Assembly (NCBI GenBank): GCA_963668315.1
Contig: OY764216.1
Span: forward strand, 5,280,001-5,344,000
Direction of reading: 5' to 3'
Length of the DNA stretch: 64,000 nt
DNA from: Spirochaetia bacterium
GTDB lineage: Bacteria; Spirochaetota; Spirochaetia; DSM-2461
Each line of letters opens with the position of its first letter. Within the stretch, counting starts at the first letter, position 1. The notes under the pieces are model-generated. The model was given only the letters and a program-made list of their open reading frames with translations. It ran no database searches and was not told the DNA's origin. Of the stretch, positions 1-64,000 are shown one piece after another. A program made the position numbers and the translations under genes.

Positions 1-429
1 GATTCCCGGGGACAGGTCGCCGCCTTCTCCCCCTCCTCCATGACACTGGAGTGGATAAGCGCTCCCCTGGAAGAGAGGCGCAATTTCTTCTGGGATGTGC
101 AGCTCACCGAAGATCAGGTCTTCTTCTACGGGGGGGAAACCCTCTATGCCCTGGACAGGAACACGGGAAAAAGCCGCCCCCCCATCTCCCGGAACATTCA
201 GACCTACCCCCTTCTCAAAGCGCCCTATCTATACGCCATGACGGGGGATCAAACCATGACGGTTTTCTCAACCGATACGGGAACGCCGGTAAAGGAGATA
301 GACCTGGGAATGGAAATAACCAGCCCCATCTATCTCTTTGATGACCGGATAATGGCCGGAGCCTTTGACGGGAATATTCTGATTCTCAATCAGCTGGACT
401 CTTCTCTCCTGTCCAAACCGATGAAGTAG
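1..429 (+). CDS. Partial (5'-truncated) PQQ-like beta-propeller repeat protein (BamB-like)
   Basis: Frame open from base 1; LYALDRNTGK, FSTDTG and MAGAFDGNI blade motifs; overlaps the convergent rlmE 3' end by 40 bp. Confidence 0.65.
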   Translation, partial: DSRGQVAAFSPSSMTLEWISAPLEERRNFFWDVQLTEDQVFFYGGETLYALDRNTGKSRPPISRNIQTYPLLKAPYLYAMTGDQTMTVFSTDTGTPVKEIDLGMEITSPIYLFDDRIMAGAFDGNILILNQLDSSLLSKPMK

Positions 430-998
430 ATCTCAAAGGAATCGCTTCTTACAGCCTTGGGCTTGAGCCTTTTAACCCGGGTGAAAAGAGTTCCCATCAG
501 TTCAAAAAGCTCCTCTTCGTCGCCTCCCTGAAAAACCTTGACAACCATGGCTCCCCCCGGTCCGACCTGCTCTCCGGCCAGCTTGATAACCAGCTCCACC
601 AGATCATAGGAACGCCTTGTATCGACCAGACGGTTTCCGCTCGTGTTGGGAGCCGCATCGCTTAACAGAAGGTCATAGGGACCTCTCTCCTTAAGAAAAT
701 TACCGGCTTCTTCGGTAAAGACGTCACCCTGGTAAAAAGAGAAATTGGGAAATTTTTTGTTCAGATTGAGGGGTTTCAGATCCACCCCGGTCAGCATACC
801 CTGTCCCTTGAGTTTTTTCAGGACATAGAGGGACCAGCTTCCCGGGGAAGCGCCCACATCCATAACCCTCATTCCCGGTTTGAGCAGGCGGTATTTCTGA
901 TCTATCTCTTCCAGTTTATATACGGAACGGGCCGGATACCCCTCTTTCTTTGCTTTCTGACTGTAAAAATCCGGTCGGGCTCTCCCCTGTCCTGCCAT
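390..998 (-). CDS. rlmE: 23S rRNA Um2552 methyltransferase RlmE/FtsJ
   Basis: GYPARSVYKLEEID, DVGASPGSW, SDAAP, KVFQG and KPKAVR motifs. Confidence 0.95.
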   Translation of the reverse strand: MAGQGRARPDFYSQKAKKEGYPARSVYKLEEIDQKYRLLKPGMRVMDVGASPGSWSLYVLKKLKGQGMLTGVDLKPLNLNKKFPNFSFYQGDVFTEEAGNFLKERGPYDLLLSDAAPNTSGNRLVDTRRSYDLVELVIKLAGEQVGPGGAMVVKVFQGGDEEELFELMGTLFTRVKRLKPKAVRSDSFEIYFIGLDRREESS

Positions 999-1007
999 TT
1001 TATACTC

Positions 1008-1640
1008 CTAAGCCCGGGAATCGCGGTGTGCCGCTTCGCCGAAAAGATGAATTGTCAAGTCGTATGTATCCTCCGCCCGGCGGAAATCCACTTCCCAGAT
1101 CTCCCCGTTGCGGGCTATCTCTCTGGGATAATCGGGCAGAGTCTTTTCCAGAAAAGCACGGATCAGCCGCAGGGTAACCGCATGGGTGACAACCAGCACG
1201 GCGCCGTCCTTTTCCCGCTCAGCCATCTCCTCCAGAGCCAGGAAAAAAGGTTTGATCCTCTCGGCTATCATGGCATAGGACTCGCCTCCGCCACGGGGAA
1301 TCCAGTCCCACCTTTTTGTCCTGTCCGTCTCGTACCCGGGAGCCTTCTCTATTTCGGCATAGGTCATTCCGGAGAAAGCGCCCAGTTCCTGTTCGGTAAC
1401 CGCCGGTTCGAGAGCCGCTTCCAGTCCGAAGAGACGGCAGAAAGGTTCAGCCGTCTGCCGGGCTCTTAACAGGGGGGAGGAAATGATGTGAGTCGGCGGC
1501 CCCAGGGCTTCCCTGAACTCCCCGGCGATCTCCTCGGCATCACTCTTTCCCCTGTCGGTAAGGGGAAAATCCCGGCGGCTGGCCAGGATATCCTGCCTGT
1601 TGGCCTCGCTCTCTCCATGGCGCATAAAGAAAAGCTTCAC
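1008..1640 (-). CDS. Histidine phosphatase (phosphoglycerate mutase) family protein
   Basis: RHGES, SSPLLRARQTA, GGES and VTH motifs; GTG start overlaps the ferritin stop. Confidence 0.9.
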   Translation of the reverse strand: MKLFFMRHGESEANRQDILASRRDFPLTDRGKSDAEEIAGEFREALGPPTHIISSPLLRARQTAEPFCRLFGLEAALEPAVTEQELGAFSGMTYAEIEKAPGYETDRTKRWDWIPRGGGESYAMIAERIKPFFLALEEMAEREKDGAVLVVTHAVTLRLIRAFLEKTLPDYPREIARNGEIWEVDFRRAEDTYDLTIHLFGEAAHRDSRA

Positions 1641-2179
1641 TACGCTTTTCCCGCTTCATTCATAATGGTGGGCAGAGCCAGTGCGCTGACAGCCCGGGCC
1701 GCCAGTTCCGTGTCCATCTGGAGAATTCCCATACCGTCATTGGCGATAAGTTTCAGCTTCTGAAGGATTTCCGCTGCCGTTGCTTCCTCTTCCACCTGCT
1801 CATCCACGTACCAGGAGAGAAAACTGTCCGAAGCGTAATCATCCAATTCACGGGCCAGTCTCACCAGTTTATTGATCAGGCTGGTAACCAGGGCTTCATG
1901 GGCGATAACCTCTTCGAAAACTTCCACCTGGTCCTTCCACTCGGTTCTTACCTCCTTGATGGGGGAAAGCAGAACCCTGCCGCCTCGTTCATTCAGAAAA
2001 TTGTAGAATTTCATGGCATGCATGGTTTCTTCCATATACTGACTCTTCATCCAGTGGGCGAAACCATTGAGGCTTTTCTCCTCAAACCAGGAGGCCATGC
2101 TCAGATAGAGATAGGCGGAGTGCATCTCTGCATTAATCTGCTCATTAATAGCCTTTTCCATTTTTTTGTCTATGGACAT
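1640..2179 (-). CDS. ftnA: Non-heme ferritin
   Basis: QINAEMHSAYLYLSM, EETMHA, HE and EQVEEE ferroxidase residues. Confidence 0.93.
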   Translation of the reverse strand: MSIDKKMEKAINEQINAEMHSAYLYLSMASWFEEKSLNGFAHWMKSQYMEETMHAMKFYNFLNERGGRVLLSPIKEVRTEWKDQVEVFEEVIAHEALVTSLINKLVRLARELDDYASDSFLSWYVDEQVEEEATAAEILQKLKLIANDGMGILQMDTELAARAVSALALPTIMNEAGKA

Positions 2180-2259
2180 CTGTTCCTTCCTTAAAAGACG
2201 GTTTATTTAAATATAACAGAAAAAGTAGGGAAAACAAAGTATTTGTCGCCCCGTCGACA

Positions 2260-3159
2260 TCACTGGAGCTTTTTTAGAAGCTCAACCTTGGAACGTATGC
2301 CTGTTTTACGATAGATGCGGGTTATGTGATTGCTCACCGTATTGGGGGAGATTTGCAGTTCTCCGGCGATTTCCTTGTAGGATAGCCCCCTGTCTATTCC
2401 CCGGATGATCTCCGTTTCCCTGTCGGTAAGACCGTATTTCTTCCTGTTCTTGCTGGAAAGGTCCAGTTCCCCGCCCGACCGGAAAGTGGCCAGGGGCTGA
2501 AGAAAATAGATAATGGCTCCCAGGGAAAGCCAGAAATAGAACTGGCTGAGGATAATAAAATTCAAGGCGGAACGGTCGGGAAGAAGGGCCCGGAAAATGA
2601 GAATCAGGGGAAGAAAGATAAGAGGCACCAGCAGTACGATAATCAGGGAGATTCTCAAACGGACTTCAGCCACGTTCTTGATGCCCCGGGCGCTGTTTGT
2701 AAGAAGATAGGCCTGAACGGCGAACAGCAGCAGGGACATGGCGGGAGAGATGAATCCGGGCGGTTCGGTAAGTCTGTTTACCACGGCGGCGCTGAAATAG
2801 AAAATTCCTGCCAGTATAACCAGAGAAAGCTGGCCGGGCTTCCATTTCTCCCGCCGGATGTAATTGAGAGTGGCTCCCAGATAGTAGAGAAGCAGAGCAT
2901 ACCCCAGATCCCTGACAATCAGAAAGACTTTGATATACCACCTCTCCTCGGGAAGTTTCATGATATGGCTGTAGTAGAAGAAAACCGCCTCCAGAAAGAA
3001 AAGAAAGGTAAAATAAATAATAAAAGCAATGGTTTTAAGCTGCCAGACCTCCCTCTCCTTGATCCAGCAGGCGATGCAAAGGGCCAGCGCGGCAAAGCAC
3101 ATGGCAAAGGAGAAGGAATAGACGAGAAGAGAAAAATGGGAGAGCGGTTCAGAAAGCAT
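2260..3159 (-). CDS. Multi-TM membrane protein with C-terminal LuxR-type HTH
   Basis: About 7 hydrophobic segments, then LTDRETEI..GLSYKEIA..ISPNTV..H..IYRK; start moved to ATG 3159, directly after the symporter stop. Confidence 0.85.
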   Translation of the reverse strand: MLSEPLSHFSLLVYSFSFAMCFAALALCIACWIKEREVWQLKTIAFIIYFTFLFFLEAVFFYYSHIMKLPEERWYIKVFLIVRDLGYALLLYYLGATLNYIRREKWKPGQLSLVILAGIFYFSAAVVNRLTEPPGFISPAMSLLLFAVQAYLLTNSARGIKNVAEVRLRISLIIVLLVPLIFLPLILIFRALLPDRSALNFIILSQFYFWLSLGAIIYFLQPLATFRSGGELDLSSKNRKKYGLTDRETEIIRGIDRGLSYKEIAGELQISPNTVSNHITRIYRKTGIRSKVELLKKLQ

Positions 3160-3160
3160 A

Positions 3161-4762
3161 TCAGTCCTGCTCCAGGCTGGCAAAGCAGCGGTCCACCATA
3201 TCGGGGTTTTCCACCCCGGTAGCCAGACTGACAATCACGGTGACGGCCAGGGCAAGGGGACCGGAAAAAACCAGCTGGTCCACATCGCCCAGGGCGGGAA
3301 AGAGAACGGGCCTTCCGAACACCGCTTGGCAGATGCCGAAAACGGCGGCTTCCTTGGTATGGAGGAAGAGATAGCAGAAGACCGCGGCAAAAAAACCGGC
3401 CAGGGCTCCGCTGACCGCTCCCCTCTTCGTCAGTCTCCGCCAGTAGAGGGAGAGGGCATAGGAAGGGAGGAAGCAGGATGCCATCAGGCCGAAAAAGATG
3501 GCCGTGGCCCGGGCGATAACGCCGGCGCCCATATTGAAGGCGAACCAGGCCGAAGCGATCAGCGCCAGAACGATGCCAATCCTTGTGACGATCACCCCGC
3601 TCTGTTCACCCGTCTTCACCCGGCCCTTCATAAGGAACTGCTCGAAGAAGTCCCTTCCCACCGAAGTGCCGATCGTATGGAACTGGGAACTGAGAGTGCT
3701 CATTCCCGCGGAAAGAATGGCCAGCATGAAAAGATAGCCGAACCAGTCGGGCAGGTAGGTATCGATATAGGTGGGAAGGACGGCGTCCACATTACCGCCG
3801 GCGGCGGTCACGGCGATGATTCCCTGGTCATTCCAGAAGTGTACGTTCATAAGGGGCGCGGCCAGATATCCCGCTCCCACGGTAAAGAAAATAAAGATTC
3901 CCCCGATGAGTATGGCCCGGTTCATCTCCCGGCCGCTTTTAACGGTCATAAAGCGCACGACCAGCTGGGGCTGCGCAAGAGTGCCGACCCCCACGCTCAG
4001 GACCAGGGACGAAAAGATCGTCCACCAGATGGGCGATCCCGTCTCCGGGGCCTTCGTCCAGCTGGTGATGCCCCCCTTCGCGACAGCTTCGGGGATGGCC
4101 TGTGACAGTCCCGCCAGAGCCCGTGTCCCCTCGCCGAACCCGCCGACATGCTTCAGGACGAAGCCCAAAAGGAATATCATGCCCACGAAAATCAGGGATC
4201 CCTGGAGGGCGTCGGTATACATGACCCCCTTCAGCCCCCCCATTATGACATAAGCCCCCACGAGAACGGTAAAGATAATAACAGAAAAGGAGTAATCCAC
4301 CCCCAGAAGGCCTTCCATAATCCTGGCCCCGCCGATAAGCACGGCCGCCGTATAGACGGGCATGAAAAGGAAAATCACCATACCGGCAAATCCCTGCATA
4401 AAGGGGGAACCGATCCGGCGTGAAAGGAACTCGGGAAAGGTATGGGCATCAAGAACCAGCCCCATCTTCCTCGTCCGTTTTCCGAACAGGGTGAAGGCCA
4501 GAAAGATACCGACGAATATGTTCATAAAGACGAGCCACATCAAAGAGAAGCCGTAAAGAGAAGCAATCCCGGAAAAACCCACCAGGGCCGATGTGGAAAT
4601 AAAGGTGGCCCCGTAACTCATCGCCATGATGAAGGGATGGGTGTTGCGGCCCGCCAGAAGGTAATCGGCCGAATCGGAAGTGTTTTTATACCCCTTGTAT
4701 CCCAGCCAGGCCAGCAGAGCCAGATAGAGAAGAATAACGGTGACAAGAACAAAGGGACTCAT
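3161..4762 (-). CDS. Sodium:solute symporter (SSS) family transporter
   Basis: DYLLAGR, GGLKGVMYTDALQG, QPQLVVRF and SAGMST motifs; about 13 TM segments. Confidence 0.93.
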   Translation of the reverse strand: MSPFVLVTVILLYLALLAWLGYKGYKNTSDSADYLLAGRNTHPFIMAMSYGATFISTSALVGFSGIASLYGFSLMWLVFMNIFVGIFLAFTLFGKRTRKMGLVLDAHTFPEFLSRRIGSPFMQGFAGMVIFLFMPVYTAAVLIGGARIMEGLLGVDYSFSVIIFTVLVGAYVIMGGLKGVMYTDALQGSLIFVGMIFLLGFVLKHVGGFGEGTRALAGLSQAIPEAVAKGGITSWTKAPETGSPIWWTIFSSLVLSVGVGTLAQPQLVVRFMTVKSGREMNRAILIGGIFIFFTVGAGYLAAPLMNVHFWNDQGIIAVTAAGGNVDAVLPTYIDTYLPDWFGYLFMLAILSAGMSTLSSQFHTIGTSVGRDFFEQFLMKGRVKTGEQSGVIVTRIGIVLALIASAWFAFNMGAGVIARATAIFFGLMASCFLPSYALSLYWRRLTKRGAVSGALAGFFAAVFCYLFLHTKEAAVFGICQAVFGRPVLFPALGDVDQLVFSGPLALAVTVIVSLATGVENPDMVDRCFASLEQD

Positions 4763-4950
4763 GAATGACTCTCCCCGGAAAGCTCCTCTTCGATTTTTTT
4801 CTCCTCCCGCGACCAGGCCGCTTCTTCCTCGGCTCTTTCACGGGACAGGTTCCCCTCTTTGTTCCATTTTGCCAGGCCATAGGCGATGCAGAGAATCAAA
4901 GAAAGAACGGTAAGAATCAAAACCGCCGTAACATTCCCATCGGTAACCAT
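4759..4950 (-). CDS. Small single-TM symporter accessory protein
   Basis: GGAGGG SD before ATG 4950; hydrophobic helix ending CIAYGLAKWNKEG, then an acidic tail; ATGA overlap with the SSS gene. Confidence 0.75.
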   Translation of the reverse strand: MVTDGNVTAVLILTVLSLILCIAYGLAKWNKEGNLSRERAEEEAAWSREEKKIEEELSGESHS

Positions 4951-5026
4951 AATCCCCTCCGAAAAACGGGTTTCTTTATAGACAGAATCAACCAAGGTGT
5001 CATTTATATTATCAACAGCCTGTGAA

Positions 5027-5620
5027 TTATTCAAGGACTCTTTTCTGAAGTTCCAGAATCAGTTCTTCTCCTTCAAAAAAACGGTAATCCTCCGCCATTT
5101 TACTCACCCTGCCCAGCTCTTCCCGAAAAGATTCGGGAATAAGGGATGCGGACTGTTCCAGACGGGAAAGGGCTTTTCCCACCTCTTCGGGGGAAAAAGA
5201 GCCGAAAGCCTCCGCCATTCCCTCCAGCAGGGAGGGGAAGTCCGGCCAGGGGGAAATACCGTCTCCCCCGCTGTTTTTCCGGCTGATCCCCTGACCTGCC
5301 CTCTCCACTTCATCCCATACGGGGCGGAATTCCTCGCAAACCCGGCCAAGGGCGGCCTCGGTCTGCCCGTACTGACCGGCCTTCAGGAGGAGTTCCAGCT
5401 CCAGGGCGCGGCCGGCCAGCTCTTCGGCTCCCAGGGAAGCGGCGAGATTTTTCAGGCTGTGGGTTATGACATAGGCTTCCCGGTCTTCGGCCAGGATAAA
5501 ACGGCTTACCCGTTCGGGATAGTCCCCGTAATCACGGATAAAATAGCCGGCCATATGATCATAGAGCTCCCTTTCGCCGTCCAGACGCTTCAGCGCCTCT
5601 TCCCTGTTGAGCCGGGACAT
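5027..5620 (-). CDS. Stand-alone Hpt (histidine phosphotransfer) domain protein
   Basis: ALKRLDG..LY and HSLKNLAASLGA Hpt motifs. Confidence 0.85.
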   Translation of the reverse strand: MSRLNREEALKRLDGERELYDHMAGYFIRDYGDYPERVSRFILAEDREAYVITHSLKNLAASLGAEELAGRALELELLLKAGQYGQTEAALGRVCEEFRPVWDEVERAGQGISRKNSGGDGISPWPDFPSLLEGMAEAFGSFSPEEVGKALSRLEQSASLIPESFREELGRVSKMAEDYRFFEGEELILELQKRVLE

Positions 5621-6796
5621 CTAGGAGTAATTCTCCATGACCCTCTTGAACCCGGGCAGAGAACGCCTGATCACATCCTCTCCCACGCAGTAGGTCAGGC
5701 GGATATATCCGGGAAGGGCAAAACCCCGGCCGGGAACGGCCAGGATATTTTCCCCCTGCAGGGTATCCACCATTTTCAGATCGTCACCCCCGGGAACTTT
5801 GGGGAAAAGATAGAAGGCCCCTTCCGGCTTATTCACTTCAAATCCGGCGTCAATCAGACCATTGTAAAGCAGGTCACGCCGTTTCCGGTACACATCGATA
5901 TCAACAGACATTCCCTGAAGCCGGGCGATGGTGCGCTGCATCAGGGCGTTGGCGTTGACATACCCCAGAATTCTGTTGCACAGAATAGCGGCGCCCACCA
6001 GATCTTCGGCGTCCTCGCACAGGGGATTGATGGCCAGATAACCGATTCTCTCCCCGGGCAATGACAGATCCTTGGAATAGGATGTACACAGCATGGTGTG
6101 GGGATAGATCTTCAGAAGGGAGGGAACAACCACTCCGTCATAGGCGATTTTTCGGTAGGGCTCATCGGTGATGATGTAAATGCGCCGGCCCGTCTCCCCG
6201 AACTTCCTGTCCAGCATATCGGCCAGGGCTTTGAGGGTTGATTCGGGATAGATCTTTCCCGTCGGGTTATTGGGCGAATTGACAATCAGAGCCGCGGTTT
6301 TCTCATCGATTGCCGCTTCAAAGGCTTCGACATCCAGGTCAAAGTCCTCTTTGGAATCGACATAAACCAGCTTTCCCCCGTGGTTGTCGCAGTAGAAATC
6401 ATACTCGACGAAACAGGGACGGGCCACCAGCACCGTATCTCCCGGATTCAGAATACTCTTCAGGGCGATATTGAGAGCCCCGCCGGCACCGCTTGTCATC
6501 AGAACCTGCTCCATGCCTATCTCGACACCCTGCTCTTCCCGGATATATCCGGCTATGGCCGATCGGGCTCCGGGATATCCGGCATTGGCCATATAACCGT
6601 GCCACTCCTTGCGGCCGGCTTCCTCGAGCAATACCCGAGTGACCTCCTCGGGGGGAAGGAGGTCGGGGTTTCCCAGGGAAAAGTCATATACATTCTCTGC
6701 GCCGAACTCAGCCTTGAGCTTAGTGCCGGTCTCAAACATTTTTCTTATAAAAGAAGAGGAGCCCTGCATCCCCTTGATTTTCTTTGAAACTGCCAT
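5621..6796 (-). CDS. PLP-dependent class I aminotransferase (aspartate aminotransferase-like)
   Basis: FSLGNP, NSPNNPTG, DEPY, SYSKDLSLPGERIG (PLP lysine) and GAFYLF. Confidence 0.93.
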   Translation of the reverse strand: MAVSKKIKGMQGSSSFIRKMFETGTKLKAEFGAENVYDFSLGNPDLLPPEEVTRVLLEEAGRKEWHGYMANAGYPGARSAIAGYIREEQGVEIGMEQVLMTSGAGGALNIALKSILNPGDTVLVARPCFVEYDFYCDNHGGKLVYVDSKEDFDLDVEAFEAAIDEKTAALIVNSPNNPTGKIYPESTLKALADMLDRKFGETGRRIYIITDEPYRKIAYDGVVVPSLLKIYPHTMLCTSYSKDLSLPGERIGYLAINPLCEDAEDLVGAAILCNRILGYVNANALMQRTIARLQGMSVDIDVYRKRRDLLYNGLIDAGFEVNKPEGAFYLFPKVPGGDDLKMVDTLQGENILAVPGRGFALPGYIRLTYCVGEDVIRRSLPGFKRVMENYS

Positions 6797-6897
6797 AAAT
6801 ACTCCTTGGTTATAACAATCGCGGAAAACGTGATTACATCATAAAGATTTTTCCCATTTCTATCAATGAATCCTCCCCTGATCTTCTACGGTCCGGT

Positions 6898-7836
6898 CTA
6901 TCGGGAAAACAGAACCGCTGCGGCAAGGGGAAGGGTATAAAAAAGTCCTATGATCATCATGTTCTTCGGCGCCAGGGAAAAGGTTTTCTCCTTGGACGGC
7001 ATTTTTACAAAATTCGCTGTATTCCTGAGGGTTAGGGGAAAACTGACCAGGAAGACCAGAGACACCACTGGCAGAATTCCCGCCGCAATGCCGACGGCGG
7101 CGGCCAGATAGACGGCATAAAGGGAAAACCGGTAAAGCTTCAGAGAGGCGGGTATTCCGATAAAATGGGGCAGAGGATAACGCCTGTTTCTGATATCCTG
7201 TTCCAGATCGCAGATATTATTGGCCAGCATGATGTTGGAGATGGAGAAGACCAGAGGAAGGGAAGCCAGCAGGAGAGCCCCCGTCTCCTTCCAGGCCAGA
7301 GAGATGAGCAGAGTCCCGCCCTCAAGACTGAGGAGAAGCAGGGAGGGACGATGAATATACACAGCCAGGTAGGGAATGAGAAACCCCATGAAAAAACCGG
7401 AAAAAACCTCCCCCAGGGGAAGGCGTGAGACGGGAACGGGCCCGGCCGTATAAAGGATTCCCACGGCGAAAGATAAACCGCCCAGAATAAGCACCGCCGG
7501 CCCCGTTCTTACAAAGAGAAGCAAGCCGAAGAAGAGCGCCCCGAGTCCCATGAGGCCTATTGCGAGCCTTACCGTTTTCAGGGAAAAACCCTCCGCGCCG
7601 ATGACATTATCCTTCCGTTTATACTCCCGGTCCACCGATTTGACGTAATCCACGTAGTTATTGACCGCCGTCGTCGTCATATCGAATAAAAGCAGAGAGG
7701 CAAACATGAGAAAAGCGTTGGCTCCGTCAATTTCCCCATAGCGGCGGAGAGCGTACAAAGTGCCGAAAAGAAAGGGAAAAAGACTGGCCACCTTTGTCCG
7801 AATTTCCACAAGATTTAAAAAGTCCTTAATAGTCAT
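6898..7836 (-). CDS. menA: MenA/DmkA-like DHNA prenyltransferase (UbiA family)
   Basis: VEIRTKVAS, NNYVD, YTAGP, LGEVFSG and NNICDLEQD motifs; start at MTIKDF. Confidence 0.85.
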   Translation of the reverse strand: MTIKDFLNLVEIRTKVASLFPFLFGTLYALRRYGEIDGANAFLMFASLLLFDMTTTAVNNYVDYVKSVDREYKRKDNVIGAEGFSLKTVRLAIGLMGLGALFFGLLLFVRTGPAVLILGGLSFAVGILYTAGPVPVSRLPLGEVFSGFFMGFLIPYLAVYIHRPSLLLLSLEGGTLLISLAWKETGALLLASLPLVFSISNIMLANNICDLEQDIRNRRYPLPHFIGIPASLKLYRFSLYAVYLAAAVGIAAGILPVVSLVFLVSFPLTLRNTANFVKMPSKEKTFSLAPKNMMIIGLFYTLPLAAAVLFSR

Positions 7837-8001
7837 GACTTTCCTCTTTTTTTTCCATATTCTACCATTTGCCGTCTTGTTATTCAATTTTACTTTCAGT
7901 TATACTATTGAACCGATAGAAATATATGATTGAATTTTCATCATTCCTATGTTTCCGAAATTTTCTATTTGCATAACTAAAATAAAATAAAGGAGCGGCA
8001 G

Positions 8002-9963
8002 ATGAAAAAGATTGTCCTCTTGGGAGGGGGATACGCCGGTGTACATGCGGCCAAAATCCTGCTCAAGGCATTCAAGAAAGATAAGGATGTTTCTCTAACC
8101 CTAATCGACAGGAACTCTTACCACACACTCATGACGGAACTTCACGAAGTAGCGGGAAACCGTGTAAATGAAGGATGTGTCAAAATCAGTTACGACAGGA
8201 TTTTCTCTTCCAGAGACATCAATGTAGTACAGGATGATATTACCAGGATAGACAGGGACAAGCAGGTGATTTATTCAGAAAACGCCAGCTACGAATATGA
8301 CTATCTTGTTATGGGAACCGGTGCGGAACCTACCGACTTCGGCATTCCCGGCGTTCTGGATAACGGCCTTACCCTCTGGAGCTATGACGACGCGGTCAGA
8401 ATCAAGGAACACATCCGTGATAGATTTTATACTGCCGCCAAGACCTTCGAGAAGGAAGAGCGGAAAAAGCTTCTTACTTTTATTGTAGCCGGATCGGGCT
8501 TCACCGGTATTGAAATGGTGGGAGAACTTATCGAATGGCTCCCCCTCCTCTGCGACGAGTTCAATATCGACCGCGACGAATACAAGCTTATCAATGTCGA
8601 GGCCCTCGGACATATTCTCAATATGATTCCCGAAAAGCCCCGTGCCAAAGCCATGAAATACATGGTGAAGAAGGGCGTGGAATTCCGCCTGAACTCATTT
8701 ATCAGCAAGGTTGACGAAAGCGTTCTTCACCTCAAGGACGGAACCAGTATCGATTTCGGCACTCTGATCTGGACCTGCGGTGTCAGAGGAAACAGCCAGG
8801 GTCTCGAATGGGGACTGACCGAAGGTCACGTCCAGAGACTCAGAGTCGACGAGACCATGAAAACCCCCGACTATGACAACATCTATATCGTCGGTGATGA
8901 TCAGTGGTTCCTTGAAAATGAAAGACCTATTCCCCAGATCGTAGAAGCGGCCGAACAGACCGCAGCCGTAGCGGCTAAAAACATCGTAAACCGCATAAAG
9001 GGCATCGATAAGAAGGTGGAGTTCAAATCCGACTTCCACGGTTTTATGGTCTCCATCGGCGGAAGATACGCCGTTTCCAATACCATGGGATTCTCCCTGA
9101 GCGGTATTCCCGCCATGGCTCTCAAGCACCTGGTCAACTGCTACTACCTCCACGGTGTCTGCGGTTTCAACGGCTGGGCTAAATACCTGATCCACGAGAT
9201 TTTCCGCATCGGCAATAAAAGGTCTCTTCTCGGCGGCCTGATCGCCGGCAATATCCAGGGTCTCTGGGCCGTTCCCCTCAGACTGTGGCTCGGACTCATG
9301 TGGCTTTTCGAAGGCATCAACAAGATCGGCGAAGGCTGGCTCAATTCCGCCAAGGGCACCAGTTCATCCTGGATGTTCTCCTCCGGCGTCATCCAGAACG
9401 GCATGCCCGGTTACGGTCAGTCCGGGGCCGAAGCTGTCTCGGCAGCCACCGGTGATGCGGCAGAAGCAGTAACGGAAGCGGTAACAACCGCCGCCGATGC
9501 GGTAACCGCGGCTTCGGATGCCGTAACTACCGCTGTAGCCAGCGTCTGGGCCCCCGTATGGGATCTTGATAAATCCGTGCTCTCCTGGGATTCCGGACTG
9601 GTGACATGGTTCCGCGAAACATTCATGGACGGCATCGCCTCCCATATCTACTACAATGTTTTCCAGGCTATGGTTGTTTCCGTCGAATGCCTTATCGGTC
9701 TTGCCCTTATCGGCGGACTTCTGACATTCCCCGCAGCGGGAGTTTCCATCATCATGTGTTTCGTCTTTATCCTGTCCGGTCTCTTCAGCTGGTCTCAGGT
9801 TTGGTTCATCTTCGCCGGCTTCCTCCTTCTGGGCGGTGCGGGCAGAACCCTCGGCCTCGACTACTGGGTACAGCCCTGGCTTAAAAAATGGTGGAACGGA
9901 ACTGCCCTGTCCCAGAAAACATACCTTTATTTTGGTGCTCCTCGGAAAAAGAGGAGAAAATAA
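8002..9963 (+). CDS. Type II NADH:quinone oxidoreductase fused to a C-terminal DoxX-like membrane domain (Ndh2-like)
   Basis: GGGYAG and GSGFTGIE dinucleotide motifs, IWTCG, YIVGD; C-terminal LRLWLGLMWLFEG..K and E..IGLALIGGL..GLD; AAGGAG SD. Confidence 0.9.
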   Translation: MKKIVLLGGGYAGVHAAKILLKAFKKDKDVSLTLIDRNSYHTLMTELHEVAGNRVNEGCVKISYDRIFSSRDINVVQDDITRIDRDKQVIYSENASYEYDYLVMGTGAEPTDFGIPGVLDNGLTLWSYDDAVRIKEHIRDRFYTAAKTFEKEERKKLLTFIVAGSGFTGIEMVGELIEWLPLLCDEFNIDRDEYKLINVEALGHILNMIPEKPRAKAMKYMVKKGVEFRLNSFISKVDESVLHLKDGTSIDFGTLIWTCGVRGNSQGLEWGLTEGHVQRLRVDETMKTPDYDNIYIVGDDQWFLENERPIPQIVEAAEQTAAVAAKNIVNRIKGIDKKVEFKSDFHGFMVSIGGRYAVSNTMGFSLSGIPAMALKHLVNCYYLHGVCGFNGWAKYLIHEIFRIGNKRSLLGGLIAGNIQGLWAVPLRLWLGLMWLFEGINKIGEGWLNSAKGTSSSWMFSSGVIQNGMPGYGQSGAEAVSAATGDAAEAVTEAVTTAADAVTAASDAVTTAVASVWAPVWDLDKSVLSWDSGLVTWFRETFMDGIASHIYYNVFQAMVVSVECLIGLALIGGLLTFPAAGVSIIMCFVFILSGLFSWSQVWFIFAGFLLLGGAGRTLGLDYWVQPWLKKWWNGTALSQKTYLYFGAPRKKRRK

Positions 9964-9965
9964 AC

Positions 9966-10931
9966 TTGGTTCTGTCAAAATTCTGGAAAGCCTTTCCTTC
10001 CATGGAAGAGAGGCTGACCGGGGTGACAGGGGTAATTGAAGAGGTATGGCAAAGCAGTCCGGACTCGGTTAAGCAGGATCTCAAACCCCTGCTGCTGACA
10101 CCGGGTAAAATGCTGCGCCCTGCCTTTTTCCTTATGGCCGCCTCGGGCGGCTCTGACAAATGGGAATCTCTTTACCCTGTTGCCGCAGCTATCGAATTAA
10201 TCCATACGGCCAGCCTGATACACGATGATATTCTGGACAGGGCGCTGACCCGAAGGGGTATCCCCACCCTGAATTCCACCGTGGGCATTAAAAAAGCCGT
10301 ACTGGAAGGTGATTATCTCCTTTCAGTGGCATCCCGCCTGGCAGCGGATTCCTACCAGCCCGGCCTGATCCATGCCATAAACCGTACAATGGAAAGGCTC
10401 TGCCTGAGTGAGATAGATCAGGACCTTGGACAGGGAAAACTCTTTATCGGACGGGAACGCTATTTTGAAAGAATAAGCGGCAAAACGGCCGAGCTGTTCG
10501 GACTTGCCATGTTCACCGGTGCTCTTCTCGGAGGGAAATCCGAAGAAAAAGCAGAGGTGTTCTACCGGGCGGGCATCAGCTTCGGTCTCTCCTTCCAGAT
10601 CATGGACGATCTGCTCGATTATAACGGTTCAACCCAGAAGATGGGCAAGAAAGCGGGCAGCGATCTGAGGGGCGGAATACCTACACTCCCCCTCATTCTG
10701 GCTCTCGAGCAGAATGATCCCCTTCTGAAATGGCTTTGCCGTACGCCGCTGAAAGCCGTCTTCGCTCCTTTTATCTACAGGAGAATCAAGAAGGGCGGTT
10801 ATCTTGAAGAAGCAGGAAAGCTGGGACTTCAATACAAGGATGAATGCCTTGCTCTGATAGGGGGAGAGGATTTTCCCGACAGAGAACTGTTCGGGGAGAT
10901 CATCAATCAGCTGGCCCAGCGCCAATACTGA
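9966..10931 (+). CDS. Polyprenyl diphosphate synthase (HepT/DmkB-like)
   Basis: GKMLRP, LIHDDILD, RRG, KT and QIMDDLLD; start uncertain (TTG 9966 chosen, just after the ndh stop). Confidence 0.88.
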   Translation: MVLSKFWKAFPSMEERLTGVTGVIEEVWQSSPDSVKQDLKPLLLTPGKMLRPAFFLMAASGGSDKWESLYPVAAAIELIHTASLIHDDILDRALTRRGIPTLNSTVGIKKAVLEGDYLLSVASRLAADSYQPGLIHAINRTMERLCLSEIDQDLGQGKLFIGRERYFERISGKTAELFGLAMFTGALLGGKSEEKAEVFYRAGISFGLSFQIMDDLLDYNGSTQKMGKKAGSDLRGGIPTLPLILALEQNDPLLKWLCRTPLKAVFAPFIYRRIKKGGYLEEAGKLGLQYKDECLALIGGEDFPDRELFGEIINQLAQRQY

Positions 10932-10969
10932 TCCGCCATTCTTCCTGTTTTTTACTAATATTTTCAAAA

Positions 10970-11003
10970 CCGCAATCAACGGAATAACTTTTCCGTGGTT
11001 GCG
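10970..11003 (+). terminator. Hairpin downstream of the polyprenyl synthase
   Basis: CCGCAATC-A-ACGGAA / TTCCGT-GGTTGCGG inverted repeat; weak U tract. Confidence 0.4.
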
Positions 11004-11186
11004 GGATTTCCCTCCATTTATCCCCTCACCTCCCCCGAAAAAATCATGCCGCCCCTCCTCGGAATTCCCATGACAGATAATAAACGGACTGTTTATATTT
11101 TATTCCTTTCATTATGAAGAAAAATTTGTTATGTTCTTATTAGGGGAGACGGCCAATCCCCCTCCCAATGCATAAAGGAGGCATTA

Positions 11187-12176
11187 ATGTCTAATCAGCG
11201 AGAGAATCCCTTCAAACCGGTACAGGGATCGCTCAAAAAAGGACAAATCGTCGCTATTCTCATAGGATTGATAGTGGTGATTTCACTTTTAACCGGTTTC
11301 TATATGGTGGACCAGACAGAGGAAGCGGTTGTTCTCCGCCTGGGACGTTACTACAAGACAACCGATCCCGGACTTCAGTTCAAGGCCCCTCTGGGTATAG
11401 ACCGGGTTTACAAAGTGCCCGTAACCGTCATCCATACCCTTCAGTTCGGGTTCAGAACCGATGAGCCCGGTGTCATGACCATCTACTCCCGGGGAGATTA
11501 CAGCAACGAATCCCTTATGCTTACGGGGGATCTGAATATCGCCAATGTATCCTGGATTGTCCAGTATAAAATAAATAACCCCCAGAACTGGCTCTTCAAC
11601 TTCCGTGCCGCCGATCATGAAAAAACGATCAGGGACGTTTCCCAGTCCACGATAAATATGCTGGTGGGCGACAGGACGATTTTCGACGTCATGAGTAACG
11701 AAAGAACCAATATTGAAGTCCAGGCGGGCGATCTTATCGAAGAGACCCTCGAAGGGTATCAGATGGGAGTTGAGATCGTGGCGGTGAAACTGCAGGACGT
11801 GGTTCCCCCGGAAGGTTCCGTCCAGAATGCCTTTGAGGATGTAAACAAATCCATCCAGGATATGAATAAACTCATCAATGAAGGTAAAGAGCAGTACAAT
11901 GCCGAGGTTCCCAAGGCAGAAGGTGAAGCCAAGAGAATGGTACAGGAAGCCGAAGGTTACGCCGTGGCCCGTGAGAACAGGGCGCAGGGAGACGTGGCCC
12001 GTTTCGAGGCGGTTTACCAGGAGTACCGCAATAACCCGGGTATCATGAGGGACCGTCTCTACTGGGAGACCATGGAAACGGTACTCACATCCGACCCGGA
12101 CCTGGAGCTCATAGACAAAGGACTTGATAACTTCCTGCCTTTGAAAAATCTTACATCCGGCGGAGGTGCCCAATGA
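11187..12176 (+). CDS. hflK: FtsH protease modulator HflK
   Basis: N-terminal TM, SPFH domain, MLTGDLNI, AFEDV, AEGYA and RLYWETME. Confidence 0.93.
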   Translation: MSNQRENPFKPVQGSLKKGQIVAILIGLIVVISLLTGFYMVDQTEEAVVLRLGRYYKTTDPGLQFKAPLGIDRVYKVPVTVIHTLQFGFRTDEPGVMTIYSRGDYSNESLMLTGDLNIANVSWIVQYKINNPQNWLFNFRAADHEKTIRDVSQSTINMLVGDRTIFDVMSNERTNIEVQAGDLIEETLEGYQMGVEIVAVKLQDVVPPEGSVQNAFEDVNKSIQDMNKLINEGKEQYNAEVPKAEGEAKRMVQEAEGYAVARENRAQGDVARFEAVYQEYRNNPGIMRDRLYWETMETVLTSDPDLELIDKGLDNFLPLKNLTSGGGAQ

Positions 12177-13147
12177 ATAAAATGATCAGAGTCGTTGTCG
12201 TAGCGGCGGTCATTCTCCTGATCGTCATCATACTGAGACCTTTCTTCATCGTACAGGAGGGAGAACAGGCCGTGGTCATCCGCTTCGGAAGACTGATTCG
12301 TACAGAAACGGAAGCGGGTTTCAAACTTAAAATGCCCGGTGTGGATACTATTCAGTTTTATCCCAAGAAGATTCTCTCCTGGGACGGAGCTCCCAAGAAA
12401 GTTCCCACCAGCGAACAGCAGTATATCTGGGTGGATACCACGGCCCGATGGCGCATAACCAACCCTTCCGTCTTCTACGAAGCGGTCAAAACGGAAAACC
12501 AGGCCCAGGGAAAACTGGATGATGTCATCGAATCTGCCGTGAAGACGGTTATTTCCAAGTATCCCCTCGTCGAGTCGGTCAGGAGCACCAATGAGATCAT
12601 TGCCTCCCAGGCGCTCAGGGATGAGGCGGAAGCCGTAGCCGCCGCGGCCTCAACCAACGTGCAGGCCGCCCAGGGCGAAGATGAATTCGAAGAAATCATC
12701 AAGGGCCGGCAGATGCTGTCCGAGGATATGCTCAAACAGGCCGCTCCCAATACGAACCAGTTCGGTATTGAGCTGATCGATGTTGTGGTAAGGCAGATTC
12801 GCTATTCCGACGAACTGACCGAGTCGGTTTACGACAGGATGATTCAGGAACGTGCCCAGAGAGCCCAGTACAACCGTTCCTACGGCGAGGGCCAGAAGGA
12901 AGAGTGGCTCGGAAGGCTGGCAAAGGAGAAAGACGCCATTCTCTCCAAGGCCTACAACGAGTCGGAGACCCTGAAAGGTGAAGCGGACCGCAAGGCGGCT
13001 GCCATTTATGCAGAGGCTTACAGCAAAGACGAAGAATTCTATAATTTCTGGAAAGCCATGGAGTCCTACAAGACGACCATGCCGGAATTGAAGAAGATTC
13101 TAACGACCGATATGGATTATTTCGATTATCTTTATAATAAGGACTAA
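12173..13147 (+). CDS. hflC: FtsH protease modulator HflC
   Basis: SPFH domain, VYDRMIQER, IYAEAYSKDEEFY; ATGA overlap with hflK. Confidence 0.93.
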   Translation: MNKMIRVVVVAAVILLIVIILRPFFIVQEGEQAVVIRFGRLIRTETEAGFKLKMPGVDTIQFYPKKILSWDGAPKKVPTSEQQYIWVDTTARWRITNPSVFYEAVKTENQAQGKLDDVIESAVKTVISKYPLVESVRSTNEIIASQALRDEAEAVAAAASTNVQAAQGEDEFEEIIKGRQMLSEDMLKQAAPNTNQFGIELIDVVVRQIRYSDELTESVYDRMIQERAQRAQYNRSYGEGQKEEWLGRLAKEKDAILSKAYNESETLKGEADRKAAAIYAEAYSKDEEFYNFWKAMESYKTTMPELKKILTTDMDYFDYLYNKD

Positions 13148-13169
13148 CGGTGTAAACCAAACTGTTCGG

Positions 13170-13194
13170 AACCGCCCTACGGGGCGGTTTTTTT
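13170..13194 (+). terminator. Intrinsic terminator of hflKC
   Basis: AACCGCCC-TACG-GGGCGGTT followed by a T run. Confidence 0.85.
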
Positions 13195-14056
13195 ACGCCT
13201 GACCGTAAAGGTCACCCTTGCGGTGCCAGATACGGGCTTCTTCGGGACGGCCTCTTTTTTCACAGCCCAGCGCGTAGATGTGGCATTTCCGGGAGAATTC
13301 CCTGCAGGCCAGAACGTTTCTTGACTCGGGAAGCCCCTTGCGGCGGAACCAGCCGGATTCCACCAGATCCCCCAGCCCCTGGAGCCGGAATTTTTCTATC
13401 TGATCGTATTTCAGAGAGAGCTGCTCCCATTCCCCGGCCCTTTTGGTAATGAGGGGAACGTCAAGATAACCGACCGGCTCTCCCGCGGTTATCCGCAGCC
13501 ACAGCTCGTAATCCTCGGCTATCTCCATGTCCTCCCGGAATCCGCCGCACTCCTCCCAGAGATCTCTCCTCAGGACAGCCGTAGACGGTCCTATCATGCA
13601 CTTGACCAGCGCATCGGCAAAGACATCCCCTTCCCGCTTGTGCTTCTGCTTTTTCTGGCTTATGACACGATCCCCCCGGAGCCACTTTTCCCTTGTGTGA
13701 ATAAGACGGAGATCGGGATTTCCCATTATGAAGTCGCGCTGCCGTGACAGCTTTTCCGGCTCCCACAGGTCGTCGGAATCGAGAAAAGCCACCCAGTTCC
13801 CCTCCGATGCCTCACCCCCCCGGTTTCTCACCGCACCGGCCATACCGCTGTGGGGTAGTTCCAGAACCTTCCATGAGATATCACCCGCCCCTGCGGAGAG
13901 AATCACCTTAGCCCGCTCGGCCGAATCGTCATCGGAACCGTCGTCGGCCAGGATAATTTCATGGGGAGGGAACGTCTGCGAAAGAACGGAATCGAGAGCT
14001 TCGCCCAGAAGCCCGGATCTGTTATAAACGGGAATAATGACGGAAAAAGCGATCAT
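13193..14056 (-). CDS. Glycosyltransferase family 2
   Basis: SVIIPVYNR, DDGSDD, RNRG, FLDSDD and EDYELW. Confidence 0.92.
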   Translation of the reverse strand: MIAFSVIIPVYNRSGLLGEALDSVLSQTFPPHEIILADDGSDDDSAERAKVILSAGAGDISWKVLELPHSGMAGAVRNRGGEASEGNWVAFLDSDDLWEPEKLSRQRDFIMGNPDLRLIHTREKWLRGDRVISQKKQKHKREGDVFADALVKCMIGPSTAVLRRDLWEECGGFREDMEIAEDYELWLRITAGEPVGYLDVPLITKRAGEWEQLSLKYDQIEKFRLQGLGDLVESGWFRRKGLPESRNVLACREFSRKCHIYALGCEKRGRPEEARIWHRKGDLYGQA

Positions 14057-14212
14057 ATCCGTATCCTACCCTTTCGTACCGGGCAATTCAACCCGTTTTT
14101 CACCCGGACTAAATCCCTAGGAGAATTCTTGACTTTTTTTTTTACTTTCCCCCTCTCATGATTATAATATAAATAGAGGCTCATTATATTTTATTAAAAA
14201 AAGGAAGATATT

Positions 14213-16114
14213 ATGAAAAAACTGGCGAATCGAATCATTTTAATAACCCTGCTTCCCATGATGGGAACACTACTGATATTCACATTGGTATCCTGGAATT
14301 CTGCGAAAACCGCTATTACCACCCTCTCGGCCAATCTTATAGAGGAAAGCGTCAACTCCTGGACAAAGCAGTTTGAAGCCTTCTTTGACCAGAAAGAGAC
14401 GATATTGGACACCTCAAAGGCCTATCTTGAAGATATTCTTACCTTGAATTCTCTAGCCGACGGGGATCTTCTCTCTGAGGATGTGGAGGACTTCAAGAAG
14501 GTGTTCTCCCCCGTTGTCCGCGATCTGAATCTTTTGAACATATACGCCTGGTTCGCGCCGGAATATGTATCCAGGGACCTGATGGAAGTGTCCATACGCA
14601 ACATGCAGCTGGACGGGAAACTGAGCTATGTTACCGATCAGACCTACACCCGTGTCGATATGGCTGATTCGGGATGGGACTGGTTCACCATACCCGAGCA
14701 GCGGGGATGGAATATCTCCGACCCCTACCCCTGGGAAGGCTATGACGAAGACCTTATCTCCTACGGGAAATCCATTGTGGTAAACGGCCGTACCGTCGGG
14801 GTCGTCGGTTCCGATATGTTTATCGGGGCCCTGAACAACCAGCTTCTGGCAGAGTCCTTTATGGAACAGGGACATTATGCCCTTCTCAACACCAATCTCG
14901 AATTTCTGGCCCATCCGACACAGCAGGGGGCGCTCTGGAAGGATGTGGTACCGGAAGAAGTCGAAAAAACCACCGCTATCCTGCGCAACACGTCCCAGAA
15001 AGCCGGAACGTTCACTGCGGGAAAGCAGATTATCGGCTATGAGAGGATGGAGCACGGCTGGATCATCCTGGCCTTCCCCGATATGAAGGAACTCTACCGC
15101 TCGCTGAACGCCCTCTCCTTCATGTATATCCTCATAACCGTCGTCGCCGTCGTTCTGGTTCTCGCCTTCAGTCTGCTCCTGGCCCGGAATATCTCCAAGC
15201 CTGTGGTTTATGTCTCCCGCTATATCGGCTACCTCGCCCAGGGCAACCTCTCCGAGCCGCTGGATGACAATATAGATGCCCGGCAGGACGAAATCGGCTC
15301 TCTCGGCTCTTCTCTCAAGGAGATGACCGATAAATTCACAGAGGTGATCCGGAACGTCCACTCCTCTTCGGAGAATGTGGGCCAGGGCTCCCTCCAGCTT
15401 TCCCAGGCTTCCCAGCAGCTCTCCCAGGGCGCCTCCAGCCAGGCCAGCAGCACAGAGGAGATATCCAGCAGCATGGAGCAGCTCACGGCCAACATCGAAC
15501 AGAATCTCAGCAGCGCCCAGAACGCCGATGAGAGGGTGAACCGTGTCTCCCGGGATGCCGAAAAGGGCGGTGAAGCGGTGACCAAATCGGTGGAGGCGAT
15601 TAAGCTGATCGCCGAAAAAATCAAAATCATCGATGAGATCGCACGGAACACCAATATGCTGGCCCTGAATGCAGCTATCGAAGCGGCCCGGGCCGGGGAA
15701 TCGGGAAAAGGTTTTGCCGTGGTTGCCGCGGAAGTCCGTAAACTGGCGGAAAACAGCCAGAAAGCGGCGGGTGAAATCACCAATATCGCCGAAGACAGCG
15801 TAAAGATTTCCGAAGAAGCGGGAGATCTGATAGGCAGCATTATTCCCGAAATCAAAGCCGCCGCCACTCTGGTTCAGGAGATTTTCTCCTCCAGCAGGGA
15901 GCAGTCAAGCGGAGCCGACGAGATAAACAAGGCTATGCAGCAGCTGGACAGGATCATTCAGCAGAACGCCGCCTCCTCGGAGGAAGTGGCTTCCATGGCG
16001 GAAGAGCTGAGCGGCCAGGCGGAATTCATGAGAAATACGGTTGAGTTCTTCAAATTGGACAATACCAGAAGCATCAGGCTGGAAAAGGACATGGAAAAGA
16101 CTCTGCTGGCGTGA
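14213..16114 (+). CDS. Methyl-accepting chemotaxis protein (Cache-HAMP-MCP)
   Basis: Two TMs, Cache-like WF..P/SDPY, HAMP DEIG and hairpin [25 protein letters not shown]. Confidence 0.95.
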
Positions 16115-16158
16115 CCCTTTCTTTACGCCGCGGAATTAATCTGCTATAGTTCATTCCT

Positions 16159-16911
16159 ATGACGGCAGCGGAAACCCTTTTAAAGAATACCCTCCTCTCC
16201 CGGGCTCTATCGGGTGAGGAGGAAAATACTCTCAAAGAGAAGGACATGTCTCCCCAGGCCCTTCTTCTCCTGGGCTGCCGCACCGATTCGGACACACTGG
16301 TAGAGACGGCCCTGGAACGGGGGGCCCTGGTAAACAAGAGGGATCATGAGAGCTGGACCCCGCTGATGCATGCCGTCTATTACAACAGCCACCGTATCAT
16401 TCCCCGTCTCCTGAGAAATCATGCCATGCTCCATATACGCGATGACGAAGGGGAATCGGTTTTCAATATCGCCCAGTCCATGGGCAGCAGTGATTCCCTG
16501 AAGGAACTGGACAAAGCCCTCTCTCAAAGCCGTTTGAAGCACATAGGCCTCTTCATCCAGGCTCTGGAAACGCTCTACCGGGAAAAAAACAAACCCGAGG
16601 GATTCAGGAACCGGAGCGCCATGGCCCTGGCCTATATAGACCTGGGTTACGTGTGGTGGATCAGCGAAGAGAAAATAGACCGGGTCTTCCGTTATTTCTC
16701 CCGGGCATACGCCCTTTTCCCCCGAACGGGTGCCTTCCCCTATGCCTCCCTTCTGGCTGCCATGGGCTATCCCGATGAATCCATGACCATACTCATGCTT
16801 ATCGCCCGGAGACGCTGGGGAGCTGTCAGCCGTTCGGTTATGGAAAAGGACGAATCATTTCACGGACTGCGTGGCTCCGATGAATGGAATCGTCTCATGA
16901 GGATCTGGTAG
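16159..16911 (+). CDS. Ankyrin-repeat protein with helical C-terminal region
   Basis: GALVNKRDHESWTPLMHA and DDEGES ankyrin motifs. Confidence 0.75.
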   Translation: MTAAETLLKNTLLSRALSGEEENTLKEKDMSPQALLLLGCRTDSDTLVETALERGALVNKRDHESWTPLMHAVYYNSHRIIPRLLRNHAMLHIRDDEGESVFNIAQSMGSSDSLKELDKALSQSRLKHIGLFIQALETLYREKNKPEGFRNRSAMALAYIDLGYVWWISEEKIDRVFRYFSRAYALFPRTGAFPYASLLAAMGYPDESMTILMLIARRRWGAVSRSVMEKDESFHGLRGSDEWNRLMRIW

Positions 16912-16988
16912 AACCCCTTCTCTCCTTCCCTTGCAAACTGCTTAGACGTAAACCTGTGTTTATAATAGATCTGCGATATATTATATCC

Positions 16989-17798
16989 ATGGAAGAAATC
17001 ATACTATCCGTCGCCCCTACCGGATCGGGGGAAGGAAAGAGCCTCCGCCCCAGGACAGTGGAAGAAATCATAGCAGAGGCCGTAAGCTGTACGGAAGAGG
17101 GAGCTTCGGTCATCCACCTGCATCCGTCGATTTTGGGCCGATTCAACAGAAGAGACATGAGTTCCCTCGAACAGATATTTCACGGGATTTACGATGAAAC
17201 CGATCTGATTATCGAGGCCGGGACAGAAGGTATCGGGAGCTTATCCCTGGAAGAGAAGATACTTCCCGCGACCCTGGAGGGGACCGTTTTTGCCACTCTG
17301 GATCTGGGCTCCTTCAACAGAGGAGACGGTTCATACCGGGAATCCACGGAACTGATCAGACTCTGCCTGCACAGAATGGATCAGTACAGGGTAAAACCCT
17401 CCCTGGAGATTTATGACACGGGGCAGCTTTCCTTCGCGACCTACCTCGTAGACAAGGAACTCCTCGAGCCTCCTTATAATTTTACCTTTGTGTTCAACTC
17501 TCCCTGGGGGATGACCTTCTCCCGGCAGCAGCTCTCCTGCCTTGTGTCCCAGCTTCCGCCGGAAAGCAACTGGGGGGTGGTCATAGCGGGGGCCAGGGAT
17601 TTCACCCATCACAGGACGGCGTCAGAACTGGGGGCGGATTTCCTGCGTATCGGATTTGAGTATTCACCTCTGATGGGAGGACCGGAGGTTTTCTCCAATG
17701 CCCAGCTGGTGAAGGAACTTCACCGCCAGCTCAGGGAGACGGGACGAAATGCCATGTCCCCCGATGAAGCCGGCCATAAACTGCTCCTCAGCGATTAA
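16989..17798 (+). CDS. Beta-keto acid cleavage enzyme (BKACE/Kce, DUF849) family, divergent
   Basis: IILSVAPTG, EGASVIHLH, LDLGSFN, KPSLEIYD and RIGFE; start moved to ATG 16989. Confidence 0.82.
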   Translation: MEEIILSVAPTGSGEGKSLRPRTVEEIIAEAVSCTEEGASVIHLHPSILGRFNRRDMSSLEQIFHGIYDETDLIIEAGTEGIGSLSLEEKILPATLEGTVFATLDLGSFNRGDGSYRESTELIRLCLHRMDQYRVKPSLEIYDTGQLSFATYLVDKELLEPPYNFTFVFNSPWGMTFSRQQLSCLVSQLPPESNWGVVIAGARDFTHHRTASELGADFLRIGFEYSPLMGGPEVFSNAQLVKELHRQLRETGRNAMSPDEAGHKLLLSD

Positions 17799-19030
17799 TC
17801 GGCTTTGCCCCATTTCTGAGCCAGGCGCACAAGTACTTTGAAGCAGCTCTCCATGGCAGAAAGGGGTATCCACTCCGTTCTTCCATGAAAATTATGCCCT
17901 CCGGTATAAATATTCGGAGTAGGAATTCCCATTTCCGTCAGCTTGGAACCGTCAGTTCCCCCGCGGATCGGTTTATAGAGGGGTGTGACCCCTTCCTCTT
18001 TCAGGGATGCCATCAGATAGTCAACGAGACGGGGTTCCCGGGAGATTCCCTCTTTCATATTCACATACTGTTTTTTCGTTTTAAGATCTATCTTTCCGCC
18101 GGGAAAAGCCGCTTCCGTGGCCCGGGCGAATGCTTCAAGGGCTTTCAGCCTTCTCTCTATTCCCTCCCGCTCGAAATCTCTCAGAAAAACAGTCATATGG
18201 GCTTCTTCGATTTCACCCTCAATCCTGTGAATCCAGAAATTACCGTACCTTTCATCGGTAGCCTCGGGGCTTTCACTCCGGGGAAGCAGGGTTCCGTAAT
18301 AAGCGGCCATGGAAGCGGCGTTGACCAGTTTCCCCCGGGCGCTGCCCGGATGGATGGATAGTCCGGAAAAATGGATTTCCGCCCCGTAAGCGTAGTAACA
18401 CTCTTCTTCCACCTCTCCCTCGTCTCCCCCGTCAACGGTATAACAGAAGGAGGATTCCAGTTTATCCAGGGGAAATCCGTCCATGCCGCAGCCCGTTTCC
18501 TCATCGGGTGTGAAGATTAACTCCAGAGGGCCATGACTCAGCTCCGGGTGGGAGATCAGATATTCGGCCATGGTCATGATTTCGGCGACACCCGCCTTGT
18601 CATCCGCTCCGAGCAGAGTTTTTCCCGAAGAAGTCACGATCGTATCGCCCTTGTACTTCAGGAGGGCGGGAAAATCCGCCGGAGAAAGGCAGACGCCCTC
18701 TTCCAGTTTGATATCGTCCCCGTCATAGTTTTTGTGAACCCGGGGCTCCACGTTCAGCCCGGGCGCGTCGGAAGCGGTATCCACATGGGCCATAAAACCG
18801 ATAGGCGTAGCCTTTTCACAGCCCGGCGTAGGATCAATCCGGCCGAAAAGAAAACCGTCGGAAGTCAGTTCCACCCGGCTCAGGCCCAGGGAGTTCATCT
18901 CCCCTTCCAGCATTCTCAGCAGCTCCCACTGCTCTTCTGTGGAGGGTTTCTTCGTCTCCGCCAGCAATCTGTCCGAGGGAGTGCCGACAGCCGTATATCG
19001 TACGATTCTTTCTAATAATTTCTCTTTCAT
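17795..19030 (-). CDS. pepT: Peptidase T
   Basis: AHVDT, LLGADDKAG, FTPDEE, YTVDG, IRGGTDG and GGHNFH. Confidence 0.95.
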   Translation of the reverse strand: MKEKLLERIVRYTAVGTPSDRLLAETKKPSTEEQWELLRMLEGEMNSLGLSRVELTSDGFLFGRIDPTPGCEKATPIGFMAHVDTASDAPGLNVEPRVHKNYDGDDIKLEEGVCLSPADFPALLKYKGDTIVTSSGKTLLGADDKAGVAEIMTMAEYLISHPELSHGPLELIFTPDEETGCGMDGFPLDKLESSFCYTVDGGDEGEVEEECYYAYGAEIHFSGLSIHPGSARGKLVNAASMAAYYGTLLPRSESPEATDERYGNFWIHRIEGEIEEAHMTVFLRDFEREGIERRLKALEAFARATEAAFPGGKIDLKTKKQYVNMKEGISREPRLVDYLMASLKEEGVTPLYKPIRGGTDGSKLTEMGIPTPNIYTGGHNFHGRTEWIPLSAMESCFKVLVRLAQKWGKAD

Positions 19031-19079
19031 GAAATAACTATATCACCGGGCACGGGAATAGTAAAGTTCGGCCCTCCGA

Positions 19080-20222
19080 TCAGACCATGGCCAGAAGGAG
19101 TGAGTTTTTAAAAACGGTAATCCGGTTCTTCACTTCCTTGGATTTATACAGGGCCTCGTCGGAATTCTTTATAAGCTGGGACGGCTTCATACCCGGCTCG
19201 TACCGGGCCACGCCGAAACTCAGGGTAACGGAGGAATCGACGGCCCCTTCGAGATCGAGGGAGGCGAAATCCTCCTGGATGGTCTCACAGCACCGGACGA
19301 TATCCTCGACGGGACTATTCTTGAAAAGAAGGGAAAATTCATCTCCCCCGTAACGGAAGACGGCCGCATCGCCGCAATTCTGCTTCATGATCCGGCAGAG
19401 TTCCTTAAGGTAGATATCCCCCACGGGGTGGCCGTAGGTATCGTTCAGACGCTTGAAGTTATCAATGTCCACCATAACATAGACGTAAACGCTTCCGGAA
19501 GAATCGCTCTCCATCTCCCTTATGGCGCCCCGCAGGGCGCTCCGGTTATATGTACCGGTTAATTCATCTATCTGTATCTTCTGCAGCAGGTTGTACCTCT
19601 CGTACTCCTTTTCCCACGCCGCGGTCTTTTTCGCCTTCTCAAAATAGATGATGATCACTCCCACGAAATAGGAAGAAACGAGAATGAACAGGGAGATAAT
19701 GAAATTACTGAGCCGCAGACCGTCGCTCCATACAGTAGGCTTATCCAGGTCCCAGTGAAGAAACAGCTCGGAAACAAGTATCCCGATAATGGCGAGGACG
19801 CCGGTCAGTGTGATAAGGGTATAATCGGCATAGATAGCGGTAAGCAGAATCGGAAAAGTAAAGATGAAAAAAAGAGAAGAAAATGTTCCGTGGACGGTGA
19901 AAATATTAAAGGAGATAAACAGCAGCATCAGAGATACCAGGTAAATCTTTCCCTTCTGGGACAGCCGGCGGCTTTTAAGGCCCAGGCTCTCAATAACGAG
20001 AAGCAGAGTGTTGAACAGGGTGGGAATGATCAGAAACTTCATGAGGTATACATTCAGGGAAGTCGTGATATTTCCCGTCTTATAAATAATGAACCCGATC
20101 GCGCACTCAAGAAAAAACATCAGAAAAACGGCGAACTGGGTAAGACGGAAATGGTAATGAAGCCATCTCCTGTCAAGTTTCCTGTATTCGGTTTCTATTT
20201 TTTTAAATAAATCATCTTCCAT
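19080..20222 (-). CDS. Membrane-bound diguanylate cyclase
   Basis: About 6 TMs; DELTG, DIDNFK..ND.YGH and RYGGDEF; no RxxD I-site. Confidence 0.9.
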   Translation of the reverse strand: MEDDLFKKIETEYRKLDRRWLHYHFRLTQFAVFLMFFLECAIGFIIYKTGNITTSLNVYLMKFLIIPTLFNTLLLVIESLGLKSRRLSQKGKIYLVSLMLLFISFNIFTVHGTFSSLFFIFTFPILLTAIYADYTLITLTGVLAIIGILVSELFLHWDLDKPTVWSDGLRLSNFIISLFILVSSYFVGVIIIYFEKAKKTAAWEKEYERYNLLQKIQIDELTGTYNRSALRGAIREMESDSSGSVYVYVMVDIDNFKRLNDTYGHPVGDIYLKELCRIMKQNCGDAAVFRYGGDEFSLLFKNSPVEDIVRCCETIQEDFASLDLEGAVDSSVTLSFGVARYEPGMKPSQLIKNSDEALYKSKEVKNRITVFKNSLLLAMV

Positions 20223-20277
20223 GACACTTCTTTATATATCACAAATCGGCAAAAAAAACGACGAATACCAGTTTTTC

Positions 20278-20306
20278 TTGACAAGGCGGCAAAGTAGTCC
20301 TATACT
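20278..20306 (+). promoter_or_regulatory. Sigma70-type promoter of the GntR operon
   Basis: TTGACA-17bp-TATACT. Confidence 0.85.
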
Positions 20307-20344
20307 TATATTGTACTAATGCATTAGTACAATATAAGTATAGG
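20299..20344. promoter_or_regulatory. Perfect 46-bp palindrome, probable GntR/YtrA operator
   Basis: CCTATACTTATATTGTACTAATG|CATTAGTACAATATAAGTATAGG covers the -10 and +1. Confidence 0.8.
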
Positions 20345-20351
20345 GAATCAG

Positions 20352-20768
20352 ATGATGGTTATGGAAGATCAAAAATATCTTTCCTTTACGTTGGACCCCA
20401 AAAGCGGCGTCCCCTACTACAAGCAGGTCATTCTGCAGGTGGAGATGGCCATCGCCGACGGACGGCTGACGACAGGAGACCAGCTGCCGACCGTACGCAG
20501 TCTCGCGGTGGACCTGAAGATCAACCCCAACACGATCTCCCGGGCTTACAGGGAACTGGAAATACGGGGGGTGGTCAACACCCAGCAGGGAACGGGAACA
20601 TTCATCTCCGAAAAGGAGATTGAAATTTCCGCCGTGGAAAGGGAAAAGATCCTGGCCTCTCTGACCAGGGACTTCATCGTCAAAGCGAACTCCTACGGCA
20701 TCGATATGGATCAGGTCATGGAGTATCTACAGGAGATGAGAGAGAATGAACCTCTTAAAACTAAATAG
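20352..20768 (+). CDS. GntR family (YtrA subfamily) regulator
   Basis: PYYKQV, LPTVRSLA, NPNTISRAY and GTGTF; short C-terminus. Confidence 0.93.
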   Translation: MMVMEDQKYLSFTLDPKSGVPYYKQVILQVEMAIADGRLTTGDQLPTVRSLAVDLKINPNTISRAYRELEIRGVVNTQQGTGTFISEKEIEISAVEREKILASLTRDFIVKANSYGIDMDQVMEYLQEMRENEPLKTK

Positions 20769-21828
20769 CGAAAGGATTAAAAACAGCCGGGTCAGCCTAC
20801 CCCAGAGGGATTTTATCTACAACTCCTTCTCCTGGCTGATATTAGGAGCCGCCGTTGTGGCCGGACTGTTCTGGGAACTGGCCGTTCGGCCCGGACTCGA
20901 TTCAAAGGAAGTCATCAGCATGGCCGCCTCCTTTTTCGGAGCGGGCGTCATCCTCATGATCATGCCCTTCTGGGGTATCATGATGGTATTTCTCGTTCTG
21001 TGCGCCGTCCCTCTGGGCCTGGAAGAGTACGGTCTTTCCTACGCTCCGCTCATGGCAGCGGGAGCGGCGGGGCTCTATTTTTCCTGCGCCGTCCAGCTGG
21101 TGTTTCAGTGGGACAAGGTGGTCATTCTTCGAATGGGAAAATTCCACCGCATCATCGGCCCGGGGCTCCATTTCATCCTTCCCCTCATAGACAGGACCGC
21201 CGCCCATGTGGATACGCGCATCCGGGTCACCGATTTTACGGCGGAGAAAAGCCTGACCCTGGATACGGTGCCCGTCCATGTGGACGCCCTCTGCTTCTGG
21301 ATGATATGGGATGCCCGGAAGGCGGTGCTTGAAGTGGAAAACTATCGGGAAGCGGTGGCCCTCTCGGCCCAGACAGCCCTGCGTGATGCCATTGGAAGAC
21401 ACGATCTGGCGGCCCTGCTCTCCAAAAGAGAGGAGATGGGCAGGGAGATCCAGCAGGCCCTGGACAGCAAAACCAACCCCTGGGGCATCACGATCCTTTC
21501 CGTGGAATTCACCGACGTCATCATTCCCCAGGCCCTGGAAGACGCCATGAGCAAGAAAGCCCAGGCGGAGAGGGAAAAGCAGTCTCGCATCATTCTCTCG
21601 GAAGCGGAAATCGCCGTGGCGGATAATTTTGATATCGCCTCGGAAAAATATAAAAACAATGAAACGGCCCTCAAACTCCGTTCCATGAATATGGTCTACG
21701 AAGGCCTGAAAAACAAAGAGGGCACCCTTATGATGATGCCCTCATCGGCCATGGAGCAGATGGATCTGGGAGTCCCGCTCGGAGCGGCCGCTCTCGGGAG
21801 CCGCACAGGCAAGGAGGAGAAAAAATGA
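20746..21828 (+). CDS. SPFH/stomatin-like protein with multi-TM N-terminus
   Basis: GPGLHFILP, AQTALRDAIG, WGITI and AMSKKAQAERE. Confidence 0.9.
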   Translation: MNLLKLNSERIKNSRVSLPQRDFIYNSFSWLILGAAVVAGLFWELAVRPGLDSKEVISMAASFFGAGVILMIMPFWGIMMVFLVLCAVPLGLEEYGLSYAPLMAAGAAGLYFSCAVQLVFQWDKVVILRMGKFHRIIGPGLHFILPLIDRTAAHVDTRIRVTDFTAEKSLTLDTVPVHVDALCFWMIWDARKAVLEVENYREAVALSAQTALRDAIGRHDLAALLSKREEMGREIQQALDSKTNPWGITILSVEFTDVIIPQALEDAMSKKAQAEREKQSRIILSEAEIAVADNFDIASEKYKNNETALKLRSMNMVYEGLKNKEGTLMMMPSSAMEQMDLGVPLGAAALGSRTGKEEKK

Positions 21829-22502
21829 TAACCATTGAAAATGTTAAGAAAACCTATGTCTCGGGGGACGTGAAAGTAGAAGCCCTCCGCGGTGTCGACC
21901 TGATTATCAGGGACGGGGAGTTCACCTCCATCGCCGGCCCCTCCGGTTCGGGAAAAACGACTCTCCTCAACCTGATAGGATGCATAGATACGCTGGACAG
22001 CGGCAGTATCCTCATTGACGACAAGCCGGTGTTTAAGCTGAACAAGGACGAAAAAGCCCTGTTCCGCCGGGAGAAGCTGGGGTTCATCTTCCAGAGCTAT
22101 AACCTGATTCCCGTCCTGACCGCCTTTGAGAATGTCGCCTTTGCCCTGAATCTTCTGGATATAGACGACCGGGAAGTAAAGGAACGGACCATGGCCATAC
22201 TCAGGGAAGTGGGACTGGAAGGGATGGAGAACCGCAAGCCCAATAAGCTTTCCGGAGGGCAGCAGCAGAGGGTGGCCATCGCCCGGGCCCTCATCAAAAA
22301 CCCCAAGATCATTCTCGCCGATGAGCCGACGGCCAATCTGGACTCCCATACGGGCGAGGAAATACTCAAACTGATGCGGGTGATGAACGAGAAGCACGGC
22401 ACCACATTCATCTTCTCGACCCACGACAAAATGGTCATGGAATATGCCCGGCGTCTTGTTTCCCTTCACGATGGCCTGATTCAGAAGGACGAGATTCGTT
22501 AG
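21825..22502 (+). CDS. ABC ATP-binding protein (LolD/MacB-like)
   Basis: GPSGSGKT, LSGGQQQRVAIARA, LADEPTANLD and STHD. Confidence 0.95.
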   Translation: MITIENVKKTYVSGDVKVEALRGVDLIIRDGEFTSIAGPSGSGKTTLLNLIGCIDTLDSGSILIDDKPVFKLNKDEKALFRREKLGFIFQSYNLIPVLTAFENVAFALNLLDIDDREVKERTMAILREVGLEGMENRKPNKLSGGQQQRVAIARALIKNPKIILADEPTANLDSHTGEEILKLMRVMNEKHGTTFIFSTHDKMVMEYARRLVSLHDGLIQKDEIR

Positions 22503-22513
22503 GGAGGAAAACC

Positions 22514-23758
22514 ATGAAGGGTTTGGTAAAACTTGGTTTTAAAAATCTGCTCCGCTACAAAAGACGAACCATTATCACCGCCGTCGCCGTCGCCATGGGA
22601 CTGATGTTCTTCATCATGATGGACTCCCTGCTCATGGGCGTCAGCGAAGATTCCACCATCAATATCATGCGCTACGAGAGCGGCTCGGGCCGCGTCGTCA
22701 CCCCCGCCTACTGGGAGGAATTCGAATCCATGCCTCTCAAAGAAACTCTCGCTCCCTCGGTTGGGAGTAAACTTGACGGGGCGGGCATCACCTGGACGCC
22801 CCGGCTGGATTTTCCCGGAGAGCTGATCTTCCGGGGCGATCCCTGGGAGGAGGACGGTTCCGTTTCCGTCGTCGTTACAGCCCTGGACCCGGAAAGGGAC
22901 GGCCGTGTATTCGACCTGGACAAGGTGGTCACCGAAGGCCGTTTCCTCCGGCCCGGCGAAGAGGGCGTTATCATGGGGCAGTGGCTGGCCGAGGATATCG
23001 GCGCCCGGGTGGGCTATCCCCTTTCGGTCCGGGTGAAAACCCGTTTCGGCAGCGAGGAGCTGATGGAACTGGATGTCACCGGCATCATGGACTGCCCCGA
23101 CCCCTACGTAAATACGGGCGTCATCTTCGTCGATCTTTCCGTGGCGGACGACTACCTGGAGATGGACGGCCTGATAACCCAGGCGGCGGTCAGCCTCTCG
23201 CCCAATCCCCAGCCGCCCCAGAACGTTCTGGATAAACTGAACCGCGCTCTGGCCGGTTCGGGAGCGGAGTTCCATAAGTGGGAGGACTGGGCGGCCGACT
23301 TCGTGGCCATCGCCGCGGGCAAGCAGACATCGGCCTACTCCATCCTCTCTCTGGTCATCCTCATCGCCGCCATAGGAATCTCCAACACCGTCCTCATGAG
23401 CCTCTTCGAACGGACCCGCGAACTGGGGATGCTCCGGGCCATGGGCATGACCGACGGGGACCTGCGGCGGGCGTTTCTTATCGAGGCGGCCGGAATCGGC
23501 CTTATCGGCGGACTGGCCGGCATCATTCTGGGCGGAGGAGTCAACCTGATTCTGATCCACGTGGGCATAGACTACGGATCGCTGCTCAGGGATATGAAGT
23601 TGGGTTACCGGGTCACGGGTATGATGTACGGAATCTGGATAGTCCGGGACTACATCATCTCCCTGATCGGGGGAGTCGTCATATGCACGGGGATTTCCTG
23701 GTTCGTCACCAAGAAACTGGTCAAGATGGAAATCACCGAATGTCTCAGGTTTATATAG
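22514..23758 (+). CDS. FtsX/LolE-like ABC permease 1
   Basis: KNLLRYKRRT N-terminus, large periplasmic domain, ERTRELGMLRAMG. Confidence 0.9.
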   Translation: MKGLVKLGFKNLLRYKRRTIITAVAVAMGLMFFIMMDSLLMGVSEDSTINIMRYESGSGRVVTPAYWEEFESMPLKETLAPSVGSKLDGAGITWTPRLDFPGELIFRGDPWEEDGSVSVVVTALDPERDGRVFDLDKVVTEGRFLRPGEEGVIMGQWLAEDIGARVGYPLSVRVKTRFGSEELMELDVTGIMDCPDPYVNTGVIFVDLSVADDYLEMDGLITQAAVSLSPNPQPPQNVLDKLNRALAGSGAEFHKWEDWAADFVAIAAGKQTSAYSILSLVILIAAIGISNTVLMSLFERTRELGMLRAMGMTDGDLRRAFLIEAAGIGLIGGLAGIILGGGVNLILIHVGIDYGSLLRDMKLGYRVTGMMYGIWIVRDYIISLIGGVVICTGISWFVTKKLVKMEITECLRFI

Positions 23759-23770
23759 AAGGAGGAGGAG

Positions 23771-25018
23771 ATGAAACTTTCCCGCATAGCCTTTAGAAAT
23801 ATCATGAGGAACCGCCGGCGGAGCATCCTCTCCGGCTCTGCCATAGCCGTGGCCACCATGAGCATCGTCCTTCTCTTCGGAATGCTCGAGGGGATGCTGA
23901 ACGACATGGCCCGCAACGAACAGCGCTACCAGACAGGCATGGTGCAGATACGCAACGCGGAATTCGTCAAATACGAACGGCTCAATCCCTCCCATCTGTT
24001 CATCAGAAACGCCGGAGAGACGGTGGAGGCCTTCCGCTCCTACCCCTGGGTCACCGCGGTTTCGGAGCGGATCAACTTTCCCGGCCGGGTCTACCGGGAC
24101 GAGCGGGAGTTCAATGTGCTGGGAGAGGGGGTGGACTTTTCCCGGGAGAGGGAGTTCCAGCATCTGGACGACGCCCTCATCGCGGGCCGTTATCCCGAGC
24201 CGGGCAGCCGGGAGGCGGTGATCGGCTTCAAACTGGCCCAGCGAATGGGCATAGACCTGACTGATGGCGAGCCGGATAAAATCACCCTGCTCACCACCAA
24301 AGCCAACCGGCAGACGAAATTCTTCACCGTGGAAGTCGTCGGCCTTTTGGCCTATCCGGTAGGCGTTCTGAACGGGACACACGTGCTCATCCCCCTGGAC
24401 ACGGCCCGGGAGCTTCTCCTCATGGAGGACGGCCTTTCTGAGATCCTTCTGATGGTGGATGAAAAGGTCCTTGACGCGGACAGCGCCGCCGAACGGCTCC
24501 GGAACGACCTGGCCGGGACCTACCCGGAGCTCTCCATCCAGTCCTGGCTGGAAACCAACCTGATCTGGGGCATGATGCAGCTGGCCTCCAATATCTACAA
24601 CATATTCGCCCTCTTCTTCTTCGTTCTGGGCAGCTCGGTCATCATCAATACCACCATTATGGTCATATTCGAACGGATGAAGGAGATCGGCACCCTGGAA
24701 GCCATGGGCATGAGAGGCAGGGAACTGACCCGGCTCTTCTTCCTGGAAGCCTTCTATATCAGCGTCATGGGCGCCCTGGGCGGAACCTTTCTGGGCATTA
24801 TCATCATACTGGCCACAGGGAAAACGGGCATTCCCCTGGGAGACATGGTGGACGGCATGGAAGGCTTCTCCATGTCCAACTACCTCTACATGGGACTCAG
24901 CCTGAAAAACACCCTGCTCGTCTTTATCTACTCGGTCACCGTCGCTTCGCTGGCCACATTCATACCGTCCCGCCGGGCCGCGAAAATCGAACCGGTGGAA
25001 GCACTGAAAGCCATCTAG
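23771..25018 (+). CDS. FtsX/LolE-like ABC permease 2
   Basis: RNIMRNRRRS, ERMKEIGTLEAMG and PSRRAAKIEPVEAL. Confidence 0.9.
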   Translation: MKLSRIAFRNIMRNRRRSILSGSAIAVATMSIVLLFGMLEGMLNDMARNEQRYQTGMVQIRNAEFVKYERLNPSHLFIRNAGETVEAFRSYPWVTAVSERINFPGRVYRDEREFNVLGEGVDFSREREFQHLDDALIAGRYPEPGSREAVIGFKLAQRMGIDLTDGEPDKITLLTTKANRQTKFFTVEVVGLLAYPVGVLNGTHVLIPLDTARELLLMEDGLSEILLMVDEKVLDADSAAERLRNDLAGTYPELSIQSWLETNLIWGMMQLASNIYNIFALFFFVLGSSVIINTTIMVIFERMKEIGTLEAMGMRGRELTRLFFLEAFYISVMGALGGTFLGIIIILATGKTGIPLGDMVDGMEGFSMSNYLYMGLSLKNTLLVFIYSVTVASLATFIPSRRAAKIEPVEALKAI

Positions 25019-25030
25019 GAGGAATCAAAC

Positions 25031-25756
25031 ATGAAAAAACTGGGAATTTTACTAATCTTCACCGCCGTTCTGACAACGGCCGGCGCCATAACGGGAGAGG
25101 AGATCATCGAGAAAGCCGACGAACTCCAGTCCTTCGACACGCAGAAGTCCTCGGGGACAATGATCTCCCACGACCGCTTCGGCGACATCACAAGCACCTT
25201 CGAAAGCTGGAGCCGGGGAAACAAGGAGTTCCTCCTGGAGTTCACCAACGCCGAGGAACGGGGCCAGAAAGTGCTCCGGGTGGACGACGTCATGTACCTC
25301 TACGATCCCGACGCGGAAGAGACAATCCGCTTGAGCGGTTCGGCCCTGAAGGACTCCCTCTTCGGCGACGTCTCCTACGAAGACGTGAGCGAGGGGAACG
25401 ACACCCTGGACCAGTACAATGCCGTGCTGGACGGGGAAGAGCTGAAAAAAGGCAAAAACTGCTACCGCGTCATCCTCACCGCCAAAAAGCGGAACGCCCC
25501 CTACTACAAGCAGATCCTCTGGATAAACAGGGACAACTTCGTCCTGGTCTACGGGGAGTACTACTCCAAGCGGGACATCCACCTCAAGACCATCGAAGTG
25601 CTGGACATCATGGAAAAGGGAGAGAAATTCATCATCTCCCACCTTATCCTCCGGGACGTGATCAAAGGAGACTCACACACAGAGATGATCCTGGACGATA
25701 TCGAGCTGGACATTCCCCTGGAAGACCGGCTCTTTACCGAAGAGGCTCTCTTCTGA
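25031..25756 (+). CDS. LolA-like outer-membrane lipoprotein-sorting protein
   Basis: Signal peptide; F..AEERG.K.L, YLYDP, FGDVSYED and Y.K..LWI pattern. Confidence 0.82.
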   Translation: MKKLGILLIFTAVLTTAGAITGEEIIEKADELQSFDTQKSSGTMISHDRFGDITSTFESWSRGNKEFLLEFTNAEERGQKVLRVDDVMYLYDPDAEETIRLSGSALKDSLFGDVSYEDVSEGNDTLDQYNAVLDGEELKKGKNCYRVILTAKKRNAPYYKQILWINRDNFVLVYGEYYSKRDIHLKTIEVLDIMEKGEKFIISHLILRDVIKGDSHTEMILDDIELDIPLEDRLFTEEALF

Positions 25757-27003
25757 TGAAACCCCTCTTCCTCCTGAGCCTGGCCGGGAGAAACCTCTGC
25801 CGGTACCGAAGACGCACCGTCCTGACCATGCTGGTCCTGGCGGTGGGCATCGCCTGCTATATTCTCATGGACTCCCTGCTCATCGGGACCCGCCGGGAAT
25901 CGGAACTGGCCCTCATCTATTATGAAATGGGAGAGGGCCGCCTGGTCACCCCCGGCTGGTGGGCCGACCGCAAGGACTACCCCCTGTCGGAAAACCTCAC
26001 AGAACCGGACCGGCTGATGGAGGAACTGGCCGCCCGGAACATCCCCTCCTCCGCCCGGACCGAGTTCACCGCCACCGCCGTGACCCGCAGCGGCACGGGG
26101 GGCAGCTTCTCCCTGACCGTGACCGCCCTGGATCCCCGGGAGGACACCCGGGTCAACCGCCTGACCGAAACGGTCTCCGAGGGAACCTTCCCCGCCCCCG
26201 GTTCGGAGGACGCCGCCCTGGGAGAGTGGCTCGCCCAGGACATGGACCTCTCCGTGGGAGACACGCTGACCCTGCAGTTCACCGACCGCTGGGGCTCCCG
26301 GGAGGCCATGGACGTGACCATCTCGGCCCTGCTGAACTCGCCCAACCACAAGATCAACCGCTCCGGCCTCTTCATCTCCCGGGAGACGGCGGACTACTAC
26401 CTCTCTCTGGAAGGCTCCGCCTCCTACGTCCAGATCGGACTGCCCGCCCTGAAAGGGGAGAAACGCCGGGCCCTGGCCGCCCTGGAAAACCTGGCCGCCG
26501 CCGAAGGCCTGGAGTACCACGGCTGGCGCGACTGGTCCGCCGACTACCTGGCCATGGCCGACGGGGACACCTACTCCAGCGCGGTCATCCTCTTCCTCGT
26601 CTTCATCATCGCGTCGGTGGGTCTGGCCAACACCATGCTCATGTCCGTCATGGAGCGGCAGCAGGAGATCGGCATGATGCGCTCCCTGGGAATGAAGGAG
26701 AGGGCCATACTGCTCCTCTTTCTCTGCGAAGGGGGACTCATAGGCCTCCTGGGCTCCCTGATAGGCCTGTTCCTCTCCTTTCTGGGAAACATCCCCCTGG
26801 TCCGCAAAGGAATCGACTTCAGCTTCATGATGCGCGACATCGACATGGGATACCGCTTCACCGGCATCATCCACGGCGTCTGGAGCGCCCCGGGCTACCT
26901 CTGGGGACTGGCGGCGGGCATACTCATCTGCCTGACCGTCTCCTGGCTGACCGTACACCGCGTCCTGGCCCGTCCCATCACCGAGGAGATCCGGGCCGCC
27001 TGA
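25756..27003 (+). CDS. FtsX/LolE-like ABC permease 3 (paralog of permease 1)
   Basis: RNLCRYRRRT and ERQQEIGMMRSLG; colinear similarity to 22514-23758. Confidence 0.88.
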   Translation: MKPLFLLSLAGRNLCRYRRRTVLTMLVLAVGIACYILMDSLLIGTRRESELALIYYEMGEGRLVTPGWWADRKDYPLSENLTEPDRLMEELAARNIPSSARTEFTATAVTRSGTGGSFSLTVTALDPREDTRVNRLTETVSEGTFPAPGSEDAALGEWLAQDMDLSVGDTLTLQFTDRWGSREAMDVTISALLNSPNHKINRSGLFISRETADYYLSLEGSASYVQIGLPALKGEKRRALAALENLAAAEGLEYHGWRDWSADYLAMADGDTYSSAVILFLVFIIASVGLANTMLMSVMERQQEIGMMRSLGMKERAILLLFLCEGGLIGLLGSLIGLFLSFLGNIPLVRKGIDFSFMMRDIDMGYRFTGIIHGVWSAPGYLWGLAAGILICLTVSWLTVHRVLARPITEEIRAA

Positions 27004-27013
27004 CATAAGAAGC

Positions 27014-27130
27014 CTTTTTCGGGCGCCTCCCGCCTCACGGCGGGACCGGGTGCTCTCGGGGTCCGGCTGGCGCCTTCCGTCCCTCCCTCGCGGGAGCGAC
27101 CGGCCAGCCGCCCTGACGCCCCCTGGCGCA
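27014..27130 (+). repeat. GC-rich multibranched intergenic element, copy 1
   Basis: Shares GGGGTnCGGCTnnCGCCTnCCGTCCC..GCGACC..GCCCTnAC..CCC and stem layout with 55701-55811. Confidence 0.65.
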
Positions 27131-27146
27131 TCACCCCGGCCAAAAG

Positions 27147-28262
27147 ATGAATATGAAAAAGAAAAACCTGATCCCCGCCCTCTTCATGACCGCCCTCTTC
27201 GCCCTCCACTCCGAATCCCTTCTGACAGTGGACATGACCCTCCTGCAGTCGGCGGGTTATGACAAAGATAAGGAGCAGTGGCAGTACGGCGGCTCCGGCT
27301 CGGCCGACTTCCAGGTCAAATCCACGGGCAATCAGAACGTCAAAGGAGAACTCGCCCTCACCTACTACCCCCTGGACGGCCTTCCCGCCGGATACACCAT
27401 GGTCAGCCTGGAAAAGGCCTCCATCAAAGTACAGTTTCCCTCCCTGCGCCTGACCATGGGAAAGACCCGCATCGGCTGGGGCGACGGCACCGTCTTCAAC
27501 GGGGGGGACGTTCTGTACGGCAGCCTGAGTCCCTCGGTGGACCTGACCGCCGATGAGATCCGCTCCGACACGGCCCTTTTGACCCTGCTCCGCTACACCG
27601 CGGGCCGCAACTACGCCGAAGCCATCGTCATGGCCCCCTCCCCGGATATGACCGATCCGTCCGCTCCGGTCGTACCGGCCATCACCGCCACCAGCGCCGG
27701 CGGCCGCTTCGTCATGGAAACGGGAAGTATTACCGTGGAGGGAGGCTACCTCTGCAAGGGGCAGGCGAAAACCGCAGGAGACGTCACCGGGCACCGCCCC
27801 TATCTGAGCCTCCACGGCTACGGCTGGCTGGACTGGTACGGCTCGGCCTCCCTGGCGGTTCCCTTCGAAGGGGCAGACTGGCGTAACAACGTCAGCGGGA
27901 CGGCCCATCTGACCGGCGGTGCGTTCCGCCAGTTCGGCCTGGGTTACGACGGAACCCTCTCGGTACGTCTGGAGACCCTTCTCTACCCCTGGGCCGAGTG
28001 GGAAGAGCAGCCATCGCCCGAGACCTACGGCCTCTACCTCTACCCGGAACTGACTTTCGCCCTGGGCCGGAATCTCACCCTGCCCGTCCTGGCCGTACTC
28101 TCCCCCGTTGACCGTTCGGGCCAATTCACCGCCGGGTTCAGCTGGACCGTCTACCAGGGCTTTCGCTTCCTCGGCTATGGCGTAGGAGAACTGGGTGAAA
28201 GCAGCGACACCTTTATCACGGGAAATATCTCCCTTATGGCGGGGATGGGGTATAAATACTAG
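27147..28262 (+). CDS. Probable outer-membrane beta-barrel protein
   Basis: Signal peptide, Gly/aromatic alternating strands, GKTRIGWG, terminal MGYKY. Confidence 0.65.
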   Translation: MNMKKKNLIPALFMTALFALHSESLLTVDMTLLQSAGYDKDKEQWQYGGSGSADFQVKSTGNQNVKGELALTYYPLDGLPAGYTMVSLEKASIKVQFPSLRLTMGKTRIGWGDGTVFNGGDVLYGSLSPSVDLTADEIRSDTALLTLLRYTAGRNYAEAIVMAPSPDMTDPSAPVVPAITATSAGGRFVMETGSITVEGGYLCKGQAKTAGDVTGHRPYLSLHGYGWLDWYGSASLAVPFEGADWRNNVSGTAHLTGGAFRQFGLGYDGTLSVRLETLLYPWAEWEEQPSPETYGLYLYPELTFALGRNLTLPVLAVLSPVDRSGQFTAGFSWTVYQGFRFLGYGVGELGESSDTFITGNISLMAGMGYKY

Positions 28263-28272
28263 GATTTGGGAA

Positions 28273-29100
28273 TCAGAGTCTCATTCTGCCCTGTATAACC
28301 TTAAGTTTGGCGAAGCCCTCGGTCAGAGATTTCGTAGCCTCACTCTTAATTTGAATCATTTCCGGATCAATCTCCGTGCCGGTGAAGCGCAGGATACAAT
28401 CGCCTCCCAGTTCACCGAAAAGATCAACATCAAGGCTCAGGCTGAACCGGTATTCCTGCCTGTTCTCGTACTGGGTATAATCCAGACTCCCTTCAACAGC
28501 CTCCATGGAAGTTCCCTTAATAGCAAGGTGACAGTAATCCCACGCGGGTTCATCATGATTCGTGGCCTGGTCATAGGTTTTCTCCAGAACAGGAGCACTT
28601 TCGGACTCCTCCGTTCCCTTTACAATTCCCGGAATCCCCTCTCCCAGGGCGATATTAATCGCTTCGTCGCCGCTGTGCATCATTCCGCCGGTCAGCACGA
28701 TTTTCTCTCCCCCGATGGTAAAACTTATTCCGTACTCCACCGTCACGGTAACCGTCCATACGGCGGTGTTGCCCTTTTCGGCGGTTACTTGAAAATCGGC
28801 GGGGATCCCATCCTCAATGGAGGCGGGAGATGTTAAAACCGCCCCTTCCGAGAGGGAAAACACGGGCTTGAAGAGAGAAAGATCCATGGGTTCCACTGTC
28901 AGAGATATGGTCCGATTTTCACTGTCGATTTGGGGTTCCCCCACGATATAAGGGGAAACAAGGGAGACAATATCAGCCTCGGACGACAGGTCCGGGCCGG
29001 AAGAATCGGCCATTTCACATCCCATGCAGAGAAGCGAAGCCCCCCAAAGAATAAATCCAAGCACCTTTCGCATCATGGAAAAAGATCTCATTTCAGTCAT
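28273..29100 (-). CDS. Hypothetical lipoprotein with Ig-like repeat (DUF5018-like)
   Basis: LLCMGC lipobox-like site; ADIVSL..IDSENRTISLTV..VTAEKG..WTVTV. Confidence 0.6.
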   Translation of the reverse strand: MTEMRSFSMMRKVLGFILWGASLLCMGCEMADSSGPDLSSEADIVSLVSPYIVGEPQIDSENRTISLTVEPMDLSLFKPVFSLSEGAVLTSPASIEDGIPADFQVTAEKGNTAVWTVTVTVEYGISFTIGGEKIVLTGGMMHSGDEAINIALGEGIPGIVKGTEESESAPVLEKTYDQATNHDEPAWDYCHLAIKGTSMEAVEGSLDYTQYENRQEYRFSLSLDVDLFGELGGDCILRFTGTEIDPEMIQIKSEATKSLTEGFAKLKVIQGRMRL

Positions 29101-29266
29101 TTTTTTACTCCGTTTTTTAAACTTTCACCCCTCAAATAATGGGGAGAATGGGATAAAAAATAGCAGAAATGAAACTCTGTGGCGTCCCGTTTTATCATTT
29201 GGGACGTTTTTTTTATAATTCATTCGGGAAAACCCTTCATATCACCATAGCTTTAGCCTTTGGAGC

Positions 29267-29302
29267 AAAAAAAACCGGAGCCCCTTTGGGTAACTCCGGT
29301 TT
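29267..29302 (-). terminator. Intrinsic terminator of hsp20
   Basis: AAACCGGAG / CTCCGGTTT stem with an A run (U tract on the minus strand). Confidence 0.8.
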
Positions 29303-29332
29303 CTCCCTTAAGAGATAACAAACTATCGAAGG

Positions 29333-29764
29333 TTATCTGGTTTTCACTTTAATTGCCAGAGGCTTGGCTTCCTCTTTTTTGGCTATGGATAAGGTCAGGA
29401 GACCATTGGCGAAGACCGCTTCGATATTCTCGCTGGTGGCATCCTTGGGAAGATAGAAACTTCTCTTGAAGGAAAGAGCCGACCGTTCTTTCTTCAGGTA
29501 GCGTATTTCCGCCTTTTCATCGCTCTCTTCCTTTTTGGCCTCGGTCATCTTGTCGGCAGAAATGGTCAGGAGATTTTCCTTGACCTGAATGTCGAGCTCA
29601 TTTTCGGAGAATCCGGGAAGCTCGGCAGTGATCTCATACCCCTTTTCCGTTTCGGTAATATCCACGGCGGGAACCCTGGCTGCGGGAGAGTTGTCCCAGT
29701 TAAGGAAAGAATCGAAAATCCTGTCAATGTCGTTTACCCTGTTTCTTGTAACCATGTAGTTCAT
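29333..29764 (-). CDS. Hsp20/alpha-crystallin small heat-shock protein
   Basis: PAVDITE, AELPGF, FKRSFYLP and NGLLTL; GGAGG SD before MNYMV. Confidence 0.93.
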   Translation of the reverse strand: MNYMVTRNRVNDIDRIFDSFLNWDNSPAARVPAVDITETEKGYEITAELPGFSENELDIQVKENLLTISADKMTEAKKEESDEKAEIRYLKKERSALSFKRSFYLPKDATSENIEAVFANGLLTLSIAKKEEAKPLAIKVKTR

Positions 29765-29893
29765 ATAATCCTCCATTGTGCCTCGGGCACACTCTTTTAA
29801 TTTTTTTCAGAAGCTTGCAAAAAAACGTATTGTCGGGTTTTTCACCTCCCGTCAAGGTGGCCCTTTTGCCAGCTCCTCTACACCAACATATAT

Positions 29894-29909
29894 AGCATAT
29901 ACCGTGCCA
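29894..29909 (-). promoter_or_regulatory. Sigma54 (-24/-12) promoter of hsp20
   Basis: Minus strand TGGCACGGTATATGCT = GG-N10-GC. Confidence 0.75.
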
Positions 29910-30078
29910 ATTCTATGTATAAATCTATTTATTTCTTTCCACGCATATACTTATATAATTTACTATTTTTTCTTCCCCTCCTCTTCTACGATAGATAAAG
30001 AAAAAAGAAACGAAACCTGGGACGAAGTGGGTCAAAGGGATACATTTTTCTGAAAAGGCTTCCGGAGTGACTCCTTTA

Positions 30079-30104
30079 GACACACAGGTGTCATTATGAC
30101 TCAC
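30079..30104. promoter_or_regulatory. Putative enhancer (bEBP upstream activator site)
   Basis: GACACACAGGTGTCATTATGACTCAC with a GTCAT-T-ATGAC dyad; counterpart at 42602-42627. Confidence 0.5.
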
Positions 30105-30277
30105 TTTTCCGTTACCCTTCGCGCTCAAGGTGTCGGCGGAACCGTTTTTTTTCACGATTCTATGCTGCCGCCCGGGCTGGGTTTCTTGCCGTTCAGTCCT
30201 TTTTAGGGGGGGAAGAGAAAAAAACAGTATGTATTTCCGGGAAAACTGCTGTATCATTTCCTGAAAAGGAGTCAATT

Positions 30278-30823
30278 ATGCCTGACAATCAGAAACGGAG
30301 TACAGCCGTAAGGATAGTAATAGTGATTCTCATCGCCTTCGCACTGATAATCACCGCTGCGGTGGCTTATGGAGCCGCCCTTCTGAATGGCCGGGTTCCC
30401 GTGCCGCAAGGCGCCCTGAATATCATAGCCTCCAGGGCTGACATGCCTTATGAAGAGAAGGAGATGATGAATAAGGCCCTCGATGTCTATGAAATCATCC
30501 GGACATCCGAAGCGGGAAATGATATGAAGAAACTCCGGAAAATGGTTATGAGCGGAACGTCCCAGGAAGAAGCGGCAGAACAGCTGATCCGCAGTTATTC
30601 CCTTCTGAACGGGGAGGATATGGAAGAGATTCGCCGGGTCATGGAAATTGAGCCGGAAGATTTCAGTCAGGGCAGATCCATTCTCGAGGCCGGGATGGAA
30701 GACTATAGCCGCACCGGGGAGTTCACCTTATCCGACGGAGATAAGGAAAAGCTCAAGGCCCTGGGAGAAAAATACGGTTTGACCGAAGAAAACCTGGAAA
30801 GCTGGTCCGGTTCCTATGAATAG
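30278..30823 (+). CDS. Hypothetical membrane-anchored protein
   Basis: AAGGAG SD, N-terminal TM, acidic helical body; overlaps the next gene. Confidence 0.7.
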   Translation: MPDNQKRSTAVRIVIVILIAFALIITAAVAYGAALLNGRVPVPQGALNIIASRADMPYEEKEMMNKALDVYEIIRTSEAGNDMKKLRKMVMSGTSQEEAAEQLIRSYSLLNGEDMEEIRRVMEIEPEDFSQGRSILEAGMEDYSRTGEFTLSDGDKEKLKALGEKYGLTEENLESWSGSYE

Positions 30824-31667
30824 GACCTCTTTTCTTCCTGTTATCGCCATTCTCATAGGAACCGCGCTGGGAGCTTCCAGCGGTCTTTTCATAAAGGGTC
30901 TCTCCCTTTCCAGCCTGGCGCTCAGCGGGTTCAGAATGGGCGTCCCCTTCCTGCTTCTGTTCCCCTACGTGATAAGAATGAAGACCTTTCGCGGAACTCC
31001 CGGAATGGGAAAAAAACTCATCCTGGGCAGTTCACTGAACAGCGTCAGAATGTTCTTCTATATCGCCGCCTACAAACTGACGACCCTGGGCAATGCGGTG
31101 GTGCTCCTGTATCTCTGGCCGGTTTTCGCCCTGCTTTTTCAGAGTCTCTTCAGAAAAAAGATGCCCGGATGGAAACAGATAGGTCTCCTGCTGGCCGCCT
31201 TTGCCGGAGTACTCATCATGAACCTCCACAGAGATTTTTCCCTCCACGGAAAAGATCTGCCGGGGAGTCTGCTCATGATCGCTTCCGCCGCGCTGTTTTC
31301 TATAACCATGCTGCTCTTCAAAACCGCGCTGAAGGATCTGGACGAACTTTCCAGCCTCTTTCATCAGAATGCCGTCGGCGCCCTCATCTTCCTTCCCTTT
31401 CTCATCAGGGAACTTCCCGCCATCCCTCCGGCCGACCTGGGAATCGGAATTGTCTACGGGCTGGCCGTGGGAATTGTAAGCTTCGGACTCTTTTTCTTCT
31501 CCCTTAAGAGACTCCCCATTTTCCAGTACAGCGCCCTGGCCTATTCGGAAGTCATATTCGGTCTGATTTTCTCCGTCACGGTATTGGGAGAAGGCCTGGT
31601 TGTCAATCAGATTGTCGGAGCCCTGATCGTTATATCGGCAAGTTTTTACTCCCAGCAGGTGGAATAG
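30816..31667 (+). CDS. DMT/EamA family transporter
   Basis: About 10 TMs in two repeats; LLYLWPVF and YSEVIFG..LGE. Confidence 0.9.
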   Translation: MNRTSFLPVIAILIGTALGASSGLFIKGLSLSSLALSGFRMGVPFLLLFPYVIRMKTFRGTPGMGKKLILGSSLNSVRMFFYIAAYKLTTLGNAVVLLYLWPVFALLFQSLFRKKMPGWKQIGLLLAAFAGVLIMNLHRDFSLHGKDLPGSLLMIASAALFSITMLLFKTALKDLDELSSLFHQNAVGALIFLPFLIRELPAIPPADLGIGIVYGLAVGIVSFGLFFFSLKRLPIFQYSALAYSEVIFGLIFSVTVLGEGLVVNQIVGALIVISASFYSQQVE

Positions 31668-31907
31668 AGCCGATGGGGCCGGGAATCGCCCAATGGCGGA
31701 CATTAAGGGCCTTCTCCCGTTAAAAAACGTGAGAAACGGTAATTTTTTACCTATTTTTCACCTCAAACCGCTTTAACAATCGGCTTATTTATTCTATGGT
31801 TATTACAACATAAACCACATAAACTTAATACTAATTAAGATCTTGTAAAAATCCCGTAGTCTTTCAACACCTAAGAGATAAAGGTCTTTTTTTTAGAGGA
31901 GATTTAA

Positions 31908-32933
31908 ATGGCTAAAATCAAAGTTGGTTTTAACGGAATGGGACGTATCGGTAAGAACGTCATGAGAGTTATCGTTGAAAAATTCAACGATCAGATCGAA
32001 ATCGTAGCAGGTAACGACCTGGTTTCCGCAGAGGTTATCGCTAAGGCTCTTCCCAAAGACTCCATCCACGGAAGATTCCCCGTTGAGGTTTCCCTTGAGA
32101 GCGAGAATGTTATCAAGATCGGCGATCACAAAGTAACTGTTTATGCAGAGAAAGACGCAAACAACATCCCCTGGGCAAAACATGGTGTTGACGTAGTTTT
32201 CGAGTGTACCGGTTTCTACCTGAGCACAGAAAAAGCGACCGCTCACCTCAACGCCGGTGCTAAGAAAGTTATCGTTTCCGCTCCCTGTAGCGACGACACC
32301 AAAACCATCGTTATCGGTGTTAACGCCGACGACCTGACCGGTGCCGAGAAAGTTGTTTCCAACGCTTCCTGTACCACCAACTGTCTGGCCCCCATGACCA
32401 AGGCAATTGATGCTTCTTACGAAATCATTTCCGGTCTGATGTGTACCACTCATGCCGCTACCGCTACCCAGAGAGTCGCAGACTTCTTCGGCGGTGCCAA
32501 GAACAGAGCTACCCTGAACAACATCATCCCCGCTTCCACCGGTGCTGCCAAAGCTGTAGGTAAGGTTCTTCCCCACCTCAACGGCAAACTGAACGGTACC
32601 GCTCTCCGCGTACCCACCGACACCGGCTCCGTAGTAGAAGTTGTATACCTGCTCAAGGGCAAGGTTACGGCCGCTGAGCTGATTGCCGCCATGAAGAAAA
32701 ACGCTGCAGCCATCAATGCCCAGTCCCCCACCGGAAACGTTCTGTATGTAGGTGACTACTACGAATGTTCACAGGACTGTGTCGGCGAGCCCTTCACTTC
32801 CATGGTATGTGATGACAACGTAGTTGTTGTTGAAGCCGGCGAAAATACTCAGGTTAAGCTGACTTCCTACTATGACAACGAAATGGGATTCTCCAACAGA
32901 ATGGCTGAGCTTGCTCAGATTCTGATGAAATAA
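31908..32933 (+). CDS. gap: Type I glyceraldehyde-3-phosphate dehydrogenase
   Basis: NGMGRIGK, ECTG, SNASCTTNCLAP, STGAAKAVG, RVPT and YDNE; strongly biased codons. Confidence 0.92.
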   Translation: MAKIKVGFNGMGRIGKNVMRVIVEKFNDQIEIVAGNDLVSAEVIAKALPKDSIHGRFPVEVSLESENVIKIGDHKVTVYAEKDANNIPWAKHGVDVVFECTGFYLSTEKATAHLNAGAKKVIVSAPCSDDTKTIVIGVNADDLTGAEKVVSNASCTTNCLAPMTKAIDASYEIISGLMCTTHAATATQRVADFFGGAKNRATLNNIIPASTGAAKAVGKVLPHLNGKLNGTALRVPTDTGSVVEVVYLLKGKVTAAELIAAMKKNAAAINAQSPTGNVLYVGDYYECSQDCVGEPFTSMVCDDNVVVVEAGENTQVKLTSYYDNEMGFSNRMAELAQILMK

Positions 32934-32957
32934 TCCATCCTTAACAGGATTTTCAAA

Positions 32958-32981
32958 GCCTCCCTCCGGGGAGGTTTTTTT
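32958..32981 (+). terminator. Intrinsic terminator of gap
   Basis: GCCTCCC-TCCG-GGGAGGT plus T run. Confidence 0.85.
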
Positions 32982-32996
32982 GTAGGAGGTGAAGTT

Positions 32997-33215
32997 ATGA
33001 ATTGTCCCGAATGCCAAGGAAAGCTCGAGGGCGGCGGCAACAGTTATACCTGCGCGCAGTGCGGTACCGACTGGCACGTGGATTTTGCCTGCGAAGTCTG
33101 CCATGAAAAGCCCGAGCAGGAATCCCACTGCGGCGCCGTCAGTTTTTTCTGCCGCAGCTGCAAAAAGCTGAAGTCCCGGGAAACCATGGAGAAAACCTTT
33201 TCCCGGGAAGAATAA
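32997..33215 (+). CDS. Small zinc-ribbon protein (YfgJ-like)
   Basis: Four CxxC pairs, CGAVSFFC..C..LKS; AGGAGGT SD. Confidence 0.8.
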   Translation: MNCPECQGKLEGGGNSYTCAQCGTDWHVDFACEVCHEKPEQESHCGAVSFFCRSCKKLKSRETMEKTFSREE

Positions 33216-33222
33216 TGTACCC

Positions 33223-33690
33223 ATGACAAAAACAAATGCCCTGAGACTTCTGGAAAGCAGAAAAATACCCTTTGAAACCATGACCTATGAAGTGGATGAG
33301 ACGGATCTGAGCGCCCGGGCTCTGTCGGAAAAATCCGGCATTGAGGGTGACCGGATTTTCAAGACTCTGGTTCTGCAGGGAGCGTCGGGCTCTTATTTCG
33401 TCTGCGTTATTCCCGGTACCTCTGAACTGGATCTGAAAAAAGCGGCCAGAGCCTCGGGGGAGAAAAAAGCCGATCTTATTCCCATGAAAGATCTTCTCCC
33501 CCTGACCGGATATATAAGGGGCGGATGCTCGCCGATCGGCATGAAAAAGAGTTTTCCCACCTATATCGATGAAACATGCGGCCTTTACGAAACGATTTAC
33601 ATCAGCGCCGGAAAGAGGGGCATGCAGCTTCTTATCGCGCCGGATGATCTGGCCTCCCTGTCGGAAGCCACCGTTACCGATCTGGTTTAA
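33223..33690 (+). CDS. ybaK: Cys-tRNA(Pro) deacylase YbaK
   Basis: KTNA.R.L, IFKTLV, LDLKKAA, TGYIRGGCSPIG and SAGKRG. Confidence 0.92.
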   Translation: MTKTNALRLLESRKIPFETMTYEVDETDLSARALSEKSGIEGDRIFKTLVLQGASGSYFVCVIPGTSELDLKKAARASGEKKADLIPMKDLLPLTGYIRGGCSPIGMKKSFPTYIDETCGLYETIYISAGKRGMQLLIAPDDLASLSEATVTDLV

Positions 33691-33693
33691 CCG

Positions 33694-34323
33694 CTAAAAC
33701 CGGAAGATCAGGTCCACCCCGCAATTCCGTCCCAGCTCGATTCTTCCATGTTCCTCCTTCCAATCCCCGCCGATATTATCGCGGTAACGAGCCAATCCGT
33801 AGTCGTATGTGACCAATTCTCCCCGCCATCTGACCATAAAGTGTCTGGAACAGCGTACATCAAGAGTAGCGGGCAGTGCGTAATGAAAGGCATATGCCAG
33901 ATAATCTTCATAGCCATAAAAACTCTCGCCTTCCGGTCTTGCCGAGTAAGTGCAGCCGAAAACAACGGCGAGCCCCGCGGAGAAAGGGCCGCTTGATACC
34001 AGGCTTTTGTTAAGGCCGGCAAACAGCCCCAGCTTTAATTGGCGGTAACCCTCTTCATACTCGGGGGCAATATTATCCCCGTCGGCACTTAAGGCAAAAC
34101 CAATGGTTCCTCCCAGAGAAAGATCCCAGCCATGGGGCATAAAACGGTACCACTTAAGTCCCGTTTCCACTTCGGCGAGTTCAGCGCTGTAATCCTCCGC
34201 AAAAGTACTGTCCTCAAGTGAGCCATAGTTCATCTCCAGAATCAATCCCAGACCGTTCTCTCCGGCGAATACAGGCAGAAACATCAAGGCAAATAAAACT
34301 GTGAAAAATATTGATTTCTTCAT
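33694..34323 (-). CDS. Hypothetical secreted protein, possible small beta-barrel
   Basis: Signal peptide ending PVFA; amphipathic strands; terminal DLIFRF. Confidence 0.55.
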   Translation of the reverse strand: MKKSIFFTVLFALMFLPVFAGENGLGLILEMNYGSLEDSTFAEDYSAELAEVETGLKWYRFMPHGWDLSLGGTIGFALSADGDNIAPEYEEGYRQLKLGLFAGLNKSLVSSGPFSAGLAVVFGCTYSARPEGESFYGYEDYLAYAFHYALPATLDVRCSRHFMVRWRGELVTYDYGLARYRDNIGGDWKEEHGRIELGRNCGVDLIFRF

Positions 34324-34475
34324 GATTAAGACTTCCCCCTATCTACGGGGAGCGTTTTTTGTTCATTTTTCCCCAGAAACAGGAATATTTTTCCTTTTAT
34401 TCCCCCTTACCAGCTCCGGGTAACGTGATATAATGGATTTGCAATACCGGATTTTATCAAATACAGGAATAACTT

Positions 34476-36290
34476 ATGAATTTCAATAAATTACAATCGG
34501 CACTCTCATCCATGATTCTCTCCGCATCGGGCTGGAGAAAAGTATTTGCCTCCGACGGCAACGAGGAGAGCCTCATTGAATCAATCACAGAGGAGGACAG
34601 ACTTCTGACAGCCGCCATGGCCTCTGTTTTTGCCGATCTGGTTCTGTCGGCGTCCCAGGGCAGTCCGGCCATTTCTCTGGGAATTGACAGCCGCCCTACC
34701 GGACCCGCCATGGCGGCAGCCATGATCCCCGTTTTTTTAAGTAAGGGGCTGGAAGTGCGTTATACGGGAATCTGCGCGGCCCCGGAAATCATGGCATGGA
34801 CAGGAACGGAGGATTCGCTCGACGGCTTCTGTTATATCTCGGCCAGCCATAATCCGGCGGGACACAACGGTGTGAAGTTCGGTTTGGGCGGAGGCGTTAT
34901 AGGAGGCGGCACGGCAGCGGCTCTTATTGATTCATATAAAGCCTTTACCGGAAAGGAAAGCGTCATGGAGGAACTGGAAGCCCTTCTGAGCAGAAGCCCC
35001 ATTGATTCCGTGCAGACTGTCATGGGCAGATGTGAACTGCATAAGACTGCCTCTTTCAGTTCCTATGAAGCCTTTTCCCGCCGGATAGCTTCCGGAAGCG
35101 ATGCGAAAGAGAATCAGGACGCCTTTTTCACCCTGCTGCAGAAGGGAATAAAGACCCGTCCCCTGGGCGTAATAGCCGAATTAAACGGCAGCGCCCGATC
35201 ACTCTCCATAGATAAGACCTACCTCTCCACGCTGGGAATCAAGGTCATGGCTCTTAATGAAACGCCCGGGCGGTTTGTCCACAGAATCGTTCCCGAAGGA
35301 TTTTCCCTGGATCTCTGCCGGGAAGAGCTGGAAAAGGCCCATGCAGAGGACGATTGCTTTCTTTTCGGCTATGTTCCCGACTGCGACGGAGACAGGGGCA
35401 ACATTGTCTATTTTAATGAAAAATCGGGAAAGGCGGAGATTCTGGAGGCTCAGGAGGTATTTGCCCTGTCCGTTCTCTCCGAGCTGACGGGTATCATCTA
35501 TAACGGATTGGATATTTCCCGGACAGCCGTTGCGGCCAACGGCCCCACCAGCATGCGCATCGACCGGATAGCCGCCGCCCTGGGAGCCCAGGTTTTCCGG
35601 GCAGAGGTGGGAGAGGCCAATGTGGTGAATCTGGGAGCGTCCCTCAGGGAGCAGGGGTGGATTGTCCCCATCCTGGGAGAGGGTTCCAACGGGGGAAATA
35701 TCACTTACCCCGCCCAGGTACGCGACCCCTTGAACACCCTTACGGCTCTTATAAAATTGCTTACGCTCACCGACCGGGGTGAAAAGAGAGGCCTTTTTCA
35801 CATCTGGTGCGATCTGTCATCCCAGGAGGAGAAGTACCGGGACGACTTCTCACTGTCCGATATAATCGCCTCCCTCCCCCTCTTCACCACCACTTCCGCC
35901 TTTGAAGAGAGGGCCAAATTTCCCATAAAGACCGGTGATCACGCCGTTCTGAAAGCCCGTTATGAATCGGTTTTTCCTTCCGAATGGGATTCCAGAAAGG
36001 ACGAATTGGCCGATCGCTTCGGCATTACGGGCTGGGAGGAGAGAAACATGGAAGGGACGGAGGAGCGGACCGGTGTGGGAAAAACCTTCCGTTCCGGAGC
36101 TGAAAAGGGAGGATTCAAAATTCTTTTTCATAATGGGAAGGGAGAGTACACCGCCTACGTATGGATGCGGGGCTCCGGTACGGAACCGGTGTTCCGCGTT
36201 CTGGCCGATTGCGAGGGGAGCAGCCCCGAAAGGGAAGCATGGTTTCTCCAATGGCACAAGGAAATTATTACCCGTGCGGATGAAGGCTGA
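34476..36290 (+). CDS. Alpha-D-phosphohexomutase (PGM/PMM) family
   Basis: DSR, SASHNP (phosphoserine), PDCDGDR metal loop, VGE, GEGSNG and RGSGTEP. Confidence 0.9.
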   Translation: MNFNKLQSALSSMILSASGWRKVFASDGNEESLIESITEEDRLLTAAMASVFADLVLSASQGSPAISLGIDSRPTGPAMAAAMIPVFLSKGLEVRYTGICAAPEIMAWTGTEDSLDGFCYISASHNPAGHNGVKFGLGGGVIGGGTAAALIDSYKAFTGKESVMEELEALLSRSPIDSVQTVMGRCELHKTASFSSYEAFSRRIASGSDAKENQDAFFTLLQKGIKTRPLGVIAELNGSARSLSIDKTYLSTLGIKVMALNETPGRFVHRIVPEGFSLDLCREELEKAHAEDDCFLFGYVPDCDGDRGNIVYFNEKSGKAEILEAQEVFALSVLSELTGIIYNGLDISRTAVAANGPTSMRIDRIAAALGAQVFRAEVGEANVVNLGASLREQGWIVPILGEGSNGGNITYPAQVRDPLNTLTALIKLLTLTDRGEKRGLFHIWCDLSSQEEKYRDDFSLSDIIASLPLFTTTSAFEERAKFPIKTGDHAVLKARYESVFPSEWDSRKDELADRFGITGWEERNMEGTEERTGVGKTFRSGAEKGGFKILFHNGKGEYTAYVWMRGSGTEPVFRVLADCEGSSPEREAWFLQWHKEIITRADEG

Positions 36291-36301
36291 TGCGGGTCGG
36301 C

Positions 36302-36330
36302 TTGACTTAATGCGGCCAGCATGGTAAAAA
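36302..36330 (+). promoter_or_regulatory. Probable promoter of the trpS leader
   Basis: TTGACT-17bp-TAAAAA with TGn extension; +1 would fall near GTG 36337. Confidence 0.55.
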
Positions 36331-36336
36331 TGAATC

Positions 36337-36411
36337 GTGAACAATAGATCAGAACAGAATACGTTCATATCTTGTCTCAATAATATTTCCTGGTGGCGGC
36401 TTTCTATCTAG
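36337..36411 (+). CDS. Trp attenuator leader peptide, 24 aa (MNNRSEQNTFISCLNNISWWRLSI)
   Basis: GTG start, tandem TGG-TGG at 36391-36396, TAG at 36409; WWR as in TrpL peptides. Confidence 0.8.
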   Translation: MNNRSEQNTFISCLNNISWWRLSI

Positions 36412-36460
36412 CCGTCCCCGATTTTGGTTTTAGGCGGCTGAATATTCGGCCGCTTTTTTT
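36391..36460 (+). promoter_or_regulatory. Transcription attenuator (1:2, 2:3 and 3:4 hairpins)
   Basis: GGCGGCT/AGCCGTC (1:2); TAGCCGTC/GGCGGCTG (2:3); GCGGCTGA-ATAT-TCGGCCGC plus T7 (3:4 terminator). Confidence 0.8.
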
Positions 36461-36522
36461 GTCCTTCCTCCGAAGTACAATCACCCTAGGGCCGGATAGG
36501 CCGCGGATGAAGGAGGAAAAAC

Positions 36523-37509
36523 ATGAAAAAGCGTTTGTTCAGCGGCTGCACGCCGTCGGGAAATCTCACTCTGGGTAATTATCTGGGAACGGTACGGGGA
36601 TGGGAAAGAAACCAGGAAACCTGCGACGCCCTTTTTGCCGTTACCGATCTTCACGCTCTGACCGTACCGCGCGACCCGGAGATCCTTCGAAGGAAAAGTC
36701 TTGATTTTCTCTGTCTTTTTATGGCTTGCGGGATAGATCCTCAGAAATCAACCCTTTTCATTCAGTCCCACAATCCCCGCCACTGCGAAGTTTCCTGGAT
36801 TCTCAGCTGTCAGACAGGATGGGGCGAGCTGAGCCGCATGACCCAGTTTAAAAGTAAATCGGCTGCAGACCGGAGGCCAAGCGGCGGGCTGCTGACATAC
36901 CCGGTTCTTATGGCGGCGGACATACTTCTTTACGGTACGGAACTGGTTCCTGTGGGAGAAGACCAGAGGCAGCATATGGAACTGACCCGCCGCCTGGCTA
37001 AGCATTTGAACAGCTGTGCCGGACCGGTTTTTCCCTTGCCGGAGGCAGTGATTCCCCCTTCAACGGGAAGAGTGGCCAATCTTCTCGATCCTACGGCAAA
37101 GATGGATAAATCCCATGATAATAAGGATACCTATATAGCCCTGACCGACACACCCGAAGAGATAAGAAGAAAAATAGGCAAAGCCCGCACCGACTCCAGA
37201 GGGGATTTCGCCATGGATGACAAAGACAGCGGGATCGGCAACCTGGTGCGAATCTATTCAGCTTTGACGGGACTGGGAACGGGTACCATCATATGGGAGT
37301 ATGAGCACAGGGGCTACGGAGCGTTCAAGAGAGATCTGGGAGATATTATCGCGGAGACTCTGACTCCCATCCGGGAAAAGTATAACCGGATTCACAGGGA
37401 AGAGGATTATCTCAAACAGGTTCTTGCCCTGGGAAAGGACAAAGCTCTGGAGAAATCAGAACGGGCATACAAATGTATAAAGGACACCTTCGGGCTTATT
37501 ACCTGTTAA
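36523..37509 (+). CDS. trpS: Tryptophan--tRNA ligase
   Basis: SG..PSG.LTLGNYLG, DLHALT, RMTQFK, YPVLMAADIL, VPVGEDQ.QH and KMDKS. Confidence 0.93.
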   Translation: MKKRLFSGCTPSGNLTLGNYLGTVRGWERNQETCDALFAVTDLHALTVPRDPEILRRKSLDFLCLFMACGIDPQKSTLFIQSHNPRHCEVSWILSCQTGWGELSRMTQFKSKSAADRRPSGGLLTYPVLMAADILLYGTELVPVGEDQRQHMELTRRLAKHLNSCAGPVFPLPEAVIPPSTGRVANLLDPTAKMDKSHDNKDTYIALTDTPEEIRRKIGKARTDSRGDFAMDDKDSGIGNLVRIYSALTGLGTGTIIWEYEHRGYGAFKRDLGDIIAETLTPIREKYNRIHREEDYLKQVLALGKDKALEKSERAYKCIKDTFGLITC

Positions 37510-38842
37510 TCAGATACTCCAGCACCGGATCTTTCCCTTCCTTGAAATCGGCAAAGGAATAGGTAAGGGGAATATCCGGAGAGATCGGTTCATCCCCTCC
37601 CGGCCGCCTGAAGTATTTGGTGGAATAGAAAATACGGATGCCCGAGCGGGGAAGATTAAAGGAGCGGACTTCTCCGTAATGGGAAGCACCGCCTCCCGTA
37701 GCCTCCCCGATGACAAGGGCGCCGGTCTCTTCTTTGAGGGAGAGGGCATTCAACACGGCGGAGGAATAGGTATGACGCCCCACGGCCACATACAGCCCCC
37801 CCTCGCCTAGAGTCCCGGGATTCCGGGCTATACTGCGGATAAACGGATCCAGCAGGGGAGAACTGCCCCCTCCATTATAGCGGAGATCCACCAGAAGACG
37901 CTCATCCTTTTTCTCCTCCAGAAAGGCCGTCAGCCCGGTAAGAAAATCGTCCAGGGGGGGATTTTTCTGATCACGGCATCTATCGTATTGAAAATAGACG
38001 AGATTTTCTCCGGGATAATATTCATACCAGTACCACTCGCCGGGATGGCTGTATTCCACAAGCCCTTCGGTCAGGGGATACTTATCGCCGAGGGAAAGCA
38101 CTTCCCTGATAGAGGAGAGCTCACTTCCGTCCATCCGAGCCAGCTTATCCTCAATGATGAGGCCGTCCTCTCCTTCGGTCCGGAGGGGAAAAAAGCCGTC
38201 AGTTCCGCTGACACCGGCATAACGGAGATAATCGGCATAACTGAAAGCTCCGAGGCTCCTTAAGCCCAGATCAACCGGATTGTCATGGGAAATCAAGGGA
38301 GAAAGAGCCTTTCTCAGCGAATCTGCCTCTATGCCGCCCATATCCAGTAAACGGGTTCCCAGAAGCGTCCGGTGGGAAGGAAGACAGGAAGCCACGAAGA
38401 TCCCTTCTTCAAACTCACGGAGCCCCAGAATCAGGCGGTCCATGTCCGCCGGGGGGAAAACTCTGGTATGACCGTCTCCGATGAGGGCGATCAGTTCCTT
38501 AATCCCCAGGTACATATCCTGATTGGAAGCCGCGGGAATCCGGGAACGCAAATCTCCTATCTTCTCCCGGAACTCTTCCTCCGTAACAGTATGATAAAGA
38601 TCCTTATGCCTCCTGGCCATTTCCCGGGACAGAAAGGTCAGATCGTGATTCCAGTATCTCAGCCTGTGCCTTTCATCGGCCCTCTCCAGCGACTCCCACT
38701 TTTCGGCAGCCTCCTGATCGGTCATGACGGCGAATTGGGGATTATGAAACTGCCCTATTCGCTTTACGTATCTTACAGCCGGAACAGAACCGGCCAGCAG
38801 CAGCAGGAAAAGAACAGCCGGAATCGCCCTCTTAAGAGACAT
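37499..38842 (-). CDS. S41 family peptidase-like protein
   Basis: DGHT, VDLRYNGGG, TYSSA, IGEATGG and I.PDI; N-terminal hydrophobic segment. Confidence 0.8.
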   Translation of the reverse strand: MSLKRAIPAVLFLLLLAGSVPAVRYVKRIGQFHNPQFAVMTDQEAAEKWESLERADERHRLRYWNHDLTFLSREMARRHKDLYHTVTEEEFREKIGDLRSRIPAASNQDMYLGIKELIALIGDGHTRVFPPADMDRLILGLREFEEGIFVASCLPSHRTLLGTRLLDMGGIEADSLRKALSPLISHDNPVDLGLRSLGAFSYADYLRYAGVSGTDGFFPLRTEGEDGLIIEDKLARMDGSELSSIREVLSLGDKYPLTEGLVEYSHPGEWYWYEYYPGENLVYFQYDRCRDQKNPPLDDFLTGLTAFLEEKKDERLLVDLRYNGGGSSPLLDPFIRSIARNPGTLGEGGLYVAVGRHTYSSAVLNALSLKEETGALVIGEATGGGASHYGEVRSFNLPRSGIRIFYSTKYFRRPGGDEPISPDIPLTYSFADFKEGKDPVLEYLINR

Positions 38843-39479
38843 ACCCGGCCAGTTCCACAGTCTTGTTCAGAACCCGGCAGGCACCGGCGGCGGATAACTG
38901 CTCCGGGGTAAAGGAAGAGCTGATCCCCCAGCAGTCGCAACCGGCGGCGCTGGCTGCTTCGGCGCCGTTCAGGGCGTCTTCCATGACAAGGCAGTCGGCC
39001 GGGTTCTCTCCCAGCCTCTCGCAGGCGGTTCGATAGATCTCGGGATCGGGTTTCTTTTTAACCACGTCGTCTCCGCCCAGAACCGTATGGAAAAGAGCCT
39101 TGTCGATTCCGGCCGCTTTGAGATTGGCATTGATCTTTATATGGTCGGCGCTGCTGGCGAGCGCCAGTTTATACCCCCGGCGGCGGAGTTCCGCCAGCAT
39201 GGCCGGTACTCCTTCGAAAAGGCCGATTCTGTCGTCCACCATCTCGAGATAGATCTGATAGACCCGGTCTTTCATCTCCTTCTTATACTCAACCCCGTAT
39301 TTTCCCGCCACACCGCCGATATACCGGTCTTCTCCGGCACCGACGAAGGGAACAAAGTCCTCGGGCTGCGCATCCACGCCGTACTCTTTCAGACCGGCGA
39401 TGGCCGCCGCTTCAATAACCGGTTCAGAATCGACAAGAACCCCATCCATATCAAAGATGAGGGAAGTATAGATTTTCAT
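38832..39479 (-). CDS. HAD family phosphatase
   Basis: FDMDGVLVDS, ASS, KPDPEIY and EDALNG. Confidence 0.92.
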   Translation of the reverse strand: MKIYTSLIFDMDGVLVDSEPVIEAAAIAGLKEYGVDAQPEDFVPFVGAGEDRYIGGVAGKYGVEYKKEMKDRVYQIYLEMVDDRIGLFEGVPAMLAELRRRGYKLALASSADHIKINANLKAAGIDKALFHTVLGGDDVVKKKPDPEIYRTACERLGENPADCLVMEDALNGAEAASAAGCDCWGISSSFTPEQLSAAGACRVLNKTVELAGYVS

Positions 39480-39502
39480 ATATCTGCTCCCTGTGGGAAA
39501 TA

Positions 39503-40045
39503 TTAACCGTTTGTGCTCAGAAAATCCCAGATCAGCTGCAGGTTTTCCTCGGGCGACGCTTCATCCAGATTGATGACAAGATCGGCGATCTGCCTGTTCA
39601 GGCTGTCCCGCCTGAGATAGATTTCATGAAAGTCCTCCCGCGGATGCTCCTCGGAGAGGAAAGGGGGCCTGCCCTTCGCCATGATTCTCCCGTAGAGCAG
39701 TTCCTCGGGCAGATAGAGATAGACAACGCTTCCCTCTTCTCTTAAGAGGGACATGGCTTCATCATTCTCGATGGTTCCTCCCCCCAGGGAGATAACCGCC
39801 TGCTTGGTTCCCGGATTAAATCTCTTGAGAACGCCGCGGACCGCTTCGGTCTCAAGTTCCCTTAACCTCTCCACTCCTTCGGCACGGAACAGATCCCGGA
39901 CCGTGGCGTAATGATTAGCCGCCGGCGTATTTAGAACAAGCTGATCCAGATCATACCAGGCACATCCTTTCCTGTTGGCCAGCATATTGCCGAGAGTCGT
40001 TTTACCGCAATGTTTTATTCCGCTGAGAACGAGTGTTTTACGCAT
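39503..40045 (-). CDS. aroK: Shikimate kinase
   Basis: GIKHCGKTT P-loop, DLD, LRELE, SLGGG and GRP; start 40045 or 40060. Confidence 0.85.
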   Translation of the reverse strand: MRKTLVLSGIKHCGKTTLGNMLANRKGCAWYDLDQLVLNTPAANHYATVRDLFRAEGVERLRELETEAVRGVLKRFNPGTKQAVISLGGGTIENDEAMSLLREEGSVVYLYLPEELLYGRIMAKGRPPFLSEEHPREDFHEIYLRRDSLNRQIADLVINLDEASPEENLQLIWDFLSTNG

Positions 40046-40217
40046 AGGATATAATGGCATTTTTAATAGAACAGTTCAAGATGATAAGCATATAATTGGC
40101 CGCCGGGTTCATAAAAGAGTCTCCTCCCCCTGATCCGGTCTCCTCTTTTTTCCTCCGGAGCCGGTTCCGGCTTGACGAAAAAGTAAAAATAGATTTTTCT
40201 TTAGAGAGGGGGATCCC

Positions 40218-41423
40218 ATGTCTTTTTTCGTTTCATCCGACGAATGCCGCACAAGATTAAACGGCTTCAGGGATATCATGGACAGAGAATGTCCCGACTG
40301 GGAGATGGCTCTAATTCTGGACAGGGTCAATCAGTTTTACTTCACCGGGACAATGCAGGACGGCTTTCTGGCGGTAACCAGGGAGGGAGAACCGGTCTAC
40401 TGGGTCCGCCGAAGCCTGGAAAGGGCCCGGGATGAATCGCCCCTGAAAGAGATACGCCCCATGGACAGCTACCGCCGGGCCGCATCGGCCTATGAAAGGG
40501 TTCCCGAAAAGATCTACCTGGAAAAGGAGATCGTCCCTCTGGCGGTTGAGGAAAGACTGGCCCGCGCCTTCCGATTCAGGGAAACGGCCGGCATGGACCG
40601 GCAGCTTCTGAAACTCCGGGCGGTGAAATCCCCCCGGGAAAGATCCCTGATAGAGGAATCGGGAAAACGTCACCGCGAACTGCTGGAAATCCGGGTACCC
40701 ACCCTTCTTGAAGAGGGAATGAGCGAGATGGATTTCGCTTCCCGCCTTTTCCCCGAGATGATCAGCCTCGGTTATCACGGCATATCCCGCTTCTCCATGT
40801 TCCAGTCCGAAATTGTCATGGGGCAGATCGGATTCGGAGAGAACAGCAGTTATCCTTCGAGTTTCAACGGTCCGGGAGGGAACCGGGGTCAGCATGCCGC
40901 GGCTCCCCTTCTGGGTGATCCTGCACGCAAACTGTGCCCGGGCGATATGGTATTCGCCGATATAGGGTTCGGGTTCGAGGGATATCACTCCGACCATACC
41001 ATGACTTACCTTTACAGGGGTTCCCTTACCCCGGAAGCCAGGCTCTTCCATGACTACTGCGTTGTTCTGAGAGACCGACTGGCCTCCCGTCTCCGTCCTG
41101 GTGAAATACCTTCGGATATCTATCTGGATACCATGGAAGAGATAGCCCGGGAGGCTCCTGCGGGATTCACCGACTGCTTCATGGGCCGCAGGGGAAGCCA
41201 GGTAAAATTTCTGGGACACGGGGTGGGACTGCATATAGATGAGTACCCGGTCATAGCGAAAGGGTTCGACGAACCGCTTGAGGAAAATATGATTATCGCC
41301 CTGGAACCGAAATGCGCTGTAAACGGCGTTGGGACAGTCGGGGTTGAAGACACATTCGCCGTTACACCCGAGGGGGGGCTCTGCCTTACCGGAGGCGGAC
41401 CGGGAATGATTGAAATACCATAG
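40218..41423 (+). CDS. M24 Xaa-Pro peptidase family
   Basis: YFTG, RAVKS, D..GYHSD, GHGVGL, ALEPK and GVED. Confidence 0.9.
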   Translation: MSFFVSSDECRTRLNGFRDIMDRECPDWEMALILDRVNQFYFTGTMQDGFLAVTREGEPVYWVRRSLERARDESPLKEIRPMDSYRRAASAYERVPEKIYLEKEIVPLAVEERLARAFRFRETAGMDRQLLKLRAVKSPRERSLIEESGKRHRELLEIRVPTLLEEGMSEMDFASRLFPEMISLGYHGISRFSMFQSEIVMGQIGFGENSSYPSSFNGPGGNRGQHAAAPLLGDPARKLCPGDMVFADIGFGFEGYHSDHTMTYLYRGSLTPEARLFHDYCVVLRDRLASRLRPGEIPSDIYLDTMEEIAREAPAGFTDCFMGRRGSQVKFLGHGVGLHIDEYPVIAKGFDEPLEENMIIALEPKCAVNGVGTVGVEDTFAVTPEGGLCLTGGGPGMIEIP

Positions 41424-41445
41424 AGGAACCGGGAGGAGGAGTTAG

Positions 41446-42144
41446 ATGGAAATTACAAAAATCAGTGCATCCCTGTACGATGTATCAATGGGATTCGTCC
41501 ATGCCTATCTTATAGACAACGGCGGGGAGTGGGCCCTTGTGGATACAGGGATCGAAGGCAAGGGCAAAGAACTCCTTGAAACCATGGAGGAAGCGGGATT
41601 AAAAGGCTCCCTGGGGCATATCATCCTGACTCAGCTCCACGGAGACCATACGGGCAGCCTCAGGGAGCTTTACGATCTCACGGGCGCCGCGGTTTACGCC
41701 CACGAGGAGGAAGCGGATGCCATAGAACAAGGGCTGACCATGCGCGCCTGCGTTGCGGCTCCGGGCCTGCTTAAGGGATTAATGAACCGCTTCGTCATCC
41801 GCGGGGGCAAACCTACCTATCTGAAAGAGGGCACTCCTGTGAATGTGAAACTTAAGGGCGGAGAAACGCTTCCACTGGGGCCGGGTGTGGAAATCATCCA
41901 CACTCCGGGACATACGGCCGGGCACATCTGCCTTATCCTCAAAGAAGAGGGAGGAGTACTCATCGCCGGTGACGCCGCTTCGGGGGGGAAAGAGCCGGGA
42001 TACCCCATGCTCTTCGAAGACAGGGAAAAGGGAATGTCCACACTGCGTCAGATGGGTTTGCTTCTCTTCGATAAAGCCGTATTCGGCCATGGGAGCCCCA
42101 TTATGGAAAGGGCTTCGGAGAAATTCAGAAAAGCCTTTTCATGA
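41446..42144 (+). CDS. MBL-fold metallo-hydrolase
   Basis: LVDTG, TQLHGDH, TPGHTAGH, AGD and FGHG. Confidence 0.88.
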   Translation: MEITKISASLYDVSMGFVHAYLIDNGGEWALVDTGIEGKGKELLETMEEAGLKGSLGHIILTQLHGDHTGSLRELYDLTGAAVYAHEEEADAIEQGLTMRACVAAPGLLKGLMNRFVIRGGKPTYLKEGTPVNVKLKGGETLPLGPGVEIIHTPGHTAGHICLILKEEGGVLIAGDAASGGKEPGYPMLFEDREKGMSTLRQMGLLLFDKAVFGHGSPIMERASEKFRKAFS

Positions 42145-42177
42145 CGAGAAATGATCCCATGGCTCTGACGATTGTAA

Positions 42178-42365
42178 TCATGGATCAGGAAGAAGCAAAG
42201 AGCCGTCGATTATCTGAAATCTGAATCTGATCACTTCCGGGGGCCGTACCATAGGGCTTTTCTTCTCCTCCTGTCCGGAGGAAAGGGTAAGCAGATTCTC
42301 CTTTACCTGAATATCCAGATCCTTTTCATCAAAGAATTGTTCCTTTTAGCTGTCATATAGTTCAT
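42178..42365 (-). pseudogene. Deleted and frameshifted hsp20 paralog remnant
   Basis: GAGG SD plus MNYMTAKRNN, then in another frame FDEKDLDIQVKENLLTLSS, matching MNYMVTRNR and FSENELDIQVKENLLTISA of 29333-29764. Confidence 0.85.
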
Positions 42366-42417
42366 ATTAACCTCTGAATCGGTCATAGCCGACTTATTTA
42401 TCTTTCACTAGGGATAA

Positions 42418-42433
42418 TTCATATACCATGCCA
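42418..42433 (-). promoter_or_regulatory. Degenerate sigma54 promoter of the hsp20 remnant
   Basis: TGGCATGGTATATGAA versus TGGCACGGTATATGCT; the -12 GC has become GA. Confidence 0.65.
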
Positions 42434-42806
42434 AACATAAACAAGTTGATCCATTTAGTTTCATTGTAATGATTTATTTATCAATCAGGAGATTTTTACG
42501 GGAAAAAGCAATAGGGGAAGAACAATGAAGACCTGAAAACAGGGAAAAATGGGGTCAGAACTACCCGAAACATAATTCAACAGCCCCAGTAGGACATATA
42601 TGACCCACATGCGTCATTGTGATACATTATTATCAATTCAAAGATTACCCTACCGCCAAAAATACCTTTTCGAAATTCGTTCCCTGACGATGGGAATACG
42701 GTCTTTCAGACAATTTTAAATTACATTTATGAAAAAAACATCAAATATGTAGAAATTTTCCCAAAACGGTGTGGACAAGGAGGACATCTAAGAGGTAATA
42801 TTCCTC

Positions 42807-43030
42807 TACTGCCACGGCAGAACAGATCAGAGTCGCTGGACGGATTTTTTTTTGGAAATGATATAACTGAAAGAATCATTTACCGGATTCAATAGATTCC
42901 GGGTAAAATCATGCCTTTGTCCAAGGCGACATTATCTGCCGGGTAATTTTATTACGGCTATAATTTCATAGTACTTTCTTCATATTTTTCCCCGTGCCCA
43001 CAGATTGTTAATCAGCGGGCACGGGCCTTT
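42807..43030 (+). ncRNA. Candidate structured small RNA
   Basis: TGGACA..TAATAT promoter-like signal, long nested stems 42815-42941 and a closing hairpin 42991-43025; no sizeable ORF. Confidence 0.4.
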
Positions 43031-43065
43031 ATTCCCCGGAAGACAGAGTCGTATGACCCCTTTTC

Positions 43066-43566
43066 CTACAATCCCACTTCATCAAGAATGGACTTCAGGT
43101 AATTATCCTTCAGGCTGACATCCACTTCAAAAAAACCCAAGGTCGTATGGAAGGGAATAGCCAGAATAGGATTATTCTGAGGCCAGGAAATGGAATGATT
43201 CAGCCCCTGAACGACGAAGGGAACGGTTATATCCAGACTATATTCGCGGATCTTGCTCAAAGAGTTACCGGCGATAACATTGGTCATTTCCCCCACCATA
43301 CTGCTGATTATCTCCATCTTTTCCTCTCTCCCGTCAGGGGAAAGGCCGGAGTGGGCCAGCAGACCATCAACAAGATGGCTCGTTAGCCTCAGGGATACCA
43401 CTCCTTCGGCGGCCCCGGTCACACCGATGACTCCTGAAATATCCCAGCGGTGAGTATGCAGCCGGGCGATCAGGCTGGCCTTCCCGACAGAGGGTTTCTG
43501 ACCAAGCATGTTATCAAAGAGATCGATAGTGGAATCCAGAAAAGGATTAATATAGACAGCCTTCAT
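43066..43566 (-). CDS. cheX: Chemotaxis phosphatase CheX family
   Basis: YINPF, ISGVIGVTG, GEMTNVIAG (E-x-x-N), ITVP and IPF. Confidence 0.88.
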   Translation of the reverse strand: MKAVYINPFLDSTIDLFDNMLGQKPSVGKASLIARLHTHRWDISGVIGVTGAAEGVVSLRLTSHLVDGLLAHSGLSPDGREEKMEIISSMVGEMTNVIAGNSLSKIREYSLDITVPFVVQGLNHSISWPQNNPILAIPFHTTLGFFEVDVSLKDNYLKSILDEVGL

Positions 43567-43661
43567 TATCCTATCTCCCGTGAATATTTTTTTTATATTA
43601 CGTGATAATGAGAAAAATTACGATTGTTTTTTATTTTTTTTAACTTACGGTGTTCCGAGGC

Positions 43662-45017
43662 TCAGCCGTTCGGTCCAGGATGTTGCCGAACGGGAAAGGA
43701 AAGGGTAAAAAGAGAGCCCTTCCCCTGTCTGCTCTCTACGCCGATCCTGCCCCCGTGAAGCTCGGTAATCTGCCGGACAATAGCCAGCCCCAGTCCCCGG
43801 CCTTCCCCCGTCCGGGAAATATCGGCCCGGTAGAACCGGTCAAAAATATAGGGAAGATCCTTTTCAGCGATACCGGAGCCCTCATCTCCCACCGTCAGAA
43901 GAATCCGATCATCCTCCAGACCGCAGGAGACGAAGACAGTCCCCCCCTCTGGAGAGTACTTAAGACTGTTATCCAGAAGATTTCCCAGGGCCTGCCCCAG
44001 CCGGCCGGGGTCGACGGACCACGTAAATCCCCCGGGAAGAGCGATGCGGGTTTCCAGGCGTATATGCCGGATCCTTCCCTTGAGGTTCCAGCGGTCCACC
44101 TCATCCCTGACCAGAGCGGCCAGATCCGTCTCTTCCCTGTTCAGCCTGAAGGCTCCCGAATCGGTTTCGGCAAGCCAGTCCAGATCGGAAGCAAGATTCT
44201 TCAGCCTGTCCACTTCGGCAATGATCCTCCCCGCCCCTATCTCGCCGGAGACCAGATGATCGACGATTCCCCGGGCTTCCAGCCTGATACGGTTAAGGGG
44301 GGTCCCCAGGTCATGGGAAACATCTCCCACAAGGCGTTTCCGCAGCTCTTTCTGAACATCCAGGGCCTGCACCATTTCATCGAACGCCCGTCCCATTCTT
44401 GCCAGTTCGTCATCGCCCTTCCAGGTGAGTTTTTCCAGCCGGCTGCCCCGGGCAATCCGCTCCATCCCCTCGGTCATCGCACAGACGGGACGGGTGAGCC
44501 GGCCCGTGAACAGCCAGGCCAGCGCGGAAACGGCCGAGAGTAAGAGGAGCCCCCATATCAGCCTTTGCCTGAGCGAGCCTATCAGATAACTCAGCGTTTC
44601 CCCGGTCAGATATGATTTCCCTATGTAGGCGGTAACCGATCCCACCGTTTCTCCTTCCCGGTCAAGAATCAGACTGCGGCTACCACGGACCAGGGGCTCT
44701 TCATCCCAGCGGGACAGGCGGGAGAAGCTGTTATAGAGAGTGCGACCCTCCCAATCTCTGACAACCACGCGGATTAAAAGTCCCGATTCCGATTCATCGC
44801 TGTTCAGCCAGTCCAGCTCTTCCTCAAGGCCCGTCCAGTCTCCCCGGCGGAGATAGAAGTTTTCCAGCCTGCTGGTTATGAACTCGGTTCTCACCCGGGT
44901 CAGGACACGGGGGATTTCCCGGTAGGAAGAGTAATAATCAATAGCCGTATGGGATAGAATCGTCAGGAATATAATAAAGAAAAAAGTGGTCAGATGGCGG
45001 ATGAAAAGACTCTTCAA
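43662..45017 (-). CDS. Sensor histidine kinase (BaeS-like)
   Basis: Two TMs, HAMP, SHDLGTPL, NLLDNSLKY, DEGSGI, FDRFYR and GLGLAI. Confidence 0.93.
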   Translation of the reverse strand: MKSLFIRHLTTFFFIIFLTILSHTAIDYYSSYREIPRVLTRVRTEFITSRLENFYLRRGDWTGLEEELDWLNSDESESGLLIRVVVRDWEGRTLYNSFSRLSRWDEEPLVRGSRSLILDREGETVGSVTAYIGKSYLTGETLSYLIGSLRQRLIWGLLLLSAVSALAWLFTGRLTRPVCAMTEGMERIARGSRLEKLTWKGDDELARMGRAFDEMVQALDVQKELRKRLVGDVSHDLGTPLNRIRLEARGIVDHLVSGEIGAGRIIAEVDRLKNLASDLDWLAETDSGAFRLNREETDLAALVRDEVDRWNLKGRIRHIRLETRIALPGGFTWSVDPGRLGQALGNLLDNSLKYSPEGGTVFVSCGLEDDRILLTVGDEGSGIAEKDLPYIFDRFYRADISRTGEGRGLGLAIVRQITELHGGRIGVESRQGKGSLFTLSFPVRQHPGPNG

Positions 45018-45691
45018 TCATCCCTCCATGCCAGCCGGTAACCTTCGCCGTATACGGTTTCTATGGGTTTGAACCCGTCGCGGTGGATAAGATGGCGCAG
45101 GCGCTGTATTTGTGTATCCACGGCTCTGTCATAGCCGTCGAACTCCCTGCGGTAGGCCATATCGATCAGCTGCTGCCTTGATAAAATGCAGTTGGCATGC
45201 CCCATCAGGGCCGCCATGATTTCCCTCTGGATAGTACTGAGCCGGACAGTTTCACCAAAAAGGGTAAAAAGTCCCTCTTTCTGGTCCAGAATCATAGGTC
45301 CGCAGGAGAGCCTTTCCATGATGCTTCCCGAAGTTCTCCTCAGCACGGCTTTTATCCGCAGAACCAGTTCATCCGGATCAAAGGGTTTGGTTATGTAATC
45401 ATCAGCACCACCGGAAAGCCCCTGCAGCCTGTCGCTCCTGGCGCTCCGGGCGGTCAGCATAATAATGGGAATCTCCGATTCGCGGCGGAATTCGCCGCAT
45501 ATCTCGTTGCCGTCCCCATCGGGAAGCATCAGATCCAGGAGGATCAGATCATAGGTATGCTCCCGGAATAAGGCCCTTGCTTCACGGGCGGAAAGGGCTA
45601 GTTCCGCGGAAAAGCCGGCCCGCTCCAGGTATATCCTGATCCAATCGGCCGTCTGCCGGTCATCTTCGACAACAAGGATATTCCGACTCAC
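45014..45691 (-). CDS. OmpR family response regulator
   Basis: VEDD, LDLMLP, LTA, GADDYITKPF and ETVYGEGY. Confidence 0.94.
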   Translation of the reverse strand: MSRNILVVEDDRQTADWIRIYLERAGFSAELALSAREARALFREHTYDLILLDLMLPDGDGNEICGEFRRESEIPIIMLTARSARSDRLQGLSGGADDYITKPFDPDELVLRIKAVLRRTSGSIMERLSCGPMILDQKEGLFTLFGETVRLSTIQREIMAALMGHANCILSRQQLIDMAYRREFDGYDRAVDTQIQRLRHLIHRDGFKPIETVYGEGYRLAWRDD

Positions 45692-46164
45692 GGCCCGTTC
45701 TTTCCTTTACCCGCATCCGCCCCGTTCGAACCGGAGGTTCCCCCGGATGAATTATGGTTTCCCCGATCGGCCTCATTCCTGTCTCCCCTGCTTTCCCGCT
45801 CTCCGGCCTTCGCAGAGTTGACAGGAGGAGACAGGGATGCCATTCTCGTCCGGAAAAGCTGAAGGGCATCACCGGGTGAGATTCTCCCTTCCGATACATT
45901 ATCTATGAGTGAATCCAGCATACCGTCGAAATCGGTATAACCGGTTCGGAAGGCCGAGCGGACTTCGGCAAGACGGGCTTTTCCCTCCTCTCCGCTCAAT
46001 GTACCCGATTCCATCTGTGCGATAATGTTTTCAAAAGCAAGGGATATCGTTTCCCGGTAATTCGTCTCATCCCTGCCCCGGGCCTCGAGAGAGAGGGACA
46101 GAAAAAGCGTCAGAATGAGGAACAGGCATAAACGGAACAGGGAAAATCTCCTTATCTTTTCCAT
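45688..46164 (-). CDS. Secreted hypothetical protein with paired helical repeats
   Basis: Signal peptide ending EARGRDE; GTLSGEE and GRISPGD repeats; G/N/S-rich tail. Confidence 0.7.
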   Translation of the reverse strand: MEKIRRFSLFRLCLFLILTLFLSLSLEARGRDETNYRETISLAFENIIAQMESGTLSGEEGKARLAEVRSAFRTGYTDFDGMLDSLIDNVSEGRISPGDALQLFRTRMASLSPPVNSAKAGERESRGDRNEADRGNHNSSGGTSGSNGADAGKGKNGP

Positions 46165-46192
46165 AGGAAACCTCTTTTTTAAATTTAGGCCA

Positions 46193-46221
46193 AAATACTC
46201 CGCCTGTAAAGCGGAGTATTT
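46193..46221 (-). terminator. Intra-operon hairpin
   Basis: AAATACTCCGC / GCGGAGTATTT 11-bp stem between the two secreted-protein genes. Confidence 0.55.
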
Positions 46222-46239
46222 CGTTTTGTGATGGCGCGA

Positions 46240-46827
46240 TTATTTTCCGTTCCCGCTGTCAGAGCCGGGGCCGTCCTGAGTTTGATCCTTATCCTGATTC
46301 TGTGTCTGATCCTGATCCTGGTCGGGATCGCAGTCCTGGTCCTTGTCCTGCTGCTGTGTCTGGTCCTGGTCGGGTTCGCAGTCCTGGTCTCTGTCCTGCT
46401 GCTGAGTCTGATCCTGATCGGGCTCGCAGTCCTGGTCTCTGTCCTGCTGCTGTGTCTGATCCTTTGTCTGAAGTTTATCCTGTGTCTCATCGGGATCCCG
46501 ATCACGCAGTCTGTCCTGAGTTTTAAGCTGATCTGCCAGGCTTTCCGTTCCTTCCTTCGGCGTCATCTGCCTGCTTCCTACTGCTTCCAGGGTATCTTCC
46601 ATCCCTATCCTCAGCTCTTCCCGGATGGTAAAACGATTCTGCATCATTTTCAGCTCTTCCCGGGCTTCTTCAAGGGTAATCTCCCCCTGATCCAGTTTTT
46701 CCAGAAGACCGGAGAAATTTTCCTCCAGGACAACAGCCTGGCCATTTCCCGCTTCCATGTTACCTCTGGCGGACAAAATAAACGGAACAATAAGTACCAG
46801 TAAAACTAAGGTAATTTTCTTAGACAT
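46240..46827 (-). CDS. Secreted hypothetical protein with Q/D-rich tandem-repeat tail
   Basis: AAGGAG SD, signal peptide ending SARGNME, helical domain, three copies of DQTQQQD(R/K)DQDC(E/D)PDQ. Confidence 0.8.
   Translation of the reverse strand: MSKKITLVLLVLIVPFILSARGNMEAGNGQAVVLEENFSGLLEKLDQGEITLEEAREELKMMQNRFTIREELRIGMEDTLEAVGSRQMTPKEGTESLADQLKTQDRLRDRDPDETQDKLQTKDQTQQQDRDQDCEPDQDQTQQQDRDQDCEPDQDQTQQQDKDQDCDPDQDQDQTQNQDKDQTQDGPGSDSGNGK
46318..46461. repeat. Three 48-bp coding tandem repeats
   Basis: Units at 46318-46365, 46366-46413 and 46414-46461 with few substitutions. Confidence 0.9.
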
Positions 46828-46875
46828 ATTCTTCTCCTTCAGGTATAAACCTTACTCAAGGATAGAAGAAGAATA

Positions 46876-46891
46876 CGTCACAATTTCGTCA
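46876..46891 (-). promoter_or_regulatory. Putative OmpR-family direct-repeat box
   Basis: CGTCA-N6-CGTCA (11-bp period) about 50 bp upstream of 46827. Confidence 0.45.
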
Positions 46892-46899
46892 TCTGAAAA

Positions 46900-47256
46900 C
46901 TATTCCACATTCAGAACGTCTTTCATGGCAGAAAGAAAGGTGTCTTTGGGAAGAGCTCCCTGGGCCATCTGGGGCTGCCCTTCCTTGGGGATGAACAGTA
47001 TGGAAGGAATACTGGCGATTCCGAAGGCGCCGGCCAGTTCCTGTTCCTGCTCCGTATTTATCTTGTAGACATTCATTTTTCCCTCAAACTCTTCGGATAG
47101 TTCCTCCATTATGGGTGAAACCATTTTGCAGGGACCGCACCAATCGGCATAAAAGTCAATAATTGCGGGAAGCTCTCCCTTGAACTTCCACTCCTTTTCA
47201 TGTTCAAAGTCAAAAACCTTCTCTATGAAATCCTGTTTCGTCAAATGTTCAGCCAT
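46900..47256 (-). CDS. trxA: Thioredoxin
   Basis: IDFYADWCGPCK and SIP; GAGGAGG SD before MAEHL. Confidence 0.92.
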   Translation of the reverse strand: MAEHLTKQDFIEKVFDFEHEKEWKFKGELPAIIDFYADWCGPCKMVSPIMEELSEEFEGKMNVYKINTEQEQELAGAFGIASIPSILFIPKEGQPQMAQGALPKDTFLSAMKDVLNVE

Positions 47257-47330
47257 CTTATTCCTCCTCAAAAAATCAGCGCCGGACCATACCAACCGAA
47301 TCCGGTTTTTTCTCTGATCTTTATGATCTC

Positions 47331-47375
47331 TATATATTATATTTTTAATATATATATTATCCAGAATAATGTCAA
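47331..47375 (-). promoter_or_regulatory. trxA promoter with AT-rich inverted repeat
   Basis: TTGACA-17-TATATT on the minus strand; TATATATTA-N6-TAATATATA overlaps the -10. Confidence 0.45.
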
Positions 47376-47497
47376 ATGTTTTTTCCTTTTTTTCATTTTC
47401 TTTGTCAGATGCCTTTTCATTGTATTATATTTAAACAATGCTTGATTCGTATCCGGGTCTCTCTTGAAAGATACTGATTCCCGGTGATAAAGGAGAA

Positions 47498-49264
47498 ATG
47501 ATGGAAAATACACTTCCCCTCTGGGAATTGCCTATGTATAACGGTTTCACTGAAGGCCCTTTTCAGAAGGACCGGAAGGAGCTGATAAATATTACCTGCG
47601 AACTGAAAGAAATAACGGAAAAGGACTCCCTCTGGCTGGACTCCCCCCTGTCGGCCCTTGAACAAACGATTCCCCTGATCAACCGGGCCTGGAGCCTTTA
47701 TGAGAATCTTGAATCCTATGCCTACTGCCGCTACTCCGTTCAGACCGATGACAGCGGGATCCTGTCCTGGCTGAATAAGCTGGAAGAGGATGTCATGCCT
47801 CTTAAACAGGCGATGGTGCTTTTCAACAACAGACTGGCCACCTCGGGGACGGGCGGGGAGGAGTGGAGCAGTTCCCCCCTCCTCAAGGATTATCTGTTTT
47901 TTCTGAATGAATCCCTCGAGGACCAGAAGCATCAGATGCCCCCCGAGCAGGAAGACCTGGCCTCCGACCTGTCGCGATCGGGAGGATCGGCCTGGGACCG
48001 GCTCCAGCAGACCCTCTCCTCTTCCCTTAAAACCGAGTGGGAACCGGGGGATTGGAAAACGGTTACCGAGCTGCGCCTGATGGCTTCCGATCCGGACAGA
48101 AGCGTAAGAAAGAAAGCCTGGGAAAAGGAACTGGCCTGCTGGAAATCGGCGGAGATAGCCTTTGCCGCCTCCCTGAACGGGGTAAAGGGATTCGCCCATA
48201 CCTTGAACAGCCGGAGGGGATACGATTCCACCCTTCAGCGGTCGATACGCCAGGCCCGCATGTCCCCGGAAACCCTGGACGCCATGATAGAGGCCATGAA
48301 GGAGAGCCTCCCGGACTTCCGCCGTTATCTGAAAGCCAAGGCGGAGAAAATGGGGCTGACATCCCTCTCCTGGTATGATATTACCGCGCCCCTGGGAAGT
48401 TCGGCGAAGTCCTGGACATGGGGGGAGACGAAGGAGTTCATCGTGGAAAACTTTGCATCCCTCTCCCCCGCTTATGCCGCTTTCGGCCGGAAGGCCTTTG
48501 AAGAGAACTGGATCGATGCAAAACCCCGGGAAGGGAAAGTAGGCGGCGCCTACTGCATCGGCTTTCCCCTGCAGAAAGAGAGCCGGGTCATGACCAATTT
48601 TTCCGGAGCCTTTACCGACGTGTCCACCGTGGCCCATGAGCTGGGACATGCCTGGCACGGAGATGTCCTGAAGGATGCCCCCGCCCTGCACCGGGATTAC
48701 CCCATGACCCTGGCGGAGACGGCTTCCATTTTCTCGGAGATACTGGTTTTCCAGGCCTACTACGGCCGGGCCGAAGAGAAGGAAAAGGAGGCTCTGCTGG
48801 AGTCTTCCCTGGCCGATTCGAATCAGGTGATCACCGATATACTCTCCCGTTTCCTCTTTGAAAAGGAGCTGATGGAGAGACGGGCCGAAGGGGAACTGAG
48901 CCCGGAGGATCTGAAGGATATGATGCTCAGGGCGCAGGAAGCCACCTACGGCGACGGCCTGAACAAGGATGAGAGACACCCCTGGATGTGGGCTGTGAAG
49001 GGTCACTATTACAGCCAGGATCTGGGTTTCTATAATTTCCCCTATGCCTTCGGACTTCTGTTCGGCTGGGGGCTTTACAGCCTGTACGAGGAGAAGGGAG
49101 CCGCTTTCGAGCCCCTTTACCGTCAGGTTCTTGAAATGACCGGCAAGGCAACGGCGGAAGAGTGCGCCGCCCGGGCCGGGATCGATATCCGTGACAAGGC
49201 GTTCTGGCGCCGCAGTCTCGGAATGATTAAACGGCAGATAGATGAGTTCTGCCGCACCGCATAG
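47498..49264 (+). CDS. M3 family oligoendopeptidase (PepF-like)
   Basis: [22 protein letters not shown] and FYNFPYAFG. Confidence 0.93.
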
Positions 49265-49272
49265 GAGTATTT

Positions 49273-50676
49273 ATGTCGGAAAATTTATTAAACAAAGTCT
49301 GGAAGAAACATAAAGTCAAAACCCTGCCCACCGGTCAGGATCAGCTTTTCATCGCCCTTCACCTCATCCATGAAGTCACGTCGCCCCAGGCTTTCGGAAT
49401 GATCAAAGAGAAGGGTCTTTCCGTTCTCTATCCGGAACGGACCTTCGGAACGGTGGACCATATTATCCCCACCGACGACAGGAGCCGGCCCTTCAGGGAC
49501 GAACTGGCCGAACAGATGATCCAGGCCATAGAGAGGAATACGAAGGAGAACGGGATTGTCTTCTTCGGCCCGGAAAGCGAAAACCAGGGCATCGTCCACA
49601 TCATGGGACCGGAGATGGGACTGACCCAGCCGGGCATGACCATTGCCTGCGGCGACTCCCACACCTCCACCCACGGAGCCTTCGGGGCGGTGGCCTTCGG
49701 AATCGGCACAAGCCAGATCCGTGATATCCTGGCCACCCAGACCATGGCCCTCTCCAAACCCAAAGTCCGGCGCATCAATGTAACGGGCAGACTGGGAAAG
49801 GGCGTGACCGCCAAGGATGTGATCCTCAGGATTATCGCCGAACTGGGAGTGAACGGCGGCATCGGCTATGCCTACGAATACGGCGGGGACGTCATAGACG
49901 CCATGACCATGGAAGAGCGCATGACTATCTGCAATATGTCGATTGAAGGGGGCGCCCGGGTCGGTTACGTAAATCCCGACGAGACCACCTTCGCCTATCT
50001 GAAGGGACGGCCCTACGCTCCTGCCGACTTTGACCGGGCCGTGGAGGAGTGGAAAGCCTATGCTTCCGGCGAGGATGCGGAGTATGACGACATTTATACC
50101 ATCCGGGGCGAGGATATCGAGCCCATGATAACCTGGGGAATCAATCCGGGGCAGGGAATCGGCATAAGCTCTCCCATTCCCCGGCCGGAGGATCTGCCCG
50201 AGGATCAGCGTAAAACGGCGGAGCAGGCCTTCGAGTTCATGGATTTCCAGCCGGGAGACTCCATGGCGGGGAAGAAAATCGACGTGGCCTTTATCGGCTC
50301 CTGTACGAACGGCAGACTGAGCGACCTGCGCGAAGCGGCCCGGGTGGTGAAGGGCAGAAAAACCGATCCCTCTGTCCGGGCGATCGTGGTACCCGGCTCG
50401 CGCAGCGTCTCCGACGATGCCATGGCCGAAGGACTGGATAAGATTTTTACCGAAGCCGGCTTCGAATGGCGGGAACCGGGCTGTTCCATGTGCCTGGCCA
50501 TGAATCCGGACAAACTCAGGGGACGGGAGCTGAGCGCCTCCTCGTCCAACAGGAATTTCATAGGAAGACAGGGCTGTCCCACCGGCCGGACCCTGCTCAT
50601 GAGCCCCGCCATGGTGGCCGCCGCGGCGATCAGGGGCCACATCTGCGATATCCGCACATTCGACGGAGAGAATTAA
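49273..50676 (+). CDS. leuC: 3-isopropylmalate dehydratase large subunit
   Basis: [32 protein letters not shown] and SNRNF.GRQG. Confidence 0.96.
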
Positions 50677-50677
50677 T

Positions 50678-51280
50678 ATGAAGGAAATAAAGAAAGTAAC
50701 AGGACAGGCCGTCCCCGTACGGGGCGATGATATCGATACGGACAGGATTATCCCCGCCCGCTTCATGAAATGCCTCACCTTTGACGGTCTGGGAGAGTAC
50801 GCCTTTTACGACGTGCGCTTTACCCCGGAGGGGGATAAGAAGGACCATCCCCTGAACGACAAAGCCTTCGAAGGCCACAATATCCTTATATCAAATAGAA
50901 ATTTCGGCTGCGGTTCCAGCCGGGAACATGCTCCCTGGGCTCTTTACGGCATCGGCATAAGAGCCATCATCGCCGAATCCTATGCAGAGATTTTCGCGGG
51001 GAACTGCAGCAGCCTTGGGGTGGCGGCGGTCATCCTGTCCCACGAAGACTGCGCCTCCCTTCTGGACGCGGTGGAAAGGGAGCCGTCCCTTCCCGTTACG
51101 GTAGACCTGGAGGGAAAAACCGTAAGGGCGGGAGAGAAGCGGTACGATCTGACTATGCCCGAAACCTACCGCAAGGGACTTCTTTCGGGCCAGTGGGATA
51201 CGACCTCCCTGCTCCTTGACTCCCTGGAGGAGATCAGGGAACGGCACGGGGTCCTTCCCCGCTTTTCCCGAACCGTCTAA
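50678..51280 (+). CDS. leuD: 3-isopropylmalate dehydratase small subunit
   Basis: DIDTDRIIPARF and NFGCGSSREHAPWAL. Confidence 0.96.
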   Translation: MKEIKKVTGQAVPVRGDDIDTDRIIPARFMKCLTFDGLGEYAFYDVRFTPEGDKKDHPLNDKAFEGHNILISNRNFGCGSSREHAPWALYGIGIRAIIAESYAEIFAGNCSSLGVAAVILSHEDCASLLDAVEREPSLPVTVDLEGKTVRAGEKRYDLTMPETYRKGLLSGQWDTTSLLLDSLEEIRERHGVLPRFSRTV

Positions 51281-52704
51281 CCCTGCTGTACCGCGGCGGG
51301 GGAGATCTTCATGGTCTCCTCCGTCTTCCTCAGATGCCTGACCTCCTTAAGGAGCCAGGAGAAGGTCACCAGGGCGGAAAGACCGTCGGCCAGGGGGAAA
51401 CAGAGAAGAAGACCGGTCAGTTCCCAGATCCTGGGCATGATAAGGATGAGGGGGATCAGGAACAGAAACTGACGGGACAGATTCAGAATAAGGCTGGGCA
51501 CCGACTTGCCCACGACCAGAAAATAGGTGGAACCTACGATCTGGAATCCCACGAGGGGCATGGCAGCGACAAAGAACCTCAGAACATGGGCGGCCGAATC
51601 AAGCAGCAGCGGGTCGGCGGAGAAAATTCTCGCGAAGAACCGGGGCATGGTGCTGAAAAGGGCAAAGCCCATGGTCGTATAAAAGGTGGCGACCATAATC
51701 GTCAGTCCCAGAACCTTTTTCACCCGGTCGAATTTCCGGGCGCCGTAGTTGAATCCGGCAATGGGCTGGAACCCCTGCACCGTGCCGAACAGGGGCATCA
51801 TGAGGAACATGATGAGGCGGTTCACCACTCCGAAGGCGGAAATATAAATATCCCCGCCGTACAGTCCCAGCATATTGTTGACCAGGATGGAGACGATGGA
51901 CTGGCCGCTCTGTCTGATGAACGTGGGAAATCCCAGAAGGAAAATCTCCCTTACCACGGAAGCTTCCAGCCGTCCGTCACTGAGCTCCACCTTAACATCC
52001 GCCTTTTTCAGGAAGAAAAACCGGGCCGCATAGAGAAAACTCAGAAACTGGCCGATGATCGTCGCCCAGGCGGCACCGGAAACACCCAGCTTGAAGACGA
52101 AGATGAATATGGGGTCCAGAACAATATTGACCACGGCTCCGATAAGCATGACCGTCATGGAAACCTTGGCTTTTCCCTCTGCCCGCAGGAGGTTGTTGGA
52201 TGTCATGGCCAGGGCCAGGAAAGGGGCTCCCAGAACGATGACCGACAGGTAGTCCCGGGAGGACTCCCGTAACGCTTCCGTCGCTCCGAGAAGATCAAGG
52301 AGGGGTTCCATGAAAATCCGTCCCAGAATCAGAACGACGATACCGGCTATGGCGGCCAGGGCGATGGCGTTTCCCGCCGCCTTCCTGGCCCTGCCGTAAT
52401 CTTCGGCTCCCAGATTCCGGGAAACAACCGAGGCGGCCCCCTGACCGATAGTCAGTCCGAAAGCCATGATAATCATCTGAGCGGGCAGGGCCAGAGCCAG
52501 TCCGCCGATAGCCATGGTGCCCACGCCCCTTCCGATGAAGATGGTATCCACCAGGTTGTAAAGGCCGTTTACCAGCATGGCAAAGGTGGCCGGAAGGGAA
52601 AGGGAGAGAAGCAGTTTACCTATGGGTGCCTCTCCCAGATGGCTCTTTCCGGGATTTCCCTTTCCGGCGGCCTGACCGGTTTTCATCTGCGCGTTATCGC
52701 TCAC
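51277..52704 (-). CDS. MATE efflux transporter (MepA-like)
   Basis: LYNLVDTIFIG, NIVLDPIFIF and QPIAGFNYGA; GTG 52704 with GGAGG SD. Confidence 0.9.
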   Translation of the reverse strand: MSDNAQMKTGQAAGKGNPGKSHLGEAPIGKLLLSLSLPATFAMLVNGLYNLVDTIFIGRGVGTMAIGGLALALPAQMIIMAFGLTIGQGAASVVSRNLGAEDYGRARKAAGNAIALAAIAGIVVLILGRIFMEPLLDLLGATEALRESSRDYLSVIVLGAPFLALAMTSNNLLRAEGKAKVSMTVMLIGAVVNIVLDPIFIFVFKLGVSGAAWATIIGQFLSFLYAARFFFLKKADVKVELSDGRLEASVVREIFLLGFPTFIRQSGQSIVSILVNNMLGLYGGDIYISAFGVVNRLIMFLMMPLFGTVQGFQPIAGFNYGARKFDRVKKVLGLTIMVATFYTTMGFALFSTMPRFFARIFSADPLLLDSAAHVLRFFVAAMPLVGFQIVGSTYFLVVGKSVPSLILNLSRQFLFLIPLILIMPRIWELTGLLLCFPLADGLSALVTFSWLLKEVRHLRKTEETMKISPAAVQQG

Positions 52705-53149
52705 TGTTTTTTTCCTCCAAAAGACGGTCCACTTCGACAAGAGTGTCCATAGCCGCCAGAAACCGTTCCCGTCCATGCTCGGAGAGGAGAGCCAGTCTTC
52801 TTTCTATATATTCATCCATCTGCACTTTCAGATCATCCGTTACGGCCTTTCCCCTTTCCGTCAGGGCCAGAAGCGTCCGCCGCCGGTCCTTTTCGTCGGG
52901 AACCCGTATAATCAGATCCTCTTCCATCAGTTTGTCAGCCACGGGTGTAAAGGAACCCGCTTCTATGCCGATCCGTCCGCAGATAGTCTTCATGCAGCCC
53001 TTTTCCTGATGGCTCAGGGCAACAAGCGTCCTGAAGTGGGTCGAATTCAATCCCTCATGGTCCAGACGGGGTTGAAAATCGGTCATGATTTTTTTCATCA
53101 GTCCCTTGCTTGCTTTCAAGCCGGTAACGATTTTTTCCGCCTTAGTCAT
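52694..53149 (-). CDS. MarR family regulator
   Basis: Winged HTH with DEKDRRRTLLALTERG; overlaps the MATE start. Confidence 0.9.
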   Translation of the reverse strand: MTKAEKIVTGLKASKGLMKKIMTDFQPRLDHEGLNSTHFRTLVALSHQEKGCMKTICGRIGIEAGSFTPVADKLMEEDLIIRVPDEKDRRRTLLALTERGKAVTDDLKVQMDEYIERRLALLSEHGRERFLAAMDTLVEVDRLLEEKNSER

Positions 53150-53176
53150 ACTTCACCTTTTTTGTTAGGTTTCAAA

Positions 53177-53214
53177 TTGTTAGATAACTTACTAATTTAA
53201 AGAAGTTGTGTCAA
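53177..53214 (-). promoter_or_regulatory. marR-MATE promoter and probable operator
   Basis: TTGACA-17-TAAGTT on the minus strand; imperfect dyad TTGTTAG-ATAA-CTTACTA over the -10. Confidence 0.55.
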
Positions 53215-53215
53215 G

Positions 53216-53247
53216 AAAAAAAAGCCGTTTCTCTGAAGAAACGGCTT
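53216..53247 (-). terminator. Intrinsic terminator of the second MATE gene
   Basis: AAGCCGTTTCT-CTGA-AGAAACGGCTT with an A run. Confidence 0.85.
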
Positions 53248-53267
53248 GTCATCTCTCATAAACGGAA

Positions 53268-54659
53268 TCAGACTTTCCGGAACTCTCTTTTTCCCGAGAC
53301 AATCTGTCTAAGGATGCGTCTCAGCCAGAGAACGGAAACGGTCATGGAAACCGCTCCCCCCAGGATCAGGCCGAACCATACCCCGTAAATGCCCATATCG
53401 AAATAATGGATGAGGATATAGGCTCCGGGTACGGCGATCAGAATAAGCCTGAGCATAATCACAATCAGAGCGGGGACAGGATAGCCCACGGCCTGGAAAG
53501 CGCTGCGTCCCACTATGGCGACCATGGCCATGAGAAAGGTGTACTCCATGATCCGGGTCTGCAGCACCGCGTAATGGATCACCTGGGGAATATCGCTGAA
53601 AAAACGGAAGATCCAGGGGGCCAGAACGACCATGACCGTGGCCATAAAGGCCACCGATACGGCTCCCGCCGCCATGGCCGTCCGCCAGGCCGTCATCAGC
53701 CGGGGATAATTTCCCCTGCCGCCGTTCTGCCCCATAATGGTTATCAGGGCCGATCCCAGAGCGAAGGAGGGCATCAGCACGGCCTGATCAAAACGCCCGC
53801 ACAGGGAAAAAGCCGTCAGAGCCAGGGGATCGATCTGCACGACCATGCGGTTGAAAAAGAGAAAACTGACCGACATGAGCATCATACCCAGGGCCTGGGG
53901 GGTACCGATACTCAGGATCTTTCCGATAACCTCCATACGGATATTCTTCACATTCCAGTGTATCCGCACGGAAACCTTTCTCTTCACAAAAGGGGTGAAA
54001 GCGTAAAAAAGCGCCACAAACTGGGCCACAGAGGTCGCCGCCGCCGCACCGGCCACTCCCCACCGGAAGACGAAGATGAAAACTGGGTCCAGAACAATAT
54101 TCAGCACCGTCCCGATTATCATCACGTTCATAATGTATTTCATCTGCCCTTCCCCCTGGAGTATACCCAGAAGGATATGGGCGATATAGGCGGCGACGGC
54201 GGCGGGAACGACAAAGCGGATATAGGCCAGAGCGTTATCGGCATAAGCCCCGGTCGCCCCCAGAAGGGCTACGATCTTCTCATCAAACAGATAGGTGATC
54301 CCCACGGTCACCAGGGAAAAGAGAAGGGCCATGGCCATACCCGACTCGGAAACCAGATCGAGAACGGCGTAATTCTTCTCCCCGATCGCCCGGGCCACCA
54401 GGGAGCTGGTTCCCGTCATGAATCCGCCGGCCAGGGCCATGGCCAGAAACATCACGGGGAAAACGATGCCCACCCCGCCTACGATAGAGGGGTCGGACAG
54501 ATTGATCCGGCTGATAAATATCGTATCGGTGATATTATAAAGGAGCTGAACAACCATACCCGCCAGCATGGGAACAGCCAGACGGACCATAACGGGCAGC
54601 ATGGGCCCTTCGAACATACCGGGAATATCCCTGAACGCTTTCTTCTCAATTTCTTCCAT
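53268..54659 (-). CDS. MATE efflux transporter
   Basis: LYNITDTIFI, NIVLDPVFIF and GVAGAAAAT; start moved to MEEIEK. Confidence 0.9.
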   Translation of the reverse strand: MEEIEKKAFRDIPGMFEGPMLPVMVRLAVPMLAGMVVQLLYNITDTIFISRINLSDPSIVGGVGIVFPVMFLAMALAGGFMTGTSSLVARAIGEKNYAVLDLVSESGMAMALLFSLVTVGITYLFDEKIVALLGATGAYADNALAYIRFVVPAAVAAYIAHILLGILQGEGQMKYIMNVMIIGTVLNIVLDPVFIFVFRWGVAGAAAATSVAQFVALFYAFTPFVKRKVSVRIHWNVKNIRMEVIGKILSIGTPQALGMMLMSVSFLFFNRMVVQIDPLALTAFSLCGRFDQAVLMPSFALGSALITIMGQNGGRGNYPRLMTAWRTAMAAGAVSVAFMATVMVVLAPWIFRFFSDIPQVIHYAVLQTRIMEYTFLMAMVAIVGRSAFQAVGYPVPALIVIMLRLILIAVPGAYILIHYFDMGIYGVWFGLILGGAVSMTVSVLWLRRILRQIVSGKREFRKV

Positions 54660-54727
54660 ATTCAAAGATAGTAACACCTTAATATATAATAAACTACGAA
54701 ATTCCCTAGATTTTTTAAAAAAGCCCC

Positions 54728-55630
54728 TCAGGAGGCGAGACTCTTTTCCCAGAATGTGTAGCACGGCAGCGGTCTGAACCCGATCCGGTAATAAAAAACC
54801 TGATCCGACCCGACACAGGCCTGCCGCGCCCCCCGTGCGGCACACCGCCCGATTCCCTCCAGCACGGCGGCCCGTCCGCAGCCCATCCGGCGGTATTCAG
54901 GAGCGGTCGCCACCGGCTCCACGAAACAGCAGGCCGTCCCCTCCTCATACCACATGCCGCAGAAGGACGCGTAGCTGCCGTCCGGGGCGACCACCGCCAT
55001 CTTCAGTGCCCTGTCCGAATGGGGACCGGACAGGGAAATCTCCCGCATCCTTCTCTGTTCCTCCGATTCGGGGGGCTCTCCCCCGTGGCCGAATCCGGTC
55101 CAGAGAACCCGGTTATACTTTTTCCAGTCATACTCTTCGGCAAAGGAGATCACCCGGAACCCCTCGGGAAGGAACCAGGCCAGCCTCTCTTCGGATATAT
55201 CAAAGACCCCGTTCGCCTCCCTGTCCGCCGTGGGGACATAGCCCCTTTTCTGGGCGGTAAGCTGAAAATCCTCATCCCCGTTCAGAACGCATATCCTCAG
55301 CCTGCCCCGGTGGGCAAGAAATTCCTCTCCGTAGGCCAGCATCTCATCCCTCAGAGCCTCGAACCCCGGCCGGACGATAAAATAGGCCGTCCCCGGCGAC
55401 TCCTCATAGGTGGCCAGTCCCACAAGCCTGTCTCCCTCCTCCCAGAGACCGATGGAGGAAACACGGCTCTGATCCATATAGGGAAGGGAAAAACTCCACT
55501 CCCAGCGCTCCCAGGTGAAATCGTAATGGTGCAGTTTTTCCCTGTTGATCTCCATAAGGAAATCCCTGACCCTCATGAAATCGGGGGAAAACATCTTCTC
55601 ATCATTAAAAGGGCGTACCCTGACTGCCAT
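54728..55630 (-). CDS. GNAT family N-acetyltransferase (tandem domain)
   Basis: VEPVATAPEYRRMGCG acetyl-CoA motif and FYYRIGF; AAGGAG SD before MAVRV. Confidence 0.88.
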   Translation of the reverse strand: MAVRVRPFNDEKMFSPDFMRVRDFLMEINREKLHHYDFTWERWEWSFSLPYMDQSRVSSIGLWEEGDRLVGLATYEESPGTAYFIVRPGFEALRDEMLAYGEEFLAHRGRLRICVLNGDEDFQLTAQKRGYVPTADREANGVFDISEERLAWFLPEGFRVISFAEEYDWKKYNRVLWTGFGHGGEPPESEEQRRMREISLSGPHSDRALKMAVVAPDGSYASFCGMWYEEGTACCFVEPVATAPEYRRMGCGRAAVLEGIGRCAARGARQACVGSDQVFYYRIGFRPLPCYTFWEKSLAS

Positions 55631-55700
55631 GGCGAACTCCTTCCCTTCATCATCCCACACGGGAACCCGCAGCGCAAGCGAAAGAACGGTTGAAAATGAT

Positions 55701-55811
55701 CTTTCCGGGCCCCGCCCTTCGGGCATGGGCTGTCCAGGGGTACGGCTCACGCCTCCCGTCCCCGCCCTCCGGCCGGCGACCGCCTCCGGCGCCCTTACCA
55801 TCCCGGGGGCG
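55701..55811 (+). repeat. GC-rich multibranched intergenic element, copy 2
   Basis: Homologous to 27014-27130; ends 7 bp from the lpdA stop codon. Confidence 0.65.
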
Positions 55812-55817
55812 TACGGC

Positions 55818-57215
55818 TCATAGGTCGGTAATCGTCCCCTCCCCCGCCTCGGCAGCCAGCCCGATCGTCTCGGACAGGGTGGGATGGGCGTGAATCATCA
55901 GACCCAGATCGGCCAGGTCCGCTCCCATCTCTATGGCCAGCACCGCCTCGCCGATCAGCTCGCCCGCGTTCGTTCCCACGATCCCCACGCCCAGAACCCG
56001 CTTCGATTCCGGGTCGTAGAGCACCTTCGTCCGTCCCTCGTTTCGCCCCAGGCTCAAAGAGCGTCCGCTGGCCGCCCAGGGGAAAAAGGCCGCTTCATAG
56101 GGAGTACCCTCTCGTGCGGCCTCCTTCTCGGTCAGTCCCGCCCAGGCGATTTCCGGATCGGTATAGGCCACGCTGGGAATGCACAGGGGATCAAAGGCGG
56201 CGGGAAGACCGCCTATCGCCTCGGCGGCGACTTTCCCCTCGTGGACCGCCTTATGGGCCAGCATGGGCTGACCCGTCACGTCCCCGATGGCGTAGATATG
56301 TCCCGCCTTCGTCCTCCGTTTCTCATCCACATCAAGAAAACCCCGCTCCCCCGGTTCCAGCCCCAGATGCTCCAGGCCGATATTATCCGTATTGGGGCGG
56401 CGGCCCACTCCCACGAGGATTTTGTCGTAAACCTGCGGCGGGAGGGCTTTTTTCCCTTCGAAGGTCACCCGGATTCCCTCGTCCAGCGACTCCACGGCGG
56501 TGACCTTCGTATCAACAAGGATATCCTTGAGACGCTTCTTATAGAGGCGTACCAGGGGCTTTACCAGGTCCCCGTCGGCGGGGGGAATGATCTGATCGGT
56601 CAGTTCCACCACGGAAACCTCCGAACCGAAAGCGGAATAGACCGTGGCCATCTCCATCCCGATGATTCCGCCCCCCACGATGAGCAGCTTTCCCGGAATA
56701 TCCTCCAGGGCCAGAGCGTCGGCCGAATCCATGACCCGGGGGTCGTCAAAGGGAAAAAGGGGCAGGCGCACCACCCGCGAACCGGAAGCGATGATCGCCT
56801 TTTCAAAGCGAATCTCCCCTTCCTCTTCTCCCGTCACAGTAAGGCTATGGGGCCCTGAGAAGATTCCCCGGCCCCTCACCACCGTAACGCCCCTTCTCTC
56901 CGCCATCTGGCCGAGCCCCCTGGTCAGTCCGTTCACCACCGACTCCTTGTGAGAGCGTATCCTGTCCGGATCAATTTTCGGAGGTCCGAAATCAATCCCC
57001 AGATCGGCTCCGCGGCTGCCCTCATAAAGGACCTGGGCCACATGAAGGTACGCCTTGGAGGGGATGCACCCTTCGTTCAGGCAGACCCCTCCCAGGGTTT
57101 CTCTTTCATCCACCAGGACCACCTTCTGTCCCAGATCGGCCGCTCGGAAAGCCGCCGTATATCCTCCCGGGCCGCCTCCCAGCACCAGGGTTTCCGTATC
57201 AATCTTCATCATCAT
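55818..57215 (-). CDS. lpdA: Dihydrolipoyl dehydrogenase (E3)
   Basis: GGGPGGY, GGVCLNEGCIPSK, GGGIIG, YAIGD and HAHPTLSE. Confidence 0.96.
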   Translation of the reverse strand: MMMKIDTETLVLGGGPGGYTAAFRAADLGQKVVLVDERETLGGVCLNEGCIPSKAYLHVAQVLYEGSRGADLGIDFGPPKIDPDRIRSHKESVVNGLTRGLGQMAERRGVTVVRGRGIFSGPHSLTVTGEEEGEIRFEKAIIASGSRVVRLPLFPFDDPRVMDSADALALEDIPGKLLIVGGGIIGMEMATVYSAFGSEVSVVELTDQIIPPADGDLVKPLVRLYKKRLKDILVDTKVTAVESLDEGIRVTFEGKKALPPQVYDKILVGVGRRPNTDNIGLEHLGLEPGERGFLDVDEKRRTKAGHIYAIGDVTGQPMLAHKAVHEGKVAAEAIGGLPAAFDPLCIPSVAYTDPEIAWAGLTEKEAAREGTPYEAAFFPWAASGRSLSLGRNEGRTKVLYDPESKRVLGVGIVGTNAGELIGEAVLAIEMGADLADLGLMIHAHPTLSETIGLAAEAGEGTITDL

Positions 57216-57222
57216 CCATCCT

Positions 57223-58521
57223 CTAAAGCAGGGTCTGCCTCAAATCTCCGATAAACTTCGCCAGCCGGGCCGCAAAGGCCGCCGCCAGGGCTCCGTCTAT
57301 CACCCGGTGGTCATAGGAAAGGCTCAGGGGCAGCATCAGCCGGGGCTCGAATTCCGTTCCGTTCCACACCGGTTCCACAGCGGCCCGGGAAAGGCCCAGA
57401 ATGGCCGTTTCCGGCGGGTTGATAATCGGCGTGAAAGCCGTTCCCCCGATACCTCCCAGGTTGGTAACGGTAATGCCCGCTCCCTGCATATCGCCGGGCT
57501 TCAGCTTTCCCTCCCGGCCCCTGGCCGCCCACTGGACGATCTCGTCGGCTATCTCGCCGATTCCCTTCAGATCCGTATCCCGTATGACCGGCACCAGCAG
57601 CCCCCGGGGGGTGTCCACGGCGATTCCCACATTCACATATTCCCGGAAAATAACCCGGTCCCCCTCGGGAGCCAGAACGGCGTTGAACCGGGGAAACTCC
57701 TCCACCGCCGCGGTCAGGGCCTTCACGACAAAGGCGAGGGTGGTATACTTCCGGGCCTTGTCCCCTTTCCTTTTCTCCAGGCCGTTCAGCTCCTTCCTCC
57801 AGGCTTCCAGGCCGGTGATATCAGCCTTCTCATAGTGGGTGACATGGGGAATATTCACCCAGGAGGAGTGCAGATGGGCCGCAGAAACCTTCTGGATACC
57901 GGTTAGATTCTCCTCCCGCACCGGGCCGAACTGCTCCGGGTCGCTATAGGGAAAAGCCGGCAGGCCTGTCCCCGCGCTGACGCTTCCCCGGGATGCCAGG
58001 GTTTTCACATAATTCTGCACATCCTCACGGCGTATACGATTTTTGGGACCCGTACCGGCAAGGAGGGAAAGGTCCACCCCCAGTTCCCTGGCATAGAGCC
58101 TCACCGAAGGGGAAGCATGGGAAAGATGATCCCCTCCGGTCGTTTCCTCCCGATCCTCAGGAACCTTTACCGGCTCTTCCCTTTCCGGAGGAGCCGCGGG
58201 AGAGGGCAGCTCGGGGAATTCGGCGGGGAGACTCTTCTCTTCGCCGGAAGCGCCCTCATCGGCGGACGGACCATCGGCCTCCAGCCGCATAAGGAGAGCG
58301 CCCGACTCAATTTCCTGATCCGCCTCCACCAGGATCTCCGCCACCCTTCCTTCGAAGGGAGCGGGAATATCCATGACCGCCTTCTCACTCTCCAGAGAGA
58401 GTAGCGGGTCTTCCTTCGCGACCCTGTCTCCCACGGAAACGAATATCTCCGCGATCGGCACAGGGTGATCTATCCCTAAATCGGGGGTCAGTACATCCTT
58501 CAATGTTTTATCGGCCATCAT
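57223..58521 (-). CDS. aceF: Dihydrolipoamide acetyltransferase (E2), single lipoyl domain
   Basis: LESEKA lipoyl lysine, HASPSVR E3-binding motif, FTPIIN and YDHRVIDG; start 58518-58533. Confidence 0.92.
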   Translation of the reverse strand: MMADKTLKDVLTPDLGIDHPVPIAEIFVSVGDRVAKEDPLLSLESEKAVMDIPAPFEGRVAEILVEADQEIESGALLMRLEADGPSADEGASGEEKSLPAEFPELPSPAAPPEREEPVKVPEDREETTGGDHLSHASPSVRLYARELGVDLSLLAGTGPKNRIRREDVQNYVKTLASRGSVSAGTGLPAFPYSDPEQFGPVREENLTGIQKVSAAHLHSSWVNIPHVTHYEKADITGLEAWRKELNGLEKRKGDKARKYTTLAFVVKALTAAVEEFPRFNAVLAPEGDRVIFREYVNVGIAVDTPRGLLVPVIRDTDLKGIGEIADEIVQWAARGREGKLKPGDMQGAGITVTNLGGIGGTAFTPIINPPETAILGLSRAAVEPVWNGTEFEPRLMLPLSLSYDHRVIDGALAAAFAARLAKFIGDLRQTLL

Positions 58522-58529
58522 TCCCCTCC

Positions 58530-61196
58530 TCATACTGTCATGGGATTGGGCCTGTTCAGATCCAATCCGTATTTTTCCGCTGCCTCGGCCGCGCGGGAGA
58601 CGTCCAGAGTCCCTTCATCGGCCAGGCCCTTAAGGGCATTCACCACGATATGATAACGGTCTATCTCAAAGAACCGCCTCAGCTGCTCCCGCGAATCGCT
58701 CCTGCCGAAACCGTCCGTTCCCAGAACAGTCAGCCGGTTGGGTATCAGCCTGCGTATCTGCTCGGGATAGGCCCTCAGATAATCGGTGCTGATCACCGCC
58801 GGCCCCTCATGCCCCTCCAGAATTTTCGTTACATAAGCCTTTCTGGCCTCCTCCGGATGGGCCAGATTCCAGCGCTCCGTATCAATGCCGTCCCTATGCA
58901 GCTGATTGATGCCCGGAACGGACCAGACATCGGATTCGACCTTCCAGTCCTCCCTGAGGAGCTCGGCAGCCGCCAGTACCTCCTGAAAAATCGCCCCGGA
59001 GCCCATCAGCTGCACCCGGGGGCCCTTTCCTTTCCCGGAAGAGTAGAGATACATGCCCCGGCGTACTCCCTCGGCGATCCGCTCCCCCTCTTTGCCTTCG
59101 GGGAGAGCCGGCTGGGGATAGTTCTGATTAAGCAGAGTAATGTAGTAAAAGCCCGGTTCCCCCTCGCCGTACATCCGACGCAGGCCGTCCTGTACGATCA
59201 CGGCCAGTTCGTAGGAAAAGGCCGGATCATAGGCGGTGCAGGTGGGAATCGTGGAAGCAAGAAGAAGGCCGTGGCCGTCCTGATGCTGCAGCCCCTCCCC
59301 GTTCAAAGTCGTCCGGCCGGAGGTTGCCCCGAGCAGGAACCCTTTGGCCCGTATATCCCCGGCCAGCCAGGCCAGATCCCCAATTCTCTGGAATCCGAAC
59401 ATGGAGTAGAAAATGTAAAAGGGGATCATATTGACGCCGTAATGGGAGTAAGCCGTTCCCGCCGCCAGCCAGGAGGACATGGAACCGGATTCGTTGATTC
59501 CCTCCTCCAGGATCTGCCCCTTCGCATCCTCCCGATACCACATGACCGCGTCCGAATCGACCGGCTCGTAGAGCTGGCCCGTGGGAGCGTAGATGCCCAT
59601 CTGCCTGAAAAGCCCCTCCATGCCGAAGGTCCTCGCCTCATCGGGAATGATGGGGACGATCCGCGGTCCCAGTTCCTTATCCCTTCCCAGGGAGCTGATC
59701 ATCCGCACAAAGGCCATGGTGGTGGACATATCCTTGCCCCCGGAACCTTTGGTAACGGACGAGAAGGCATCCAGTGCGGGAATTTCCATGGGAACGGCAT
59801 TCTTCATTCTGGCGGGGACCGGACCGCCCAGGGCATCCCGGCTCTCTTTGAGGAAACGCATTTCTTTGCTGTCCTCCGCCGGTTTGATAAAGGGCAGGTC
59901 ATCCAGCTCCTCATCATTCAGGGGAACGCGGAACCGGTCACGGAACACCTTGAGCGACTCCAGATCCATCTTCTTCTGGGAATGGGTGTCATTGGCCGCT
60001 TCTCCCGCCTGGCCCATGCCGAACCCCTTGATGGTCTTGGCCAGGATTACCGTGGGCTGCCCCGTATGCTTCACGGCCCGGGCATAGGCGGCGTAAATCT
60101 TGCGGGGGTCATGACCGCCCCGGCTCAGCTTGAAAAGCTCGTAATCGGACATATCCTTTACCAGTTCCAGAAGCTCGGGATACTTCCCGAAGAACTTCTC
60201 CCGCATGTAGGCGCCGCCCCTGGCTTTGTAAACCTGGTACTCCCCGTCGACAACTTCGTTCATCCGCTTAATAAGCAGGCCCGATTTGTCCCGGGCCAGA
60301 AGGGCGTCCCACTCGGTTCCCCAGATGACCTTGATGACATTCCAGCCGGCACCCCGGAAGTTTCCCTCCAACTCCTGAATGATTTTGCCGTTTCCCCGGA
60401 CAGGCCCGTCCAGCCTCTGGAGGTTGCAGTTGATCACGAAGATCAGGTTATCCAGATTCTCCCGGGCGGCCAGACTGATAGCCCCCTGGGCTTCGGGCTC
60501 GTCCGTCTCCCCGTCGCCCAGGAAAGCCCAGACCTTCCTCTTACCCGTCGCGGCCAGTCCCCTGGCTTCCATATACCTCATAAAGCGGGCCTGGTAGATG
60601 GCCTGGATGGGACCGAGCCCCATGCTTACCGTGGGGAACTGCCAGAAATCGGGCATCAGCCACGGGTGGGGATAGGAGGAGAGCCCCTTCCCTTCCACCT
60701 CTTCGCGGAAATGGTCCAGCTGCTCTTCCGTCAGCCGTCCCTCGAGAAAAGCCCGGGAGTACATCCCCGGAGAGATATGGCCCTGAAAAAAAATAAGGTC
60801 CCCCCCGTCTTCATGGGAAGGACCTTTGAAAAAATAATCGAACCCTACTTCGTACAGGGCCGCGCTGGAAGCGAAACTGGCGATATGACCGCCCAGCCCC
60901 GTTCCCTTCCGGTTGGCCCGGACAACCATGGCCATGGCATTCCATCGGATATATGCGGCCAGGGACCGGGGAATATCCGTATCGCCCGGCATCCTCTCCG
61001 ACTCTTCGGGAGGAATTGTATTCACATAGGGCGTCGTGGCCTTATAAGGAACACTCACTCCCTTACCCCTGGCCCTGTCTATCAGTTCCTGAAGAAGGAA
61101 GTGGGCCTTTTCCGAACCCTCTTCCCTGATGACTCCTTCTATGGCTTCCAGCCACTCCCGGGTTTCTTCCGGGTCCTTATCTATCATGTCGGACAT
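58530..61196 (-). CDS. aceE: Pyruvate dehydrogenase E1, homodimeric type
   Basis: DPEETREW, GGHIASF, SSYPHP, GDGETDEPE, EGLQHQD and GTDGFGRSD. Confidence 0.96.
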   Translation of the reverse strand: MSDMIDKDPEETREWLEAIEGVIREEGSEKAHFLLQELIDRARGKGVSVPYKATTPYVNTIPPEESERMPGDTDIPRSLAAYIRWNAMAMVVRANRKGTGLGGHIASFASSAALYEVGFDYFFKGPSHEDGGDLIFFQGHISPGMYSRAFLEGRLTEEQLDHFREEVEGKGLSSYPHPWLMPDFWQFPTVSMGLGPIQAIYQARFMRYMEARGLAATGKRKVWAFLGDGETDEPEAQGAISLAARENLDNLIFVINCNLQRLDGPVRGNGKIIQELEGNFRGAGWNVIKVIWGTEWDALLARDKSGLLIKRMNEVVDGEYQVYKARGGAYMREKFFGKYPELLELVKDMSDYELFKLSRGGHDPRKIYAAYARAVKHTGQPTVILAKTIKGFGMGQAGEAANDTHSQKKMDLESLKVFRDRFRVPLNDEELDDLPFIKPAEDSKEMRFLKESRDALGGPVPARMKNAVPMEIPALDAFSSVTKGSGGKDMSTTMAFVRMISSLGRDKELGPRIVPIIPDEARTFGMEGLFRQMGIYAPTGQLYEPVDSDAVMWYREDAKGQILEEGINESGSMSSWLAAGTAYSHYGVNMIPFYIFYSMFGFQRIGDLAWLAGDIRAKGFLLGATSGRTTLNGEGLQHQDGHGLLLASTIPTCTAYDPAFSYELAVIVQDGLRRMYGEGEPGFYYITLLNQNYPQPALPEGKEGERIAEGVRRGMYLYSSGKGKGPRVQLMGSGAIFQEVLAAAELLREDWKVESDVWSVPGINQLHRDGIDTERWNLAHPEEARKAYVTKILEGHEGPAVISTDYLRAYPEQIRRLIPNRLTVLGTDGFGRSDSREQLRRFFEIDRYHIVVNALKGLADEGTLDVSRAAEAAEKYGLDLNRPNPMTV

Positions 61197-61263
61197 GGCG
61201 CACCTCTTAAATCGTTATATAAATTTAAGATACTAAATCCGATATATTTAGGAAAGACTATTT

Positions 61264-62622
61264 TTAGTTTTCTTCACTATTTCCACAAAAACCGATTTTT
61301 ACGGTGAACAGGACGGAATCCCCGGCGTTCTCGGCCCCTATCGTTCCCCCGTGGATACGGGCGATGGCCTGGGCGATGGATAATCCCAGGCCGGAGCCAT
61401 GCCCCTCCCGGGAACGGCTGCCCCGGTACAGGCGGTCGAAGATCCGCAGGAGATCCCTCTCGGGGATATGGCCCGTATTGCGGACCTCGAAGACCGTATC
61501 CTGAGCCTCTTTCCTCAGGGAAACGCCAACCAGTCCTCCCGCTTCCCCATACTGCAGTGCATTCTGAATGACATTGGAGAGGCATCGCTGCATGAGAGCT
61601 TCATCGGCCTCAAAGGAGAATGACTCACCGGAAAATGTCAGGGTAAGTCCCTTCTGTCCGGCGAGGAAGGAAAATCGATCTTCCATCTCTTCGAGAAAAA
61701 GAAGGGACTGAATCCTTTTCTTTCTGATTTTCATTTCCGGCGACTCGTAACGGCTCAGCTCCTGAAGATTCAGAACAAGCGCCTCCATCCTGCCCACTTC
61801 AGACAGAAGCCCCCTGACTCTTTCGGGATTGATCTGAAGGGCCCCGTCCACCATTGCCTCGAACTGGGATATGACCGCCGTCAGCGGTGTTTTGAGATCA
61901 TGGGCGATGTCCTGCATCCACTGGCGCCTCAGCTGCTCCTCCTTCGCCAGCTGATGCTGAAGGTTCAGGGCGGAACGGCCGATCTGGTCCAGTTCCAAAA
62001 TCCCCATTTCGGGAAAGGAAACATCCCTTCCCCCCCGGCCGAGACGGCGGATCCCCTTAACAAGAGACCCCGTCTGGCGGGAGAATCCGGTAGAGATATA
62101 CCCGGCGATGATGAGAGAGAGGACAAAGGTGAGGCATATGCCGGCGGCGACGGCCCTTATCATGGTATTGAGAAAGTCCCGGTTGGCCCTGTCGGCCAGG
62201 AAATCGACCGTATCAGATACCAGGTAGGCGATGATGTCCTCCCCTTCCCGAATCTCCACAGAAGGCGGGGAGGCGAGCAGGCCGCCCCCGGGAAGCTTGG
62301 TCGGCGAATCGGGGGGACCTTTGCTGCCCCCGCTGAAGATAAAGACCGGCTCCTTGCTGCTGTCGAAGATATGCACGTAAAGGGAATCGGTCAGATAAGG
62401 TGACAGGACCTCCTCCAGCCCTTCCTCGGATAACTCGCCGTTGAGGCGGTAGGATTTTGAGATCAGGGGTATCAGCACGGTTTCCAGGTCCTTCCGCTTT
62501 CCCTGATTCCAGCTTGAGATGGATGTTCTGATAGCCAATGTGAGAATAAGGGAAATGACGGTGAGTGTAAGCAGGGATGAAAAAAGCAGGCCGAGAAAAA
62601 GTTTTGAGAAAACGCTTCTCAT
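61264..62622 (-). CDS. Sensor histidine kinase
   Basis: Two TMs, HAMP, AHDLKTPL, NVIQNALQY, FDRLYRG and GSGLGLSI. Confidence 0.92.
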   Translation of the reverse strand: MRSVFSKLFLGLLFSSLLTLTVISLILTLAIRTSISSWNQGKRKDLETVLIPLISKSYRLNGELSEEGLEEVLSPYLTDSLYVHIFDSSKEPVFIFSGGSKGPPDSPTKLPGGGLLASPPSVEIREGEDIIAYLVSDTVDFLADRANRDFLNTMIRAVAAGICLTFVLSLIIAGYISTGFSRQTGSLVKGIRRLGRGGRDVSFPEMGILELDQIGRSALNLQHQLAKEEQLRRQWMQDIAHDLKTPLTAVISQFEAMVDGALQINPERVRGLLSEVGRMEALVLNLQELSRYESPEMKIRKKRIQSLLFLEEMEDRFSFLAGQKGLTLTFSGESFSFEADEALMQRCLSNVIQNALQYGEAGGLVGVSLRKEAQDTVFEVRNTGHIPERDLLRIFDRLYRGSRSREGHGSGLGLSIAQAIARIHGGTIGAENAGDSVLFTVKIGFCGNSEEN

Positions 62623-63320
62623 GACTCCCCGTCCTCCGTGCCTCCGTTAAAGCGGTAACCGAACCCTCTCACCGTGCCTATCCAGTCGGCATCTCCCAAT
62701 TTGGCCCTCAGATTGGCTATATGGGTGTCGACCGTCCTTTCCGAGCCCTCGAAGAGATAATTGAGGCACTCCGTCAATATCCGGCTCCTGCTGATCACGA
62801 CGGCGCTCCTTTCAGCCAGAAAAAGCAGGATCTTCCATTCCGCTCCGGTGAGATGAACTTCGTCATCGTCCAGAACGATTCGGTGGGTATCCTCGTCAAG
62901 ACGAAGCGTATGCCCCTCCAGATTCCAGCTCGTATTCTTGCGAGCCGGCGGTTCTTTGCGGGAACATCTCTTCAGAAGGGCCTCCACCCGCAGGATAAGC
63001 TCCCTGGAGGAGAAGGGCTTGACCACGTAATCGTCCGCTCCTATCTCAAACCCCAGTATCCGGTCCAATTCCGAGTCCTTGGCGGTAAGGAACATAAGGG
63101 GGATATCTCCGGAAGCACGGACCTTCCTGGCAAGTTCGAATCCGTTGCCGTCGGGAAGCATCACATCGAGAATCATTAGGTCCACCGGGTTCTTCCCTAC
63201 CAGCGGGACGACCCCCTCCACTCCGGAAAACTCATAAACCTTGTGGCTATTCAGCGTCAGATAGCCGGCGATGGCTTCCCGGATGAAATCGTTGTCCTCT
63301 ACTATTACAATGCTGCTCAC
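62619..63320 (-). CDS. OmpR family response regulator
   Basis: VEDN, LDVMLP, GADDYVVKPF, RTVDTHI and TVRGFGY. Confidence 0.94.
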   Translation of the reverse strand: MSSIVIVEDNDFIREAIAGYLTLNSHKVYEFSGVEGVVPLVGKNPVDLMILDVMLPDGNGFELARKVRASGDIPLMFLTAKDSELDRILGFEIGADDYVVKPFSSRELILRVEALLKRCSRKEPPARKNTSWNLEGHTLRLDEDTHRIVLDDDEVHLTGAEWKILLFLAERSAVVISRSRILTECLNYLFEGSERTVDTHIANLRAKLGDADWIGTVRGFGYRFNGGTEDGES

Positions 63321-63330
63321 GGGAAACCTC

Positions 63331-63999
63331 CTAACGGGAATACTTGATCAGCCGCAGGGTAAAATTCCCCTTTGATTCACTCTTCCTCACCCAGTTTCCC
63401 CTGTCGTCGTATATATAGCGGGTGCCATCCATGAGGGAGCCGTCCGCGGCGATGCTCTCCTCGGACAACAGCTCTCCGTTCAGTCCGTATCGGTAGCGTA
63501 TCTCCTTTTTGAGAGTTCCGTCGGGCATCTCGAGCCTCATCAAAGTCAGCCGATCCCCTTCATAGGTATAGCTCGCGGTCTCATACGCCCCGTTGGCATC
63601 GAATCTCTTCTCCTCCGAAAGCCTTCCCCCGTCATCATAGGAGAAGGACACCCTTTTCAGAAGGCTCCCGTCCCCGAAAAGAGTCGTCCGTCCCGTAAGG
63701 AAAGATTCCTCATCATAGGTATAGCTCTCCTCGAGACTGACCGCACCGGCGGAATCCACTCGCTTCTTTCCGAGAAGGAGCCCCCCCTCGCCATAGGTAT
63801 AGAGGTCGCTCCCCTCCGGTTGTCCTTCCCCATCCAGGGACGTCTCCTTCATCAGCAGGTTGCTCTCCCCGTATTCGTACTGGTAAGTCCAGAGGATCTG
63901 ATCCGATTCGCTCCTCCCCTCGATCTTCAGGATAGCGCCCCCTCCTGAATGGGTATAGAGCTTACGGCTCTTGAGGTTGCCCTCCCCGTCAAAGAGATC
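63331..63999 (-). CDS. Partial YD/RHS-like repeat protein (5' end outside the window)
   Basis: Frame open to the window edge; recurring Y(T/S)YD..G.L..E units of about 24 aa. Confidence 0.7.
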   Translation of the reverse strand, partial: DLFDGEGNLKSRKLYTHSGGGAILKIEGRSESDQILWTYQYEYGESNLLMKETSLDGEGQPEGSDLYTYGEGGLLLGKKRVDSAGAVSLEESYTYDEESFLTGRTTLFGDGSLLKRVSFSYDDGGRLSEEKRFDANGAYETASYTYEGDRLTLMRLEMPDGTLKKEIRYRYGLNGELLSEESIAADGSLMDGTRYIYDDRGNWVRKSESKGNFTLRLIKYSR

Positions 64000-64000
64000 T

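Follow-up and report, generated by a model that had tools for sequence, protein, structure and literature searches.

Is the second of two tryptophan-tRNA ligase genes (trpS) of a Spirochaetia bacterium controlled by a leader peptide encoded just in front of it? The window (i.e., the whole 64,000-nt stretch that we analyzed) carries a phosphohexomutase-like gene that scores below the family cut-offs (positions 34476 to 36290) and this trpS (36523 to 37509), both on the plus strand, as are all of the leader features between them. The original prediction had read this leader as a ribosome-sensing Trp switch, probably leaderless. Our analyses support this as the best reading, with the leader kept in 4/4 orthologs. 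On the basis of sequence comparisons and folding models, the conserved Trp-Trp leader with its alternative hairpins very probably acts as a ribosome-mediated attenuator of the second trpS, induced when charged tRNA-Trp is short.

The leader ORF and its promoter

A 24-codon ORF that was missing from the program-made list of ORFs runs, as originally claimed, from a GTG at 36337 to a TAG at 36411 and ends in ISWWRLSI; its tandem Trp codons (TGG TGG; 36391 to 36396) are the predicted sensor. The promoter-like boxes and the absence of a Shine-Dalgarno (SD) sequence before the GTG were likewise borne out. A −35 box, TTGACT (36302 to 36307), begins 35 nt upstream of the GTG, and an extended −10-like box (36322 to 36330) consists of TG followed by TAAAAA (36325 to 36330), which begins 12 nt upstream and is imperfect because its last base is A. 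A promoter scan preferred AAAAAT, one base later (9/12 matches).

We surveyed promoter spacing in 1,508 genes of the source genome (G000) that have an unambiguous ATG in rough gene calls. The −10-like hexamers peak at −12 (70/753 genes without an SD versus 5/755 with one), and −35 is the peak position of TTGAC/TTGCC (17 genes versus 2). By this survey, leaderless genes are common in G000, and the boxes of the leader, at exactly −35 and −12, have the modal leaderless spacing. The leader mRNA is thus, as far as its sequence tells, probably leaderless, with its predicted start at the GTG itself. Leaderless mRNAs are documented in another spirochaete, Borrelia (PMC5314773). The housekeeping trpS (G000:C1, about 5090030, minus strand) is probably leaderless too, because, in both G000 and one relative (G003), its ATG lacks an SD and is preceded at 9 nt by a −10-like box. 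An out-of-frame ATG that opens 5 codons (36330 to 36347) overlaps the −10 box and the leader start and could matter only on read-through from the upstream gene.

Three relatives (G003, G038, and G060) carry orthologs of the second trpS, and conservation of a WW leader among orthologs was a check that the original prediction had proposed. In all four genomes, TTGAC is invariant and is followed after 35 to 36 nt by a start codon (GTG in G000 and ATG at the equivalent place in the relatives) that lacks an SD and opens an ORF of 20 to 25 codons containing WW or WWW. The G003 leader likewise has 24 codons, with WWR at codons 19 to 21. We compared 186 trpS loci whose upstream sequence covered 220 nt or more, a set that includes near-duplicates; the control loci encode distant TrpRSs (38 to 49% identity) and come, among the matches listed, from genome contigs (80/88) and metagenomes (80 of 594). 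A WW/WxW ORF occurred in range at eight of the 186 loci, the promoter spacing accompanied it only at the four orthologs, and none of the other 182 loci had both features. No further carrier emerged from an order-level search, from searches of relatives around G060 and G038, or among the matches listed in the genome-contig and metagenome scans.

Alternative hairpins and the output of the proposed switch

The ORF overlaps a set of mutually exclusive 1:2, 2:3, and 3:4 hairpins, which fold as originally claimed (helix energies, −14.8, −10.9, and −15.6 kcal/mol, respectively). Segment 1 (36391 to 36401; 10/11 nt identical in G003) is the 5′ arm of the 1:2 helix. Segment 2 (36409 to 36419; 11/11 nt identical) starts at the leader stop codon and pairs with segment 1 or 3, which compete for it because both contain an identical 7-mer. 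Segment 3 (36433 to 36442; 9/10 nt identical) is either an arm of the 2:3 antiterminator or the 5′ arm of the 3:4 terminator. Segment 4 with its T7 tract (36445 to 36460; 14/17 nt identical over 36445 to 36461) completes the intrinsic terminator. The terminator-like stem spans 36432 to 36455 and the T7 tract 36454 to 36460, and they form the sole such site in 35500 to 37000; the original prediction of a GC stem plus T7 about 60 bp before trpS agrees with the observed distance of 62 nt.

Between G000 and G003, segments 1 to 4 are identical at 44/49 nt and the loops and spacers at 17/55, compared with 23/54 in leader codons 1 to 18 and 37/100 at the fourfold sites of trpS. Since the segments are conserved while codons 1 to 18 and the loops stay near background, selection appears to act on the Trp codons and the pairing segments and not on the whole peptide. 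Four leaders are readable, and past the promoter an alignment is obtained only for those of G000 and G003; eight further proteins of the clade (P0001, P0003 to P0005, P0007, P0008, P0010, and P0013) lack upstream DNA that can be read.

None of 200 shuffles folded as well as the whole leader (z = −4.39). In snapshots of the nascent RNA, the 2:3 helix (−11.9 kcal/mol) ranks first at 105 nt, while segment 4 is still incomplete, only when a ribosome sits at the Trp codons. The RNA forms 1:2 and then 3:4 when no ribosome is present, and 3:4 alone when a ribosome is at the stop codon. At equilibrium, the terminator wins in the full leader in all states, including that with a masked footprint of the stalled ribosome. 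The switch would therefore have to be kinetic, because 2:3 is weaker than 3:4 and the terminator is kept at equilibrium. No Rfam family reached its gathering score in the window, and neither the T-box (RF00230) nor Trp_leader (RF00513) was among the eight covariance-model matches at an E value of ≤10 in 36250 to 36560, in agreement with the original report of no T-box at the leader.

We propose that a sigma70-type promoter would start the mRNA at the GTG, on which a ribosome would load without an SD. When Trp-tRNA is ample, the ribosome would reach the stop codon and cover segment 2; when no ribosome is loaded, 1:2 would form. In either case, 3:4 and the U7 tract would terminate transcription near 36460. 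When Trp-tRNA is scarce, the ribosome would stall at codons 19 and 20 and cover segment 1 only, so that 2:3 would pair before segment 4 is made and the polymerase would read on.

A second, translational tier may follow. The SD of trpS (AAGGAGG; 36510 to 36516), which can be read directly from the sequence, is predicted to pair with an anti-SD, segment 5 (36462 to 36471; 9/11 nt identical in G003 over 36462 to 36472), and this helix is the strongest element of the leader (−24.6 kcal/mol). Segment 6 (36488 to 36498) is the weakly supported predicted partner of a freed segment 4. The 4:6 helix would enclose the anti-SD and exclude the anti-SD:SD pairing, and it gives the best structure at 161 nt when a ribosome is stalled. 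Less certainly, segments 4 and 6 would thereby keep the anti-SD off the SD and leave read-through transcripts translatable, and leak-through transcripts in the off fold would keep their SD hidden. The 4:6 duplex was equaled in 34/1,000 shuffles for G000, 403/1,000 for G003, and 0/1,000 for G060. From the off to the on fold, the cost of opening the ribosome-binding site falls from 8.5 to 5.2 kcal/mol in G000, from 5.0 to 3.1 in G003, and from 10.6 to 2.8 in G060. In a full-length fold with 2:3 held, the SD remains hidden (unpaired, 0.15 versus 0.14). On these models, an SD lock has about an even chance of operating at the G000 locus.

The output appears to differ among the carriers. An intrinsic terminator precedes trpS in G000, G003, and G038 and is absent in G060, whose leader has no T tract after 3:4, gives the clearest SD switch, and in the folding models appears to use a translational output only. 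The G038 leader has an extra hairpin ahead of its terminator and weak SD occlusion; when 2:3 is held, its downstream terminator still forms, and its antiterminator, which folding did not recover, was recognized solely by eye. The four leaders form a short natural series whose common sensor would drive either a transcriptional or a translational output. They also bear on a reading in which the Trp sensor is real, its main output is translational (i.e., SD occlusion) or Rho dependent, and the T7 hairpin is secondary. The strength of the anti-SD:SD helix, the conservation of the anti-SD in G003, and the T-less leader of G060 speak for it. Against these, the GC stem runs directly into T7 in both G000 and G003, and G038 retains a terminator where SD occlusion is weak. 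We regard this reading as unlikely.

Considerably less probable still is that the hairpin and T7 merely terminate the upstream mutase gene and that the WW ORF is incidental. That gene stops 11 nt short of the −35 box, no further terminator-like site separates it from the leader, and the terminator by itself does not exceed chance, because shuffles of 35500 to 37000 give 2.2 ± 1.7 such sites. However, the promoter spacing, start codon, and WW are kept while the DNA ahead of them changes: G060 has a different ORF there, and G003 and G038 have unrelated sequence. Furthermore, an ORF of 8 to 45 aa with WW behind the fixed GTG arose in only 2/5,000 shuffles of the leader sequence, and a bare terminator would separate trpS from its only visible promoter. 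Under attenuation, the T7 hairpin may double as the terminator of the mutase gene. Least credible of all is that the leader senses general ribosome stalling (i.e., antibiotic or peptide arrest) instead of the Trp-tRNA supply: an N/R-rich stretch of a similar kind does open three of the four leader peptides, but WW is what the leaders share beyond this opening and a Ser that precedes it in three of them, codons 1 to 18 lie near background identity, and the target gene encodes the cognate synthetase.

The second trpS and comparison with known systems

The gene that was called trpS is correctly named: its 328-aa product, of the E. coli/Bacillus type, scores 294 bits against TIGR00233 (cut-off, 177). 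It is nevertheless an auxiliary second copy and not the housekeeping gene, which lies at G000:C1:5089071-5090018, encodes a paralog 32% identical to the second enzyme, and is present in 4/4 carriers. Matches to the second trpS at an E value of ≤1e−60 occur in 7/401 genomes of the class, namely G000, G003, G038, and G060 (50 to 100% identity) and three that fall elsewhere in the tree (41 to 43%). The second trpS is thus rare (4/401 genomes of the class, from three families, and 2/38 in its own family), and a search of two other genomes of the genus, of 96% and 80% completeness, did not find it. FlaA scored above its cut-off in G000 and the three other carriers versus 0/14 control genomes, and we therefore take all four as spirochaetes. 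An internal TAG suspected in the G060 gene is its normal stop codon. G000 has one tRNA-Trp among 48 tRNA genes and no second one. Downstream of the second trpS in G000, a 447-aa gene and a HAD-family gene follow at 37499 to 39479 (region, 37499 to 40060). In G003, the ORFs directly after trpS are presumably, by resemblance, shikimate-kinase-like and peptidase-like, so the two genes of G000 are extra there.

Most of the named best protein matches (46 to 50%) are clostridial. Its patchy distribution, together with its placement among nonspirochaete sequences, suggests that the second trpS was acquired. The clade that contains the spirochaete sequences comprised 12 rows with an SH-aLRT value of 94 in a 109-row quick tree and 9 rows with a value of 97 in a 49-row tree; three sequences with internal duplications (P0002, P0006, and P0009) were excluded from the trees and counts. 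This clade was separate from the actinobacterial auxiliary TrpRS in both trees. A tree test spoke against common ancestry with the actinobacterial enzymes, in that a joint clade was rejected (AU, P = 0.0085; quick search under LG+G4, with composition warnings on the actinobacterial rows).

The closest likeness is to the auxiliary trpS attenuator of Streptomyces, where a leaderless Trp leader ORF also precedes trpS. Regulation of trpRS1 in Streptomyces coelicolor has reportedly been studied by experiment. In S. lividans, trpL2 is described as a leaderless leader with one Trp that lies before trpS and has hairpins but no U-rich tract (PMC8079986), and a candidate attenuator was predicted before trpS2 of S. 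avermitilis (PMC1262725). In our data, a Trp leader occurred at 8/9 second-copy actinobacterial trpS loci versus 0/43 other actinobacterial loci. The −10 filter used for this count was strict and excluded G000 and G003 too. Several of these leaders have, by eye, a pyrimidine-rich anti-SD after the hairpin, and a 12-mer is apparently common to the G003 and Planobispora leaders. As in the actinobacterial module, the regulated gene is a second copy beside a housekeeping trpS, in 4/4 spirochaete carriers. However, the phyla differ, the enzymes do not form one clade, the spirochaete leader ORFs are longer (20 to 25 codons versus 13 to 22), and G000 has a clear T7 terminator, unlike trpL2 as described. 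The second trpS leader would work like the Streptomyces system, but, judged from these sequences, it is probably not a member of it by descent.

The analogy to the antibiotic-resistant TrpRS of Streptomyces, which the original prediction had mentioned, is not supported at the level of residues. Lys at position 9, reportedly the Streptomyces resistance residue, occurs in 5/9 of the actinobacterial copies and is absent from the spirochaete enzyme. Position 9 is T, A, or S in 10/12 sequences of the spirochaete-containing clade, compared with the usual Gln in 271/314 others, and it is Lys (22/30) or Arg (8/30) in the housekeeping type. The indolmycin contacts of TrpRS, given as His43, Asp132, and Gln147 in a preprint (bioRxiv 10.64898/2026.03.23.713518), are kept in the clade (His43 and Gln147 in 12/12 and Asp132 in 11/12). 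Indolmycin resistance of the second TrpRS is therefore not supported by its sequence. The motif KMDKS was discarded as a resistance mark, as it also occurs in five Acholeplasmataceae TrpRSs with upstream DNA that looks T-box-like by eye. These results raise the question of whether the second TrpRS is held in reserve for a higher Trp affinity under starvation or for inhibitor tolerance.

The claim of E. coli trpL-type logic is supported by the predicted 1:2/2:3/3:4 pairings, the Trp codons, and the U-tract terminator. The E. coli leader peptide presumably also has its tandem Trp followed by Arg. The spirochaete leader differs in that it has no match to the Rfam Trp_leader family, is predicted to be leaderless, would control a synthetase instead of a biosynthetic operon, and has the extra predicted anti-SD tier. 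With the T-boxes of Bacillota trpS genes it shares the input (i.e., uncharged tRNA-Trp) and the type of target but, as noted above, not the element itself. The mechanism is a textbook one. Control of a spare trpS by a leader peptide, as in Streptomyces, would extend to spirochaetes, apparently by convergence. In the literature searched, we found no trpS attenuator described in spirochaetes; the 2010 survey of the Lyubetsky group and the supplements of PMC4833913 and PMC2965389 may list this leader.

Leader peptides elsewhere in the genome

The G000 genome contains 107 leaderless-type intergenic short ORFs, 10 of which are followed by a terminator-like site. Two of the 107 contain WW, and only the trpS leader among these is followed by a terminator. 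The 10 include leaders before asd (Thr), valS (Val), a PRK06855 aminotransferase gene (Ala), and an aldolase-like gene (Phe/Tyr). In relatives, the Ala run (at least 5 Ala) recurs at 15/28 family loci, the Val leader at 4/30 family loci, and the Phe/Tyr leader in 3/11 genomes. Leaderless leader peptides thus seem to be routine in this organism, which raises the prior for the trpS leader. The trp operon of G000 has no leader ORF.

A broader scenario, which we hold tentatively and rate at somewhat under an even chance, would be that spirochaetes independently reached the Streptomyces solution (i.e., an acquired spare TrpRS, a leaderless Trp leader, and a terminator plus an SD lock). The output would have been rewired among the four relatives into termination plus an SD lock, a longer terminator cascade, or an SD lock alone. 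The whole would belong to a family-wide set of leaderless amino acid gauges (Trp, Val, Ala, Phe/Tyr, Thr, and Lys) whose codons predict the functions of unassigned enzymes.

The Phe/Tyr leader (G000:C1:4111466, minus strand) has a conserved FFGFYFYFR core and a terminator and is found in G000, G001, and G045. It precedes a 311-aa aldolase-like gene that reaches neither the PRK08195 nor the TIGR03217 cut-off; the leader codons suggest a role for this gene in aromatic amino acid metabolism, although PF00793 already has two matches per genome. The Ala-run leader before the PRK06855 aminotransferase gene (G000:C1:255819, minus strand) predicts that this gene encodes an alanine aminotransferase and is controlled by Ala attenuation. 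The Val leader before valS (G000:C1:2931215, plus strand) and the Thr-run leader before asd (466043, minus strand) each have a terminator, as does the leader ahead of lysS (G000:C1, about 3906516, plus strand), which was read by hand and is Lys rich (5 Lys). The lysS ORF itself (G000:C1:3906608-3907531) is short (289 aa, covering 1 to 267 of a 488-position model) and is possibly a split gene or an assembly error.

The single T-box-like match of G000 (G000:C1:2656507-2656778, plus strand; 71 bits; E = 4.7e−15) lies below the cut-off of 93 and precedes an ORF that we take, from its N terminus, to be thrS; T-boxes and leader peptides would then coexist in this spirochaete. A pattern search for the palindrome GTTTCTA..TAGAAAC did not list it at the second trpS promoter. 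The palindrome or its halves lie over the trp operon and trpA promoters (G000:C1:1439066, 1445641, 4026211, and 1902246), and the motif also occurs before trpE in G001, G003, and G038 as a candidate operator. A TrpR-like (PF01371) gene is present in 5/5 genomes searched.
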